DNA of 64,000 nt, from positions 2,790 to 66,789 of the forward strand of contig NZ_CAMZFB010000010.1 of the NCBI RefSeq assembly GCF_947305955.1, given 5' to 3'. The notes beneath the pieces are model-generated. The model searched no databases, was not told the origin of the DNA, and saw nothing but the letters and a program-made list of their open reading frames with translations. Position numbers and translations under genes: made by a program. Origin of the DNA: an uncultured Brevundimonas sp. Lineage in GTDB: Bacteria; Pseudomonadota; Alphaproteobacteria; Caulobacterales; Caulobacteraceae. Shown piece after piece: positions 1 through 64,000 of this stretch (positions are counted from its first letter, which is position 1; each line of letters starts with the position of its first letter).

Positions 1-540
1 AGCATCGGCCACAGCCACGTCCTGCAAATGGCAATGCGCACGCCGGACAAGTCACGCGCCGTGGCCCGCCGTCTGTTGGTCAAATGCGGCTCGCGCCTGC
101 GCCGGATGGATGTGACGGGTTCTGTTCTGGGCCTCAGCATCGAGCTGGAAACCACCGACCGCAGTGTCAGCAAGCGCGGACAGAAGCTGTCCTATCAATG
201 TCAGGTCCCACCGACACAGGATACCTTTGCCCTGCTGGCGGCGCTGGATGGACTGTGGGCACAGGCCGCCCCTGCCCTGCGTCGCCACCGCCCGCACACG
301 GTGGGTGTCCATATCCAAGAGCTGACCCCGCGCGGTGCCCACGCGCCCGACCTGTTCGGTCAGGCCCCTGATCAGAACGGCAATGCCCGCTCGCTGAAGC
401 TGTCCAAGGCAATGGATGCCCTGAACAAACGTTTCGGCAAGGACACCGTCAGCATCGGCCCCGCAAACGACCTGCCTCAATACATGGGGGCCAAGATCGC
501 CTTCAACCGCATCCCCGAGGAACACGACTTCTGGGAGTGA
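1..540 (+). CDS. Y-family DNA polymerase (DinB/UmuC-like), C-terminal part; 5' truncated by the window
   Basis: Frame is open from base 1 (SIGHSHVL...RRLLVKCGSRLRR). Little-finger-like region, and the C-terminus LSKAMDALNKRFGKDTV...KIAFNRIP is typical of Pol IV-like proteins. Confidence 0.8.
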   Translation, partial: SIGHSHVLQMAMRTPDKSRAVARRLLVKCGSRLRRMDVTGSVLGLSIELETTDRSVSKRGQKLSYQCQVPPTQDTFALLAALDGLWAQAAPALRRHRPHTVGVHIQELTPRGAHAPDLFGQAPDQNGNARSLKLSKAMDALNKRFGKDTVSIGPANDLPQYMGAKIAFNRIPEEHDFWE

Positions 541-548
541 GGAATGCC

Positions 549-1175
549 TTAAAGCCGCGTTACGCCCAGGGCCGCGAAGCTGTCGCGGGCGGCCTGTGCC
601 GTGTCCTCGGCGATGGCGCGAGTGGCCTGTTCGATCACCACGGCCTCAAAGCCTTCGCGCACGGCATCCTCGGCGGTAAAGCGCACGCAATAGTCATAGG
701 CCAGGCCGCACACGAACACGCGCTCCACCCCCAAGCCGCGCAACAGGCCCGACAGACCCGTCGAGGTCGTGTGGTCGTTCTCGAAGAAGGCCGAATAGCT
801 GTCCACCGCAGGGTTGGCCCCCTTGCGGATGATGGCCGCCGCACGCTGCACGGCAGGGGCCACATCGGGGTGGAAGTCCGCACCCTGCGATCCCTGAACG
901 CAGTGGTCGGGCCACAGCATCTGCGGGCCGTATTCCACCTCGATCTGGGTGAACGGAGCCGCGCCTTCGTGGTTGGAGGCAAAGCTGATCTGGTCCGGCG
1001 CATGCCAGTCCTGCGACACCACCACGGTCTTGAACCGCGCCGCGATGTCATTGATCAGCGGCATGATCGACGCCCCGCCATCAACCGCCAAGGCCCCGCC
1101 CTCGCAGAAGTCATTCTGCGGATCGACCACGATCAGGGCGTCGCGGTCGGTCACGTCGAAGGCAGGGATGGTCAT
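549..1175 (-). CDS. pncA: Nicotinamidase/pyrazinamidase
   Basis: Motifs VDPQNDFCEGGALAV, DWH, WPDHC, DSYSAF and GLAYDYCV. Confidence 0.93.
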   Translation of the reverse strand: MTIPAFDVTDRDALIVVDPQNDFCEGGALAVDGGASIMPLINDIAARFKTVVVSQDWHAPDQISFASNHEGAAPFTQIEVEYGPQMLWPDHCVQGSQGADFHPDVAPAVQRAAAIIRKGANPAVDSYSAFFENDHTTSTGLSGLLRGLGVERVFVCGLAYDYCVRFTAEDAVREGFEAVVIEQATRAIAEDTAQAARDSFAALGVTRL

Positions 1176-1179
1176 CGGA

Positions 1180-2160
1180 TTACACTCCGCAGGTGTCGGC
1201 GATGATGTCGATTTCGTTGGCGGAACCGAGGATCACCGGCACGCGCTGGTGCAGCTGGGTCGGGGTGACGTCGAGGATGGCGTTGCGGCCGTCGGTGGTG
1301 GATTTGCCGCCCGCCTGTTCGACGAGGAAGCTCATCGGATTGCCTTCGTACATCAGGCGCAGCTTGCCCGGCTTGTTCGGCTCGCGCTTGTCCCACGGAT
1401 AGAGGAAGACGCCGCCGCGCATCATGATGCGGTGAACGTCCGCCACCATGGCGGCGACCCAACGCATGTTGAAATTCTTGCCGCGACCGCCCTCGGCGCC
1501 CTGAAGGCAGCCCTCGACGTATTTCTGAACACCCTCGGCCCAGTGGCGCTGGTTCGACATGTTGATGGCGAACTCTTTGGTGTCGGGCGTGATCTTGATC
1601 TCGGGATGGGTCAGCAGCCACTGGCCGTCCAGCGACAGGGTAAAGCCCGCAACGCCCTTGCCCGTCGTCAGCACCAGCATGGTCTGGCCGCCGTATAGCA
1701 CATAGCCTGCGGCCAGCTGTTTGCGGCCATCCTGCATGAAGGCGGCGTCGGTGATCTCGCCTTCCGGCGCGGCCAGAACCGAGAAGATGGTGCCGACAGG
1801 GGCGTTGATGTCGATGTTGCTGGAGCCGTCCAGCGGGTCGAACAGCACAAGGAATTTACCGCCCGAATGTTTGGCGGGCTGGCTGTTGTCCATTTCCTCG
1901 GACGCCACACCGGCCACCAGCGGCGAGGCCAGCAGGGCATCGGTCAGGATGTCGTTGGAGATGACGTCCAGCTTCTTCTGCTCTTCGTCCTGAACATTGA
2001 CCGCGCCCGATGCACCCAGCGCGCCGGCCAGAGCGCCGCCCGACACGACCTTGCGGATATCCACGCACGACGCCGCGATCTTGAGCAGCAGCTCGGCCAG
2101 CCCCTCGGTCAGGGCACTGTTGCCAAGGAAGGTGGCAAGATCGGTACGGGCGTCAGTCAT
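1180..2160 (-). CDS. fbp: Fructose-1,6-bisphosphatase class 1
   Basis: Motifs [25 protein letters not shown] and GKLRLMYE. Confidence 0.96.
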
Positions 2161-2286
2161 AGCGGACTCAATCCAAATCTGGTCGCTGTTGGGGATAGGT
2201 GCCCTAAATGACGCCCCTTTACCGATACGACAAGTCCGCGAACGCTTGACTTAGAACAGGAGTCGATGGCTTAGGTCCGTTAGCTC

Positions 2287-2498
2287 ATGCGGGAGAGATC
2301 GGGAGGGATGGGGCCATCCTAACCGGAGCCGAAGGCGCAACCGCCCCGGAAACGCTCAGGCAAAAGGACCGCGCGGGCCACTAAACGCTGGAAAGTCGCC
2401 AAGGGGCATGCCCCGACGCGCGCCGAAGGAGCAAGGTCGTCCTGTCCCCCTCACCGTGGGACGATCGGAATCTCTCAGGCATCAGGGACAGCGGGGGC
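2287..2498 (+). ncRNA. Tandem glycine riboswitch (two aptamers)
   Basis: Aptamer 1: GGGAGAG...CCGAAGGCGCAA...GAAACGCTCAGGCAAAAGGACCG. Aptamer 2: CTGGAAAG...CCGAAGGAGCAA...GAATCTCTCAGGC...GGACAG. Directly upstream of gcvT. Boundaries approximate. Confidence 0.93.
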
Positions 2499-2545
2499 GC
2501 GTACGGCAAGCCTTTGCCGTGAGAACGCGACTCCGGAGTGCGCCC

Positions 2546-3661
2546 ATGAGCGATGAAGTCCTGAAAACCACCCCGCTGAACGCGGCTCACCGTGCGCTCG
2601 GTGCGCGCATGGTCGGCTTTGGCGGCTATGACATGCCGGTCCAGTACGAAGGCGTGCTGGCCGAGCACAAATGGACCCGCGAGCACGCCGGTCTATTCGA
2701 CGTCTCCCACATGGGTCAGGCCAAGATCACCGGCAAGGACGCCATCGAACAGTTCGAGCGCTTCGTCCCCGGCGACTACAAGATCCTCAAGGATCACAAA
2801 CAGAAATACTCCCTGCTGCTGAACGACGACGGCGGCATCATGGACGACCTGATGGCGGGCAAGCCCGACCACAATGGTCTCTATGTCGTGGTCAACGCCG
2901 GCAACAAGGACGCCGACTTCGCCCACCTGCGCGCGAACCTTCAGGGCGATGCCAAGCTGGAAATCCTCGACGACCGCGCCCTTCTGGCCATCCAGGGCCC
3001 TGAAGCCATCGACGTTATGGTCCAGCATGAACCGGCTCTGGCCGAGCTGTCCTTCATGGACATCACTTGGCTTAACGTCTTTGGCGTGAACTGCTTCATC
3101 TCCCGCTCGGGCTATACGGGCGAGGACGGCTTTGAAATCTCGGTCCCCGCATCGGAAGCCGAGCGCATCTGGAACCTGCTGCTGCAAGACGAGCGCGTGA
3201 AGCCGATCGGTCTGGGCGCGCGCGACTCCTTGCGCCTCGAAGCGGGCCTGCCGCTGCACGGCCATGACCTCGATGCCACCGTTTCTCCGGTCGAAGCCGA
3301 CCTGACCTTCGCGCTTTCCAAGTCGCGCAAGGAAGCCGCCGACTTCCCGGGTGCCGAGCGTATCCTGAAGGAACTTGCCGAAGGTCCCGCCCGCAAACGC
3401 GTGAACCTGATCGTCAAGGAAGGCGCACCGGCCCGCGAGGGTGCAGAGATCGCCGACAAGGACGGAAACGTCATCGGCGTGGTCACCTCGGGTGGCCCCT
3501 CGCCCTCGACCGGCAACAAGATCGCCATCGGCTTCGTGCCGCCGGCCTACACCGACATCGGTACCGAGCTGAAGGTCATCGTCCGCGGCAAACCCGCCGC
3601 GGCCGAGGTCGTCGCCAGCCCGTTCGTACCGACCCGTTACTACCGCAAACCCAAGGCTTGA
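2546..3661 (+). CDS. gcvT: Glycine cleavage system aminomethyltransferase T
   Basis: Motifs KTTPL, GLFDVSHMGQ, RSGYTGEDGFEI and GLGARDSLRLEAG. Start moved to the ATG at 2546, downstream of the riboswitch. Confidence 0.96.
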   Translation: MSDEVLKTTPLNAAHRALGARMVGFGGYDMPVQYEGVLAEHKWTREHAGLFDVSHMGQAKITGKDAIEQFERFVPGDYKILKDHKQKYSLLLNDDGGIMDDLMAGKPDHNGLYVVVNAGNKDADFAHLRANLQGDAKLEILDDRALLAIQGPEAIDVMVQHEPALAELSFMDITWLNVFGVNCFISRSGYTGEDGFEISVPASEAERIWNLLLQDERVKPIGLGARDSLRLEAGLPLHGHDLDATVSPVEADLTFALSKSRKEAADFPGAERILKELAEGPARKRVNLIVKEGAPAREGAEIADKDGNVIGVVTSGGPSPSTGNKIAIGFVPPAYTDIGTELKVIVRGKPAAAEVVASPFVPTRYYRKPKA

Positions 3662-3673
3662 GAGGGATCAGCC

Positions 3674-4039
3674 ATGAAATTCACCAAGGATCACGAATGG
3701 GTCTCGCTGGACGGCGACATCGCCACCGTCGGCATTTCGGCCCACGCGGCTGAAGCCCTCGGCGACGTCGTCTTCGTCGAAACGCCGGAAGTCGGCAAGA
3801 CCGTGACCAAGGGCGACAGCTTCGCCGTGGTTGAATCGGTCAAGGCCGCGTCCGACGTCTACGCCCCCGTTTCGGGCGAGGTGGTCGAAGCCAACGGTGC
3901 ACTCGCCGATGCGCCGGAAACCGTGAACGCCTCGCCGGAAGGCGAAGGCTGGTTCGCAAAGATCAAGGTTTCGGACGCCTCGGAACTGGACGGCTTGATG
4001 GACAAGGCGGCTTACGACGCCTTCCTCGCGACCCTGTAA
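3674..4039 (+). CDS. gcvH: Glycine cleavage system H protein
   Basis: Starts KFTKDHEW and carries the lipoyl-lysine motif [16 protein letters not shown]. Confidence 0.97.
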
Positions 4040-4043
4040 AATC

Positions 4044-4265
4044 ATGACCTCGGAACAGCTGGCTTCGGCCTTGAAAGATGCAGTCGAGCGCGCACCCCAC
4101 GGCAAACGTGTGGTGTTCGTTCACCTCTTTGGCATTGCGTATTCCGAGTTCTTAAAAGGCCGTAACACCAAAGAGATCGCTGCTTTGGCGGGCATCCCTG
4201 AATCGTACGGCGTTGAAATTTCGAAGGGAGCCAACTTGGCTCCCTTCGTCACAATTAACGGTTAG
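4044..4265 (+). CDS. Small hypothetical protein (HLFGIxY motif, predicted helical/HTH-like) inserted in the gcv operon
   Basis: 73-aa ATG ORF fills the gcvH-gcvPA gap with 4- and 8-nt spacing. Visibly AT-richer codons. Confidence 0.7.
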
Positions 4266-4273
4266 ATCCAACC

Positions 4274-5617
4274 ATGCGTTACCTCCCTCTGACAGCCGAT
4301 GATCGCGAGGCCATGCTGGCCGCGATCGGGGCCAAGTCGATCGATGACCTTTTCGTGGACGTGCCGGAAGCCGCACGCCTGAGCGGCCCAGTGGACCTGC
4401 CGCGCGTGGCGGGCGAACTGGAAGTCGAGCGCGCCCTGTCGGCCATGGCGGCCAAGAACACGACCGCCGGTTCGGTTCCGTTCTTCTGCGGTGCGGGCGC
4501 TTACAAGCACCACGTTCCGGCGACCGTTGACCACATCATCCAGCGTTCGGAGTTCCTGACCTCCTACACGCCCTACCAGCCGGAAATCGCGCAAGGGACC
4601 CTGCAATACCTGTACGAGTTCCAGACGCAGGTCGCGAACCTGACGGGTATGCCGGTCGCCAACGCTTCGCTGTATGACGGCTCGACCGCCATGGCCGAGG
4701 GCGTGCTGATGGCCACCCGCGTGACCCGCCGCAACAAGGCTGTCATCTCGGGCGGTGTTCACCCGCACTATGTCAAGGCTACCGAGACCGTGGTTCACGC
4801 CATGGGCGTCGAAACGCAGGTTCTGGCTCCGGCAGTCGATGCCGAGGCCGACGTCATCGCCCAGATCGGCCCTGACACCGCCTGCGTCGTCGTCCAGACC
4901 CCGAACGTGTTCGGCACCGCCACCGACGTCACAAAGATCGCCGAGGCCGCACAGGCCAACGGTGCCCTGCTTATCGTCGTCGTGACCGAAGCTGTGTCGA
5001 TGGGCCTGCTGAAGTCGCCGGGCGAAATGGGCGCGGACATCGTCGCTGGCGAAGGCCAGTCGATCGGTAACGCCCTGAACTATGGCGGTCCGTACATCGG
5101 CCTGTTCGCCACCCGCGAAAAGCTGCTGCGCCAGACCCCGGGCCGCTATTGCGGCGAGACCGTCGATGCCGAGGGCCGTCGTGGCTTCGTGCTGACGCTC
5201 TCGACCCGCGAGCAGCACATCCGCCGCGACAAGGCGACGTCGAACATCTGCACCAACTCGGGTCTCTGCACCCTCGCCTTCACCATCCACATGAGCCTGC
5301 TGGGCGAGACGGGCCTGCGCCAGCTGGCCCTGCTGAACCACGAGAAGGCACTGGCCACCCGTGACGCTCTGGCCGCCATTGATGGCGTCGAGGTCCTGAC
5401 CCCGCGCTTCTTCAACGAGTTCGCCGTCAAACTGCCGAAAAACGCCGCCGAGGTCGTCGAGACGTTGGCCGCACAAGGCATCCTCGCTGGCGTGCCCTAC
5501 AGCCGCCTCGCACCGAAAGCGGGCATGGACGACGTCTTGCTGGTCGCCGCCACCGAGACGACGCTGGACGCGGACATACAGATCCTCGCCACCGCACTCA
5601 AAGCCGCAGTCGCGTAA
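4274..5617 (+). CDS. gcvPA: Glycine dehydrogenase subunit 1
   Basis: Motifs [30 protein letters not shown] and [17 protein letters not shown]. Confidence 0.96.
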
Positions 5618-5632
5618 GGAAGGGCACAAGAC

Positions 5633-7201
5633 ATGAGCACCATGAACAACGTCGGCCGCCCGACCACTCCTAACGCAGTCGCTGAAAAGCCCGCTACCCT
5701 GACCGGTGGCCGTGGCTTGTTGCAAGACGAGCCGCTGATCTTCGAAGGCGAAGGCTGGGGCAAGACGGGTGTGGACCTTGCCACGCCGAAAACCGATGGC
5801 ACCGACCTCGGTGATCTGGTCCGCCGCGACCCGATTGGCCTGCCGGGCCTGTCGGAGCCGGAAGCCATGCGCCACTATGTGCGCCTGAGCCAGAAGAACC
5901 ACGCCATCGATCTGGCTATCTATCCGCTGGGTTCGTGCACGATGAAGCACAACCCGCGCCTGAACGAGAAGATGGCCCGTCTGGCTGGCTTCTCGGACAT
6001 CCACCCGCTGCAACCGCAATCGACGGTGCAGGGCGCGCTAGAGCTGATGGACAGCCTGTCGCACTGGCTGACCACCCTGACCGGCATGCCCGCCGTCGCC
6101 CTGTCGCCCAAGGCGGGTGCCCACGGCGAGCTGTGCGGCCTGATGGCCATCCGCGCCGCTCACGAAGCCAAGGGCGAGCATGAGCAGCGTCGCAAGGTTC
6201 TGGTTCCCACCTCGGCCCACGGCACCAACCCCGCCACCGCCGCCTTCGTCGGCTATACGGTTGTAGAGGTCGCCCAGACCGAAGACGGCCGCGTGGATGT
6301 GGCTGATCTGGCCTCCAAGCTGGGTCCGGACGTGGCGGCCATCATGGTCACCAACCCGAACACCTGCGGCCTGTTCGAGCGCGACATCATGGAAATCAGC
6401 CGCCTGACCCACGAGGCAGGGGCCTATTTCTATTGCGACGGTGCGAACTTCAACGCGATCGTTGGTCGCGTGCGTCCGGGCGATCTGGGCGTCGATGCCA
6501 TGCACATCAACCTGCACAAGACCTTCTCGACGCCGCACGGCGGCGGCGGTCCGGGCGCAGGTCCGGTTGTGCTGTCGGAAGCCTTGGCTCCGTTCGCACC
6601 CGCGCCTTGGGTCGTGAACACCGGTGACGGCTTCAAACTGGTTGAGCGTGAAGAGGACGAGGCCGCCCAAGCCTTTGGCCGTCTGTGCGCCTTCCAGGGC
6701 CAGATGGGCATGTATGTGCGCGCCCTCTCCTACATGATGTCCCACGGCTCTGACGGCCTGCGTCAGGTCGCCGAGGACGCCGTTCTGAACGCCAACTACA
6801 TCAAGGCCCGCCTGTCGGACCTGATGAGCGCCGCCTTCCCGGACGGCCCGTGCATGCACGAAGCCCTGTTCGACGATGAATGGCTCAAGGGTACGGACAT
6901 CACCACGCTCGACTTCGCCAAGGCGATGATCGACGAGGGCTTCCACCCGATGACCATGTATTTCCCGCTGGTCGTCCACGGGGCCATGCTGATCGAGCCG
7001 ACCGAGACGGAATCGAAAGCCGAGCTGGACCGCTTCATCGAGGCCATGCGCCTGCTGGCCCAAGCGGCCAAGGCCGGTGACGTCGACCGCTTCAAGGGCG
7101 CACCGTTCCACGCCCCGATGCGCCGTCTGGATGAAACCAAGGCCGCCCGCCAGCCCAAGCTGCGCTGGGTGGCACCGGAAGGCTCCAATCAGGCCGCCTG
7201 A
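5633..7201 (+). CDS. gcvPB: Glycine dehydrogenase subunit 2
   Basis: Motifs YPLGSCTMKHNPR, SAHGTNPAT, HINLHKTFSTPHGGGGPG and IEPTETESK. Confidence 0.96.
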   Translation: MSTMNNVGRPTTPNAVAEKPATLTGGRGLLQDEPLIFEGEGWGKTGVDLATPKTDGTDLGDLVRRDPIGLPGLSEPEAMRHYVRLSQKNHAIDLAIYPLGSCTMKHNPRLNEKMARLAGFSDIHPLQPQSTVQGALELMDSLSHWLTTLTGMPAVALSPKAGAHGELCGLMAIRAAHEAKGEHEQRRKVLVPTSAHGTNPATAAFVGYTVVEVAQTEDGRVDVADLASKLGPDVAAIMVTNPNTCGLFERDIMEISRLTHEAGAYFYCDGANFNAIVGRVRPGDLGVDAMHINLHKTFSTPHGGGGPGAGPVVLSEALAPFAPAPWVVNTGDGFKLVEREEDEAAQAFGRLCAFQGQMGMYVRALSYMMSHGSDGLRQVAEDAVLNANYIKARLSDLMSAAFPDGPCMHEALFDDEWLKGTDITTLDFAKAMIDEGFHPMTMYFPLVVHGAMLIEPTETESKAELDRFIEAMRLLAQAAKAGDVDRFKGAPFHAPMRRLDETKAARQPKLRWVAPEGSNQAA

Positions 7202-7228
7202 AGGCCCGAAATAAACCGCTGACTAACC

Positions 7229-7265
7229 AAACGCCGTGTCCTGCCGGACACGGCGTTTTCTTTTC
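7229..7265 (+). terminator. Intrinsic terminator of the gcv operon
   Basis: AAACGCCGTGTCC-tgcc-GGACACGGCGTTT followed by a T-rich tract. Confidence 0.85.
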
Positions 7266-7408
7266 TCCTATTCATACTGATCGTTCACTTACCAGTCATC
7301 GTTCGGCCACCAATCTATCGGCTAGTAGTCCGCATACGATTCATTCCTTCAGTAGATTCTCACTCCCTGACCCAGCCTGCCTCCACCCCTCCCGAGACTT
7401 CCTCAGCC

Positions 7409-7849
7409 GTGACTCTCGCCCTTACGCCTCTGCCGACCGTCGCACCGCGTCGCCGCCCCAACCGTCGGCTGCGTCGCCTTGTCATGTTGTCTCTGGGTGT
7501 GGTGATCGTGATTGCGGGCGCGCTGATCGGCGCTCTGCCGGGTCCGGGTGGTATTCCGGTGACGACGCTGGGTCTGGTTCTGATCCTGCGGAACTCCTAC
7601 TGGGCCAAGCGCCAGTTCATCAAAGCCCAGCGTGCCAAGCCGAAGTGGGTCTATCCGTTCCGCCGCCTGATGCGAAAGAATCCGGAAGTCGCCCCTGTGT
7701 TCTGGCAACAGGCCCTGCGCGTCGAGAAGTTGGTCGTGCGTTCGCGCCGCCACCGCCCGCTGCCGCGCCTTCGCCGCCGCATCCGCTGCATGGTCCGACA
7801 GGCCCGTCGCCGCTCCTCCGCCCGCCGCGCCCAGCGCCGCGCCGCCTGA
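7409..7849 (+). CDS. Membrane protein, PGPGW-like family, with a basic C-terminus
   Basis: Hydrophobic hairpin around LPGPGG and an Arg-rich tail. GTG start is uncertain. Confidence 0.65.
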   Translation: MTLALTPLPTVAPRRRPNRRLRRLVMLSLGVVIVIAGALIGALPGPGGIPVTTLGLVLILRNSYWAKRQFIKAQRAKPKWVYPFRRLMRKNPEVAPVFWQQALRVEKLVVRSRRHRPLPRLRRRIRCMVRQARRRSSARRAQRRAA

Positions 7850-8007
7850 CCCTCTTTCCGCCTGTCGGATAACGGCTCCCCTGTGTTCATAGGGGTTTTG
7901 CCGCCGCGCACGTTAATGTGAACAACGTTCTTCGACATTAACGCAAAAAGGGCATAACCTCTCCCAGGCGTAGTCTTGCAGTTTTAGCGTTGGGAGGCGC
8001 TATTCCG

Positions 8008-8478
8008 ATGACGTCACGCGTAAAAAACGGCCTGTTGGCCGGACTGTCTGCAACAGTAGTCGTCGCGGCCGTCGAGGCCGTAAATATGTTCGTCCTTAAA
8101 ATGTTTCCGGCGTTTCCATTGATGGTCGCCAAGATGTTCGGAATGCCCGGCAATGTCGCGGCAGGCTGGGCTATCCACATCTTTATGGGCGTTGTGGTCC
8201 TCGGGCTGGCCTTTGCCTTCCTGTACGACCGCCTGCCAACCAAGGTCCCGACCGCTAAGGGCATTGCCTTTGCCGTGGGCACCTGGGTGCTGCTGATGGG
8301 TTACGCCATTATGGTCGTGCCGGATCAAAAGCTGCTGCCCTCGGGCGGGCTTGAAATCATCGGCTGGATGCTGGCCACCCACGCCATCTTCGGCGCGGTG
8401 CTGGGCTCCACCTACGGACGCCTCCTGCGTCAGGATAAGATGCATGTCCATCCGGTAGGTGCGGCTCCGGCTCACTGA
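8008..8478 (+). CDS. Hypothetical integral membrane protein (about 4 TM segments)
   Basis: Hydrophobic segments, GWAIH and THAIFG motifs, GGAGG Shine-Dalgarno upstream. Confidence 0.75.
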   Translation: MTSRVKNGLLAGLSATVVVAAVEAVNMFVLKMFPAFPLMVAKMFGMPGNVAAGWAIHIFMGVVVLGLAFAFLYDRLPTKVPTAKGIAFAVGTWVLLMGYAIMVVPDQKLLPSGGLEIIGWMLATHAIFGAVLGSTYGRLLRQDKMHVHPVGAAPAH

Positions 8479-8501
8479 TCCGGACAGTCCATCGAAACGA
8501 A

Positions 8502-8528
8502 AAAAGGCCCCGCGATGCGGGGCCTTTT
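8502..8528. terminator. Bidirectional intrinsic terminator
   Basis: AAAAGGCCCCGC-gat-GCGGGGCCTTTT between convergent genes. Confidence 0.85.
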
Positions 8529-8551
8529 GACGTTCAGGGGTTCCTGAAATC

Positions 8552-9067
8552 TTAGTTCAGCTTGCCAGCCAGTTGGCTGATGGCTGCGTCCAGAGCCGGA
8601 TCCGACTTGGCACCGGCGATGCGGGCCGCGAGGATTTCGTTGGCGGCCTTGGCGGCGAGATCGGCAGCGGCCGACTTCACTTCGCGGGTGGCTTCGGCTT
8701 CGGCCTGGGCGATGCGGCGCTCGGCCAGTTCCTGACGGCGAGCGGTCGATTCCTCGATACGGGCCTTAGCTTCGGCTTCGAGGCGCTTGGCTTCGGCTTC
8801 GGCGGTCGAGAGCAGCTCGGCGGCTTGGGCTTCGGCTTCGGCCTTTTCCTTGCGGATCTGGGCCAGCATGGCTTCGGCTTCGGCGCGCAGACGGGCGGCT
8901 TCGTCCAGATCAGCCTGGATCTTGGCAGCCTTGGCGTCGAGGCCAGCAGCGACCAGCTTCGGCACGCCAGCGAGGATCACGATGGCGAAGAAGATGACCA
9001 GGCCGACGCCGACCCAGAATTCCGGGTTCGAGATGTCCCAGAAGTGGGCGGTCAGAAAAGCGGGCAT
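8552..9067 (-). CDS. atpF: ATP synthase F0 subunit b
   Basis: N-terminal TM (PEFWVGVG) followed by an Ala/Glu coiled coil. Position in the F0 operon. Confidence 0.93.
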   Translation of the reverse strand: MPAFLTAHFWDISNPEFWVGVGLVIFFAIVILAGVPKLVAAGLDAKAAKIQADLDEAARLRAEAEAMLAQIRKEKAEAEAQAAELLSTAEAEAKRLEAEAKARIEESTARRQELAERRIAQAEAEATREVKSAAADLAAKAANEILAARIAGAKSDPALDAAISQLAGKLN

Positions 9068-9068
9068 A

Positions 9069-9641
9069 TTAGGCAGCTCCCTTGATGGCAGCTTCCAGCT
9101 CGGCCGCGGTCGGGGCCTTGCCGGTCAGGCGCTCCAGCATGGCGCTGGTGGCGTCCGAAGCGATGGCAGTGACGTTACCCATGGCAGCGTCGCGGGTCGC
9201 GGCGATCTTGGCCTCGGCCTCGGCGATGCGGGCGCTGACGACAGCTTCGTCGGCAGCCAGACGGGCGTTGAATTCTTCGGTGACGCGGGCCTTCGCAGCG
9301 GCTGCGGTGGCGCGGGCGTCGGCGCGGGCCTTTTCGACCTCGGCGCGGGCAGCTTCGGCTTGGGCTTCAGCTTCGGCCTGAACCGAACGGGCGGTGGCGA
9401 TGGCACCGTCGATGGTTTCGGCACGTTCGTCGATGACGCGACGCATGCGCGGCGCGAACACCTTGGCGATCAGCACATAGGTGATGGCGAACAGGATCAG
9501 CAGATAGCCGATCTGACCGACCCAGTGCTGGAATTCGAACTGGGGCAGCCCGCCCGAGGCGTGCTCGGTGGAGGCGTGGGTATCGGCGTGAACGTCGCCG
9601 GTTACCGTGTTCGGAGTTTCAAGAGTGGGTTCTGCGGCCAT
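9069..9641 (-). CDS. ATP synthase F0 subunit b'
   Basis: GGLPQF...QIGYLLILF motif, then a coiled coil. Second b-type subunit. Confidence 0.9.
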   Translation of the reverse strand: MAAEPTLETPNTVTGDVHADTHASTEHASGGLPQFEFQHWVGQIGYLLILFAITYVLIAKVFAPRMRRVIDERAETIDGAIATARSVQAEAEAQAEAARAEVEKARADARATAAAAKARVTEEFNARLAADEAVVSARIAEAEAKIAATRDAAMGNVTAIASDATSAMLERLTGKAPTAAELEAAIKGAA

Positions 9642-9725
9642 GGTCCGTCTATCTTTAGATCAGGACAACGGCGCGTAGGCGGACCTACGCGCCGTCGGGT
9701 ACTGTTTGGTCTTAAGGCTAAAGAA

Positions 9726-9950
9726 TTAGCCGAAGATCATCAGGACGCCCAGCACGAAGGCCAGGATGCCCAGGGCTTCTGCCAGAGCGGCGCCCACGAA
9801 CAGGTTGCCGACTTGAGCAGCAGCAGCAGCCGGGTTGCGCAGAGCGCCAGCCAGGAAGTTGCCGAAGATGTTGCCGACGGCCAGGGCCGAACCGATCATG
9901 CCGAGGGTGGCCAGACCAGCACCGATGTACTTAGCGGCTTCTGCTTCCAT
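9726..9950 (-). CDS. atpE: ATP synthase F0 subunit c
   Basis: 74 aa with [14 protein letters not shown] and the conserved Glu in ALAEALGI. Confidence 0.97.
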
Positions 9951-10012
9951 GATGATGTTTCCTAAATCGAGAGAGCGTTGGAAGGTAGGGTTTAGCGGAC
10001 TGGGATATAGCC

Positions 10013-10801
10013 TTAGTGGCCGTGGCCCAGGTTGACCACATCATTGAGGTAGATGCAGGTCAGAACGGTGAAAACGAAGGCCTGGAGGAAAGCCACCAGG
10101 AACTCCAGAGCGGTCATGGCCACGACCATGCCCATCGACAGGGCGGCGACACCGAAGAAGGCGTATGCAACGCCGCCGGTGACGATCGCCAGAGCGCCAA
10201 GTTGTACCACGAACTGGGCGAAGATCTTCAGGGCGACGTGGCCGCCCAGCATGTTACCGAACAGACGCAGGGCCAGGGTGGCCGGACGCAGCAGGAACGA
10301 AACGAACTCGATCAGACCCACAACCGGACGCAGCGCCAGCGGAGCGCCCGACGGCCAGAACAGCTTGAAGAAGCCGAAGCCGTTCTTGACGAAGCCGACG
10401 ACGACGACGGTCAGGAACGAGATCAGGCCCAGCGTCAGGGTGACGGCCAGCTGCGAGGTTGCGGTGAAGGTCAGCAGCATGCCCAGCAGGTTCATCGCCA
10501 GAACCAGCATGAACATGGTGAAGGCAAACGGGAAATACTTCTTGCCGTCGTGGCCGATGATCGACGAGGTCAGGTTATCGACCATGCCGAACAGGGTTTC
10601 ACCGGCGGCCTGCATACGGCCCGGAACCACAGCATTCTTGCTGGTGGCCAGCGACAGGAAGCCAACGACCAGCACAAAGGCGATGGTCATGGCGACGTGC
10701 GAGTTGGTGATCGCGATCAGTTGCTCACCGAGAACGGGAACTTTGACCGTGCCGAACTCTACGAGCGGCTTGACCTCAAATTGTTCAATCGGACCGGCCA
10801 T
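10013..10801 (-). CDS. atpB: ATP synthase F0 subunit a
   Basis: Motifs [17 protein letters not shown] and [13 protein letters not shown]. Confidence 0.97.
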
Positions 10802-10806
10802 GAAGC

Positions 10807-11175
10807 CTATCGTTCCTCGTCTTCGTTAACCTCGACAATCGGCTCGCCCGCAGGGGTTTCACCGAGTGCCTTGGCCTCCGCCATCAGCCGTTTGGCTGTA
10901 TTGCGGGCCATAAAAAATGACAAAGCGAAGCCCACCAGGACCCCGCCGATTACGCCTACGGGACGGATGTCGAACAGGAAGTCCGCAGCCACCCCAAGTC
11001 CCAGACCGATGAAGACGCCACCGACCAGTTCGGCGACAATGCGCCAAGCCTGAGCGACGACCTTCTGAGCTTCGGCGGTTGCTACCACCTCACTTCTGGT
11101 CCGCGCCTCCAGGCGGGATGCGCTGTCGGCGAGGCGTTTCATCGCCTCTTCGCGCGATTCCTTCGTAGAGGACAT
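10807..11175 (-). CDS. atpI: ATP synthase protein I (AtpZ/AtpI)
   Basis: ELVGGVFIGLGLG...D..F...P.G motif. First gene of the F0 operon. Confidence 0.85.
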   Translation of the reverse strand: MSSTKESREEAMKRLADSASRLEARTRSEVVATAEAQKVVAQAWRIVAELVGGVFIGLGLGVAADFLFDIRPVGVIGGVLVGFALSFFMARNTAKRLMAEAKALGETPAGEPIVEVNEDEER

Positions 11176-11328
11176 GGGCCAATTCGCTCATCGCCGACGG
11201 GGTGTCGGCAGGGGTCTGAATTTCGCGCGGAACCTATAGGCGCAAGGCCTTCAGGTCAAGGCGAGAGCTTTAAGACCTAAGTGTATGGATTTCCGCGATT
11301 TATTTTCGCACTCGGCGAGCCGCGACAA

Positions 11329-12009
11329 TCAGCCGTTCGACTCGCCGTCCTCATTGATGAAATCTTGTGCAAACTCAGGGGCCTCTGCATCCATGCCGGG
11401 AAGCATCTCGTCGGCATCCTCCTCACGCACAAGCGAGGGGTCGGGCACCTCAAAGCCCACAGGCATGGACAGATCCAGCAATCCGGCGGCCTTCATCTCC
11501 TGAACACCGGGCAGATCATAAAGACCCGCAAGGCCGAAATGCTCAAGGAAACGGTCGGTCGTGCCATAGGTGACGGGACGACCCGGCGTCCGGCGACGCC
11601 CGCGCAGGCGCACGAATCCCATTTCCAGCAGCACATCCAGCGTGCCCTTGGACAGGGACACACCGCGCACGCTTTCGATCTCGGCGCGGGTGCAGGGCTG
11701 GTGGTAGGCGATGATGGCAAGGGTTTCCAGCGCGGCCTTGGACAGACGGCGCGGCTCTTCGCGTTCCTCGGTCATCAGGAAGCCGAGGTCGTCGGCCGTG
11801 CGGAATCGATAGCGCCCTGCGACAATATCAAGCACCACGCCCCTGCCCTGATAGCGTTCCTGAAGCGCGGTCAGGGCACCGGACACATCGGCCCCGTCGG
11901 GCAGGCGGCGGGCCAGTTCCTCATGCGACAGCGGCGCGGCGGCGGCGAACAGCAGGGCCTCGACGCGGCGCTCGATTTCCAGATGGTCGGGGGCGAAATT
12001 CAGGCTCAC
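11329..12009 (-). CDS. scpB: SMC-Scp complex subunit ScpB
   Basis: Motifs VEALLFAA, LSKAALETLAIIAYHQP.TRAEIE and GRPVTYGTT. GTG start overlaps the scpA stop. Confidence 0.95.
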   Translation of the reverse strand: MSLNFAPDHLEIERRVEALLFAAAAPLSHEELARRLPDGADVSGALTALQERYQGRGVVLDIVAGRYRFRTADDLGFLMTEEREEPRRLSKAALETLAIIAYHQPCTRAEIESVRGVSLSKGTLDVLLEMGFVRLRGRRRTPGRPVTYGTTDRFLEHFGLAGLYDLPGVQEMKAAGLLDLSMPVGFEVPDPSLVREEDADEMLPGMDAEAPEFAQDFINEDGESNG

Positions 12010-12830
12010 GGTTCCAACTCCAGCGCGGGGGCCGGTCCACGGCGGCGCAGCCATATCTCGTCAAACGGCTTTTCCTGACGGATGTCCATGCCGCCTTCCT
12101 TCACCAGTTCCAGCGAGGCCGACAATGTAGAGGCGGTATAGCTGGCCTGTGACGGGCCGTCGTGGTCGTCGGGGCGTTGCGGGGCGACGCGCTCCAGCGG
12201 GGTCCATTCCGACAGGCGCGGCATAATCTCGCGCAGCCAGTCGCGGGCAGCTTCGAGCTGGAAGGCCTCGACGCGGGCAGTCGGGGCGTAGTTGCGGCGC
12301 TCCTGCTTCACCCGCTGGGTGACATAGGCGGTCATCAGCTCATAGAGGCTGGCGTCGATCTGGTCGGACGGGACGATGACGGTCTGTTCGGGGTCGCCCC
12401 GCATAAAGACATCGCGGTTCAGTTGCGGGCGCTTGGTCAGATTGGCCACGGCGGTCCGCATGGCTTCCAGCTTTTGGATGCGAAAGGCCAGGGCGGCGGC
12501 CATCTGCTCGGCGGGCGGCTCCTCGCCCTTGTCTTTTTCGTTGCGCGGGATCAGCAGGCGCGACTTCAGATAGGCCAGCCACGACGCCATCACCAGATAG
12601 TCAGCAGCCAGCGAGAAGTTGCGGCGCCGCGCCTCGTGAACGAAGGCCAGATATTGCTCGGCCAGACGGGTGATGGACAGTTTGAGCAGGTCCACCTTCT
12701 GGCCACGGGCCAGTTCCAGCAGGACGTGCAGGGGACCTTCATAGCCTTCCAGATCGACGACGAAAGTCTCCTTCTCCTCGGCCTGCTGGACCGCGGTGAA
12801 GTCGAGGTTCGGCTGGAAGGCGTCTGTCAT
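12006..12830 (-). CDS. scpA: Segregation and condensation protein A (kleisin)
   Basis: Motifs YEGPLHVLLEL and AADYLVMASWLAYLKSRLL. Confidence 0.95.
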   Translation of the reverse strand: MTDAFQPNLDFTAVQQAEEKETFVVDLEGYEGPLHVLLELARGQKVDLLKLSITRLAEQYLAFVHEARRRNFSLAADYLVMASWLAYLKSRLLIPRNEKDKGEEPPAEQMAAALAFRIQKLEAMRTAVANLTKRPQLNRDVFMRGDPEQTVIVPSDQIDASLYELMTAYVTQRVKQERRNYAPTARVEAFQLEAARDWLREIMPRLSEWTPLERVAPQRPDDHDGPSQASYTASTLSASLELVKEGGMDIRQEKPFDEIWLRRRGPAPALELEP

Positions 12831-12850
12831 GTCCCCTGCCCCCTATGGTG

Positions 12851-13909
12851 TCAGGCCGGAGCCTGTGCCTCGCCGACGTCGGGGCCGCGTGCGGCCTCAA
12901 ACCGTCCCTCAAGGGCGGCGGTGAAGCGGGCGCGGGCCGCGTCGATATCCAGCGGCTCGGGCGAGCGAACCAGACGCTGCAGCGCAACCTCGGCGCGGCG
13001 GGCAGCGATGCCCCCCAGCGTCTTGGTGGCCGAGGCGACCTCGATCATCTCGTCCATCTTGCCGTTGCAGTGCAGGACCACATCATTGCCCGCCTTGAAC
13101 GAGGCTTCGGCGCGGTCTTTCAGCGTGCCGGACAGGGCCTGCATCGACAGGTCGTCGGTCATGATCAGGCCGTTGAAGCCCAGACGCTCGCGCATCAGGC
13201 GGATACCGGCCTTGGATGTGGTGGCAGGCGCATCGCCATCCACGGCGGTAAAGACAACGTGGGCCGTCATCGCCAGCGGCATGTCGGAGTTGGCGCGGAA
13301 GGGCACAAAGTCCCATGCGTCCAGCTCGGCCAGCGGCGTTTCCACGACGGGCAGGTCGTGGTGGCTGTCGGCAAAGGCGCGGCCATGACCGGGGATGTGT
13401 TTGATGATCGGCAGGACACCGCCCGCCAGCAGGCCCTCGCAGGCGGCACGGCCCAGCTGGGCCACCGTCTGCGGATCGCGGGCATAGGCGCGGTCGCCGA
13501 TGATGTCGTGGGCACCGGGGACCGGAACGTCCAGAACCGGAACGCAGTCCACATTGATCCCCAGATCATAAAGGTCTTGGGCGATCAGACGCGCCCCGAG
13601 GCGCACCAGTTCGCGGGCCTTGAACACATCGCCCTGCGCGGCCTGAAGATAGGCGGCACCGGGCGGATATTTCGGCCAGAAGGGCGGGCCGAGACGCTGG
13701 ACGCGGCCACCTTCCTGATCGATCAGGACAGGGGCATCATCGCGACCCACGGCGCCGCGCAGGTCTTGCACCAGAGCGCGCACCTGATCGGGGCTTTCGA
13801 CGTTACGGCGGAAAAGAATGAAGCCCCACGGGTCGGCGTCGGCAAAGAAGGCGCGCTCCTCTGCCGACAACCGGTAACCCGCACAGCCAAAAATGGCAGC
13901 TGTGGTCAA
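12851..13909 (-). CDS. nagZ: Beta-N-acetylhexosaminidase (GH3)
   Basis: Motifs IDQEGGRVQRL, KHIPGHGRA.ADSH and MTAHV. Confidence 0.95.
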   Translation of the reverse strand: MTTAAIFGCAGYRLSAEERAFFADADPWGFILFRRNVESPDQVRALVQDLRGAVGRDDAPVLIDQEGGRVQRLGPPFWPKYPPGAAYLQAAQGDVFKARELVRLGARLIAQDLYDLGINVDCVPVLDVPVPGAHDIIGDRAYARDPQTVAQLGRAACEGLLAGGVLPIIKHIPGHGRAFADSHHDLPVVETPLAELDAWDFVPFRANSDMPLAMTAHVVFTAVDGDAPATTSKAGIRLMRERLGFNGLIMTDDLSMQALSGTLKDRAEASFKAGNDVVLHCNGKMDEMIEVASATKTLGGIAARRAEVALQRLVRSPEPLDIDAARARFTAALEGRFEAARGPDVGEAQAPA

Positions 13910-13919
13910 ACGCCTAACC

Positions 13920-14744
13920 TCAGCCGACGAAGCAGGAGCCGCCCGACGCCTTGATGGCGTTGCACAGCGAGGTCGCGCGTTCGCGGCTCAGACCGCCGAA
14001 CGAGGTGCGGTACAGGGTCTTGCCGTCACGCTCGATGGCTTCGATCTGGCGACGGGCACCGGACGTCAGGCCACCGTGGCGCGAGGCCGCAGCCGAATAC
14101 TGGGCCTCGGCCTGTTCACGCGAGGAGAAGGCACCGATCTGGACGCGCGAGTTACCGGTCGCCGCCGCAGGGGCCGGAGCCGGTTGCGGGGCCGGCGTGG
14201 CCTTCGGAGCCGGAGCGGGCGCAGGCGTCGGGGCCGGCGTCGTCGCCTTGGGCGCAGCAGCGGGTGCCGGAGCCGGTGCGGGCGTCGGGTTCGGCGTGGC
14301 CAGCGGTTCCGACGACGGGGTCGGACGCGGCAGAACTTCTTCCGGACCTTCGGTTAGGGTCGGGGTGGCGGTGTCCGTCTCTGCGGTGTCGCGATAAACG
14401 CGGATGCCGTCTTCCGGATTGACCGGCTGGGCGTCGAGCGGCGCTTCCACCTTCATCATGTCGGCGCTGGTGCCGACGGCAGGCGGCATCTGGCCGTCCT
14501 TGCGCGAACCACCCATGGTGTAGGCCACGATAATGCCGATGATGATGGCCAGCAGAACGACAACGCTGATGATCAGGGTCAGCGGCGGCGACTTGGATGC
14601 CGGAGCGCGGCGCGGGTCGTAACCGCTGCGGCTGAACGGCAGGTCGTCGTCGGTGGGCGGGGTATAGGCACCGCGTTCCGGACCAGGACCACGCGGATCA
14701 CGGCCTTGCTGGGGGTAGCCTCGGTTATCGTCGTCGTAGGACAT
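13920..14744 (-). CDS. ftsN: SPOR-domain cell division protein (FtsN-like)
   Basis: Single TM, Pro/Ala/Thr linker and C-terminal SPOR domain (VQIGAFSS). Same context as Caulobacter ftsN. Confidence 0.8.
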   Translation of the reverse strand: MSYDDDNRGYPQQGRDPRGPGPERGAYTPPTDDDLPFSRSGYDPRRAPASKSPPLTLIISVVVLLAIIIGIIVAYTMGGSRKDGQMPPAVGTSADMMKVEAPLDAQPVNPEDGIRVYRDTAETDTATPTLTEGPEEVLPRPTPSSEPLATPNPTPAPAPAPAAAPKATTPAPTPAPAPAPKATPAPQPAPAPAAATGNSRVQIGAFSSREQAEAQYSAAASRHGGLTSGARRQIEAIERDGKTLYRTSFGGLSRERATSLCNAIKASGGSCFVG

Positions 14745-14827
14745 GTTCGCGCCTTTAGATCGGGTGTGATGCCGCGAATCGATGCGACACCACAGTCACT
14801 TTACCGTCCCGCCCCCACCCTTTCGAA

Positions 14828-16027
14828 TCATAGATCGAGGGCAAGGTCGAGGCTGAACAGCTTTCTATGCACTTCAATGGCATAGCGGTCGGTCATACCG
14901 GCGATGTAATCGCACACCGCCCGCGCCCGCTGGGTGCGGTCGTCGGTCAGGGCCACGCGCTGCCATTCCGGTGGCAGAACCTCCGGCTCGGCCATGGCCA
15001 GATTGAACAGCTGGGCCAGTACGCGGCGCGCCTGACTGCGGGTGCGGTTGACGCGATAGTGGCGGTACATGCGCTCGAACAGGAAGCGGCGCAGAACGGC
15101 CAGTTCCTCCATCATGCCTTGCGAGAACTGCACAAGGGTTTCGGGCGCGTTGCGGACATCCTCGACCGTTTCGATGCGGTGCGACTTCAGACGATGCTCG
15201 GTCTCGGCCAGCACATCGTCCACCATCACCCCGATCATCCGGCGCACCGCCTCGAGGCGCAGCATCCGGTCATCGATATTCGGCCACTGGGTGCGAGCCG
15301 CCGCGATGGCCGGACCGATCAGCGGGATTTCCGCCAGATCATCAAGCGTGAACAGGCCCGCCTGCACGCCGTCGTCAACGTCGTGGTTGTTATAGGCAAT
15401 ATCGTCGGCAATCGCCGCGCACTGGGCCTCCAGCGAGGCAAAGGTCCCCAGACGCAGGTCCCAGTTCATGGCCCCGTGCTCGTGGTACTCGGCCACCTTG
15501 GCCCAAGCCGGATCGCCCAGATGGTGCAGGACCGGACCATTGTGCTTGACCACGCCCTCGACCGTTTCCCACGTCAGGTTCAGACCCGGAAACGCCGGAT
15601 AGCGCATCTCCAGCTCGGTCACGACGCGGAAGCTTTGGACGTTGTGGTCAAAGCCGCCATAGTCCTTCATCAGCGCGGCCAACTCGTCCTCGCCCGCATG
15701 GGAGAACGGCGGGTGGCCCAGATCGTGGGCCAACGCGATGGTCTCGGCCAGATCGTCGTCCAGTCTCAGGGCGTGCGCCAGCGAGCGCGCGATCTGCGCC
15801 ACCTCCAGCGAATGGGTCAGACGCGTGCGATAGGTGTCGCCTTCGTGCGCGACAAAGACCTGCGTCTTTTCCTTCAGGCGACGGAAATAGGTCGAATGGA
15901 TGATCCGGTCGCGGTCACGCGCAAAGGGCGTGCGGGTACGGCTGGGCGGCTCGGGAATACGGCGGCCACGGCTGTTTTCATGCTTTTCGGCGTACGGGGC
16001 GCGTTCGTTCTGGATCACGTTCATCAA
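14828..16027 (-). CDS. dgt: Deoxyguanosinetriphosphate triphosphohydrolase
   Basis: Motifs [32 protein letters not shown] and DYIAGMTD. Confidence 0.95.
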
Positions 16028-16117
16028 CTTTGATCGGGCCGGACCTTTTTAAATGTCCTTCAGCGCCTCATATAGAAGCGTGAAGGCACCGTCCAATCCA
16101 CAGAAATATCCACAGCC

Positions 16118-16468
16118 GTGTTCTCTATCGCCAGCCGATCCCCCGAAGGCATCACCCTTTCCCCCCAAGCCGCCCGCCGTCTTGAGGCCCTGTCCCAAGC
16201 CGAGGGCAAGCCGCTGATGCTGCGCGTCGCGGTCGAGGGCGGTGGCTGTTCTGGCTTCCAGTACCAACTGGATCTGGTCGAAGAGGCGCAGGCCGACGAC
16301 ATCCGCATCGAATGCGATGGTCAGGCCGCGCTGGTGGATGCGGTGTCGGTCCCCTTCCTGAAGGGGTCGGAGATCACCTTCGTCGACGAACTGGCCGGCG
16401 CGCAGTTCGTGATCAAGAACCCCAACGCCGCCTCCAGCTGTGGCTGCGGCGTCAGCTTCTCGATTTAA
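16118..16468 (+). CDS. erpA: Fe-S cluster insertion protein, HesB/IscA/ErpA family
   Basis: Motifs GGGCSGFQY and NPNAASSCGCGVSF. Confidence 0.92.
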   Translation: MFSIASRSPEGITLSPQAARRLEALSQAEGKPLMLRVAVEGGGCSGFQYQLDLVEEAQADDIRIECDGQAALVDAVSVPFLKGSEITFVDELAGAQFVIKNPNAASSCGCGVSFSI

Positions 16469-16704
16469 GCTTTATCTGCGTCTTGGGCGGCGGCTTTGGC
16501 CGCGCTTCTGCGTTTGTCGCGCAGCATCATGATCAGGCCCAGCACCATGCCGCCCATGCCGACAAAGACGGCCCAGCCGATCTGTGCCCATCGGGACAGG
16601 CTTTCGACATGCGCGATCAAGGCCCTGCCAGGGGCGCTGAAACCGAACGCGATCGCCCCGATAAACAGGGCACCATAGATGATGCTGCCGACAATCGACT
16701 TCAC
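16465..16704 (-). CDS. Small hypothetical 2-TM membrane protein
   Basis: 79 aa, two hydrophobic segments, basic tail. Stop overlaps the erpA stop. Confidence 0.6.
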   Translation of the reverse strand: MKSIVGSIIYGALFIGAIAFGFSAPGRALIAHVESLSRWAQIGWAVFVGMGGMVLGLIMMLRDKRRSAAKAAAQDADKA

Positions 16705-16783
16705 AGCGGGCCTCGAAGGTTAGAACCGGCCCTCAGTATCGAATGTTAGCTTGGCCGTATATGGCCTTGGGCGACAGAGCGAT

Positions 16784-17542
16784 TTAGTCGCGGACCAGGC
16801 CGCCATCGACCACCAGGTTCTGGCCCGTCACCGCCCGCGCCCATGGCGAGGCAAAGAACAGCATGGCGTCGGCAAACTCCTGCGGGGTGGTGACGCTGCG
16901 CAGCGGCGTCATGCCCGCGATCAGGTCGAATACCGCATCGGGCGTTGCGGCGCTGGCATCGGTCGTCCGCAGCAGGCCGCCGGACACCATATTCACCGTA
17001 ATGCCGTGCGGCCCCAGATCACCTGCCGCCGTGCGGGTCAGGCTCATCAGCGCTGCCTTGGCTGCCGTATAGTCGTGATAGGGAACGACAGGATTTTGCA
17101 CCAGATTGGTGCCGACATTGATGATCCGGCCAAAGCCCTTGGACTTCATCCCCGGCGTGACGGCCTGAATGACGTTCAGCGCGCCCTGCACCACGGTAGA
17201 GAACTGGGCCGCGAACTCGTCCCAGCCGATGGTTTCCATCTGGGATCGGGCATCGCCGTTGAAGCTGTAATCCAGCGCATTGTTGACCACGGTCGTCACC
17301 GGCGCACCGAAATGCTGCTCGATGCGGGCGACCATGGCGGCCACGGCGTCACGGTCGGTCACATCGGCCTGAACATCGATGGCGCGCTCGCCGATCTCTT
17401 GGGCCAGAGCGCGGGCGGCTTCGGCACTGCCGCGCCAGTTGATCGCCACGCGAGCGCCCTCACGCGCAAAGGCCCGCACAGCCTCGGCCCCGACACCGCG
17501 CGCGCCGCCGGTAACCAGCACCACCTGACCCGAAAAATCCAT
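16784..17542 (-). CDS. Short-chain dehydrogenase/reductase (3-oxoacyl-ACP reductase-like)
   Basis: Motifs TGGARGVG, VNNA, YTAAK and TGQNLVVDGG. Start placed at ATG 17542 after a GGAGAGGG Shine-Dalgarno. Confidence 0.92.
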   Translation of the reverse strand: MDFSGQVVLVTGGARGVGAEAVRAFAREGARVAINWRGSAEAARALAQEIGERAIDVQADVTDRDAVAAMVARIEQHFGAPVTTVVNNALDYSFNGDARSQMETIGWDEFAAQFSTVVQGALNVIQAVTPGMKSKGFGRIINVGTNLVQNPVVPYHDYTAAKAALMSLTRTAAGDLGPHGITVNMVSGGLLRTTDASAATPDAVFDLIAGMTPLRSVTTPQEFADAMLFFASPWARAVTGQNLVVDGGLVRD

Positions 17543-17647
17543 GATATGCCCTCTCCTGCTGGCCAGGCTCTTAGGCCTCAACCCACCCGCTCGCAATGGC
17601 GAAGAACGGCGAGTTGTCACAAACCAAGGTTGTGTTAGCTTGGCTGT

Positions 17648-17962
17648 ATGCACTGGCGCAGTCGACCATACCGCCGCAGATCGAAGCCCCAGCCGTTCTG
17701 GTTGCTGGTGCTGCTGGTCGCGGGCGGCTGTTTCCTGATTGCCCTCGCATGGCCTGCCAAGGGGACCGCGCCGCTGTCGCAACTGCCCCGCGCCCTTATG
17801 GGCCAACCCGCGAGCGAGCCCCTGCCCGACCGCTATTACACCAACTGTCGCCACGCCCATTCCAATGGCCGCTACAACATCCGTCGCGGCGAGCCGGGGT
17901 ATCGCCCCGAGCTGGATCGGGATGGCGATGGGTTGGCCTGCGAACCCTATAGAGGCCGCTAG
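17648..17962 (+). CDS. Excalibur calcium-binding domain protein
   Basis: N-terminal TM, then YYTNC...IRRGEPGYRPELDRDGDGLACE. Confidence 0.85.
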   Translation: MHWRSRPYRRRSKPQPFWLLVLLVAGGCFLIALAWPAKGTAPLSQLPRALMGQPASEPLPDRYYTNCRHAHSNGRYNIRRGEPGYRPELDRDGDGLACEPYRGR

Positions 17963-17996
17963 GGCCACACGGCCAACCGCCGATATTTCGCTTTAC

Positions 17997-18012
17997 TTAG
18001 GATTTTTCCTAA
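17997..18012. promoter_or_regulatory. Putative ArsR/SdpR operator palindrome
   Basis: TTAGGA-tttt-TCCTAA, 14 nt upstream of the repressor start. Confidence 0.6.
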
Positions 18013-18026
18013 TTAGGGTGTTGGCT

Positions 18027-18314
18027 ATGAACACGCTGTTCAAAGCCCTGTCGCATCCCGTGCGCCGCCAGATCATTGCCATGCTGCGGAACGGTCCCTT
18101 GGCATCGGGTGACATTGCAGCGGCCTTTGACATGAGCTGGCCGACGGTGACGGGGCATCTGAATGCCCTGCGCGATGCCGAACTGGTCAGCACGGAAAAG
18201 CACGGCCAGTCGGTGCGCTATCGGCTGGAAATCTCCGCCGTCGAGGAAGGCCTAGCCTTTCTGATGGACCTCGCGGGGACCGGAAAACAGGCGCAGAGGG
18301 AGGATGACACATGA
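18027..18314 (+). CDS. ArsR-family autorepressor (SdpR-like)
   Basis: Motifs FKALSHPVRRQII..L, SWPTVTGHLNAL and SVRYRL. Confidence 0.88.
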   Translation: MNTLFKALSHPVRRQIIAMLRNGPLASGDIAAAFDMSWPTVTGHLNALRDAELVSTEKHGQSVRYRLEISAVEEGLAFLMDLAGTGKQAQREDDT

Positions 18315-18985
18315 AATCGATGAGCCTGTATGACCGGCTGGCCTTTGCGGTATCGCTGATGATCCTTGCCGGTGCCGCATGGGTCGCGCTCAAGGGGCCG
18401 ACCACGCCCATCCCCATGCATTTCGATTTCTCGGGCAATGTCGACCGCTATGGATCGCGCACCGAACTGGCTACGGTTCTGGGCGGGCTGGGTGTGCTGA
18501 ATATCTTTGTCGCCCTGCTGACGGGCCATCAGGCCCGCTCGGCCACCGATCCCATCCGCAAGAAGGCGCTGGCCAACGGCCAGTTGATGTCGGTGCTGAT
18601 CATGGCCGCTGTGGCCGTGATGGTCAGTTGGTCCAGCCTTGGCCCCACGGCGGCGGGCGGCACGATCAACCCGTCGATCACCTCGGCCTTCATCTCGGGC
18701 GTCAGCCTGTTGTGCGGAGCCATGATGGGCAAGGTCGGCCCCAACCCGTTCATCGGGGTAAAGACGCCGTGGGCCTATCGCTCGCGTCTGGCCTGGGACA
18801 AGGCCAATCGGCTGGCAGCACGCCTGCTGTTCTGGTTCGGTCTGGCCGGACTGATCGCCACGCCCTTTGCCCCCCAGCCGCAGCTGCTGTCGATTGTGGT
18901 GGGTGCCATGCTGATTTCCGCAGCGTGGGCCACGTTCGAGAGTTGGCGCGTGTGGCGCAACGATCCCGAAGCCCAGCCCTTCTAA
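18311..18985 (+). CDS. SdpI-family membrane immunity-like protein
   Basis: Motifs IPMHFDFSGNVDRYG, PNPFIGVKTPW and AWDKANRLA. Coupled to the SdpR-like gene. Confidence 0.85.
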   Translation: MKSMSLYDRLAFAVSLMILAGAAWVALKGPTTPIPMHFDFSGNVDRYGSRTELATVLGGLGVLNIFVALLTGHQARSATDPIRKKALANGQLMSVLIMAAVAVMVSWSSLGPTAAGGTINPSITSAFISGVSLLCGAMMGKVGPNPFIGVKTPWAYRSRLAWDKANRLAARLLFWFGLAGLIATPFAPQPQLLSIVVGAMLISAAWATFESWRVWRNDPEAQPF

Positions 18986-19009
18986 CTCCGACACCCAAGG
19001 ACACAGACC

Positions 19010-19942
19010 ATGATCAGCCTCGCCCTTGCCGCCGCGTTGATGGCCGGACCGTCCGAAACCGCCGTGAGCCTGCCTGCCGAGCCTGCGCCGCTGCACGGCA
19101 CCCTGTTGCGGCCCGAAGGTGTGATCGCGGCCACCGCCGTCATCATCCCCGGCAGCGGCCCGACGGACCGTGACGGCAACAATCCGCTGGGCGTCCGCAA
19201 TGCCTCGCTGAAACAGCTGGCCGAGGGACTGGCCGAACAGGGCATCGCCACCGTTCGTATCGACAAGCGCGGCATCGCCCAAAGCCGCGCCGCGGGACCC
19301 GATGAGGCCAGCCTGTCCTTCACCAATATGGCCGAGGATGCCCGCAACTGGGCCAAGCTGGCCATCGAACAAACGGGGGCCCGCTGTGCATGGCTGATCG
19401 GCCATTCCGAAGGCGCGCTGGTCGCACAATCCGCCGCCAGCCAAGCCGATACGCCGGTATGCGGCCTGATCCTGCTGTCCGGTTCGGGGCGTCCCGCCGG
19501 TGTAGTGCTGCGCGAGCAACTGGCCCCCCAACTGCCCCCCGCCCTGATGGCCGAGGCCGACGCCGCTCTGACGGAACTGGAAGCGGGCCGGACCTTGGAT
19601 AATCCGCCGCCTGCGCTGGCCGCCCTGTTCCGCCCCTCGGTCCAGCCCTACATGATTTCATGGCTGGCGCTGGATCCGGCGGCGCTGGCATCGAACTATG
19701 ATGGGCCGATCTTCATCGGTCAGGGCACCACTGACATCCAGACGTCGGTCACCGACGCCCGCGCCCTGTCGGCAGCCCAGCCGCGCGCGATGCTGAAACT
19801 GTGGGACGGCATCAACCACGTCCTGACCGAAGCGCCAGAGGATCGCGCCGCAAACATCGCCACCTATGGCAATCCCGAAGCCAAGATCGCCCCGCAGGTG
19901 GTCGAGGACGTTGCCAGCTTTATCAAGGCCAATACGCGCTAG
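19010..19942 (+). CDS. Exported alpha/beta hydrolase
   Basis: Signal-like N-terminus, PGSGPTDRDGN, nucleophile GHSEG and catalytic His in GINHVL. Confidence 0.88.
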   Translation: MISLALAAALMAGPSETAVSLPAEPAPLHGTLLRPEGVIAATAVIIPGSGPTDRDGNNPLGVRNASLKQLAEGLAEQGIATVRIDKRGIAQSRAAGPDEASLSFTNMAEDARNWAKLAIEQTGARCAWLIGHSEGALVAQSAASQADTPVCGLILLSGSGRPAGVVLREQLAPQLPPALMAEADAALTELEAGRTLDNPPPALAALFRPSVQPYMISWLALDPAALASNYDGPIFIGQGTTDIQTSVTDARALSAAQPRAMLKLWDGINHVLTEAPEDRAANIATYGNPEAKIAPQVVEDVASFIKANTR

Positions 19943-20676
19943 GCCTTGTGGTCCAACTCGCTGCGGGCTTCGTCGAACAGGCTGAAAAAGCGTTCGCGAA
20001 CGCCCGCCGCGAAAGGATTGTCGCGCTCGATAGCCTGATAGACGGCGGGGCTGTCGTGGCGAACCATGTCCACGCCCTGCATGACGCGCTCGAAGCTGGC
20101 GGTCGTCATGCGGGTGGGCAGCGGCTCCATGTTCAGCAGCACCTTGGCGATCAGGTGGGTCAGGCCCTGAACCGTCGCGGCCTCGCGGTCGTGATCCTCA
20201 GGGCTGACGTTGAACACCTTGAGGCCCAGTTCCTTGCGGCACCATGCAGCAAGGCGGTGGGCGTCCTTGGCTCCCCTCACCTCGCACACGGCGATGCGCA
20301 GGCCGCTCAAACCTTCCTTGGCCGATTGCGGGCCGAACAACGGGTGGGTGCCGACGATGCGGACGTGTTCGGGCAGCAGGCGCTGCATCGCCTCGGCGGG
20401 TTTCACCTTCACCGAGCCGACATCGATCACCAGTGCGCCATCTGTCAGCAGGGGTGCGATCTCGACAAGCGTTTGCTCCAGCACACCGACAGGAACGGCG
20501 AGGATCACCACCGGACAGCCTGCCGCCTCGGCCAGATCGACCTTGGCGGCATGGTCGTCGCCCTGCGCCATGGCGGGATCAAACGCCCGCACATCGAAAT
20601 GCGCCGACAGATGCTGCGCGGTGAGTTTGCCGAACGCGCCGTAACCGATCAGACCTAAACGCGGACGCTCTCTCAC
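19939..20676 (-). CDS. Prephenate/arogenate dehydrogenase-like protein
   Basis: Motifs GLIGYGAFG, DVGSVKVKP, GTHPLFGP and DHDREAA.VQGLTH. GTG start overlaps the pyrC stop. Confidence 0.85.
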   Translation of the reverse strand: MRERPRLGLIGYGAFGKLTAQHLSAHFDVRAFDPAMAQGDDHAAKVDLAEAAGCPVVILAVPVGVLEQTLVEIAPLLTDGALVIDVGSVKVKPAEAMQRLLPEHVRIVGTHPLFGPQSAKEGLSGLRIAVCEVRGAKDAHRLAAWCRKELGLKVFNVSPEDHDREAATVQGLTHLIAKVLLNMEPLPTRMTTASFERVMQGVDMVRHDSPAVYQAIERDNPFAAGVRERFFSLFDEARSELDHKA

Positions 20677-22019
20677 TTGGCGTCGTTGCCCAGCGTTTCC
20701 TGGAAGCGGACCGGCTGGCCGTGGGCGGTGCCGATCAGTTCGCCGTCCTTCATGACCACGCGGCCACGGATGATGGTAGCAACGGGCCAGCCCTGAACCT
20801 CGCGGCCTTCGAACGGGGTCCAGCCGCAACGGGTGGCCTGTTGGTCGGCGGTGATGGTCTTCTTGGCCTTCATGTCCACGATGGTCAGGTCGGCGTCATA
20901 GCTGACGGCCATACGGCCCTTGTTAGCGGTACCGAAAACGCGCTGTGCCCCACCCGAGGTCAGGTCGATGAAGCGTTCCAGCGTCAGGCGGCCCTTGTTC
21001 ACGTGGTCCAGCATCAGCGGCACCAGCGTCTGCACGCCCGGCATCCCCGACGGCGAGGCCGGATAGGGCTTGGACTTTTCTTCCTTGGTATGCGGCGCGT
21101 GGTCCGAACCCAGCACATCGGCCACGCCCTGCTGGATGCCCCACAACCACAGGGCATCGACGTGCTCCTGCGAGCGGATCGGCGGGTTCATCTGAGCATA
21201 GGCCCCCAGACGCTCATAGGCTTCGGGGCCGACCAGCGTCAGATGCTGCGGGGTGATTTCAACCGTGGCGCAATCCTTGTGGAAGCGCAGGAACTCCATC
21301 TCTTCCTTGGTGGTGACGTGCAGCACGTGGATGCGCGCGCCGGTTTCCTTGGCAAGGTTCACCAGACGGCGGGTCGAGCGGATGGCGCTCTCAGAGTCGC
21401 GCACCTCGGGGTGGCTGGTCCAGTCGCCGGTGCGGGCAAGGCCGCGACGCTCGACCAGACGGTATTCGTCTTCAGAGTGGAAGGTCGCGCGGCGCTTGGT
21501 GTTGGTCAGAACCTTGCGAACGCCCTCGTCGTCGGCGATCAGCAGGTCGCCGGTCGAGGCACCCATGAACACCTTGATACCGCACACACCCGGCAGGCGT
21601 TCCAGCTCGCCCAGATAGTCGGCATTCTCGTGAGTGCCGCCGACGTAAAAGGCGTGGTCGGTCCACATACGGTTATTGGCGCGGGCCAGTTTGTCTTCCA
21701 GCGTCGGCTGGTTGATGGTGTTGGGGTTGGTGTTCGGCATTTCGAACACGGCCACCACACCGCCCAGAGCCGCAGCGCGGCTGCCGGTCTCAAGGTCTTC
21801 CTTCCATTCCAGACCCGGCTCGCGGAAGTGGACCTGGGTGTCGATCACGCCCGGCAGGACCGTCAGCCCCGTGGCGTCGAACACTTCACCCGCGGAGGCT
21901 TGGGACAGGTCACCGATAAAGGCGATCTTGCCGTCGATCACACCGACATCCGCCTTGCCGCGCCCCGCATGGTTCGCCACCTCACCCCCGCGAACGATCA
22001 GGTCATAAGTCTGGGTCAT
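20673..22019 (-). CDS. pyrC: Dihydroorotase
   Basis: Motifs PGVIDTQVHFREPG, EMPNT, GSDHAPH and SGMPGVQT. Confidence 0.9.
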   Translation of the reverse strand: MTQTYDLIVRGGEVANHAGRGKADVGVIDGKIAFIGDLSQASAGEVFDATGLTVLPGVIDTQVHFREPGLEWKEDLETGSRAAALGGVVAVFEMPNTNPNTINQPTLEDKLARANNRMWTDHAFYVGGTHENADYLGELERLPGVCGIKVFMGASTGDLLIADDEGVRKVLTNTKRRATFHSEDEYRLVERRGLARTGDWTSHPEVRDSESAIRSTRRLVNLAKETGARIHVLHVTTKEEMEFLRFHKDCATVEITPQHLTLVGPEAYERLGAYAQMNPPIRSQEHVDALWLWGIQQGVADVLGSDHAPHTKEEKSKPYPASPSGMPGVQTLVPLMLDHVNKGRLTLERFIDLTSGGAQRVFGTANKGRMAVSYDADLTIVDMKAKKTITADQQATRCGWTPFEGREVQGWPVATIIRGRVVMKDGELIGTAHGQPVRFQETLGNDAK

Positions 22020-22131
22020 GGAAGGCGCTCCGACGGGAAGGATTACAGTCGGACGGTCTTCTACGCTTTATGGGTGGTGAGTGAAAGCTGCAGTCCGGAT
22101 TACGTGGCGTGCGACTATCTTGAGCTGTTCA

Positions 22132-22719
22132 TCAAGAGTCGTGATAGCCCAGCCACGGCTCCAGAAACTCGAAGGTGCGGTCCATGGCGAAGGTCGAGCT
22201 GAGCGGCAGGGATATGTGACCGTATTTAATGGATATCTGGCGCTCGGCGGCCTCTTCACCGCCGCGTTCGACAGCGGCGACATAGAGGGCGGAGGCCAGT
22301 CCGCTACGGTCCGATCCGGCCTTGCAATGGATAAGAACCGGCTGTTCCGCGCCCTCCAGCACTTTGACCAGAGCCTTGGCTTCTTCCGAAGATAACTCGC
22401 GGTTCGCAGACATGCGGAAATCGATATGGGTCAGGCCCAGACGTTCCGATGTTTTGATCTCTTCGTCATACCACTTCGCGCCTTCGTTCGGGCCGCGCAA
22501 ATTGATGACCGTCTTGATGCCATAGGCCTTTTGATAGCGGTCCAGATCATCGCCCATAGGCTGTGCCGACCGATAGGCCTTGCCCTCCACAACCGGATGG
22601 AAGTTTCCGCTGATCTGCAGACCTTGCAGATATCCCAAGGTAAACACCACTCCGGCCACGGCCACACCGACAATCGATCGGACGGCAACCTTGCGTCCAG
22701 AGGCCTTGGGCATTGTCAT
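22132..22719 (-). CDS. Membrane-anchored tyrosine/dual-specificity phosphatase family protein
   Basis: CX5R loop HCKAGSDRSG, plus YRSAQP and VINLRG. N-terminal TM. Confidence 0.85.
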   Translation of the reverse strand: MTMPKASGRKVAVRSIVGVAVAGVVFTLGYLQGLQISGNFHPVVEGKAYRSAQPMGDDLDRYQKAYGIKTVINLRGPNEGAKWYDEEIKTSERLGLTHIDFRMSANRELSSEEAKALVKVLEGAEQPVLIHCKAGSDRSGLASALYVAAVERGGEEAAERQISIKYGHISLPLSSTFAMDRTFEFLEPWLGYHDS

Positions 22720-22876
22720 GGCGGGGGTCCATCATCTCGATCGCACAGCGCGCCCAAGAACAGTTAGACCTCGCAACGGCCACGTCAATCGCGTTGGGCG
22801 CACGCCGACCTCGCCGCCGCCCCGAGGTGGACGAATATTCATTTGCCCTCGCCGCCACTGTGAAAGACGATCCGCT

Positions 22877-24049
22877 ATGGCCCGTTTTCTGGTTTGCACC
22901 GCGTTTGCGGCATCGCTCGTCTTCATCCCTGCGGCAGTCCTTGCCCAAAGCGTGGAACAGTTTCGGGACGACGCCCTGTCGATCGACCGACTGATCGACG
23001 AGAACTATGCCTATCTGGACCGCTTTACGGGTGGCAAAGCCCCGAGCAGCGAGCGACTGAGTTCCGAAGCGGCGCGCGTGACGGATGGCGGCACCCTGCT
23101 TCGGTATGCAGAACGTCGGCTGGCCTCGCTGGCGGACCACCACGCCATTACGGGCAGTTCCTTCAGCAACAGTTGGGCGCTGGTGCCCAGCTATTCGGAC
23201 CTGTGGATCGAACATGACGGCGAACGCTTCGTCGTCACCGCCGTGCGGGACGACAGCCCCGCCTCACAGGCCGGTATCAAGGTGGGTGATGCCGTGCTGG
23301 AAATCGGTGGCCGGTCCACAACCCTCGCGGTTCAGGACTTCTGGAACGATCTGGGGATGGACATTCCACCGGACGGCCTCGGCTTCGCGGCGCGCGTACT
23401 TGCGGCGGGCCGACGGGACAGCGCCAGAACCTTGACCCTTACCAGTGGTCATGACAATCCGCGCACGGTGACGCTGGCGTCGCTCTATGCCGAAAACCGT
23501 CCCGCCCGCGATGCGCTTTCCGTATCGCGCGGAGCAGACGGACTGACTATCCGCATCAACGACTCCCTTGGCGATCAGGCGACGATTGCGGCCTTTGACG
23601 CAGCGATGGCGCAGGCGGATCAAGGCGAAACCGTCATCCTTGACCTGCGCGACACGCCCAGCGGCGGCAATACGGTTATCGCCCGAGCCCTGATGGGATG
23701 GTTCGTCACCGAAGCCCGCCCCTACCAGATGCACCGAAACGTAGCCGAGGAGCGCCGCACCTCCATCCCGCGCCAATGGATCGAACAGGTTCTGCCCCGC
23801 GAGGGAAAACACCATGACGGCCCCGTCAAAGTCCTCGTTGGCCGTTGGACCGGAAGCATGGGCGAAGGTCTGGCCGTCGGCTTCGATGCGCTGGGCGCGC
23901 AGGTGCGGGGGTGCCCGATGGCAGGCCTTCTAGGCGCAATCTATGACTATCGGCTGGAACATTCCGGCCTCGTCATCAAACTGCCCGCCGAACGCCTTTC
24001 GTCCGTATCAGGCACACCGCGCGAACACTTCACCTGCGCTCCGCTGTGA
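22877..24049 (+). CDS. S41-family (tail-specific) peptidase with PDZ domain
   Basis: Signal peptide, PDZ (DDSPASQAGIKVGD), LDLRDTPSGG and TGSMGEG. Start placed at ATG 22877. Confidence 0.82.
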   Translation: MARFLVCTAFAASLVFIPAAVLAQSVEQFRDDALSIDRLIDENYAYLDRFTGGKAPSSERLSSEAARVTDGGTLLRYAERRLASLADHHAITGSSFSNSWALVPSYSDLWIEHDGERFVVTAVRDDSPASQAGIKVGDAVLEIGGRSTTLAVQDFWNDLGMDIPPDGLGFAARVLAAGRRDSARTLTLTSGHDNPRTVTLASLYAENRPARDALSVSRGADGLTIRINDSLGDQATIAAFDAAMAQADQGETVILDLRDTPSGGNTVIARALMGWFVTEARPYQMHRNVAEERRTSIPRQWIEQVLPREGKHHDGPVKVLVGRWTGSMGEGLAVGFDALGAQVRGCPMAGLLGAIYDYRLEHSGLVIKLPAERLSSVSGTPREHFTCAPL

Positions 24050-24073
24050 GACGTTCAGGCACAGCCCGAAGTC

Positions 24074-25030
24074 CTACTCCGCCATTTCCGCCAGCATCTT
24101 CAGCGTCTTTTTCAGGACGCGGTCGGCGGGGAGGTCCATCATGTGCTGGATATGCTGGTTCAGGCGGGGGTCCAGCTCTTTGTATTCTTCAAGGGTGCGC
24201 GGGCCGCGGACGGCGATGCCGGTCCACGGACGGCGGCGCTTGTCGTCGGACGGGCCGAACACGCCCACCGTCGGGACGCCTGCGGCCACGGCCAGCTGGG
24301 TCCAGACCGAGTCCGCACCGATGAACAGATTGGCATGGCGAAGAGCCGCCGCCGTCTGCAGGCGGGTCAGCTTGCCCTGAAGCTCGATCACGCGGTCACG
24401 GCTGACGGCGAAACGGATGGTGTGGGCGGCGTCACGGTCGGCTTCCTCGCCCACGATCATCAGACGGCCACCGGCCAGCGGACCATCGGGGGCCAGCAGC
24501 GGCGCGGCCACCTTGGCATAGCGTTCGGCCGGCCAGCGCTTGCCGATCCAGTCCACGCCCGGACCGATGGCCAGAATGGGCTCGTCCCCACGCGGGATAA
24601 AGCTGTCGGCGATGGCTTGGGTCGCCTCGCTGATGAACAATTTGGGTGCGGGGATTTCGTCCAACTGCAGCAGACGTGCGGCCTCTTCGACCGCGTGGAC
24701 ACCGGGGATGGTACCCTGTTTCACCGCGCGGCGCTGGCGGCGCAGCTTGCCCGAGATGGTCGAGCCACGCTGGTCCACCACAAGGCCCCAGTTGGTGTCG
24801 CGCACCTGGTTCCACAGCGAGATCCAGTCCCAGCGCCCGTCCTTGTCCAGAACCAGCAGGCGGCGCAGGCGTGGCATGTCCGCAAACAGCGGCGCAGACG
24901 CGGCAGATCCCACCACGGTAAAGTCCGCATGGGGCACCATTTCCACCAGATGCGCCAGCACGCCCGAAGAGAGGATGGCCTCTTCAGGATCGGCTTCGGC
25001 GATATACAGGATCGGAAAACGCCCGCTCAT
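24074..25030 (-). CDS. Glycosyltransferase family 9 (heptosyltransferase-like)
   Basis: Motifs GKRWPAERY, ANLFIGADS and GVPTVGVFGPS. Confidence 0.85.
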   Translation of the reverse strand: MSGRFPILYIAEADPEEAILSSGVLAHLVEMVPHADFTVVGSAASAPLFADMPRLRRLLVLDKDGRWDWISLWNQVRDTNWGLVVDQRGSTISGKLRRQRRAVKQGTIPGVHAVEEAARLLQLDEIPAPKLFISEATQAIADSFIPRGDEPILAIGPGVDWIGKRWPAERYAKVAAPLLAPDGPLAGGRLMIVGEEADRDAAHTIRFAVSRDRVIELQGKLTRLQTAAALRHANLFIGADSVWTQLAVAAGVPTVGVFGPSDDKRRRPWTGIAVRGPRTLEEYKELDPRLNQHIQHMMDLPADRVLKKTLKMLAEMAE

Positions 25031-25198
25031 AATGCCTGTCTAACGGGATTCTCTCGGCGTTTCAGCGTTCAGGCGCTGAAATGTGCGTTATTCCGCGACT
25101 ATTCACGCAAATAGCAGGGCCGATTATCGCAGGTGGCTGTCGCGGGCTGGGTTGCTCGGGCATCATCGCGATGATGGCTATGGAAAGGTGAAGATGGT

Positions 25199-25741
25199 CT
25201 AGGGCGCTTGCTTGTAAGCGCTCACCGCAGTTGTCCAAGCTTCTAAAACTGGAACAAGAGCGTACAAACTCAACTCTTCCCCCTTGAGGATTACGCTCAA
25301 GAGGTTAGCGCACGTATAGTCGTCACAATCCGTATAGAGTTCAAGTTTGTCTCTTGTGGCCTCCGCGTTCCTTTTCAAGTCGCGACCGCGGGAGACGTCG
25401 TGATACCACTCGTCCTCATGTTTCCAGTAATTGGCTCCTTGCCAAATCGCATGCACATGAGTGCCGCAATCAGTGACATTTTCTCCTAACTTCAGAGCAA
25501 CATCTCGTTCCAACCCTTCGGCCAAATAAACCGTCTGGATATATCTCTGGGCGGCAACGAAGCCGATGCCAATGAGATATTCTCCTCGTTCTAAGAGGCC
25601 GGCACTTTCAGGATCTGCGCTAAGCTTGATTGCCGCATTAATGGGCAGGAGTGCGGAATCCAGAAACTTCAAATGGGTAGCTAAGCTAGACAGTTCGCCA
25701 ATCACCAAAATATTCACTTCAGCCCCCACCTTGCCAAGCAT
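25199..25741 (-). CDS. Hypothetical protein, AT-richer than the host
   Basis: 180-codon ORF with atypical codons and the motif ANYWKHEDEW. Start uncertain. Confidence 0.65.
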   Translation of the reverse strand: MLGKVGAEVNILVIGELSSLATHLKFLDSALLPINAAIKLSADPESAGLLERGEYLIGIGFVAAQRYIQTVYLAEGLERDVALKLGENVTDCGTHVHAIWQGANYWKHEDEWYHDVSRGRDLKRNAEATRDKLELYTDCDDYTCANLLSVILKGEELSLYALVPVLEAWTTAVSAYKQAP

Positions 25742-25786
25742 CTGTGCTTAGTGACGTAGACACTGAACCATCCCTGAAAAATCACA

Positions 25787-26332
25787 ATGTCCCTGCCCCT
25801 ACTTCCTGACCGCGATTGCGGTGGCTGCGTCGAGTGCTGCCGTTATATCCCGCTGGACCTGCCCGAGCTGGCCAAGCCGACGGGGCAGCTGTGCCACTAT
25901 TGCGTCGACGGGTCGGGGTGTTCGGTGCATGCCATCCGTCCGCAGACCTGCCGCATCTGGTTCTGTCTGTGGCGGGCGGTGGAGCTGTCGGATGACTGGC
26001 GGCCGGACCGCAGCGGCGTGATCGTGCGCCCCGATGGCGTGCAGGAAGGGGTCATCACCCTCTATGTTATCCGCCCAAGCGAGTTTCTGGCGACCGAAGA
26101 CTTCTTTGCCACCGTCGCCCATTGGGTGGCCGAGGGCATCCAGATCGCCCTGTCGGTACCGGGACCTGAAGGCACCTATCCGGTGCGGGCGGTGGTGACC
26201 GACTATCTGCGCCCGTCCATCGAGGACGGCGATATGGAAGCCTTTGTCACCCACCTGTTCGCAGCGCTGGACAGCTTGTCGGCATCGGATTTCCAGCCCG
26301 ACGGCATCACCGCCCGTTACGAAGTCGCCTGA
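25787..26332 (+). CDS. YkgJ-like Cys-cluster (Fe-S/Zn) protein
   Basis: Cys pattern CGGCVECC...C..C...GC..HAIRPQTCR..FC. Confidence 0.75.
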   Translation: MSLPLLPDRDCGGCVECCRYIPLDLPELAKPTGQLCHYCVDGSGCSVHAIRPQTCRIWFCLWRAVELSDDWRPDRSGVIVRPDGVQEGVITLYVIRPSEFLATEDFFATVAHWVAEGIQIALSVPGPEGTYPVRAVVTDYLRPSIEDGDMEAFVTHLFAALDSLSASDFQPDGITARYEVA

Positions 26333-26372
26333 CGGCCTTCATTTCGGGCGGAACGCGGCCTATCTGAAGCCC

Positions 26373-27167
26373 ATGCCTATCGCCCGACTGAACAGCCGCG
26401 CCGTCATCACCGTCATCGGCCCCGACGCCCGCCACTTCCTCAACAACCTGCTGACGCAGAATGTCGAGACGCTGGAGGCGGGTGCCTTGCGGTTCGGTGC
26501 GCTGCTGACGCCGCAGGGGCGGCTGATGCTGGACCTGTTCCTTTGGGGCAAGGACGACGGCGTGTGGCTGGACGTTCCCGCCGACGCCCGCGACGCATTG
26601 GTGCAGCGCCTGTCCATGTACAAGCTGCGGGCCGATGTTCAGATCGCCGCATCCGATGCGGGCGTGTTCGTGGCATGGGACGAAGCGCCCGAAGGCTTTA
26701 GCCCTGATCCGCGCCTTGAGGGGCTGGGCCATCGCGCCATCGGCTTTGACGGGGCCACCACCGCATCCGAAGAGGACTGGCACGCGCACCGCGCCGCGCT
26801 GTGCGTGGTCGAGGCCGCGTTCGACGCGCCCAAGGACAAGATCTATCCGATCGAAGCGAACTTCGACCTGATGAACGGCATCGACTTCCACAAGGGCTGT
26901 TTCGTCGGTCAGGAAACGACCTCGCGCATGAAGCGTCGCGGCACGATCAAGAACCGCATCCTGCCCTTCACCTATGACGGCGATGCTCCTGCCGTGGGCG
27001 CCGAGGTGCTGAACGGCGAACTGCGCGCAGGCGAGGTGACCAGCGCCGCAAACGGGCACGGCATGGCGATGATGCGTCTGGACCGGATGGACGGCGTGCT
27101 GACGGTCGATGGCAAGCCGGTTGTCGTGAACCGACCCGATTGGGTCCCCGCCCTTCCCTCAGAATAA
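26373..27167 (+). CDS. ygfZ: Folate-binding Fe-S repair protein YgfZ
   Basis: Signature KGCFVGQE, plus LLTPQGR and LSMYKLRA. Confidence 0.92.
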   Translation: MPIARLNSRAVITVIGPDARHFLNNLLTQNVETLEAGALRFGALLTPQGRLMLDLFLWGKDDGVWLDVPADARDALVQRLSMYKLRADVQIAASDAGVFVAWDEAPEGFSPDPRLEGLGHRAIGFDGATTASEEDWHAHRAALCVVEAAFDAPKDKIYPIEANFDLMNGIDFHKGCFVGQETTSRMKRRGTIKNRILPFTYDGDAPAVGAEVLNGELRAGEVTSAANGHGMAMMRLDRMDGVLTVDGKPVVVNRPDWVPALPSE

Positions 27168-27173
27168 ACCCAG

Positions 27174-27329
27174 CCCGCGTCGGGTCGGGAGATCCCGAAG
27201 GGTCGACGACCGCGGGCAACTCAAAATGCCCCGCGTCGGGTCGGGAGGTCCCGAAGGGCCGACGATCGCGGGCGAACTTAAAACGCCCCGCGTCGGGTCG
27301 GGAGATCCCGAAGGGTCGACGATCGCGGG
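27174..27329. repeat. Three tandem 43-bp structured repeats (period 56-57 bp)
   Basis: Unit CCCGCGTCGGGTCGGGAG(A/G)TCCCGAAGGG(T/C)CGACGA(C/T)CGCGGG at 27174, 27230 and 27287, separated by 13-14 nt A-rich linkers. Confidence 0.95.
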
Positions 27330-27356
27330 CGACATAAACACCCTCTTGCCAAACCG

Positions 27357-27371
27357 GAACATTCTGGCAAC
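27357..27371 (+). promoter_or_regulatory. Degenerate alphaproteobacterial LexA box upstream of tag
   Basis: GAAC-attctgg-CAAC, one mismatch to GAAC-N7-GAAC, 8 nt before the ATG. Confidence 0.5.
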
Positions 27372-27379
27372 ATTGTTCC

Positions 27380-27967
27380 ATGACCGATGCCACACTGTCC
27401 CGCTGCAAATGGTGCGGCACCGACCCGCTCTATGTCGAATACCATGACACAGAATGGGGCGTGCCCGAGTACGACAGCCGCGCCCTGTGGGAAAAGCTGG
27501 TGCTGGACGGGATGCAGGCGGGGCTGGCGTGGATCACCATCCTGAGAAAGCGCGAGGGCATTCGCGACGCCTTCGCCAATTTCGATCCGGACAAGGTCGC
27601 CGCCTTTGACGAGGCCGACATCGAACGGCTGCTGAACGATGCCCGCATCATCCGCAGCCGATCAAAGATTATAGCCGCCATCGAGAGCGCCCGCCTGTTC
27701 GTGCAGATGCGCGATAATGGCGAGGACTTCAGCCAATATCTGTGGTCGTTCGTCGGCGGCAAACCGATCCAGAACGTCCTGATCGAAGGCGAGCCCTATC
27801 CGACGCAGAGCCTTGAGAGCGTCGCCATGTCCAAGGCCCTGAAGAAGCGCGGCTTCAAATTCGTCGGCCCCGTGATCGTCTATGCCTTCATGCAAGCCGT
27901 CGGCATGGTCAACGACCACATGATCACCTGCTTCCGGCATAGCGAGGTCAGCGAGGCCGACGCCTGA
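27380..27967 (+). CDS. tag: DNA-3-methyladenine glycosylase I
   Basis: Motifs RCKW, YHDTEWG, QAGLAWITILRKRE, GFKFVGP and GMVNDH...C. Confidence 0.96.
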   Translation: MTDATLSRCKWCGTDPLYVEYHDTEWGVPEYDSRALWEKLVLDGMQAGLAWITILRKREGIRDAFANFDPDKVAAFDEADIERLLNDARIIRSRSKIIAAIESARLFVQMRDNGEDFSQYLWSFVGGKPIQNVLIEGEPYPTQSLESVAMSKALKKRGFKFVGPVIVYAFMQAVGMVNDHMITCFRHSEVSEADA

Positions 27968-28753
27968 TCAACAGGTCGGGATATTGGGCATGTCCACAGC
28001 GTCATAGACCTCGCCCACCTTGGCGTATGTGACGGTGGCGTTCATGTCGCCTGAATAGCGGACGCGCAGGGTGCGGCCCTTTTCGCCCGCCAGAATACGG
28101 CCCTCGACGTCGGTGGCTTCATGCTCATCACGCGCGCCGCCGTCGCTGTAGGATAACGGGAGCTGGTTGATGCGTTTGACCGGCTTTTCCGGCGTCAGTT
28201 CGATCACATCCGCCCAGCCACAGGTGTAGCCCTGCCACGTCCCACCCGCCGTCGCGACCAGCGTCGGGGCGTTCATCAGGTCATGGCGGATATCCCACTT
28301 CGGCGGATTGCCCCAGCTTCCCGAATAGATGAAGGCCGGCCATGCACCGACGCGCTCGAACCCCTCGACGGTGCGCTTCAGATAGTGGATGGCCAGCGAG
28401 CCCGCACTGACGTGGGCCTCGCCGCCCTGACCGTCGGTGATCAGGGCATAGAGGTTGGTGCCGATGGGGATCAGCTTGGAGGCGCTATAGGTCTGGGCCT
28501 CTTCATCGGCCTTTTTCGGACGGTAGTGCACAGGCGATCCCTGCCCCCATGCCGCGCGGAAGGCCGCAGCCTTGGTCTGCGCATCATCAACATTTACCGG
28601 TGTCAGGGCCGCTTCGGGTGGGGCAGCAGCAGCATTGGCGGTCGCTTCCGCAACGGCAGCAGGCGGCGCAGCGGGTGGCGTTGCCGGTTGATTGTCACAC
28701 GCCCCTGCCAGCGCGATCACCAACGCGCCCAAACCTGCTGTACCGTAACGCAT
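27968..28753 (-). CDS. Hypothetical lipoprotein
   Basis: Lipobox LAGA-C, Ala/Pro linker and a globular C-terminal domain. Confidence 0.7.
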   Translation of the reverse strand: MRYGTAGLGALVIALAGACDNQPATPPAAPPAAVAEATANAAAAPPEAALTPVNVDDAQTKAAAFRAAWGQGSPVHYRPKKADEEAQTYSASKLIPIGTNLYALITDGQGGEAHVSAGSLAIHYLKRTVEGFERVGAWPAFIYSGSWGNPPKWDIRHDLMNAPTLVATAGGTWQGYTCGWADVIELTPEKPVKRINQLPLSYSDGGARDEHEATDVEGRILAGEKGRTLRVRYSGDMNATVTYAKVGEVYDAVDMPNIPTC

Positions 28754-28823
28754 GATCCGATCCCTCCTAACCTCGAAAGGGATATGACCCGCTTGGCGCG
28801 TTCGCTTCAAGAGCGAACAACGG

Positions 28824-29477
28824 TCAACGACACACGCGGCGGGCAGACAGGTCTGTGGTCAGGCTTACCACCGTAAACACCGCCATGACCCCGATGGCGA
28901 ACAACAGCGCCTCGATCCCCAGCCGCTCAAAGCAAAAGGCCCCGAGGACCGCCCCACAGGTCAGGCCCGCCCACAGTAGAAAGAACGGCACCCAGCCCCA
29001 GCGGTCACCACCGCACAGGGCCACGGTGATCCGCTTGCCCATCTTGACCAGCGTGCCCGTCATATAGGTCAGGCCCACACGCACATCGCCGTCCTCGGCA
29101 AAGATGGTGTTCTCGGCCCCCATGGCCATGGCCAGCGGCACAGCCAGCCACAGCCCTGCCCCTGCACCATGCAGCGCATAGGCCAAGGCGAGCAGGCAGG
29201 TGACCAGAGCCAGAATGGCTGTCCGTCGCCAGCCCCCTGCCAGCCTTCCGGCCAGACCACCGATCACCACGCCGAATACGAATGACGCCAGCAGCACCCC
29301 CGCCAGCCCCACCGTCGGATGTCCATGCGCCAGCCCGATGCCCAGCCGCGTGGAGTTGCCACTCATGAACGAGACGAAAAATCCGCCCGTCGTCAGAAAG
29401 CCCAGCGAGTCCACAAAACCCGCCACGGCCGCAAAACAGATCGCCAGCGCCCGTGATTTGCCATCCAGTCGAACCAT
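28824..29477 (-). CDS. YoaK/DUF1275 family membrane protein
   Basis: Motifs AGFVD...F...FVSFMSGNST, AMGAEN and TYMTGTL. Confidence 0.88.
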   Translation of the reverse strand: MVRLDGKSRALAICFAAVAGFVDSLGFLTTGGFFVSFMSGNSTRLGIGLAHGHPTVGLAGVLLASFVFGVVIGGLAGRLAGGWRRTAILALVTCLLALAYALHGAGAGLWLAVPLAMAMGAENTIFAEDGDVRVGLTYMTGTLVKMGKRITVALCGGDRWGWVPFFLLWAGLTCGAVLGAFCFERLGIEALLFAIGVMAVFTVVSLTTDLSARRVCR

Positions 29478-29585
29478 GGCCTTATTCAACCCCCTCAGGG
29501 CCAAGCTTGTCCACGGGCGTAAATGTCCACATCCGCTAAAGCCCAACGGCTTTGAAAATCGGACGGCTCAGATCATACAGGGCAG

Positions 29586-30242
29586 ATGGACACCCTTGTG
29601 AAACCGCGCCGCCCGCGCACGGAAAAGCCCGCACTGACGATGGATCTGGAGAACCATCTGGCGTCGGTGTGCAAGGGTTTGGTCTGCGGTGTGGACGAGG
29701 CAGGGCGTGGTCCGTGGGCCGGTCCGGTCACGGCGGCGGCCGTCATCCTCAATCCGGACGACATCCCCGAGGGCTTGAACGACTCCAAAGCCCTGACGGA
29801 AAAGCGCCGTGAAGCCCTGATGCCGGTCATCAAGGAAAAGGCTCTGGCCTGGGGCATCGGCCATGCGTCGGTCGAGGAAATCGACGAGCTGAATATTCTG
29901 AAGGCGACCCAGCTGGCCATGCAGCGGGCGGTGGCAGCGATGGCGATCGCGCCTGTGGGCGCACTGATCGACGGGAACTACAAGTTTGATTTGCCGTGCA
30001 AGGTCGATACGGCCGTCGGCGGCGACGGGCTTTCGCTCTCGATCGCTGCGGCGTCCATTCTGGCCAAGACGACCCGCGACCACCTGATGGTCGAACTGGA
30101 CGGCCAGTTTCCCGGTTACGGGCTGGCAAGCCACAAGGGCTATGGTTCGGCCAAACATCGCGAAGCCTTGGCGCGGCTTGGCCCCTGCGACATCCATCGC
30201 AGGTCTTATGCCCCGATCAGGGCCTTGCTCGAAGCGGCTTAA
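29586..30242 (+). CDS. rnhB: Ribonuclease HII
   Basis: Motifs GVDEAGRGPWAGPV, LNDSK, IAAASILAK.RD and HKGYG. Confidence 0.97.
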   Translation: MDTLVKPRRPRTEKPALTMDLENHLASVCKGLVCGVDEAGRGPWAGPVTAAAVILNPDDIPEGLNDSKALTEKRREALMPVIKEKALAWGIGHASVEEIDELNILKATQLAMQRAVAAMAIAPVGALIDGNYKFDLPCKVDTAVGGDGLSLSIAAASILAKTTRDHLMVELDGQFPGYGLASHKGYGSAKHREALARLGPCDIHRRSYAPIRALLEAA

Positions 30243-30562
30243 ATCAGCAGCAGACTGCCTGCGATCAGGCTGAAGGTGCCCACGGCCACTGCGCTTAGAA
30301 GGTAAAGCGCCCGCGTCATATAGGCGTTGTCGTTATCCGGCCTGATCTGCTCCACAACGGCATCTTCGATGTCGTCTTCCGTGCGCAGGAACTCCGGAAA
30401 GGCGTGGAAGGAACGGCGGGTGTAATCAGCGCTACAAATGCGACGCCACTCGGACTCCATCATCCCCGAGCGGCCCAGCCGTTCGGCGATGCGGTACGCT
30501 TCGGTGGCCCGACGGGCTTTCGCCTCGGACACTGAAGGTAATCTTGGAACAGGTACTGACAT
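30239..30562 (-). CDS. Hypothetical protein with a C-terminal membrane anchor
   Basis: 107-aa ATG ORF ending in a hydrophobic stretch. No recognised family. Confidence 0.55.
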   Translation of the reverse strand: MSVPVPRLPSVSEAKARRATEAYRIAERLGRSGMMESEWRRICSADYTRRSFHAFPEFLRTEDDIEDAVVEQIRPDNDNAYMTRALYLLSAVAVGTFSLIAGSLLLI

Positions 30563-30651
30563 GTCAGCATAACGACCATACCCGAACCCTGTTCCAAATG
30601 GTCACGCTAAGCAATTAGTCGATAGTATTACATTGAATTTTGTAAATAGCG

Positions 30652-31686
30652 TCAGAGATCGAATTTCACCGGCTTGGCCGTAGATATGAACAATCTCTCA
30701 ACGTTATTTAAACGCCCCACAGCACCCACCTTCTCGCCCTTGAGATTGTGAATACCGATGCGTGCGCCGACATAACGCGGGCGCGGTATTTCCAATACAG
30801 TAACGTTACCGCGCGACCTCAGCAGATCTTCCATATCTTCCTTGGAAAGATAGCCCTCATCATTGAAGCTGATGACAAGGTTCGGTGCCTTCAGATTGTC
30901 GATGACCGAGCCCAGAGCGGCCTTGATGCGAGGCTTTGAGTTAAAGTCGCTTTTGCGGCTGCGAACATCGATGCGCTTGCGGGCAACGCCATAGGTTTCC
31001 GGCTTGTCCCACAGCACCAGGCTTTCCCAGCAGTGATAGTTGGCCAGATAGGAATGCTGGTTATAGGGCGGGTCCAGATAGACTAGATCGGCCTCGATCT
31101 CGGGCGCGATCTCGATGGCGTCGGCGCGCGTCGCCACACAGGGTCCACCGGGTACCGCAGGCAACAGGTCGGGCAGTCGCAGTTGCAGCGGCTTTAGCGC
31201 GCGCGGGGCCCACTTCTTCATATAGGCCATCTGCAGACCCGCCGTGGAATCCACGCGGTCCGCCGCCTCCATCAGCGAGACAAGGATCACGGCCTTGAGT
31301 TCAGGCTCCAGCCCCATCTGCTCGATGCGCTCGCGCATGGCGTCGATACGCGCGCCATTGTCGGGATGGAAGAAGCGGGCCTCCTCGCAGAAGTTGCGGG
31401 TGAACCAGCCGGGCGCGGGCGCAAGCTGGCCCAGCTCGGCCAGAATGGCCCCGGCCTTCTCGGCCCAGACCTCGCGGTCCGCCTGAACATAGCCGGTGGC
31501 AAGCGTATGGGCATAGGCGTTGTGGTCATTCGACCAGACCTGATAGCCCAGCTTCTTAAGCGAATGCCCGACACGGGCCGAGCCGGAAAACAGGTCACAA
31601 ACCCGACCGCCGTCCGGCAGGATGGTCTGGATCACAGACCCGACCTGCCCAAGCAATGCGCGCTTGGATCCGATGTATTTGATCAT
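30652..31686 (-). CDS. Orphan N6-adenine DNA methyltransferase (D12/FokI-like class)
   Basis: IKYIGSK, SAM-binding DLFSGS preceding catalytic YLDPPY, and ISFNDEG. No adjacent restriction nuclease ORF. Confidence 0.88.
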   Translation of the reverse strand: MIKYIGSKRALLGQVGSVIQTILPDGGRVCDLFSGSARVGHSLKKLGYQVWSNDHNAYAHTLATGYVQADREVWAEKAGAILAELGQLAPAPGWFTRNFCEEARFFHPDNGARIDAMRERIEQMGLEPELKAVILVSLMEAADRVDSTAGLQMAYMKKWAPRALKPLQLRLPDLLPAVPGGPCVATRADAIEIAPEIEADLVYLDPPYNQHSYLANYHCWESLVLWDKPETYGVARKRIDVRSRKSDFNSKPRIKAALGSVIDNLKAPNLVISFNDEGYLSKEDMEDLLRSRGNVTVLEIPRPRYVGARIGIHNLKGEKVGAVGRLNNVERLFISTAKPVKFDL

Positions 31687-31768
31687 GCGCGGCCCCGACT
31701 CATGGGGGCAATCTAGCCTGTCCGCCCCCATGCCGGTCAATTGAGTTTAGTCGCCCCTACCCCGAACC

Positions 31769-33187
31769 TCAGGAAGGTGTGCGGGCAAGCCGCAGCAGGT
31801 TGGCGGCCCCCGGCGCGCCGAAGGGGGTGCCCGCAAGGATCAGGATACGCTGTCCGGGTTCTGCCAGCCTGTAGTGCATGGCGGCCTGAACGGCGTCCTC
31901 GGTCAGGCTTTCCAGAGATTCCGGCTGTCGGCCCAGACGCGGCTCCAGCCCCCAGACCAGTGCCAGACGACGCGCCGTGTTCGGATCGGGGGTCAGGGCC
32001 ATGATGGGTTGCAGCGGGCGCTCGCGGGACATGCGGCGGGCCGTGCCGCCCGTGGTGGTGAACACCACCATACAGGCCGTGGCGGTGGCCTCGGACGCCT
32101 TGCGGGCGGCGGCGACAAGGGCGTCCACGTCCTCGATCTCCATCCCTGCGTGCTCGGCGTCCATCAGGCCCGGCCACAGGGGGTCGCGCTCTACCCGCTC
32201 GGCGATGCGGTTCATGATGCCGACGGCCTCCAGCGGATAGAGGCCCGCCGCCGTCTCTGCCGACAGCATCAGGGCATCGGCCCCTTCATAGACCGCATTG
32301 GCGACATCGGACGCCTCGGCCCGCGTCGGGGCGGGCGCGGTGGTCATACTTTCCAACATCTGGGTGGCGACAATGGCGGGAACGCCGCGTTGGCGAGCGG
32401 CGCGAAGAATGGTCTTTTGCGCGACGGGCACATCCTCGGGATGCATTTCGACGCCCAGATCACCACGCGCCACCATCACCCCGTCACAGTAATCAAGGAT
32501 GGCGTCCAGCGACTGCAGGGCCTGCGGCTTTTCGATCTTGGCCAGACAGGCGGCACGACCGGCCACGATGCGGCGCAGCTCGGCCATGTCCTCGGCCTTT
32601 TGCACGAAGCTGAGGGCCACCCAGTCCACGCCGATCCGCAGGGCGAAATTCAGATCATCGCGATCCTTGGGCGTCAGAGCCGAGACCGGAACGATGGCAT
32701 CGGGAACCGCGACGCCTTTCCTGTTCGACAGGCCCGTTCCGCTTTCGACCTCGACATCGGCCCATTGGTCGGTCGCGGCCAGAACCCGCAGCCGCACCCG
32801 CCCGTCATCGATCAACAGCGCCATCCCTGCACGCAGAGCCTTGAAGATTTCCGGATGGGGCATTTGTACGCGCGTCGCGTCACCGGGCGTCGGGTCCAGA
32901 TCGAACCGCATACGGTGGCCGCGCTCGACGGCGATCGAACCCTCTTCAAACGTGCCGAGCCGCAGCTTGGGCCCCTGCAGGTCCGCCAGCACCCCCAGCG
33001 GGCGCTGTACCGCCATCTCGGCCCCGCGCACCGCTTTCACAGCTGCAGCATGGTCTTCATGGCTGCCGTGGCTGAAGTTCAGGCGGAAGACGTCCACGCC
33101 CGCCTCGGCCAGCGCCCGCACCATGGAGGGCGTGTTACTGGCAGGTCCAAGGGTGGCGACAATGCGGGTGCGACGGGCGCGGTTCAT
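31769..33187 (-). CDS. pyk: Pyruvate kinase
   Basis: Motifs IVATLGPAS, FRLNFSHG, DLQGPKLR, MVARGDLGVE and ATQMLESM. Start placed at 33187, downstream of the upstream gene's terminator. Confidence 0.96.
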   Translation of the reverse strand: MNRARRTRIVATLGPASNTPSMVRALAEAGVDVFRLNFSHGSHEDHAAAVKAVRGAEMAVQRPLGVLADLQGPKLRLGTFEEGSIAVERGHRMRFDLDPTPGDATRVQMPHPEIFKALRAGMALLIDDGRVRLRVLAATDQWADVEVESGTGLSNRKGVAVPDAIVPVSALTPKDRDDLNFALRIGVDWVALSFVQKAEDMAELRRIVAGRAACLAKIEKPQALQSLDAILDYCDGVMVARGDLGVEMHPEDVPVAQKTILRAARQRGVPAIVATQMLESMTTAPAPTRAEASDVANAVYEGADALMLSAETAAGLYPLEAVGIMNRIAERVERDPLWPGLMDAEHAGMEIEDVDALVAAARKASEATATACMVVFTTTGGTARRMSRERPLQPIMALTPDPNTARRLALVWGLEPRLGRQPESLESLTEDAVQAAMHYRLAEPGQRILILAGTPFGAPGAANLLRLARTPS

Positions 33188-33254
33188 AAATGCTGTTTCC
33201 TCATCCGGCCTTGGGGCCATGGCCGATCTGACGCGGCCTTGAACCGTTTGTGCC

Positions 33255-33290
33255 AATGAAAAGCCGGAGACGTAAGACGCCTCCGGCTTC
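33255..33290 (-). terminator. Intrinsic terminator of the alkaline phosphatase gene
   Basis: Minus strand reads AAGCCGGAG-N11-CTCCGGCTT then TTCATT. Confidence 0.7.
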
Positions 33291-33318
33291 AAGAAACACG
33301 AGTTTATGTCGATTTCGC

Positions 33319-34995
33319 TTATTCGACCGGACAGGCCTGCGTCTCGCCGAGGTTCAGGTCGATGCAGCGGCCATCAACCGCCGGTGCCTTGACCTCGATG
33401 ATGTTGGCCAGAGTCGGGGCGATGTCGATGGTGCGGATCGGCATGAAACGCTCCTGACCGGCAGCGCCCGGCGTCCAGAAGATGATCGGCACCTTGCGAT
33501 CATAGTTCCACGGCTGGCCGTGGGCCGACATATTGCCGCCCAGACGACCGCCCGTAGCGACACCCGGCTTCAGCGCCGTCATCAGGTCCGCCGAAACGCC
33601 CGCCACAGCCGACAGACGCATACGCTCGCGCACCGTCAGTTCTTCGGGCTGGATGGTATCCACGATCGGATCCTGCAGCAGCTCGTCACGGAAGACGACC
33701 ATGGCGAAGTCACCCTTGCCGTCCAGCATGGGGACGGCCGCGCGGGCGATCTGGCTGCGCAGCGGCTCCGGCAGGACGCGCTTTTCGGTGTCGACGATGC
33801 GCAGACCCGAGGAGCCGCGTTGCAGCGGATCGAAGTCGAGGTTGAACTGCTGGCGCAGGGCCGCATTGGCCTGATCCACGACTTCAAAGCTGGCGCGGTG
33901 CGCATAGGGGAAACCGCGGGCGTGGGTGCGCTCGATCACGTCGGCACCGCCGTGGTCCGCCGTCAGGGCCAGAACCACACCGCCATCGACCTTGTCCAGC
34001 TCGCTCAGGAAGTCGCCCAGCGCGGCGTCCAGACGCATCAGCTGTTCGCACATTTCCGGACCCTGGGTGCCGTAGGTGTGGCCAATCTTGTCGGTGCCCG
34101 ACAGCGACACGCCCAGCATGTCGACGGCCTCGCCCTGCCCCAGACGCTGGGTTTGCAGCAGATAGGTGGCGGCCTTCAGGGTTTCCTCGTCCAGCGACGG
34201 CGAGCCGGAGAAGCCGGTGTTGCTGGGCGGAACGACAGACTTGAAGGTGCCGTCGACGACTTCAATGTCCTCGGCCAGAGACTGGCAATACGGAATATTG
34301 CCCTTCCAGTTCTGGCCGCGCTCGGCAGCGGGGAAGCGGGTGTTGAAATCCGCCACCGGAGCCAGACGCTCTGCCGCCGTCTCGCCCGGACGCAGATAGG
34401 TGGTCAGGCCGAAACCTTCAGTGAACCAGAAGGCGCGGCCATTGTGGCCAGCCAGGTTCATCGCGCCGCGATCCTTGCCCGAAACGGCATAGACGCGGCT
34501 TTCCGGACGCTGGACCTGCAGCCAGTCACCGAGGGTATCGACCTTCAGCAGCTCGGTGCCGACATTGCCGTTATCGGTGACCTTGCCATGCGCCAGAGTG
34601 TTGACCTCCGAGGCGAGGCAGTAACGGCCCTCGCCCGTCGCGTCATTGACGCTGAAGTTCACGCCGATGCCGGTGTGGGTCGGGTGCATGCCCGTCAGCA
34701 CCGTCGAGTGGCCCGGGCAGGTTTCCGTCACGCCATGGGTCTGGAAGCCGTTGGCGTGGACCAGGCCTTCATCGATCAGGCGCTTGAAGCCGCCGGTGAA
34801 ACGGCTGCGGTACTGGTTGAACAGGTTGGCGCTGAACTGGTCGACCACGACCGTCACCACCAGATGCGGACCGCCATAGGCCTCGGCTTCGCTCTGCGAC
34901 ACAGATGCCGCCGCCGGAGCGGCGCTTGCAACCATAGGGGCCAGCGCCACAGTGGCGGAGAGGGCGGACAGAAGAAGACGTTTAAACAGCATCAC
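33319..34995 (-). CDS. Alkaline phosphatase superfamily protein (PafA/PhoK-like, Thr nucleophile)
   Basis: Signal peptide and motifs VVVDQF, TETCPGHST, SGKDRGA, DKIGHTYG and TADHG. Confidence 0.88.
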   Translation of the reverse strand: MMLFKRLLLSALSATVALAPMVASAAPAAASVSQSEAEAYGGPHLVVTVVVDQFSANLFNQYRSRFTGGFKRLIDEGLVHANGFQTHGVTETCPGHSTVLTGMHPTHTGIGVNFSVNDATGEGRYCLASEVNTLAHGKVTDNGNVGTELLKVDTLGDWLQVQRPESRVYAVSGKDRGAMNLAGHNGRAFWFTEGFGLTTYLRPGETAAERLAPVADFNTRFPAAERGQNWKGNIPYCQSLAEDIEVVDGTFKSVVPPSNTGFSGSPSLDEETLKAATYLLQTQRLGQGEAVDMLGVSLSGTDKIGHTYGTQGPEMCEQLMRLDAALGDFLSELDKVDGGVVLALTADHGGADVIERTHARGFPYAHRASFEVVDQANAALRQQFNLDFDPLQRGSSGLRIVDTEKRVLPEPLRSQIARAAVPMLDGKGDFAMVVFRDELLQDPIVDTIQPEELTVRERMRLSAVAGVSADLMTALKPGVATGGRLGGNMSAHGQPWNYDRKVPIIFWTPGAAGQERFMPIRTIDIAPTLANIIEVKAPAVDGRCIDLNLGETQACPVE

Positions 34996-35127
34996 TCACC
35001 TTGCCGGAGACGGCAAATCCATAGGTGCCAAGGGGCATACCCCCTGGGCGTGAAGGATGCACGACAAAGCGACAGGGCATGCCCCGCGCAAAGCCATTTT
35101 AACCGGGAGTGGTGTCAGGATGCACCA

Positions 35128-35212
35128 TGGTGCGAGCGGCGGGACTCGAACCCGCAAGACCGAAGCCAACAGATTTTAAGTCTGTCGCGTCTACCAATTT
35201 CGCCACGCTCGC
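35128..35212 (-). tRNA. tRNA-Leu (UAA)
   Basis: GCGAGCGTGGCGAAATTGGTAGACGCG-ACAGA-CT-TAA-AA-TCTGT...GGTTCGAGTCCCGCCGCTCGCACCA. Long variable arm and encoded CCA. Confidence 0.97.
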
Positions 35213-35230
35213 AGCCACTGCGCCCGCGAT

Positions 35231-36661
35231 TCACTCTTCGCGGGCAGACTCCGTCTGTGCCTTAGCAATGGCCCGGAAGTCCACATCCGAATCCGCAATT
35301 AGTTTCACCAATGCGGTCCATGCGGCCACATTCTGCGCCATCTGGGCCGGATCGATCTTGTCGAAGGTGTCGTTTGCGGTGTGGTGCAGGGCAAAATAGC
35401 GGGTCGCGTTCTGGGACAGACCGAAGACCGGCACGCCCCCGCGGGCCAGCGGGCCGACATCGGCACCGCCGAACTGTTCCTCGCCACCCGGCTCGATCCC
35501 CAGAGGGGCCAGCACGCGATAGGCGATTTTGGCGAAGTCGCTGTTCAGCGAGCCGACCGGCAGGTCGACCGCATAGACGTTGTCCGCACCTAGATCGCTC
35601 TCGGCGGCGATGATGTGGGTTTCGATGGCATTGCCGATGCCGCGCACATAGGCCCCGCCGCCATTGCCGTGATTGATCGGCTGGTTCACCTCTTCGGAAC
35701 CATACAGGATCACGCGGATGGTGCGGGCCGGACGACCGGCCTCGGCGATCAGCTTGGCTGCGCCGATGGTGATGCCGCCGCCAGCGGCGTCATCGAACGC
35801 GCCCGTGCCCAGATCCCAGCTGTCGAAGTGCGAGCCGAGTACGATGACTTCTTCCGGACGGGTCGCGCCGGTGATGTCGCCGATGATGTTCTGGCTGTGG
35901 GTCTGATAGGTGCGCGCGCTGGAGAAGAGCTTCAGCTTCACCGGCTCGCCAAGGGCCAGCAGGCGGTTCAGCTGATCGGCATCCGGAGCCGCCAGCGAGA
36001 AGCCCGGCAGCGGCACGGCACCGTCGTGATAACCGGTGGTGCCAGTGTGCGGCATGCGGTCATAGTCCGAACCGACCGAGCGGATCACAAAGGCGACGGC
36101 ACCCTTTTCAGCGGCGAATTTCGGCCCTTGGGTGCGCACGCGCGAACGCGGGCCATAGCCTGAACCGCTGCGCTCGGCCTGCATTTGGCCGAAGTCGATG
36201 AAGACGATCTTGCCGCGCACGGTATCGGCGGATGCGGCTTGCAGGGCTTCAAGGCTGTCAAAGAAAACAACCTCCGCCTCGATGCCCTCTGCGGGGGTGG
36301 CGATGGAGTGGCCCAGGGCGGCACCGACCAGCTTTTGAGCGTGGCTGCCGACGATCTCGACGCTTTCCTCGCCGCGTTCCCAGCCCACCAGCGGGAACTC
36401 CTCGATGCGGACATTCTCGAAACCGTTGGCGCGCATCCAGTCGGCGGCCCATGCGGCGGCTTCCTGCTCGGACTTCGAGCCCGCCGGACGGGCACCGAAA
36501 CGCGTCGTCACCTCACGCGTGAAATCCAGTGCGATGGTACTGGTCAGCGCCTTGTCGCGCAGCGCCTCGGCAGCGGCAACAGTAGCCGCATCCTGCGCCA
36601 CGGCAGGAAGCGCGAGGCCCAGTGCAAAAACACCTGCCAGCAGTCCGGATTTCAACGACAT
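35231..36661 (-). CDS. M28-family exported aminopeptidase with PA domain
   Basis: Signal peptide and motifs GSHFDSWDLGTGAFDD, GSEE, AESD and HHTANDTFDKID. Confidence 0.88.
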   Translation of the reverse strand: MSLKSGLLAGVFALGLALPAVAQDAATVAAAEALRDKALTSTIALDFTREVTTRFGARPAGSKSEQEAAAWAADWMRANGFENVRIEEFPLVGWERGEESVEIVGSHAQKLVGAALGHSIATPAEGIEAEVVFFDSLEALQAASADTVRGKIVFIDFGQMQAERSGSGYGPRSRVRTQGPKFAAEKGAVAFVIRSVGSDYDRMPHTGTTGYHDGAVPLPGFSLAAPDADQLNRLLALGEPVKLKLFSSARTYQTHSQNIIGDITGATRPEEVIVLGSHFDSWDLGTGAFDDAAGGGITIGAAKLIAEAGRPARTIRVILYGSEEVNQPINHGNGGGAYVRGIGNAIETHIIAAESDLGADNVYAVDLPVGSLNSDFAKIAYRVLAPLGIEPGGEEQFGGADVGPLARGGVPVFGLSQNATRYFALHHTANDTFDKIDPAQMAQNVAAWTALVKLIADSDVDFRAIAKAQTESAREE

Positions 36662-36746
36662 GGATACCCCCTTCAAATGATACGGGGGCAGGTTAGCGGG
36701 CGCAGGACATGACCGAAAGTCACAAATCCTGCACCCGCCAGCAGAA

Positions 36747-36986
36747 TTACTCGCCCTTGAAGAAGGGTTCGACTTCGCCCTGAAGCTTGATGGTCAGGGC
36801 CTTGCCGCGGCGGTCGACGCGGTTGCCGACGGCCAGGCGGACCCAGCCTTCCGAGACGCAGTATTCTTCGACGTTGGTCTTTTCTTCGCCCTTGAAGCGA
36901 ATGCCGATGCCTTTCATCAGCAGTTCGGCGTTGTGGTACGGGCTGTCAGGGTCAACCGACAGGCGGTCGGGCAGAGCGTCAGACAT
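36747..36986 (-). CDS. DUF3297-like small protein
   Basis: Motif PDRLS...GIRFKG.EKTNVEEYCVSEGWVR. Confidence 0.8.
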   Translation of the reverse strand: MSDALPDRLSVDPDSPYHNAELLMKGIGIRFKGEEKTNVEEYCVSEGWVRLAVGNRVDRRGKALTIKLQGEVEPFFKGE

Positions 36987-37061
36987 GACGGGCATCCTTG
37001 GAAAAATCGATGGCGCTGAATAGCCGCTGTCGCGGCCATTGCCAACCAAGTCGATTTGCGA

Positions 37062-37772
37062 TCAGGCCGCCGGTGCCGTCGGGGCTGCTGCTGCCGGAGC
37101 CGCAGGGGCGACCGGTTCGCCAGCCGCCGCCGAGGCGCGGTCGGCGATCGGCTTGGTCTCGTACTTCTTGGCCATCTTCTCGGTCAGTTCGCGGGCCTGT
37201 GCGGGCGTCATCTGGGCCATGATGGCGGCCAGTGTGCGCGGGCGCATGGCCTGTGCGACCGGAAGGCGGACCTCGTCCTTCAGGGTGGCGAAGACCGCCG
37301 CCGCCTCACGAGGACGCATGGCGGAATAGACGGCGACCAGACGGTCGTTCTCGGCCTTCTCGCGCTCGTCCATCTGGCCCAGCAGGCCGCTGATCTCGCC
37401 CTTGATGTCCTCCAGCGCCTTGAGCTTGGCGTCCAGCTTCTGCTCGGCGGCGACCATCAGCGGCAGGGTCGTCGCAAAGTCGGCATCGCGGGCGTCCAGC
37501 TGTTCGCGGCGCTTGGACAGGGACTGGATGATGCGCAGCTCGGCAGGCGAAATCCCTGCCTGTTGCGCCAGCTGTTCCGGCGTCAGGGCGCAGACGGCGG
37601 GCGGGGCCGCCTTGGTTTCGGTCGCGGCCTTTTCGCCGTCAGCCGCCGCGCCTTCCTGAGCCCAAGCCACTGCGCCCGAGAACAGGTCCGGTGCCACACC
37701 CGCCGCACGCACAGCCACAACGCCACCAATGGCGACGGCGATCAGGGGCAACAGACGGGGCAGCTTGCTCAT
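37062..37772 (-). CDS. MotE-family flagellar protein
   Basis: Coiled coil plus LVAVYSAMRPREAA. Lies at the end of the fliL-fliM unit. Confidence 0.75.
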   Translation of the reverse strand: MSKLPRLLPLIAVAIGGVVAVRAAGVAPDLFSGAVAWAQEGAAADGEKAATETKAAPPAVCALTPEQLAQQAGISPAELRIIQSLSKRREQLDARDADFATTLPLMVAAEQKLDAKLKALEDIKGEISGLLGQMDEREKAENDRLVAVYSAMRPREAAAVFATLKDEVRLPVAQAMRPRTLAAIMAQMTPAQARELTEKMAKKYETKPIADRASAAAGEPVAPAAPAAAAPTAPAA

Positions 37773-37893
37773 CGAAGAACACTCGGGCGGCGGACTTTCG
37801 GATAATCCCTAGCCGACCCGCCAGTCCGGCCAGAGATGCAGATCATTTACGCCAAAGCTTGAAAAGATACAGCACTTGCATCGCCCTAGCCGA

Positions 37894-38469
37894 TCAGGCG
37901 GCGAATAGATCCTCGTCCAGACTACGGCGAGCACGGTTGAGGCTTTGTTGAGCAGCTTGGTTAGCGGCAATGGCTTGCAGCATGCCCGACAGACGGTCCT
38001 GAGCCGGTTTTTGCGGGGCGGGCTTGGGCTCCAGCGGCGGCACGGCGGCGTTGGCCTGTTCGATGCGTTGCATCAGGCTGGCCATGCGACGGGCGCGCTC
38101 GGTCTCGTCGTTGATCAGGGCCATGGTGGACACCAGTTCCAGCGGCTCTTCCTCGGTCGGCTGGGCCAGAGGCTTGGCCGCGACGGGGGTCTGCTTGGCG
38201 GCGCGGGCCATCAGAGTTTCCAGCTCCTGCTTGACCTGTCGGGCCTTGATGATGCGGTCGTGCAGCAGATCGGTTTCCGCCCCCGATGCGCGCAGGGTCG
38301 CCAGCGCCTGCTCGGCACGGCCTGCGGCATTGTTCAGTTCCTTGACCGCACCGGCAAAGGCCAGCTGGCCCTCACGCAGCGCCTTGAGCTTGCGCTCCAG
38401 CTTGATGCCATAGCCGATGGCTGCGACCAGCAGCATCATCAGCAGGGAGTCCAGAATGATCCCCGTCAT
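37894..38469 (-). CDS. Flagellar-cluster hypothetical membrane-anchored protein (DUF6468-like)
   Basis: N-terminal TM and coiled coil. Overlaps the fliM stop. Confidence 0.7.
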   Translation of the reverse strand: MTGIILDSLLMMLLVAAIGYGIKLERKLKALREGQLAFAGAVKELNNAAGRAEQALATLRASGAETDLLHDRIIKARQVKQELETLMARAAKQTPVAAKPLAQPTEEEPLELVSTMALINDETERARRMASLMQRIEQANAAVPPLEPKPAPQKPAQDRLSGMLQAIAANQAAQQSLNRARRSLDEDLFAA

Positions 38470-39524
38470 ATCCCCTGCCTCCCGGCCACGCGCATGGCCG
38501 CCTCTGTTGTAATCGGTGCTTCGACGCGAACGGCCACGTGCTGGCCACGACGCCCCATCTTGCCCACGGTCAGGTTGACCGATCCGGCCTTGACGGTGAC
38601 GTCGCTGTCGGGTGTGGCATTCAGCATCAGGGTATCGCCGACCTTCAGGTCCAGCACCTTGGACAGCGGCATCTGCTGTTCATCCAGAACGCAGCGCACC
38701 TCGGTGTCCGTGGTCCAAAGCTCGGTGGCCAAGTGGCCTTCCCAGATGTTGTCGCGGCCGAACTTCTCGCCCATGAACTGCTGCAGCAGCATTTTGCGGA
38801 TCGGCTCCAGCGTCGAATAGGGCAGCAGCAGCTCGACGCGGCCACCGCGGTCTTCCATGTCGATACGCAGCTTCACCAGAATGGCGGCGTTGGCCGGACG
38901 GGCGATGGCGGCAAAGCGCGGATTGGTTTCCAGACGGTCCAGATTGAAATGCACCGGCGTCAGCGGCTCGAAGGCGGCGCGGGCATCGTTCAGGATCACC
39001 TCGACCATCCGCTGCACAAGGGCGCGTTCGATAGTGGTGTAGGGACGGCCCTCGATCCGCAGGGCCGCCGTGCCGCGACGGCCACCCAGCAGCACGTCCA
39101 CGATCGAATAGATCAGGTTGGAATCGACCGTCAGCAGGCCGTAGTTGTCCAGCTCCTCGGCGCGGAACACCGCCAGAATGGCCGGAAGCGGGATGGAGTT
39201 CAGATAGTCCCCGAAACGGATCGAGGAGATGGTGTCCAGCGACACTTCGACGTTGTCGGAGGTGAAGTTGCGCAGGCTGGTCGTCATCAGACGCACAAGG
39301 CGGTCGAAGACGATTTCGAGCATCGGCAGACGCTCGTACGACACCAGGGCCGAGTTGATGATCGCACGGATGCCGCTGCGGTCCCCGTCGGAACCGTCAT
39401 CCATGTCAAAGCCCAGCAGGCTGTCGATCTCGTCCTGATTGAGGACGCGCTCGGACACACCGCCTTCGCCGTTCGGTGCGCCGAACGGGTTTTGATCATC
39501 CATGCCGCCCAAGGTGTCGGTCAT
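38466..39524 (-). CDS. fliM: Flagellar motor switch protein FliM
   Basis: Motifs VLNQDEIDSLL, ERLPMLEIVFDRL and ETNPRFA. C-terminal SpoA-like domain. Confidence 0.96.
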   Translation of the reverse strand: MTDTLGGMDDQNPFGAPNGEGGVSERVLNQDEIDSLLGFDMDDGSDGDRSGIRAIINSALVSYERLPMLEIVFDRLVRLMTTSLRNFTSDNVEVSLDTISSIRFGDYLNSIPLPAILAVFRAEELDNYGLLTVDSNLIYSIVDVLLGGRRGTAALRIEGRPYTTIERALVQRMVEVILNDARAAFEPLTPVHFNLDRLETNPRFAAIARPANAAILVKLRIDMEDRGGRVELLLPYSTLEPIRKMLLQQFMGEKFGRDNIWEGHLATELWTTDTEVRCVLDEQQMPLSKVLDLKVGDTLMLNATPDSDVTVKAGSVNLTVGKMGRRGQHVAVRVEAPITTEAAMRVAGRQGI

Positions 39525-39528
39525 TGCC

Positions 39529-40170
39529 TTATTGCACCAGCATTTCTTCGATCAGCACGGCGTCCACCTTGCCCGGTGCCGCCACAAGATTCACGCGACG
39601 CAACAGTTCGGCCCGCAGCTGGTAGGAACCCGCCGAGCCAGCCAGATCATCCGGACGCAATTCACGCAGGAAGCTCTGCAGCATATCATTCAAACGCGGG
39701 GCCTGCTCCTGAAGACGCGAGGCGACCGCAGCGTCCTTCATCTCCAGCGTCAGCTTGAGCTTGAGATAGGTCGTGCGGCCTTCCGCCGACTGGATGTTCA
39801 CGATCAGGTCCGGCAGGGTGTAGAAGGTCACGCCATCGGGACCGGCGGCAATCGTACCTGCGCCGCCCTCGCCCGCCGCGGCTTCACCGCCGCCGCCATG
39901 GCCGTCGTCCTTCTTCTTTTCTTCCTTCGGAGCCTCATGGGCGGCCTCGGCACCTTCGGCTGCCGGTTCCTTGGGCTTCATCAGGAAGAAGGCCGCACCA
40001 CCACCGATAGCCGCCACCAGAACGGCGGCTGCAATGATGATGATCAGCATCGGGGGCTTCTTCTTGCCCTCACCGGCCTCGGCACCCGTCACATCCTGTG
40101 CGGTTTCGCCTTCGACCACGGCCGGAACGGCGTTTTCGCCCTTCTTCTTGCCCAGCTTCAATTTCAGCAT
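39529..40170 (-). CDS. fliL: Flagellar basal body protein FliL
   Basis: Single TM, YLKLKLTLE, LRELRPDDL.GSAG and VLIEEMLVQ. Confidence 0.93.
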   Translation of the reverse strand: MLKLKLGKKKGENAVPAVVEGETAQDVTGAEAGEGKKKPPMLIIIIAAAVLVAAIGGGAAFFLMKPKEPAAEGAEAAHEAPKEEKKKDDGHGGGGEAAAGEGGAGTIAAGPDGVTFYTLPDLIVNIQSAEGRTTYLKLKLTLEMKDAAVASRLQEQAPRLNDMLQSFLRELRPDDLAGSAGSYQLRAELLRRVNLVAAPGKVDAVLIEEMLVQ

Positions 40171-40216
40171 ACGAATGACCCCGACCGTACAGCACAGCTA
40201 AGTGGGGCCAGTTTGG

Positions 40217-40232
40217 TTAACAGGGCGTTAAC
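40217..40232. promoter_or_regulatory. CtrA binding site (fliL promoter region)
   Basis: TTAA-cagggcg-TTAAC, a full TTAA-N7-TTAAC match. Confidence 0.85.
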
Positions 40233-40304
40233 CATGAGGCAAAACCTGCCGGGCGCAAACTCCCGATTTTCGCTAAGTGCTTGAAAAATATAAGCACGAA
40301 AACT

Positions 40305-40319
40305 TGGCATGACAGTTGC
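40305..40319 (+). promoter_or_regulatory. Sigma54 promoter of the flgF operon
   Basis: TGGCAT-gacag-TTGC, matching -24/-12 spacing. Confidence 0.8.
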
Positions 40320-40347
40320 GAAAAGATCGGGTGAAGGAGCCCGTGCT

Positions 40348-41082
40348 TTGGAAAATGCAGCCTATATCGGACTGTCCCGCCAGATGACCCTGCGCCGCGA
40401 ACTGGATATCGTGGCCAACAACATCGCCAATGCGGACACGACCGGATTCAAAGTCGAGCAAATGCTGGTCGGGACCGAGATCGGTCCGCGCGCCCGCAAC
40501 CATGCCATCCGCCCCTCGGCCAGCTTCGTGCTGGACAAGGGTGTGGGCCGCGACTTCGGTCAGGCCGCACTGAAGCAAACCGGACGCGATCTGGATTTCG
40601 GCATTGAGGGCGAAGGCGCCTTCTTCACCGTCCAAACCCCGACCGGCCCCGCCTATACCCGCGACGGCTCGTTCACCATGGACGCGACCGGTCGCCTGAC
40701 CACGCAGGACGGCCATCCGGTCCAAACCGATGCGGGCGAGCTGATCGTCAATCCGGAACTGGGTCCGATCTCGGTCGGACAGGACGGCACCATCACGCAG
40801 GACGGCGAGATTATCGGCCGTCTGTCCGTCTCGCGTTTCGACAATCTGGCGGTGTTGGAAAAGGGCGGTGACAATCTGTACCGCAACACCTCCAACGCCC
40901 AGCCCATCGAGGCTGCCGATGCCCGTATCCGTCAGGGCATGCTGGAAGGCTCCAACGTCAACACCCTGATCGAGATCACCAATCTGGTCGAGATCAACCG
41001 CGCCTATGAGCGCGTCACCCGAATGATCGAAAACACCAATGACCTCAGCCGCCGCGCCGTCGAGCGCCTCGGCAAGGTCTAA
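40348..41082 (+). CDS. flgF: Flagellar basal-body rod protein FlgF
   Basis: Motifs ANNIANADTTGFK, YTRDGSF and LEGSNVN. TTG start follows a GAAGGAG Shine-Dalgarno. Confidence 0.93.
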   Translation: MENAAYIGLSRQMTLRRELDIVANNIANADTTGFKVEQMLVGTEIGPRARNHAIRPSASFVLDKGVGRDFGQAALKQTGRDLDFGIEGEGAFFTVQTPTGPAYTRDGSFTMDATGRLTTQDGHPVQTDAGELIVNPELGPISVGQDGTITQDGEIIGRLSVSRFDNLAVLEKGGDNLYRNTSNAQPIEAADARIRQGMLEGSNVNTLIEITNLVEINRAYERVTRMIENTNDLSRRAVERLGKV

Positions 41083-41097
41083 GGAAAGGACTGAGGA

Positions 41098-41886
41098 ATG
41101 CGCGCACTCCGCACCGCCGCCTCGGGCATGGCTGCCCAGCAGCTGAACGTCGAGGTCATCTCGAACAACATCGCCAACATGAACACCGTTGGCTACAAAC
41201 GCCAACGCGCCGAGTTCCAGGACCTGCTGTACCAGAACGTCGAGCGTATGGGGGCCCAGTCCTCGACGCAGGGTACGGTTGTGCCGACCGGTATACAGAT
41301 CGGTATGGGTGTGAAAGCCGGTGCCGTTTATCGCATCACCGCACAGGGCACGCCCAGCCAGACCGGCAACACCTATGACATTGCCATCAACGGCAAGGGC
41401 TATTTCCAGATCACCATGCCCTCGGGCGAGACGGCCTATACCCGCGCTGGCAATTTCGCCCTGAACGCCGAAGGCCAGCTGGTGACCAAGGACGGCTATC
41501 TGATCGAGCCGGCCATCACCATTCCGCAAAATGCCGTGGACGTCTCGGTCTCGCGCGCCGGTCAGGTGCAGGTGGTTCTGGACGGCGAAACCGAGCCGCA
41601 GGTCGTGGGCCAACTGGAAATCGCCACCTTCATCAACGAGGCCGGTCTGGAAGCTGTCGGCGACAACCTGCTGCTGGAAACCGCGGCGTCGGGCGCACCG
41701 AATGTGGGCGTTCCGGACGAGGTCGGCTTTGGCCACCTGCTGCAAGGCTATACCGAGGCCTCCAACGTGGATTCCGTCTCTGAAATCACCGCCCTGATCG
41801 TGGCCCAGCGCGCCTATGAGATGAACTCCAAGGTCATCACCACCGCCGACGAAATGCTGTCGGTCACGGCCCAGCTGAAGAACTAA
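41098..41886 (+). CDS. flgG: Flagellar distal rod protein FlgG
   Basis: Motifs SNNIANMNTVGYK...FQDLLYQ and QRAYEMNSK. Confidence 0.96.
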   Translation: MRALRTAASGMAAQQLNVEVISNNIANMNTVGYKRQRAEFQDLLYQNVERMGAQSSTQGTVVPTGIQIGMGVKAGAVYRITAQGTPSQTGNTYDIAINGKGYFQITMPSGETAYTRAGNFALNAEGQLVTKDGYLIEPAITIPQNAVDVSVSRAGQVQVVLDGETEPQVVGQLEIATFINEAGLEAVGDNLLLETAASGAPNVGVPDEVGFGHLLQGYTEASNVDSVSEITALIVAQRAYEMNSKVITTADEMLSVTAQLKN

Positions 41887-41893
41887 GGGGCGC

Positions 41894-42691
41894 ATGACCA
41901 TGAAGCGCATCCTGACCACCGCCACCGCCCTGATGGGACTGGCTGCACTGGCTGCCTCGGCGATGGCGGGCGAGGCCCACGCCAGCAGCGTCACTCTGCG
42001 CGCCCAACCGATGGACGACGATGGCCGCATCACCCTGGGCGAGTTGTTCGAGGGCGCAGGTGCCGCCGCCAATGTCGTGGTGGCCCAGCGCGCCGGTGCC
42101 AGCGTGGTTCTGGATGCCGGACAGGTTCAGGTCGCCGCCCGCCGCGCCGGTTTGAACTGGGCCAATGCCGAGGGCCTGCGCCGCATTATCGTGCGCGAGG
42201 GCGGCTCCGCTCCGGTCACCTCTGCCAACGCCGCCACCGCTACCCGCGCAGGCGCGACGGTCGAGGCCTTGACCCTGACCCGCAGCCTGTCCGCTGGCGA
42301 TATCATCCAGCCCGAGGACCTGATGTGGACCGCCGTTCAGGCCCACCTCGCCCCCGCGGGTGCCCCACAGGACGCCGCCGAAATCATCGGTCTGGCCGCG
42401 CGTCGCCCGCTGCGGGCCGGACAGACCATCATGGCCCGCGATGTCGCCGCCCCGCAGGTCATCGCCCGCAACGACATGGTCGAGGTCCTTTATCAGGATC
42501 AGGGCATCGAGCTGACCATCACCGGCCGCGCCCAGCGTCAGGCCGCCCTCGGTGAGCCGGTTTCCATCCTCAATCTTCAATCTAACCGCACGATCGAGGC
42601 CATCGCTATTGGCCCGGGCCGTGCCCTCGCCGGTCCCGCTGCCCAAAGCCAGCGGACCAACACCCGTTCACTCCAGTTCGCCGCTCGCTGA
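41894..42691 (+). CDS. flgA: Flagellar P-ring assembly chaperone FlgA
   Basis: Signal peptide, SAF-like C-terminus and N..SNRTIEA. Lies between flgG and flgH. Confidence 0.88.
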   Translation: MTMKRILTTATALMGLAALAASAMAGEAHASSVTLRAQPMDDDGRITLGELFEGAGAAANVVVAQRAGASVVLDAGQVQVAARRAGLNWANAEGLRRIIVREGGSAPVTSANAATATRAGATVEALTLTRSLSAGDIIQPEDLMWTAVQAHLAPAGAPQDAAEIIGLAARRPLRAGQTIMARDVAAPQVIARNDMVEVLYQDQGIELTITGRAQRQAALGEPVSILNLQSNRTIEAIAIGPGRALAGPAAQSQRTNTRSLQFAAR

Positions 42692-42708
42692 GCCAGAAAG
42701 ACCGTCCC

Positions 42709-43425
42709 ATGCGCAAGCTTCTGATCATCGCCGCCGCCTGCATTCCCCTCGCCGCCTGCACGACCGCTACCGAGGCCCTGAAGGGGCCGGAGCTGGCTCC
42801 GGTCATGTATCCGGCCCAGCTGCATCCGGTTGAACAGGCCTATCTGCCGGAACCGACGCCCGCCAGCGCCAACAGCCTGTGGCGCACCGGTGCCCGCAGC
42901 TTCTTTGGCGACCAGCGCGCCCGCCGCGTCGGCGACATCCTGACGGTCAACATCGACATCAACGACCGCGCCCAGACCCAGAACAGCACCAACCGCCAGC
43001 GCACCAACAGCGCCCAAGGCGGCGTGAACAACTTCTTCGGGCTGGAATCCAGCATCGGCAAGCTGTTCCCCGGCGGCTTCGATCCGGCCAATATGGTCAA
43101 TACCGAAGGCTCGGTGAACGCCAACGGCTCGGGCAGCGTCAACCGCTCGGAGCGTGTGAACCTGACGGTTGCGGCCATCATCACCGCCGTCATGCCCAAC
43201 GGCAATCTGGTTATCCAAGGTCGGCAGGAAGTGCGCACCAACCGCGAGGTCCGCGAACTGACCGTGGCCGGTATCGTCCGTCCGGAAGATATTTCCAGCG
43301 CCAACACCATCAACCACACCCAGATCGCCGAGGCGCGCATCTCCTATGGCGGTCGCGGCGATATCAGCCGCATGCAATCGACGCCGGCGGCCCAGTCGCT
43401 GGTGGAGCGTTTCAGCCCCTTCTAA
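42709..43425 (+). CDS. flgH: Flagellar L-ring lipoprotein FlgH
   Basis: Lipobox LAAC and motifs DQRARRVGDILTV, PNGNLVIQG and IAEARISYGGRG. Confidence 0.96.
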   Translation: MRKLLIIAAACIPLAACTTATEALKGPELAPVMYPAQLHPVEQAYLPEPTPASANSLWRTGARSFFGDQRARRVGDILTVNIDINDRAQTQNSTNRQRTNSAQGGVNNFFGLESSIGKLFPGGFDPANMVNTEGSVNANGSGSVNRSERVNLTVAAIITAVMPNGNLVIQGRQEVRTNREVRELTVAGIVRPEDISSANTINHTQIAEARISYGGRGDISRMQSTPAAQSLVERFSPF

Positions 43426-43572
43426 GCGGCTGATTTCAACGGCTTTACGCCCCAAATCCGAGCGATATCCCATTCGCGCAAAGCGTGTCGGGATATCGCA
43501 GGAACGGGTTTGGGGTTGCGCCCGTGCGCCACGGCGGTCAGATTCGCCTACCAAGCAGACGAAGGACCCGCC

Positions 43573-44049
43573 ATGCGAGACCTGAGCCGATTATTTCGCG
43601 GGATGCCCCGCCACGCCGCCCTTGTCGGCATGGTTTGGCTGGCTGCATCCCCCACCCTTTCCCACGCCCAATCCACGCAATGGACGTGGACGCTATATCG
43701 GGACAGCGGCCCGATGGTTCTGGCCCGCGAGATCCCCGACACCCCCCGCCTCGATGCCACGCTGGAATGCGATGCGGGCTCCGGTCAGGTCGAGCTTAAG
43801 CTCTATAAGGCCCCCAATCTCAGCAGCGGTCCGGGATCGGTGCGCGCCCTGCGCCAGAGCGCCAATACGATCGTGACCAAGCGGCGCGATCACACTTCCG
43901 CCACTGTGTCTTCGGACCATCCGGTATTTCAGGCCTTTATGGCTAGCGGCCAGCTGGAAATCACCCAGCCTACTGGCTCGGCCACGCTTACGGTCGAGGC
44001 CCCGCACCTGAACAAGCTGCGCCAATTTGGCGAAGCGTGCAGCCGCTAG
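43573..44049 (+). CDS. Exported hypothetical protein
   Basis: Signal peptide and two Cys (LECD...C at the C-terminus). Confidence 0.65.
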   Translation: MRDLSRLFRGMPRHAALVGMVWLAASPTLSHAQSTQWTWTLYRDSGPMVLAREIPDTPRLDATLECDAGSGQVELKLYKAPNLSSGPGSVRALRQSANTIVTKRRDHTSATVSSDHPVFQAFMASGQLEITQPTGSATLTVEAPHLNKLRQFGEACSR

Positions 44050-44075
44050 GTCGCGGCCTTCCCCCTTACGGAGAG

Positions 44076-44615
44076 ATGACGATGGCCCCCAACATCCTCA
44101 GCCCCCTGCGTACAGTTTCGGCGCTTGTCGCCACATCGGCCCTGCTGGCGGCCTGCGCCACGGGTGGCACGCCGCTGGTTGCACCGGACGTGGCGCCGCC
44201 TTCGGCTGAACCTGCGCCCTTGAACGGCGATTACAGTTGGTTCTTCGGGCAGGAAGGCGATCAGCTTCAACTGCTGTACGGCGTGGCCAATTCGGACGAT
44301 GTGCCGCTGTCCATGGCGTGCCGCAGCCGCTCGGGCCAGATCGAGGTGAGCATGGCCTCGGCCACAGCCGCCCCCGCCATCATCCATCTGGCCAGCGCAA
44401 CCCAGTCCCGCGCTTATGCCGCCAAGGCCGAAGAGGCGGGCGTGTTCGACGGCTATATCCTGAGCGCCAAGACCACGCCGGATGATCCAGTGCTTCAGGA
44501 CCTTGTCGCCCATGGCTGGCTGGCCATGCTGGACGGGAACCGCTGGGTCGGCCTGCGCGGCGACAGCGAGTTGCGGGACCACACCACCCGCTTCCTCGCG
44601 GGCTGTAAACGATAA
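44076..44615 (+). CDS. Hypothetical lipoprotein
   Basis: Lipobox LAAC. Weak similarity to the preceding gene. Confidence 0.7.
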   Translation: MTMAPNILSPLRTVSALVATSALLAACATGGTPLVAPDVAPPSAEPAPLNGDYSWFFGQEGDQLQLLYGVANSDDVPLSMACRSRSGQIEVSMASATAAPAIIHLASATQSRAYAAKAEEAGVFDGYILSAKTTPDDPVLQDLVAHGWLAMLDGNRWVGLRGDSELRDHTTRFLAGCKR

Positions 44616-44617
44616 GG

Positions 44618-44647
44618 AAAAAGGGCGGCCCAATGGACCGCCCTTTT
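44618..44647. terminator. Bidirectional terminator
   Basis: AAAAGGGCGG-N-CCGCCCTTTT between convergent genes. Confidence 0.75.
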
Positions 44648-44652
44648 GACGT

Positions 44653-44994
44653 TTAAAGCCCCAGTTCCTGCCGCTGTTTTCGGGTCAGGCCCTTGGCCAC
44701 AAGGTGGTGGGAGTTTTGCAGCAAGTCGCTCAACTCCTCCTCTTCCCAATCCTCGGGCGAGGCGATCTTCAGCCAGCCCCCGCGCGGCAGATAGGGTGCC
44801 CGCTGGGCCCTGCCCTGCTCGCGCAACAGCTCATAGGCAATCTCGGACGCCTTGAAACACAGGCCGCCGTCATCACCCAGCATGGCGAAGATCTTTCCAC
44901 CAACCTTGAAGGTCTGGAGGTTAGGCCCAAAGGGGCGCTCGACCGTGGCCGCCGTGCGCGACAGACAAAAGGCTTCGACCGCGCTGACCTTCAT
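44653..44994 (-). CDS. MmcQ/YjbR family protein
   Basis: Motifs PFGP...FKVGGKIFA, APYL.R.GW and LTRKQR. Confidence 0.85.
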   Translation of the reverse strand: MKVSAVEAFCLSRTAATVERPFGPNLQTFKVGGKIFAMLGDDGGLCFKASEIAYELLREQGRAQRAPYLPRGGWLKIASPEDWEEEELSDLLQNSHHLVAKGLTRKQRQELGL

Positions 44995-45012
44995 CGCCGC
45001 CCCCCCTGAAAA

Positions 45013-45663
45013 TCAGGCGTTCACGCCAAGGCCGATCGGGCAAACCACGCCCGTACCGCCAATGCCGCAATAGCCTTCAGGGTTCTTGGCCAGATAGCCC
45101 TGATGATAGCCCTCGGCGTAATAGAACTCGCCCGCAGGCAGGATTTCGGTGGTGATCTCACCACGACCCGCTGCGCTCAGGGCCTGCTGATAGGCCGCCT
45201 TGGACACCAGCGCCGCATCGCGTTGCGCCTCATCATTATAATAGATGGCCGAGCGGTACTGGGTGCCGATGTCATTGCCCTGACGCATGCCCTGCGTCGG
45301 GTCATGGTTTTCCCAGAACACCTTCAACAGGTCTTCGTACGACAGCTTGTTCGGATCAAACACGACCTGAACCACCTCGGTGTGGCCGGTACGGCCCGAG
45401 CAGACCTCTTCATAGGTCGGGTTCGGCGTCAAACCGCCCGCATAACCCGCCGCAGAGGAATAGACGCCTTCCTGTTGCCAGAAGACGCGCTCCACACCCC
45501 AGAAACAGCCCATACCGAACACCGCGACCTCCAGACCTTGCGGCCAAGGCCCCTTCAGCGGGGTTCCCAGAACGAAATGCGTCTCGTCCGTCGCCAGAGG
45601 CTGTTCACGGCCCGGCAGGGCTTCGTTCGCCGTCGGCAAGGTATCGGCTTTTTTCAACAACAT
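45013..45663 (-). CDS. msrA: Peptide-methionine (S)-S-oxide reductase
   Basis: Motifs [34 protein letters not shown] and YAEGYHQ.YL.KNP. Confidence 0.97.
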
Positions 45664-45809
45664 GGCGGAACTCCAGATTCTTTGTGAGAATATCATATGG
45701 GGGCTTCAACGGCGCTTGCCCATCCGTCACGTTTGATTTAATCAGCGCCCTCTCGCCGGACCGCTCCCGGCGAATCCTCTCCGGACGCATCCGGACACAC
45801 AGTGGATTA

Positions 45810-45899
45810 GGACAGGTGGCCGAGTGGTTGAAGGCGCACGCCTGGAACGCGTGTATAGGGGCAACTCTATCGAGGGTTCGAATCCCTCTCTGTCCGCCA
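45810..45899 (+). tRNA. tRNA-Ser (GGA)
   Basis: GGACAGGTGGCCGAGTGGTTGAAGGCG-CACGC-CT-GGA-AC-GCGTG...GGTTCGAATCCCTCTCTGTCCGCCA. Confidence 0.97.
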
Positions 45900-48800
45900 C
45901 ACTGCTCCAAGCTCTCGATCTCTAAAGGTTTACGGCTTAGCCAATAACTTACAGGCTCTGCGGGCATAATGTCTGCTGCACTCGATACGTAGAATGTTGG
46001 CTTGATGACCTGCATGGTCGGGCGCGAAGGCGGATGGCATTCGAGGCATCGCGTTGTCCCTCTCGATTGCGAGGCAAGTGACGGCGACTAGGAGAAATCG
46101 TCATAGCGTTGGGCATTGCCGGCCTTCATGCCCAAACGCCGTCGTGCCTGGAAAGGGATTAATTTTAAACAATATGCCCGCCGTTTCCTGATCCCTCGCT
46201 TGATCAAGGCAATAACCGCTCGCTAAGACGAACGACGATAGGAAGTGTACTTCACGATCCACGGGATAGATTTCTGCGAGTTGGGTCTTGTCGTCTTCCA
46301 ACCGTCCCTACATCAATCTCGGTATTGTCGAACTTGAGAAACTCTTCGAGGGCAATCGGGACAACACTGGGGTACTCCAGAAACTTGAAGTCGAGCTGGC
46401 GCACCGCAAAACCCAGCGCGCCCTTAAGCTACGTCAGCGCGTTCAGTCCCAGCTCCGCGCATCGGCGGCTTCGACTTCGACGCGAACGAAGCCGCCCGTA
46501 AAGACGGCGGCGCGACGGGCGGCAACAGCTGCCCGATCAGCACCCGCGTCGCAGCCCAACCAAACGCCGGCAAAAACCGTCCAAAGCGCGCCGAAGCAAC
46601 AGGTTGCCGAGCCGCCCGAGCCAGTGACCAATCCTGTTCGCCCGACCGAACCCAACACGCCGCAGGGCATATTGGGGGCATGGATTGCGCTGGAAGCCCT
46701 GTCGCCGCAGACCTACCGCGCCCCACGGGATTTAGCGGTGGGGCAATATGGCAATGTAGCGGAACTGGGTGACGGCCCACTGCCTTGGGAGCGTGCAGAA
46801 AAATCCCGCCCCGGCCACCAGCTCTACTATCAGATCATATTGGGCTCTGTGCCGATGGAACGGGCAACAGATGACCTGATAACGGCCTTCGGGACCACGG
46901 AGGAGCAACCGAGCCGATCGCGTGAGAAGGCCGCACTCGCGGCCGTCATGATAGATCGTAACGGGTGCCTACTGGAAAACGAGGCAATTGCCGTATCCAG
47001 CTTCGGCTGGGCCTTACCGCTCGCCTTGCAGCTTAAACTGGAGGCTCTGTCCGCATGGCCGACTGTTGAGCGCGAAGTCGTCGAAAAGCTCCGCAATATT
47101 TTGGGCCGCAAGGATGATGACGACAACGCCCTCCCCGTCACTCAGACAGATCTGACGGAGGCGTTTGAATATCTTGTTGGGCGCTTTAGCCTTCCGGCCC
47201 ATCTGGCAGATGCCCCGCATTTCGCACTGCGGGTCTTCCATAATTTCAAGGCCAAGAATCCGCCCGAGCCAGCCCTGCTGAACTCCTTCTTCATGCATGA
47301 TCTGGCGCAGGCTCGTACGCTCGACAGCACGCAGTCCCTGCCAAAAACGATGCGGCAATATCTTGGACTGGAGCCGCCCGCGCAGTCCTTTGATCTGCTT
47401 CACAACAAGAGCGCCGTCGAGCGAGCGGTTGCCCCGGTTCGCATTCCCGCCTCGCGTTGGCCCAGTCCCGGTGGGCACCCCCTCGTTTTGTTGCAACAGA
47501 CCGCAGTCAATCTGGCCCGCGACGAATTGCTCAAGGATGGCGGTGTCATCGCCGTGAACGGTCCGCCAGGTACCGGCAAGACCACCTTGTTGCGCGACAT
47601 CGTGGCCGCGACTGTTCTGGACCGAGCCCTCGCCATGGCCGAGTTCGATACGCCAGCAGACGCCTTTAAGCCTTCCGGCCAAAAGTGGAGCGTAGGCGGT
47701 CAAGCCTTCTTCACGATGTACAAACTCGATCCCACCTTGCGTGGGCACGAAATCGTGGTGGCCAGTAGCAACAACAAGGCCGTCGAGAACATCAGCCGCG
47801 AGCTACCGGACGTCCATGCCGTCGGGCGGGCTGACAGCCTTTGCTACTTCCGCTCGATCAGCGACAATATCTCACAGGCCTCCCAAAAGTCGCAGGACGA
47901 TAATCAGGCCAAGGAGAACCTCGCGCCTCTGCAAACCTGGGGGATGATCGCGGCGGTTCTGGGCAACGCAAAGAACCGTGGGCTCTTCTCGGAAGCCTTC
48001 TGGTGGGACGACGACAACGGCTTCAGAACCTATCTGAAGGCAGCCAAAGGTGATGACGTCACCAAAGAAGTTGTCGATCCAGATACAAAAAAGGTCATCA
48101 AACGGACCACGCCTTCGGTGATCGCAAAAGAGTCTCCACCGGTGCCCAAGCAAGCCGCCCAACAATGGTCGGCGGCCCGAGGAAAGCTTGTCCGCCTGCA
48201 TAGAGAGATACTGGACGACCTGTCCGCCTTAGAAGGCGTCAGGCAGAAGTGTCTTGAACTTGCAAAAGCCAAGGATGCGGTGGCGCAGCGGCTGCAAGAC
48301 CGTGACGTATCAGCGCGAGACCTTGCTCGCGCTCAAAGTCAGCAGCACATCCTTGAAGCGAACACAGGTTTGGCCCAGATGGCCAGCGAACGGGCGGAAC
48401 AGGATCTACGTCAGCATCGCAAAGCCCGACCGAACCTGTGGCGCTGGCTGTTCAACGCCGAGGCTCGAAAGAGCTGGCGAACCCAGAATAAAGCAAAGCT
48501 AGATGCCAAGGCGCAGACTGATGCGGCGCTCCATCAGGCTAGACAGGCCGAACATGCCAATACGCGCACCATTGACCAGCTGCGTCTGGAACTCACGCGC
48601 CTAGACCGCGACGTTCTTATTTTGAACAACCAGGTCGCAGAACTCGACAAGGCGCTTGATCCGTACCGCGCCCAGTTGGGTCATCACTTGGTCGACGGGC
48701 ATTTCTTCGAGCGAAGCCATGAGGCGATAAACCTGCAATCGCCTTGGTTGCCCGCCGCTTTGCAACGCAAACGCGAGGACCTGTTCATCGCGGCGATGGA

Positions 48801-49990
48801 AACCCACAAGGCCTTCATCGACGCGGCGGCGCAGAAGGTCCTTCATAATCTTTCCGTGCTGATGAACCTCTTCGGCAAGGCTGCGCCAGAGGATCCCGAG
48901 AAGCGGGCCCTGCTGCCAGACCTATGGGCGACCCTTTTTATGGTCGTGCCTGTTGTTTCGACCACGTTTGCCTCGATGGAGAGAATGTTCGGAGCCCTGC
49001 CGGCCGAGAGCCTTGGATGGCTACTGGTCGATGAGGCTGGACAGGCCCTGCCGCAGGCTGCGGTCGGTGGGCTACTGAGGGCCAAACGCGCTCTGATCGT
49101 CGGCGACCCGTTGCAGATTCCCCCTGTCGTCAGCCTGCCCGAACGGCTGAACGACCAGATTGCCGACTACTTTAAAATTGATAGCCGGCTCTGGACAGCA
49201 CCCGAAGCCTCCGCCCAGACATTGGCCGACCGAGTGTCGCCGTATCAGGCCGCCTTCCGCACAGACACCGGCCCGCGCCGCGTCGGAATACCGCTATTGG
49301 TACATCGTCGTTGTCAGGAGCCGATGTTCGGGATCTCCAACCGCATCGCCTACGACGGTCAAATGGTTCATGCGGCGAGCGGCAAACAAGGTCTTGTCAG
49401 CGCAGCGTTAGGGCCGTCGGCTTGGTTCGATGTGGATGGCGACGCGGATACGAAATGGTGCCCGGCTGAGGGCGAGTATGTCATCGGCCTTCTGCACCGG
49501 ATCGCAGCCGCAGGCATCCGCAATCCCGATATCTTTATCATTACGCCTTTCCGCATTGTCGCCCAGCAGCTGCGCGCGCGCCTGCAAAAGGAGAGCGACC
49601 TGTTCGCGCGACTGGGAGAGCAGCCCAAGAGCTGGCTTGAGGACCGCGTCGGGACCATTCACACCGTTCAGGGCCGCGAAGCCGAAGCCGTGATCATGGT
49701 GCTCGGCGCTCCGAAGTCCTCGCAGAACGGCGCGCGCGTCTGGGCTTCCAGCACACCCAACATCCTCAATGTCGCCGTGTCGCGAGCCAAGCAGAACTTC
49801 TACGTGGTCGGCTCACACGGCGCTTGGTCCGGCATAGGCCACAGCAAAGCCCTAGCCGACGCGTTGCCCATTCGTTGACCTCGGGGCGTTTGGCAGGGTG
49901 GCCAGACAGTAGGCAATCGCGTCATCTTCAAAAAAAGACATATATTACAAATGTATAAGCCTATAACTTGGCTATGATTTCCCTTCCTTG
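45900..49990. mobile_element. Small genomic islet at the 3' end of tRNA-Ser
   Basis: AT-richer flanks and atypical codon usage right after a tRNA. No intact integrase or att duplication seen. Right boundary approximate. Confidence 0.55.
46288..49878 (+). CDS. Superfamily 1 helicase, UPF1/DNA2/NAM7-like (AAA_11/AAA_12 type), 1196 aa
   Basis: Motifs GPPGTGKTT, VASSNNKAVENI, VDEAGQ, VGDPLQIPPV, HRRC, IITPF, GTIHTVQGRE and NVAVSRAK. TTG start uncertain. Confidence 0.9.
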   Translation: MSSSNRPYINLGIVELEKLFEGNRDNTGVLQKLEVELAHRKTQRALKLRQRVQSQLRASAASTSTRTKPPVKTAARRAATAARSAPASQPNQTPAKTVQSAPKQQVAEPPEPVTNPVRPTEPNTPQGILGAWIALEALSPQTYRAPRDLAVGQYGNVAELGDGPLPWERAEKSRPGHQLYYQIILGSVPMERATDDLITAFGTTEEQPSRSREKAALAAVMIDRNGCLLENEAIAVSSFGWALPLALQLKLEALSAWPTVEREVVEKLRNILGRKDDDDNALPVTQTDLTEAFEYLVGRFSLPAHLADAPHFALRVFHNFKAKNPPEPALLNSFFMHDLAQARTLDSTQSLPKTMRQYLGLEPPAQSFDLLHNKSAVERAVAPVRIPASRWPSPGGHPLVLLQQTAVNLARDELLKDGGVIAVNGPPGTGKTTLLRDIVAATVLDRALAMAEFDTPADAFKPSGQKWSVGGQAFFTMYKLDPTLRGHEIVVASSNNKAVENISRELPDVHAVGRADSLCYFRSISDNISQASQKSQDDNQAKENLAPLQTWGMIAAVLGNAKNRGLFSEAFWWDDDNGFRTYLKAAKGDDVTKEVVDPDTKKVIKRTTPSVIAKESPPVPKQAAQQWSAARGKLVRLHREILDDLSALEGVRQKCLELAKAKDAVAQRLQDRDVSARDLARAQSQQHILEANTGLAQMASERAEQDLRQHRKARPNLWRWLFNAEARKSWRTQNKAKLDAKAQTDAALHQARQAEHANTRTIDQLRLELTRLDRDVLILNNQVAELDKALDPYRAQLGHHLVDGHFFERSHEAINLQSPWLPAALQRKREDLFIAAMETHKAFIDAAAQKVLHNLSVLMNLFGKAAPEDPEKRALLPDLWATLFMVVPVVSTTFASMERMFGALPAESLGWLLVDEAGQALPQAAVGGLLRAKRALIVGDPLQIPPVVSLPERLNDQIADYFKIDSRLWTAPEASAQTLADRVSPYQAAFRTDTGPRRVGIPLLVHRRCQEPMFGISNRIAYDGQMVHAASGKQGLVSAALGPSAWFDVDGDADTKWCPAEGEYVIGLLHRIAAAGIRNPDIFIITPFRIVAQQLRARLQKESDLFARLGEQPKSWLEDRVGTIHTVQGREAEAVIMVLGAPKSSQNGARVWASSTPNILNVAVSRAKQNFYVVGSHGAWSGIGHSKALADALPIR

Positions 49991-50019
49991 ACTCTTTCGC
50001 CTGACGGGTGCGTATATGA

Positions 50020-50034
50020 GAACAAATGCGGAAC
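50020..50034 (+). promoter_or_regulatory. LexA (SOS) box of imuA
   Basis: Perfect GAAC-aaatgcg-GAAC abutting ATG 50035. TTGACT -35-like element at 49988. Confidence 0.9.
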
Positions 50035-50859
50035 ATGCAATCACAATCCGGCACCCTTGCGGCGCTGCGGCTTCGGCTTGCGGCGTTGGAGAGGGCTGCG
50101 CCTGAGAGGGAGGCCGGACGGGTTCAGAAGGAATCCGAACATCCCTATCCTTGGCCAAGGATGGAGGTGGGGACCCTGCACGACCTCTATGCCGAGACCG
50201 CAGAGGACGGTGCGGCGGTGTGCGGATTTGGCTTGGGGCTGGCGATAACGGCGGCCAAGGGGCGTCCGGTCCTGTGGTGTCTTCAGGACATGGTTCGCTT
50301 TGAGGCCGGACAGCCGCATGGCGCGGGTCTGTTCGAGATGGGCCTTGCGCCACGCGATCTGATTTTTGTGCGCGTGCGCGATGCCCAAGCCATGCTGGCG
50401 GTCGGGGAGGAGGCTTTGCGCAGCCCCGCGATCGGTGCGGTCTTGCTGAGCGCATGGGGGGAGGCCCGCGCCTTTACCCTGACGGCCAGCCGCCGTCTGT
50501 TGATGGCGGCGAACCAAGGTGGTCGCACGGTTTTCCTGACCCGCACCTCGGCGCTGCCCTCGCCCAGCGCCGCCCAGACCCGATGGTCCGTCGCGGCCTG
50601 TCCGTCGGTTCCACTGGAAGGAGGCGCACCGGGGCGGCCTTCTTTTACGGCAACCCTGCTGCGGCATCGCGGCAGTGGGGTGACCGGACAATGGACCATG
50701 GAGTGGGATCGTGAGCAGCGCCTCTATCGCCCGCCCGCGCCGGTATCTGGCGCTCTGGTTCCCGTGGCTGCCCAGCGACCGGCTGCGACGCCAGCACGCG
50801 GCATCGTCAAACCCTTGCGAGAAGGAAACACGCAAGGACGCGGGCGCACCGCCGCCTGA
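50035..50859 (+). CDS. imuA: SOS mutagenesis protein ImuA
   Basis: RecA-like LHDL, EEALRS and SRRL..AA motifs. First gene of the cassette, behind a LexA box. Confidence 0.85.
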   Translation: MQSQSGTLAALRLRLAALERAAPEREAGRVQKESEHPYPWPRMEVGTLHDLYAETAEDGAAVCGFGLGLAITAAKGRPVLWCLQDMVRFEAGQPHGAGLFEMGLAPRDLIFVRVRDAQAMLAVGEEALRSPAIGAVLLSAWGEARAFTLTASRRLLMAANQGGRTVFLTRTSALPSPSAAQTRWSVAACPSVPLEGGAPGRPSFTATLLRHRGSGVTGQWTMEWDREQRLYRPPAPVSGALVPVAAQRPAATPARGIVKPLREGNTQGRGRTAA

Positions 50860-52306
50860 ACCCACCGTCTTTGTGGAGAAGGCCGGCGGGGCTTTGCGGC
50901 TGGCCGCTGTTGATCCAGCCGCAGCCGCACTGGGATTGGCACCGGGGATGACGCTGGCCGATGCACAGGCCCGCTGCCCTTCCCTGCGCTCGGTGCCGAG
51001 CCAGCCGCATCTGGATGCCGAATGGCTGGACGCTGTGCTGGAGGATTTCACGCGCTTCACCCCCATGATCGCGCTGGATGCGCCGCATGGACTGATGCTG
51101 GACATCACCGGCTGCGCCCATCTGTTTGGCGGCGAGGAGGGCCTGTCAAAGGCGGTCGTACAGCGCGCCCATCGTGGCGGGCTTCGCTTGCGCTGGGCCT
51201 TGGCCAGCACGGCACAGGCGGCCCGCGCCTTGTCGCGTTTCGGCTCTGGCGGCCTGTTTACCGAACAGACCCAGAGGGCGGCTTTGCGACTGCTTCCGGT
51301 GGCTGCGCTGGAACTGCCCGCCAGAGAGGAGGAAGCCCTGCGCCGTGCAGGCCTGAAACGGCTGGCCGATCTGGATGACCGTCCGCGCGCGCCCTTGGCC
51401 GCCCGCTTTGGCAAGGACTTCCCCGCCCGTCTGGCGCGGCTGTTGGGTGACGAGGACATCCGCATCACGCCCCACCGCGCGCCTGCGCCGGTCTATTTCG
51501 ACCGCATCTTCTTCGAGCTCATCGCCAATCCCGAGGACATAGAGGCGGTACTGGCCGAGTTGGTGGACCAGACGGCGGCGCACCTGACCCTGTCACGCGA
51601 GGGCGGGCGACAGTTTGTGGCCAGCTTCTATCGCGTGGACGGCCATGTGCGGCACATCGGCGTCCAGACCGGACACCCCAGCCGCGACCGCGACAGCATC
51701 CTGCGCCTGTTCAGGGAAAAGATGGCGGCCCTGTCCCATCCGCTCGATCCCGGTTTCGGCTTTGATCAGGTGCGTCTGGCCGTGCCGTGGACCGAGGAAC
51801 TGGCCGACCGACAGACCCGCCTGTCCGGTCCCGACGACCTGGACGAGGCACTGGACCAGTTGATCGACCGGCTGACGGCGCGGCTGGGTCCGGACGCGGT
51901 CCTGCGCTTCGAAGCCTGTGGCTCGCACATGCCCGAACGCAGCGCGCGTATGCGCCCCGCCATCCTGCCCCCGCGCGAGGGACAGAACGACTGGCCCGCG
52001 CTTGATCCCGACAGCCCGCCCCTGCGCCCGTTGCAGATGTTCGATCCGCCCCAGCCCGTGGAAACACTGGCCGAGGTGCCCGATGGCTATCCGCTGCGGT
52101 TTCGCTGGCGGCGCGTCCTGCACGAGGTCAAGCGCGCCGAGGGGCCAGAGCGTATCGGCGGCGAATGGTGGCGCGCGCCCGATCAGCGCACCCGCGACTA
52201 TTACCGTATCGAGGACCAGAACGGCCGCCGCTTCTGGATCTTCCGTCAGGGGCTTTACGGCGAAACGCCCGAGCCGCGCTGGTACATCCATGGACTGTTC
52301 GCATGA
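50711..52306 (+). CDS. imuB: Inactive Y-family polymerase ImuB
   Basis: Motifs GMTLADA.A.CP, RFTPMIALD, LDITGCAHLFGGE and GPERI..EWW...RDYYR.ED..GRRFW. Confidence 0.92.
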   Translation: MSSASIARPRRYLALWFPWLPSDRLRRQHAASSNPCEKETRKDAGAPPPEPTVFVEKAGGALRLAAVDPAAAALGLAPGMTLADAQARCPSLRSVPSQPHLDAEWLDAVLEDFTRFTPMIALDAPHGLMLDITGCAHLFGGEEGLSKAVVQRAHRGGLRLRWALASTAQAARALSRFGSGGLFTEQTQRAALRLLPVAALELPAREEEALRRAGLKRLADLDDRPRAPLAARFGKDFPARLARLLGDEDIRITPHRAPAPVYFDRIFFELIANPEDIEAVLAELVDQTAAHLTLSREGGRQFVASFYRVDGHVRHIGVQTGHPSRDRDSILRLFREKMAALSHPLDPGFGFDQVRLAVPWTEELADRQTRLSGPDDLDEALDQLIDRLTARLGPDAVLRFEACGSHMPERSARMRPAILPPREGQNDWPALDPDSPPLRPLQMFDPPQPVETLAEVPDGYPLRFRWRRVLHEVKRAEGPERIGGEWWRAPDQRTRDYYRIEDQNGRRFWIFRQGLYGETPEPRWYIHGLFA

Positions 52307-55300
52307 GCGCCCTGCCCCCCGTTGGCCGCTATGCCGAGCTGGCCACCCACAGCAATTTCTCTTTCCTGCGCGGGGCCAGCCATCCCAAGGATTTGCTGCT
52401 GACGGCCCTGTTGTCGGGTCACTGTGGCATGGGGCTGGCGGACCGCAACACGGTCTCGGGTGTGGTGCGGGCGTGGAGTGCGCTGAAGGCCCTGCGGCGG
52501 GAAGGACTGACACCACCCGAGCAAGTCCGCGATGGCGGCTCTCCGGGAGAGGTACAGTTCATTGAAAACCCGCTGGATGATCCGGCCCTGTCCGAGGCGG
52601 TGAAGGCGCGGGCCCAGGGGTTCAAACTGCTGACGGGGGCACGACTGGCCTTCAATGACGGCACGCCCGACATCATCGCCTATCCCACCAACCGCGCGGG
52701 ATGGGGGCGGCTGACGCGGCTGCTGACACTGGGCAACCGCCGCGCGCGAAAGGGCGAGTACGAACTGGCCCTGCCCGATCTTTTGCACGCCTGTCAGGAT
52801 CTGTTGCTGGTGGTGACCGCGCCGGACAGTTTGGGCGCGCTGGAGCCTGTGCTGGAGCGGCTGAACCGCGTGGCGGGGGGAAGGCTGTGGCTGGGCGTAT
52901 CCATGCCCCGTCGCGGCGATGACCGTCGGCGTCTGGCCCGTCTTTCGGCCATGGCGGCGCGTCAGAACATCCCGCTTCTGGCGCACAATGACGTGCTTTA
53001 TCACACCCCGTCCGAGCGTGATCTTCAGGATGTCATGACCTGTATCCGCGAGGGGGTGACCATCACCGAGGCAGGCCGCCGCCTGATGGCCAATGCCGAG
53101 CGCTGGCTGAAACCCGCCCCCGAGATGGAGCGGCTGTTCCGCGATGCCCCTGACGCCATTGCCCAGATCGGCGCACTGATGGCGCGCGCAAACTTCGATC
53201 TGGGCGATCTGGTCTATGAGTATCCCGAAGAGCCTGTTCCGTCCGGCTGGGAGCCGCAGTCGTGGCTGGAAGAACTGGTCCGCCGCCACAGCCAAATCCG
53301 CTATCCGCAAGGGACGCCCGCCAAGGTCGAGGCCATATTGGAGCGCGAGCTGGCCTTTATCGGCGAGCGTAAACTGGCCCCCTATTTCCTGACGATCCAC
53401 GACATCGTCAGCACCGCCAACGCCATGGGCATATTGTGTCAGGGACGCGGTTCGGCGGCCAATTCGGCGGTCTGCTATGTGCTGGGCATCACCAGTGTCG
53501 ATCCCGCCAGCCACGACCTGTTGTTCGAGCGTTTCCTGTCGTCCAGCCGTGACGAGCCGCCCGATATCGACGTCGATTTCGAGCACGAGCGGCGCGAGGA
53601 GATCATCCAGTACATCTATGAACGCTATGGCCGCGACCGTGCGGGCATTGCCGCCACCGTCATCCGCTATCGGCCCAAGAGCGCGATCCGCGATGTGGGG
53701 AAGGTGCTGGGCCTGACCGAGGACATCACTGCCCGACTGGCCTCCAGCCAGTGGGGCAGTTTCGGCAATGAGATCGGCGACAAACACGTCCTTCAGGCCG
53801 GACTGGACCCCGCCAATCCGGCCATAAGGCGCGCGGTCCAGATGGCCAGCCGCCTGCTGGGCATGCCGCGCCACCTGTCACAGCATGTGGGGGGCTTTAT
53901 CCTGACGCGCGGGCGGCTGGATGAAACCGTGCCCATCGGCAATGCCGCCATGGCCGACCGCACCTTCATCGAATGGGACAAGGACGACATCGACGATCTG
54001 GGCCTGATGAAGGTCGATATTCTGGCGCTGGGGATGCTGACCTGTATCCGCAAGGCGCTGGATCTGGTGCGGCGGCACGAAGGCATTTCCCACGATCTGG
54101 CCTCGGTTCCGGCGGAACGGCCCGAAGTCTATGAGATGCTGCGTCGCGGCCATTCCATCGGCGTGTTTCAGGTGGAAAGCCGCGCCCAGATCAACATGTT
54201 GCCGCGCCTGAAACCGCGCCAGTTCTATGATCTGGTCATTCAGGTCGCCATTGTCCGGCCCGGCCCCATTCAGGGCGACATGGTCCATCCCTATCTGCGG
54301 CGCCGTAACGGCACAGAAGAGGTCCTCTATGCCTCGCCCGCGCCCGAACATGGCGCGCCCGACGAACTGCAACAGGTTCTGGGACGCACCCTTGGTGTGC
54401 CGCTGTTTCAGGAACAGGCGATGAAGATCGCCATGGTCGCCGCAAAGTTCAGCGACGCCGAGGCCAACGGCCTTCGCAAGGCCATGGGCACCTTCAGGGG
54501 CGACGGCACCCTGCACACCTATGAGGGCAAGTTCGTGGGCCGGATGATCGAGCGCGGCTATGATCCGGCCTTTGCCCAGCGGTGCTTTGACCAGATCAAG
54601 GGCTTTGGCTCCTATGGCTTTCCGGAAAGCCACGCGGCCAGTTTCGCGCGGCTGGTCTATGTCTCGTCATGGCTGAAATGTTTCCATCCGGCCGCCTTTG
54701 CCTGCGCGCTTCTGAACAGCCAGCCCATGGGGTTTTATGCCCCCGCCCAGATCGTCCGCGAGGCGATGGAGGTCGGCAAGGTGCGTATCCTGCCCATCGA
54801 TGTGGCGCACAGTGATTGGGACAACACGCTGGAAGGCCCCAAGGGCGATCTGGCCATCCGTCTGGGCCTGCGCCAGATCGACGGCTTCCACAGGGAATGG
54901 GCCGACAGGCTGGTGGCGGCCCGCACACAGGGCTGGCGCGATATCGAACAGCTGGCACGAAGAGCGGGCCTGCCGTCTGCGGCCATGCGAAAACTGGCCG
55001 ATGCCGATGCCTTCCGCTCCATGGGACAGGATCGCCGCGAGGCGCTGTGGGCGGTGCGCCGCCTGCCCGATGACGATGCCCTGCCTTTGTTTGCCGCCGC
55101 CAATGCCCGCGAATTGGGCGATGAGGCCGACGCCAACCTGCCCGCCATGCCGCTGGGCGAGCATGTGGCCACCGACTATCAGACCACCCGCCTGTCATTG
55201 AAGGCCCACCCCATGTCCATCCTGCGCCCTGTCTTTGCCCGTGAGGGGGTGCGGACCTGTGCGGCGGCGGAAAGCCTGCGCGGGGGCAGCCGGATACGGG

Positions 55301-55674
55301 TGGCGGGCGTGGTTCTGGTGCGCCAGCGACCGGGCAAGGGCAATGCCATCTTCGTCACGCTGGAGGACGAGACGGGCGTGACCAATGTGGTGCTGTGGGC
55401 GCGGCTGTTCGAGGAATACCGGCGCGAGGTCATGGGATCGCGCCTGATGGAGGTCGAGGGCGTAGTGGAAAAGAGCGCCGAGGGCGTGGTCCACGTCATG
55501 GCCAAGCGCATCATCGACCGCAGCGCCGAGCTGTCGCGCCTGTCAGAGGATTACGAGACGCGCGTCCAGCTGTCCCGCGCCGATGTGACCATCAGCCCCC
55601 TGCCCGAGAAAATGCCGCGCCACGGCCATCCGCGCGATGCCCGCATCCTGCCCTCGTCGCGCGACTTCCACTGA
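52303..55674 (+). CDS. dnaE2: Error-prone DNA polymerase III alpha (DnaE2/ImuC)
   Basis: PHP domain SNFSFLRGASHP, QGRGSAANS, PPDIDVDFEH, FPESHA, NSQPMGFY and C-terminal SRDFH. Confidence 0.96.
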   Translation: MSALPPVGRYAELATHSNFSFLRGASHPKDLLLTALLSGHCGMGLADRNTVSGVVRAWSALKALRREGLTPPEQVRDGGSPGEVQFIENPLDDPALSEAVKARAQGFKLLTGARLAFNDGTPDIIAYPTNRAGWGRLTRLLTLGNRRARKGEYELALPDLLHACQDLLLVVTAPDSLGALEPVLERLNRVAGGRLWLGVSMPRRGDDRRRLARLSAMAARQNIPLLAHNDVLYHTPSERDLQDVMTCIREGVTITEAGRRLMANAERWLKPAPEMERLFRDAPDAIAQIGALMARANFDLGDLVYEYPEEPVPSGWEPQSWLEELVRRHSQIRYPQGTPAKVEAILERELAFIGERKLAPYFLTIHDIVSTANAMGILCQGRGSAANSAVCYVLGITSVDPASHDLLFERFLSSSRDEPPDIDVDFEHERREEIIQYIYERYGRDRAGIAATVIRYRPKSAIRDVGKVLGLTEDITARLASSQWGSFGNEIGDKHVLQAGLDPANPAIRRAVQMASRLLGMPRHLSQHVGGFILTRGRLDETVPIGNAAMADRTFIEWDKDDIDDLGLMKVDILALGMLTCIRKALDLVRRHEGISHDLASVPAERPEVYEMLRRGHSIGVFQVESRAQINMLPRLKPRQFYDLVIQVAIVRPGPIQGDMVHPYLRRRNGTEEVLYASPAPEHGAPDELQQVLGRTLGVPLFQEQAMKIAMVAAKFSDAEANGLRKAMGTFRGDGTLHTYEGKFVGRMIERGYDPAFAQRCFDQIKGFGSYGFPESHAASFARLVYVSSWLKCFHPAAFACALLNSQPMGFYAPAQIVREAMEVGKVRILPIDVAHSDWDNTLEGPKGDLAIRLGLRQIDGFHREWADRLVAARTQGWRDIEQLARRAGLPSAAMRKLADADAFRSMGQDRREALWAVRRLPDDDALPLFAAANARELGDEADANLPAMPLGEHVATDYQTTRLSLKAHPMSILRPVFAREGVRTCAAAESLRGGSRIRVAGVVLVRQRPGKGNAIFVTLEDETGVTNVVLWARLFEEYRREVMGSRLMEVEGVVEKSAEGVVHVMAKRIIDRSAELSRLSEDYETRVQLSRADVTISPLPEKMPRHGHPRDARILPSSRDFH

Positions 55675-55771
55675 CCGCCCCCCATAACTATGGCGCTAGG
55701 ATCAGAGCCGCCTTTCCCGAAAATAACCGCGGGCCATGGAAGGCCCTTTGTCATTATGGGAGGGCTGTCCC

Positions 55772-56239
55772 TTGAAAATCTCCACTGGTCTTGTCGCCGT
55801 CGCTACCGTCCTGTCTCTGGCCGCCTGCAAGCCGGCCGACACCACCGAAGCCCCTGCTGCCGAAGCCGCTGCGCCTGCCGAAGAGACCGCAGAACAGGTC
55901 GCCGCCCGCATCAAGGCCGAGCTGTCGCCGCAGGACTATGCCCTGCGCCTGCTGAAATGCGATCAGGCCATCACCACCGCCAAACGTGCCCGCGAAGGCT
56001 CGTTCGATCCGGAACTGACCGCCAAGGTCAATGACGCGCCCAAACTGGACTTCTTCACCCTGGTGCGCGAGGCCCGCGAACTGGGTGCCGACTCCACGAC
56101 CATCAACACCCACCAGCACTCGGGCCTGCCGCTGCCGCAGCGCGTCGAGGACACCACGCCGGAATACGTCGCCCAGACCCGCGAATGTCTGGCACTGGTC
56201 ACCGCCGAAGCCCCGACCAAGGGCAAGAAGCAAAGCTAA
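55772..56239 (+). CDS. Hypothetical lipoprotein
   Basis: TTG start after GGGAGGG and lipobox LAAC. Confidence 0.7.
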   Translation: MKISTGLVAVATVLSLAACKPADTTEAPAAEAAAPAEETAEQVAARIKAELSPQDYALRLLKCDQAITTAKRAREGSFDPELTAKVNDAPKLDFFTLVREARELGADSTTINTHQHSGLPLPQRVEDTTPEYVAQTRECLALVTAEAPTKGKKQS

Positions 56240-56243
56240 GCCC

Positions 56244-56804
56244 ATGAAACGCGTCCTGCTGACAACCTGCGTGGTGCTGGCCCTTGCAGGCTGTGACCGG
56301 AACGGCCCGTCGCAGGACGCGCCGTCCGCCCCGCCCGCTACCGCACCTGCAACGGGTGATACACCTGTCGCCGCGCCCGCTACGGAAACCGTGCAGGCGG
56401 TGGCAGATAAGCCCGCCGCCCCTGCTACGGCTGCGGCGGGGGCCATCCACACCCCCGCTGCGGGCTCGCCCGAGCGGACGGCCTTGATGGATGCCCTGCG
56501 GACCAAGGTGCGTGGCGACCTGGGCGGCGATGCCGTGTTTGTCGTCAAAACCCTAAAGTCCGACGGACAATGGGCCTTTGCCGAACTGGAGCCGCAGTGG
56601 CGGGACGGTCGCAAGATCGATCCGCACAGCACGCCGCTCTACCAACAGGACCCCGACTGGCCGTTCGACGGCCTGCACACCGAAGCCATCTGGCGCAAGG
56701 TGGACGGGCGCTGGACCGTTTTCGCCCATTCCATCGGCTCGACCGATGTGTGGTGGACCGAGCACTGCAACACGGTGCCAAGAGGCATCATGACCGGATG
56801 CTAA
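56244..56804 (+). CDS. Hypothetical lipoprotein
   Basis: Lipobox LAGC, Ala/Pro linker and a C-terminal domain beginning GSPERTALMDALR. Confidence 0.75.
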   Translation: MKRVLLTTCVVLALAGCDRNGPSQDAPSAPPATAPATGDTPVAAPATETVQAVADKPAAPATAAAGAIHTPAAGSPERTALMDALRTKVRGDLGGDAVFVVKTLKSDGQWAFAELEPQWRDGRKIDPHSTPLYQQDPDWPFDGLHTEAIWRKVDGRWTVFAHSIGSTDVWWTEHCNTVPRGIMTGC

Positions 56805-56809
56805 AAGTG

Positions 56810-56841
56810 AAAGGGGCGGCCCGTCGCGGTCGCCCCTTTTT
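56810..56841 (+). terminator. Intrinsic terminator
   Basis: AAAGGGGCGGCC...GGTCGCCCCTTTTT. Confidence 0.75.
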
Positions 56842-56881
56842 CATGTCCGCAACCGCGCTGCCTGCGCCGCGTTAGCTTTGC

Positions 56882-57928
56882 ATGAACACCACCGCCGAGG
56901 CCCGACGCTTTGCCGCCGTGCTGCATCCGACCCCGCAGGGGCTGTGGTGTCCGGAGGGGCAGTTCTATATCGACCCTCCGCGACCCGTGGATCGCGCCGT
57001 CATCACCCACGGACATGCCGACCATGCGCGCTGGGGCCACGGCCATGTGCTGGCCACGCCCGAGACGCTGGCCATCATGGCGGTGCGCTATGGCGCGGAC
57101 TTTGCCGGATCGACCCAGAGCCTGGAGTACGGCGAGCGGGTCAAGGTGGGCGGTGTCGAGGTGTCGCTGCATCCGGCGGGGCATGTTCTGGGCTCGGCGC
57201 AGGCGGCCATCCGGCACGGCGGCATCACCATCACCGCTTCGGGCGATTATAAGCGCCGCCGCGACCCGACCTGTGCGGGGTTCGAGCCGGTGCCGAGCGA
57301 TGTCTTCATCACCGAGGCGACCTTTGGCCTGCCTGTCTTCCGCCACCCGCCCGACAGCCACGAGATCGGCAAGCTGATCCACTCGTTGCAGCAGTTCCCC
57401 GAGCGGGCGCATCTGGTCGGGGCATACGCCTTGGGCAAGGCGCAGCGGGTGATGAAGCTGCTGCGCGAGGCGGGCTATGACGAGACGATCTATGTGCATG
57501 GCGCATTGGAAAAGCTGAACCGGCTGTATGAAGCGTTCGGCGTTGATCTCGGCCCGTGGCAGACGGTGGCGGGGGTAAAGGCCGACTTTGCGGGCAAGAT
57601 CATCATCGCCCCGCCCTCGGCCATCGCCGACCGCTGGAGCCGCCGCTTTCCCGATCCGGTCGCGGCCTTTGCCTCGGGCTGGATGAGCGTGCGGGCGCGG
57701 GCGCGTCAGAGGGGCGTGGAGCTGCCCATCATCCTGTCCGACCACGCCGACTGGGACGAGCTGACCGATACCTTGACCGAGCTTTCCCCCACCGAAGTCT
57801 GGATCACCCACGGGCGCGACGATGCCCTGTCGCGCTGGGCCGAGATCAACGGCATGACGGCGCGGGCGCTGCACCTCGTCGGCTATGAGGACGAGGACGA
57901 CGAGCCAGTAGAAGAGGCCGTCGAATGA
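56882..57928 (+). CDS. Ligase-associated DNA damage response exonuclease (MBL/beta-CASP)
   Basis: Motifs ITHGHADHAR, AGHVLGSAQ, ITEATFGLP and LSDHADW. Confidence 0.92.
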   Translation: MNTTAEARRFAAVLHPTPQGLWCPEGQFYIDPPRPVDRAVITHGHADHARWGHGHVLATPETLAIMAVRYGADFAGSTQSLEYGERVKVGGVEVSLHPAGHVLGSAQAAIRHGGITITASGDYKRRRDPTCAGFEPVPSDVFITEATFGLPVFRHPPDSHEIGKLIHSLQQFPERAHLVGAYALGKAQRVMKLLREAGYDETIYVHGALEKLNRLYEAFGVDLGPWQTVAGVKADFAGKIIIAPPSAIADRWSRRFPDPVAAFASGWMSVRARARQRGVELPIILSDHADWDELTDTLTELSPTEVWITHGRDDALSRWAEINGMTARALHLVGYEDEDDEPVEEAVE

Positions 57929-59541
57929 GGGCCTTTGCCGAACTGCTGGACCGGCTGTCGCTGACAGCATCGCGCAATGCCAAGCTGCGGCTGATCGCGG
58001 ACCATCTGCGGACGGTGCCCGACCCTGATCGCGGCTGGGCGCTGGCGGCCCTGACGGGCGGCCTGTCGTTCAAGGAGGCCAAGTCCAACACCATTCGCAA
58101 GGTGGTCGAGGGCCGCGTTGATGCGGAGCTGTTCCGCCTGTCTTACGACTATGTCGGTGACCTTGCCGAGACGGTGGCCCTGATCTGGCCCACGCGGCAT
58201 GGGGCCAACCGCGAGCCGGAAGTCTCCGAGGTGATCGAGGCCCTGAACACGGCCAAGCGCGGCGAGGTGCCGGGCCTGCTCGAAAACTGGCTGGACGCGC
58301 TGGATGCGGAAGGGCGCTGGGCGCTGCTGAAACTGGTGACGGGCAGTTTGCGCGTGGGCGTTTCGGCGCGGCTGGCGTGGCAGGCGGCGGCGGATTACGG
58401 CGGCGTGGACGTGGCCGACATTCAAGAGGTCTGGCACGGACAGGAGCCGCCCTATCTCGATCTTCTGGCGTGGCTGGATGGCAAGGGCGAGCGTCCGCAA
58501 GTTGAGGCCTATGGTCGGTTCCGTCCCGTCATGCTGGCCCATCCGATCGACGAGGCGACGGAGATGCCGCGCCTGAACCCCGCCGACTTCGTGGCCGAAT
58601 GGAAATGGGACGGCATCCGCGTTCAGGCGGTGAGCGAGGGCGGCATCAAACGCCTCTATTCCCGCACGGGCGAGGATATCGGCCACGCCTTTCCCGATGT
58701 GATCGAGGCGATGGATTTCGAGGGCGTTCTGGACGGCGAACTCATCGTCATCCGCGATCGCGTGATGGGCAGTTTCTCGGACCTGCAACAGAGGCTGAAC
58801 CGCAAGAGCGTCGATGCCAAACGCATGGCGGCCTATCCTGCGGGTATCCGGGCCTATGACCTGCTGGCCGACGGGGATGAGGACACCCGCGCACTGCCTT
58901 TTTCCGAGCGGCGCGAACGGCTGGAGGCCTTCGTCGCCGCCATCGCCTCACCGCGTATAGACATCTCGCCGCTGGTCGATATCGAAAGCTGGGATCAGCT
59001 TGCCGAGCTTCGTGCCAATCCGCCCGAGGGGGATGCGCGGCTGGCCGAGGGCTTCATGCTGAAACGCCGCGACAGCGTCTATGAGGCGGGCCGCCCCAAG
59101 GGGCCGTGGTTCAAGTGGAAGCGCGACCCCATGCTGGTCGATGCCGTGCTGATGTACGCCCAGCGCGGGCACGGCAAACGCTCCAGCTTCTATTCCGACT
59201 TCACCTTCGGTGTCTGGACCACGGATGATGCGGGGCAATACGTCCTGACCCCCGTCGGCAAGGCCTATTTCGGCTTTACGGATGAAGAACTGAAACAGCT
59301 CGACAAATTCGTGCGCGACAACACCACCGACCGCTTCGGCCCCGTCCGCGCGGTCAAGGCCACGCGGCAATTCGGACTGGTCGTCGAAGTCGCCTTCGAG
59401 GGCCTGCAACGCTCCACCCGCCACAAGTCCGGCATCGCCATGCGCTTCCCCCGTATCAACCGGATACGGTGGGACAAGCCTGCGGGTGAGGCGGATGAGT
59501 TGGGGGTGTTGGAGGGGATGTTGTCGGCAAGCGAAAACTAG
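57925..59541 (+). CDS. ATP-dependent DNA ligase
   Basis: Motif I EWKWDGIR, plus LDGEL, EGFMLK and WFKWK, and an OB-fold RFPRI. Confidence 0.94.
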   Translation: MRAFAELLDRLSLTASRNAKLRLIADHLRTVPDPDRGWALAALTGGLSFKEAKSNTIRKVVEGRVDAELFRLSYDYVGDLAETVALIWPTRHGANREPEVSEVIEALNTAKRGEVPGLLENWLDALDAEGRWALLKLVTGSLRVGVSARLAWQAAADYGGVDVADIQEVWHGQEPPYLDLLAWLDGKGERPQVEAYGRFRPVMLAHPIDEATEMPRLNPADFVAEWKWDGIRVQAVSEGGIKRLYSRTGEDIGHAFPDVIEAMDFEGVLDGELIVIRDRVMGSFSDLQQRLNRKSVDAKRMAAYPAGIRAYDLLADGDEDTRALPFSERRERLEAFVAAIASPRIDISPLVDIESWDQLAELRANPPEGDARLAEGFMLKRRDSVYEAGRPKGPWFKWKRDPMLVDAVLMYAQRGHGKRSSFYSDFTFGVWTTDDAGQYVLTPVGKAYFGFTDEELKQLDKFVRDNTTDRFGPVRAVKATRQFGLVVEVAFEGLQRSTRHKSGIAMRFPRINRIRWDKPAGEADELGVLEGMLSASEN

Positions 59542-59984
59542 TCCTCAAATGCCCACATACCACGCTTATTCACCTTGGCATCATCTTCTGCTGCCAGCCA
59601 TTCACTATCCGGTGCAGCTCTCACCAAGCCTTGTTTAATCAACATAGCGTCGAGGTGTAGAGGCGCATAGATGTGGTCATCATCTGCCCAAACAACGCAA
59701 TGAGCACGTGTGGCAGCATTTTCAACGAACCTGCACTGTACAGGCCCATATCTTAAAGCAGCATCCAACTCTAAGCGTCCCGCCACTCGACAGTTTGTCT
59801 GCTGGCCACTTGCAAGGCACATCGCATCAGCTGACGGCAGTTCAATACGGTCCAACTGTACAACTGCATCACCGATCTGAATGGACCGAGCGTCAATAGC
59901 AGTGCCGCGCCCCTCGATCTTCGGCCCCACAGCTTCGACAGGAAAGATCGATTGGAGAGCGCACACCATCAGATAGATCATCAT
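59538..59984 (-). CDS. Thermonuclease (SNase-fold) family protein, apparently degenerate, AT-richer than the host
   Basis: SNase-type layout (ID..SI.IG, paired Cys, L.A.LIKQG.., AEDDAK.NKRGMW). ATG follows an AAGGAGG Shine-Dalgarno. Confidence 0.7.
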   Translation of the reverse strand: MMIYLMVCALQSIFPVEAVGPKIEGRGTAIDARSIQIGDAVVQLDRIELPSADAMCLASGQQTNCRVAGRLELDAALRYGPVQCRFVENAATRAHCVVWADDDHIYAPLHLDAMLIKQGLVRAAPDSEWLAAEDDAKVNKRGMWAFED

Positions 59985-60011
59985 TGCCCCCTCCTTCCGC
60001 CAGAGAATCTG

Positions 60012-60039
60012 CAACCTTCAACCTTCAACCTTCAACCTT
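60012..60039. repeat. Simple sequence repeat (CAACCTT)x4
   Basis: Four perfect heptamers. Confidence 0.95.
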
Positions 60040-60127
60040 TAAAGAGTTCACCCCACTACGGGACCATTAGCAATCTGGAGCATTCTCGTTAGGTGCAGAA
60101 ACTCACTCCTACCCCATATAGATCAGC

Positions 60128-62566
60128 GTGATCCCATCGCCTGACGTCCTCCTCCCCGCCCGCTTCACCGACTGGTTCGCCAGTCGGGGCTGGTCGGTGC
60201 GTCCGCATCAGTTGGCGATGGTGGAGAAGGGGCTGGCGGGTGAGGATGCCTTGCTGGTGGCACCGACGGGCGGGGGCAAGACACTGGCGGGGTTTCTGCC
60301 CAGCCTGATCGAGCTGTCGCAGCGGGAGAAGGCCCCGGGCGAACTGCCTTCGGTGCACACCCTCTACATCTCGCCGCTGAAGGCGCTGGCGGTGGATGTG
60401 GAGCGCAACCTGCTGACGCCCGTGCGCGAGATGGGACTGGATATCGCCATTGAGAGCCGAACGGGCGACACCAATCAGGCCAAGCGCGCGCGCCAGAGGC
60501 TGGCCCCGCCCGATATCCTTTTGACCACGCCCGAGCAGTTGGCCCTGTTCTGCGCGTGGGAGGGGGCGCGGGAATACTTCAAGGACCTGCGCTGTGTCGT
60601 GATCGACGAGATCCACGCCATCCACGGGTCAAAACGCGGGGACCTGTTGTCGCTGGGGCTGGCGCGGTTGCGGGCCTTTGCGCCGAGGATGCGCAGTGTC
60701 GGACTGTCGGCCACGGTGAATGACCCCAAGGCCATCCGTGGCTGGTTGTCGGACAAGGGCGACGACATCGTTTTTGGTCAGGCAGGTGCGCCGCCGGAAC
60801 TGGATGTGCTGCTCAGCGAAAACCGCGTGCCGTGGGCGGGCCACACCGCCAAACACGCCATGCAGGAGGTGTATGACACCATCAAGAGCGCTGAGACGGC
60901 GCTGGTCTTCGTCAACACGCGCTGGCAGGCGGAATATGCGTTTCAGGAGTTGTGGCGGCTGAACGACGACAGCCTGCCGATTGCGCTCCACCACGGCAGC
61001 CTGTCCGCCGAGCAACGCCGCAAGGTCGAAGCCATGATGACCAAGGGCCTGCTGAAGGCCGTGGTCTGTACCTCCACCCTCGATCTGGGCATTGACTGGG
61101 GCAATGTCGATCTGGTGATCCAGCTGGCCGCGCCCAAGGGATCGTCGCGTCTGGTGCAACGGATCGGGCGGGCCAACCACCGTCTGGACGAGCCATCGCG
61201 GGCGGTGCTGGTCCCCGCCAGCCGGTTCGAGATGCTGGAATGCCAAGCCGCCGTCGAGGCCGTTATGGAGGCCGCCCACGATGGCGAGCCGATCCGCAAC
61301 GGGGCCAAGGATGTTCTGGCCCAACACGTCATGGGCGTGGCCTGTGCGGAAGCCTTCGACCTTGAGGAGTTGTACGACGAGGTCCGTACGGCCGCCCCTT
61401 ACCGCGACCTGACGTGGGAGGATTGGGAACAGGTGGTCGATTTCGTCTCGACTGGCGGATATGCGCTGAAATCCTATGACAAATACCGCCGCATCGTGCG
61501 CGGGCGCGACGGGCTATGGAAGGCGCGAACGAAAGAGATCATCGCCCGCCACCGGATGAATGTGGGAGCCATTGTCGCGGCTCAGACCCTGAGCGTCCGC
61601 ACTCGGGGGCGGCGTGGCACGGGCCGCAAGATCGGCGACGCCGAAGAGACCCTGTTCGAGCAGATGAGCATCGGCGACAGCTTTGTCTTCGCGGGCGAGA
61701 TCTGGCGGTTCGAAGGCGTGGAAGGCACCAATGCCATCGTCAGCGCCACCAGCGATGACGACCCGATGGTGCCCAGCTGGGGCGGATCGCGCATCCCCAT
61801 TTCCTCGCACCTCGCCTATCGCGTGCGGCGGTTGATGGCCGAGCGCGACACATGGGCTCGCCTGCCCGCCGATGTTCAGGAATGGCTGGAGGCGCAGGAT
61901 GACCATTCCGGCATCCCCGCCATGGACGACCTGCTGGTCGAGACGTTCCAGCGCGGCAAGCGCCACTTCATGATCGTCTATCCGTTCGAGGGCGTTCTCG
62001 CGCACACCACCTTGGCCATGCTGCTGACACGTCGGCTGGACCGCGCGGGTGTGGGGCCGATCGGCTATGTCGCCAATGACTTTTCGCTGTGCATCTGGTC
62101 GATGCGGTCGATGGCCGATCTCGATTTCGACGCCCTGTTCGAACAGGACATGCTGGGCGACGATCTGGAAAGCTGGCTGGACGAGAGCTTCATGATGAAG
62201 AAGTCGTTCAAGGAATGCGCCCAGATCGCGGGCCTGATCGAGCGGCGCATGCCCGGCCATGAAAAGACGGGCCGTCAGGTGACCTTCTCCGCTGACCTGA
62301 TCTACGACACGCTGAGACGCCATGATCCGCAGCATCTGCTGCTGCGGTGCGCGCGCGAGGATGCGGCGCGGGGTTTGCTGGATGTGGCGCGTCTGGGTGA
62401 ATTATTGTCGCGTATCCGTGGGCGGATCAGGGTCTATAATCTGCCGAAAGTCTCGCCCTTTGCCGTGCCCATGCTGATGGAGATCGGCAAGGAACGCGCC
62501 CCCGGAACCTCTGCTGCCGATATGATGCTGGAAGACGCCGCCCTGATCGATGAGGCCATGAGTTGA
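60128..62566 (+). CDS. lhr: Lhr-family DEXH helicase (ligase-associated)
   Basis: Motifs APTGGGKT, YISPLKAL, IDEIH, GLSATV, HHGSL, LDLGIDWG and QRIGRANH. Confidence 0.92.
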   Translation: MIPSPDVLLPARFTDWFASRGWSVRPHQLAMVEKGLAGEDALLVAPTGGGKTLAGFLPSLIELSQREKAPGELPSVHTLYISPLKALAVDVERNLLTPVREMGLDIAIESRTGDTNQAKRARQRLAPPDILLTTPEQLALFCAWEGAREYFKDLRCVVIDEIHAIHGSKRGDLLSLGLARLRAFAPRMRSVGLSATVNDPKAIRGWLSDKGDDIVFGQAGAPPELDVLLSENRVPWAGHTAKHAMQEVYDTIKSAETALVFVNTRWQAEYAFQELWRLNDDSLPIALHHGSLSAEQRRKVEAMMTKGLLKAVVCTSTLDLGIDWGNVDLVIQLAAPKGSSRLVQRIGRANHRLDEPSRAVLVPASRFEMLECQAAVEAVMEAAHDGEPIRNGAKDVLAQHVMGVACAEAFDLEELYDEVRTAAPYRDLTWEDWEQVVDFVSTGGYALKSYDKYRRIVRGRDGLWKARTKEIIARHRMNVGAIVAAQTLSVRTRGRRGTGRKIGDAEETLFEQMSIGDSFVFAGEIWRFEGVEGTNAIVSATSDDDPMVPSWGGSRIPISSHLAYRVRRLMAERDTWARLPADVQEWLEAQDDHSGIPAMDDLLVETFQRGKRHFMIVYPFEGVLAHTTLAMLLTRRLDRAGVGPIGYVANDFSLCIWSMRSMADLDFDALFEQDMLGDDLESWLDESFMMKKSFKECAQIAGLIERRMPGHEKTGRQVTFSADLIYDTLRRHDPQHLLLRCAREDAARGLLDVARLGELLSRIRGRIRVYNLPKVSPFAVPMLMEIGKERAPGTSAADMMLEDAALIDEAMS

Positions 62567-63255
62567 GCCACCAGATTGTCGTGGCGGGCGAACCGTGCGT
62601 GCTGCGGGCGGCGGGGACGCTGTGGCTGCCACAGCATGGCACGCTGGTGGTGTCGGACCTGCACCTTGAGAAAGGCTCGGCCTATGCGGCCAAGGGCCAG
62701 CTTCTGCCACCCTATGACACGCGCGAGACACTGGACCGCCTGCTGGCCGAGGTGGCCGATACTGAAGCCAAGACGCTGGTTCTGCTGGGTGACAGCCTGC
62801 ACGACATGGGGGCCGTCAGCCGCATTCCCGTGGCCGAGCGCGAAGCGGTGATCGATCTGGCCCGCTCGCTCGATCTGGTCTGGATCAGCGGCAACCACGA
62901 CCCCGACGGCGGCGCGGCCTTTGGCGGGCGCTCGACCGACGAGATGCAGCTTGGAAATCTGACCCTGCGCCACGAACCGCAAGCCGGATCGCAGACGGGC
63001 GAGGTCGCGGGCCACCTTCACCCCTGCGCCAAGGTCAAGGGCGCGGGCGGGGCCGTGCGCCGCCGCTGTTTCCTCAGTGACGGCAACCGCCTGATCCTGC
63101 CCGCCTTCGGGGCCTATACGGGCGGGCTGAACGTGCTGGACGCCGCCTATGAAGGGATGTTCGCGCCCAAGGTTTGCGCCTATGTTCTGGGGCGCAAGGT
63201 CATTCCGGTCGGTACAACGAACCTGATACCCGACGGACGACGCCTCAGGGCCTGA
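62563..63255 (+). CDS. Ligase-associated metallophosphoesterase/endonuclease PdeM
   Basis: Motifs SDLHLEKG, LGDSLHD, GNHD, GHLHP and LPAFG.YTGGL. Confidence 0.92.
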   Translation: MSHQIVVAGEPCVLRAAGTLWLPQHGTLVVSDLHLEKGSAYAAKGQLLPPYDTRETLDRLLAEVADTEAKTLVLLGDSLHDMGAVSRIPVAEREAVIDLARSLDLVWISGNHDPDGGAAFGGRSTDEMQLGNLTLRHEPQAGSQTGEVAGHLHPCAKVKGAGGAVRRRCFLSDGNRLILPAFGAYTGGLNVLDAAYEGMFAPKVCAYVLGRKVIPVGTTNLIPDGRRLRA

Positions 63256-63265
63256 GCCCTGCCTG

Positions 63266-63310
63266 TACGATTGCCAGTTGTGCGATTGCCAGTTCTACGA
63301 TTGCGAGTGG
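63266..63310. repeat. Three imperfect 15-bp direct repeats upstream of the TolC-like gene
   Basis: TACGATTGCCAGTTG / TGCGATTGCCAGTTC / TACGATTGCGAGTGG. Confidence 0.85.
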
Positions 63311-63398
63311 CGAAACTCGCGCTTATTTTATTGTCATTGCTGTAAGCAACAACGGTCACCTTTGGCCGTTATGCCCATCAGCAATCCGGGGCATGTTC

Positions 63399-64000
63399 AT
63401 GATCTTAAAAAACGCAGCAGGCGCGGCACTTGTGGCAGGACTGCTGATGGCAGCGGGAGACGGGGTGGCGCAAAGCACAGAGCCTGATGCCGCCACCGCA
63501 CCCAGCGCCGCACCCGTCATGACGTTCGAACAGGCCCGCGCGCGTCTGGACAGCACCTCGTCCCTCACCCGCGCGGCCGATTACGGGGTTCAGGCCGCAC
63601 AGGCGCACGCCAATGTCGCGGCGGGGCTCCACCGACCCACGGTGTCGCTGGATGCCATGCTGATCCGCTATCGCAAGACCTTCAATCTGGACCTGTCCGA
63701 GGGGCTGGACCGCGCCCAGCAGGATATCGGCGCGGCCATTCCGGGGCTGGTATCCAACCTGCCCGGCGTGACGCCCGATCTGGCGTCGCTGGTCGAGCAA
63801 CGCCTGCAACAGGCCCTGCCCGAGATCTTCGCGGCCCTGCCCTCCGACCTACGACTGCGGATGGAGGAAACCTCGTTCCGGCCCACGGTCACGGCGATCC
63901 AGCCCATCTATAGCGGCGGGGCGATCCCCGCCCTGCAACGCGCGGCACAGGCCAATGTCGCGCTGGCCGAGGCGCGCCGCGCCGAAGCCGGAGAGCTGGA
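63399..64000 (+). CDS. TolC-family outer membrane protein, 3' truncated by the window
   Basis: Open frame absent from the ORF track because it has no stop. Signal peptide, MTFEQARARL, RPTVSLDA and QPIYSGGAI..LQRAAQ. Confidence 0.8.
   Translation, partial: MILKNAAGAALVAGLLMAAGDGVAQSTEPDAATAPSAAPVMTFEQARARLDSTSSLTRAADYGVQAAQAHANVAAGLHRPTVSLDAMLIRYRKTFNLDLSEGLDRAQQDIGAAIPGLVSNLPGVTPDLASLVEQRLQQALPEIFAALPSDLRLRMEETSFRPTVTAIQPIYSGGAIPALQRAAQANVALAEARRAEAGEL

Follow-up and report, generated by a model that had tools for sequence, protein, structure and literature searches.

REP/REPIN-RAYT systems combine palindromes that carry GTAG at the 5′ end with a cognate RAYT, a Y1 HUH transposase (PF01797) that is usually flanked by REPs. 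A transposase-less kind, the CGTC-tagged REPs of alphaproteobacteria, was described by Di Nocera, De Gregorio and Rocco in 2013 (PMC3733652). A CGTC motif, or TGTC or CCTC in its place, stands at one side of their stem-loop. Members of CGTC-1 to CGTC-4 have a stem of 8–9 bp, which opens with two A-T pairs, and a loop of 4–5 nt. They lie behind ORFs that are convergent or unidirectional, in many cases no more than 20 bp past the stop codon, are occasionally intragenic, and are mostly arranged as head-to-head dimers, head-to-tail arrangements being negligible (PMC3733652). Brevundimonas is absent from the species in the text and supplements of that survey that were examined, and literature searches on Brevundimonas REPs or on the sequence of the unit described below returned nothing relevant.

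The locus described here lies in a window of 64,000 nucleotides, the whole stretch of DNA analyzed, from an uncultured Brevundimonas sp. In our opinion, with a probability of about 80%, the array between the genes ygfZ and tag is made up of one small palindromic DNA repeat in three head-to-tail copies, a non-coding, non-autonomous, and selfish element that is specific to Brevundimonas, REP-like, and set in a mosaic, BIME-like landscape of intergenic repeats.

The closest known kind is that of the CGTC-tagged REPs. Both are short GC-rich palindromes with a conserved asymmetric CGTC motif that reads TGTC in some copies (PMC3733652), both have a short tail with CCA or CA after the stem, and both belong to alphaproteobacterial hosts. 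Shared too are the location, mostly no more than a few nt from the 3′ ends of convergent or co-directional genes, the occasional in-frame intragenic copy, the occurrence of head-to-head heterodimers, and the lack of a dedicated RAYT or other transposase. The Brevundimonas unit differs in being longer (a 43–45 bp core) and compound, with bulges. Its CGTC lies within an extra outer stem, where the first two bases can pair, and not at a free end; unlike in CGTC-1 to CGTC-4, the stem opens with G-C pairs past the tag and the loop is a 3-nt GNA; and its arrays are mostly head-to-tail (17, against 4 head-to-head). Because of the compound hairpin with its extra outer stem, the GNA loop, and the head-to-tail dominance, we place the family outside CGTC-1 to CGTC-4.

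With the REPs, BIMEs, and REPINs of E. coli and Pseudomonas the family shares dispersed extragenic palindromes, a conserved tag, mosaic clusters, placement after genes, and a patchy occurrence among relatives. It differs from these REPs in its copy number, which is 1–25 per genome and not hundreds, and in that direct arrays are commoner than inverted doublets. The GTAG tag of the REP/REPIN-RAYT systems is absent from the unit, in which CGTC or TGTC is followed by GGGTCG.

Three repeat units between ygfZ and tag

The initial annotation had reported three 43-bp units, and both TRF and a pattern search against shuffled sequence agree with it. The near-identical units (27174–27216, 27230–27272, and 27287–27329) are joined by A-rich linkers of 13–14 nt and recur with a period of 56–57 nt (TRF: 2.8 copies, 92% matches, score 276). 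A degenerate 43-nt pattern has 3 matches in the window compared with 0.00 expected from shuffles. The full repeat unit is 57 bp long and contains a 43-bp compound hairpin. The variable positions are as the annotation had said: copy 2 has G/C where copies 1 and 3 have A/T, and one further position is C or T. The array starts 6 nt past the TAA stop codon of ygfZ and ends 39 nt short of the ATG of tag. It has the same orientation as both genes, the identities of which, as first proposed, are upheld by Pfam. The features of the locus are as follows.

26244–27167, plus strand: ygfZ-like gene for a CAF17/GCV_T folate-binding protein, the upstream neighbor (Pfam PF25455, 2.4e-18; PF01571, 6.7e-7)
27156–27167, plus strand: tail-like remnant CCCTCAGAATAA, which provides the final codons of ygfZ and its TAA stop and resembles the family tail CCCACTCAGAATG
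27171–27228, plus strand: unit 1, type A, A-T subfamily; 5′ CAG, hairpin 27174–27216, A-rich tail AACTCAAAATG; covariance model R1 77.8 bits, E 9e-19 (G000:C10:29960-30017)
27227–27285, plus strand: unit 2, type A, G-C subfamily; hairpin 27230–27272, tail GAACTTAAAACG; R1 65.4 bits (C10:30016-30074)
27284–27341, plus strand: unit 3, type A, A-T subfamily; hairpin 27287–27329, tail GACATAAACAC; R1 66.3 bits (C10:30073-30130)
27354–27373, plus strand: motif CCGGAACATTCTGGCAACAT immediately upstream of tag, outside the array and conserved in array-less congeners (spacer comparison with G006 and G022)
27380–27967, plus strand: tag, 3-methyladenine DNA glycosylase I, the downstream neighbor (Pfam PF03352, 5.8e-78)

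The remnant may be the trace of a fourth repeat unit. In the window segment 27140–27167, the C-terminus of YgfZ extends about 5–6 residues beyond those of its congeners, and the final codons with the stop (CCC TCA GAA TAA) are tail-like; the 3′ end of ygfZ may have been remodeled by the repeat. The motif CCGGAACATTCTGGCAACAT is probably the control region of tag itself and not part of the repeat.

By its position 3′ of the ygfZ stop, the array is untranslated. No promoter-like site was found near it. A unit does not offer the GC hairpin followed by a U-run of an intrinsic terminator, its plus-strand tail being A-rich, and the minus strand of the array gives only weak terminator matches, through a partial 5-bp stem. 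A look-up of the exact Tag protein for further strains of the species and a metagenome scan for the species-specific ygfZ-tag spacer gave no match.

Compound hairpin, subtypes, and covariation

The compound hairpin proposed for each unit is borne out, with one addition: the lower stem has two near-equivalent registers, TCG-gg-TCG/CGACGA or a TCGG bulge with GTCG/CGAC, each about 97% paired over 77 type A copies. Single units have minimum free energies of −24 to −28 kcal/mol with modest z-scores (−1.1 to −2.9). The fold of the whole array likewise stands only modestly above shuffles (z −2.6 for the plus strand and −2.0 for the minus strand).

The family comprises two subtypes, A and B, which differ in their apical hairpins: GGGAG-R-TCCC-GNA-GGG-Y-CGAC in type A, to which the window units belong, and AGAAGGC-GGA-GCCTTCT in type B. 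Common to both are the invariant 5′ tag GCG-TCGGGTCG, the C-GNA-G loop, and the A-rich tail, which measures 11–13 nt (e.g., CCCACTAAGAATG). The tag is asymmetric, (C/T)GTC-GGGTCG, and its 10 nt are invariant over more than 30 species. The CGTC form is near-invariant in the 77 type A copies, with TGTC variants in, for example, C9b, L110, and L169. The tag is enclosed by an outer stem of 6–7 bp, GGCCGCG/CGCGGCC or GCCCGCG/CGCGGGC.

The loop reads GNA in 67 of 70 type A and all 22 type B copies and is closed by a 5′-C/G-3′ pair, N being free; the counts among the 70 are GAA 37, GCA 20, GTA 5, and GGA 5. The minus-strand cUUCGg loop to which the initial annotation drew attention is indeed present in all three window copies but is no feature of the family. 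Both apices thus end in the same way as the d(C-GNA-G) DNA mini-hairpin, which is unusually stable in single-stranded DNA (PMC13037366, PMC3201870): a GNA triloop, a 5′-C/G-3′ closing pair, and a free N. An upstream module found beside many copies, GCGCGAAGCGC, also carries this motif. The mini-hairpin is a physico-chemical motif and not a genetic element, unlike the repeat, the single-stranded state of which is putative.

That the pairing is under constraint, as was first suggested from a single co-varying pair, holds for the family as a whole. Over the ten copies of the home genome, 96% of cells pair, and both-sided changes occur at 7 of 13 scored pairs. In the 77 type A copies, the R-Y pair of the apical hairpin is G-C in 67, A-U in 9, and G-U in 1. 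The outer stem covaries as well, one of its pairs being G-C in 56 copies and C-G in 17, and other pairs having A-U or U-A variants. The compensatory pair of the window units is therefore real and recurs in the family, but it did not arise as a change within the array. Since the A-T form is seen at several loci in several species, the A-T/G-C/A-T pattern of the window reads as two pre-existing subfamilies side by side, each of which is also present at several other loci, and not as compensatory change in situ.

Of the two strands, the plus strand has the more stable fold in 99 of 108 type A copies, and its advantage is about 2.4 kcal/mol. Because the copies are near-identical, this advantage belongs to the consensus and does not count as independent evidence.

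Distribution, site occupancy, and gene context

The home genome, a 2.83-Mb assembly in 90 contigs, contains 10 copies on 4 contigs, on which the pattern search, nhmmer, and covariance model R1 all agree. Three form the ygfZ-tag array (C10), four belong to the repeat-rich stretch with which contig C25 begins, two are on C9, and one is on C5. The count is a lower bound, because one copy sits at a contig end. Copies stand behind the stop codons of aconitase and ygfZ, one abuts the purH stop, and a cluster adjoins an AT-rich islet downstream of uvrB. These copies bear directly on another account of the array, namely that it arose in place by neutral tandem duplication and is without relatives elsewhere. 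Adjacent units that are 92% alike would fit such a duplication; the 7 further copies on three other contigs of the same genome, together with well over 100 in other Brevundimonas genomes, refute it and leave it practically no chance.

The islet beside the C25 cluster (G000 contig C25:932-2804, minus strand; L007) is an AT-rich gene pair coding for a 253-aa protein without a Pfam match and an AAA_21/AAA_15 (AbiEii-like) ATPase. It is a candidate defense islet.

Of 36 sampled Brevundimonas genomes, 21 have the element according to model R1, at 1–25 copies each. Among 24 genomes of five other families of the order, the model gives one marginal match only. Within the family, the element is present in 7 of 11 genomes of the genus and as 2 single copies in 139 genomes of the other 26 genera. 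Named records that match a type A 19-mer include B. lenta, B. diminuta, B. sanguinis, B. bullata, B. vesicularis, B. terrae, B. viscosa, B. kwangchunensis, B. denitrificans, and B. vancanneytii, along with many metagenome-assembled genomes; the few matches in unrelated GC-rich genomes are chance-like. At loci selected by the 19-mer, the covariance model confirmed 81 + 48 matches. Plasmid and phage collections contain no match to the repeat unit. The repeat core is near-invariant across species whose flanking genes are only about 75–80% identical.

Site occupancy is not conserved, as two loci show. Both ygfZ and tag are present in all 36 sampled congeners, and in none of the 36 does the element lie between them. 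The spacer in G006 and G022 is about 90–100 bp long and carries unrelated CCCC...GGGG hairpins. Across congeners (L045–L077), the spacer is a variable slot of about 90 bp to about 3 kb, in some cases with other genes; small secreted-protein-like ORFs occur in some of these spacers (e.g., in G026 and G027).

The second locus is dapF (PF01678). In at least 6 species, B. sanguinis and B. vancanneytii among them, one and the same site of this gene holds exactly one 57-nt unit of the family to which the ygfZ-tag units belong, in frame as 19 codons; it reads ...GRVGSGDPxGSTTAA..., and the dapF of the home genome is without exactly those 19 codons. A unit that an essential enzyme can carry as passenger codons behaves as DNA and not as an RNA gene. 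In this respect the family resembles the Rickettsia palindromic elements and other in-frame intragenic REPs, with one unit in frame in an essential enzyme gene and other copies intergenic; it differs from the Rickettsia elements in that most copies are intergenic and no sequence relation exists. Taken over all sampled genomes, the family is dispersed, genus-specific to Brevundimonas, patchy among species, and insertion-polymorphic.

The arrangement of copies was assessed on 131 non-redundant copies, which occupy 105 sites. A single copy stands at 83 of the sites, whereas 17 hold head-to-tail (direct) clusters, 4 hold head-to-head pairs, and 1 holds a tail-to-tail pair; all 4 head-to-head pairs are heterodimers of a B unit on the minus strand followed by an A unit on the plus strand. 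The classifiable gene contexts, which come from a crude GC3-based ORF caller that leaves 54 of the 105 sites unclassified, are 15 convergent, 16 tandem, and 2 divergent, so that copies lie mainly past gene 3′ ends. The distance to the gene end is at most 30 nt in 29 of 98 cases. In tandem contexts, 9 copies are sense and 7 antisense (p = 0.8), i.e., there is no orientation bias. A 6:1 sense bias seen in an early sample of best-scoring copies was sampling noise, as this larger set shows.

Among the options named in the initial annotation was a new modular RNA, whether a multi-module sRNA or a 3′-UTR protein-binding array. On such a reading, the units would form a dedicated structured RNA, a multi-hairpin 3′-UTR element or an sRNA derived from a 3′ UTR, with a role in protein binding, in the control of ygfZ or tag, or in trans. 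Several observations are what an RNA-level role also predicts: the location after genes (at 6 nt from the ygfZ stop, in the orientation of ygfZ and tag), the avoidance of divergent promoter regions, the better plus-strand fold, and the covarying pairing. Another is found on C9, where two sense-oriented units lie between the aconitase stop and its canonical intrinsic terminator. Against these stand the 9:7 split of orientations, the translated unit in dapF, the dispersed and patchy occurrence, with no element found in 15 of the 36 congeners and none in the ygfZ-tag spacer of any, the lack of a promoter-like site near the array, and the interchangeability of the loop N and of the entire apical hairpin (A for B). 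Nor does a known RNA family account for the units: an Rfam search at permissive thresholds gave chance matches only, of which the best, mir-2005, scores 25 bits compared with a threshold of 61.4 and is a chance match to a GC hairpin. A dedicated RNA function of the units is thus unlikely, and we hold the specific proposal of a regulatory or trans-acting RNA to be distinctly improbable.

The REP-like repeat, the last of the three options named in the initial annotation, is the one that the evidence favors. It follows that the claim of novelty, which by that annotation's own account a match to a REP family removes, is in substance lost.

The ygfZ message would probably include the array as its 3′ end. 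In E. coli, REP hairpins stabilize or attenuate transcripts. By analogy, the hairpins of the array could incidentally stabilize or attenuate the ygfZ transcript, which would be a side effect and not a dedicated RNA function.

Mosaic surroundings, turnover, and possible modes of spread

A second palindromic repeat, GGGCGCTA(T/A)CGCTCGC..GCGG..CTCGCTGCTTGAGCGC, is more abundant in Brevundimonas than the element studied here; it stands directly after stop codons and is often in tandem. It occurs upstream of the element at L083, L086, L089, L115, L116, L136, L155, and other loci, and in the home genome, for example, at C5:23001-23042. The frequent order is the second repeat, then a mini-hairpin GCGCGAAGCGC-CAG, and then the studied element. 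In other species, this order constitutes a mosaic, BIME-like intergenic architecture.

Binding by gyrase, IHF, or a nucleoid-associated protein has been proposed for E. coli BIMEs. The Brevundimonas units could likewise serve a chromosomal protein of this sort as a DNA site, either double-stranded or cruciform, and be kept for chromosome organization without being selfish. An asymmetric 10-nt tag that is invariant in more than 30 species, the clustering with other repeat modules in mosaic arrays, and the 9:7 orientation split, which a function independent of orientation would fit, all agree with such a site. With 1–25 copies per genome and none found in many congeners, however, the units are too few and too patchy for a general architectural role; site occupancy is not conserved, and no candidate protein has been identified. 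We regard this reading as improbable.

The cluster on C25 can be compared with its orthologous cluster in Brevundimonas sp. CGS5Y2-bin82, UBA5713, and B. terrae, and the comparison reveals turnover in place. At one orthologous position, with identical outer stem and tail, the apex is of type A in one species and of type B in another, and copies have been added or truncated between species. These apex swaps, gains, and truncations point to exchange between copies, whether by gene conversion or by recombination.

In four Brevundimonas species, two non-coding spacers that separate repeat copies are 92–98% identical, as compared with about 77–79% for ygfZ and tag DNA. This conserved block lies at G000 contig C25:61-468 (L007), L079:4757-5139, L131:1592-1981, and L169:6890-7237. 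It has no Rfam or tRNA match, and in two species its neighbors are small conserved ORFs (63 and 108 aa) that lack Pfam matches. The block could be an unrecognized conserved non-coding element or part of a mobile region. An Rfam search of the C25 and L079 clusters gave no match, and a tRNA/tmRNA search found none in the repeat clusters.

One of the 17 direct clusters is a tandem array of type A units at L187:6486-6702, in Brevundimonas sp. LjRoot202, immediately beside a tRNA gene. Its period is 53 bp, and its CTACTAGCCG linkers are identical. Four units match the model, and a fifth, partial unit lies upstream of this segment. The units are alternately of the GACC and of the GATC variant. A block of two units seems to have been amplified here locally and recently.

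The attC sites of integrons, with their R″/R′ cores RYYYAAC ... GTTRRRY, bound gene cassettes and are accompanied by an IntI integrase. The unit could be likened to such a site of an integron-like cassette system, the outer stem corresponding to the R boxes, the bulged TCGG to the extrahelical bases, and the apical hairpin to the variable terminal structure. The architecture is analogous, in that the outer stem is conserved, the bulge is on one side only, and the apical hairpin varies; stop codons are often on or beside the unit, the ygfZ-tag spacer of congeners ranges up to about 3 kb, and units flank small ORFs of unknown function in L079 and L169. The unit lacks the RYYYAAC/GTTRRRY core sites, however; units adjoin through 13-nt linkers with no cassette between them, both orientations occur, and copies follow ordinary housekeeping genes or, in dapF, lie in frame. 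For these reasons, we consider a cassette system of this kind very improbable.

A REP-like repeat without a transposase of its own remains our preferred reading. A RAYT was considered as its mobilizer and rejected: PF01797 has no match in the home genome, which is 99.99% complete, and among the 36 congeners it is found in two, of which G013 is without the repeat and G033 has it, so that the two do not correlate. Copies would spread as DNA, most likely via a single-stranded hairpin form, the tag of which would be recognized by a trans-acting host enzyme or by another enzyme. Arrays would expand through duplications at the locus, unequal exchange, and gene conversion from one copy to another. 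It should be noted that the family may be called mobile on account of its distribution alone, no transposition event, target-site duplication, or mobilizing enzyme having been identified, and that the near-invariant core across diverged species could reflect selection for some function in the cell and not a recent spread.

A more specific version of this reading can be formulated. The family would be the substrate of a non-RAYT mobilization or recombination system acting on single-stranded DNA hairpins, with the CGTC-GGGTCG tag as the recognition or cleavage site, the C-GNA-G mini-hairpin as the folding nucleus, and the swappable apices (A or B) as products. We judge such a system conceivable, if unlikely. 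If real, it would offer a tractable entry to how transposase-less alphaproteobacterial CGTC-type REPs multiply. Solo-tag breakpoints after CGTCGGG, of which there are 3–4 examples, were considered as evidence of site-specific cleavage and set aside, since slippage between TCGGG direct repeats explains them equally well.

The REP-like reading removes a false lead, in that the array is not a new riboswitch-like or sRNA family. It also documents a compact REP-like family of Brevundimonas, with a modular anatomy, a low copy number, and clean filled and empty sites in dapF and the ygfZ-tag spacer. REP-like families break assemblies, and one contig of the home genome indeed ends in a copy; they create spurious ORFs, and they can remodel gene ends and protein loops. 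How CGTC-type REPs spread was left open by the 2013 survey (PMC3733652). Since no RAYT goes with it, the Brevundimonas family could serve as a small model for this process.
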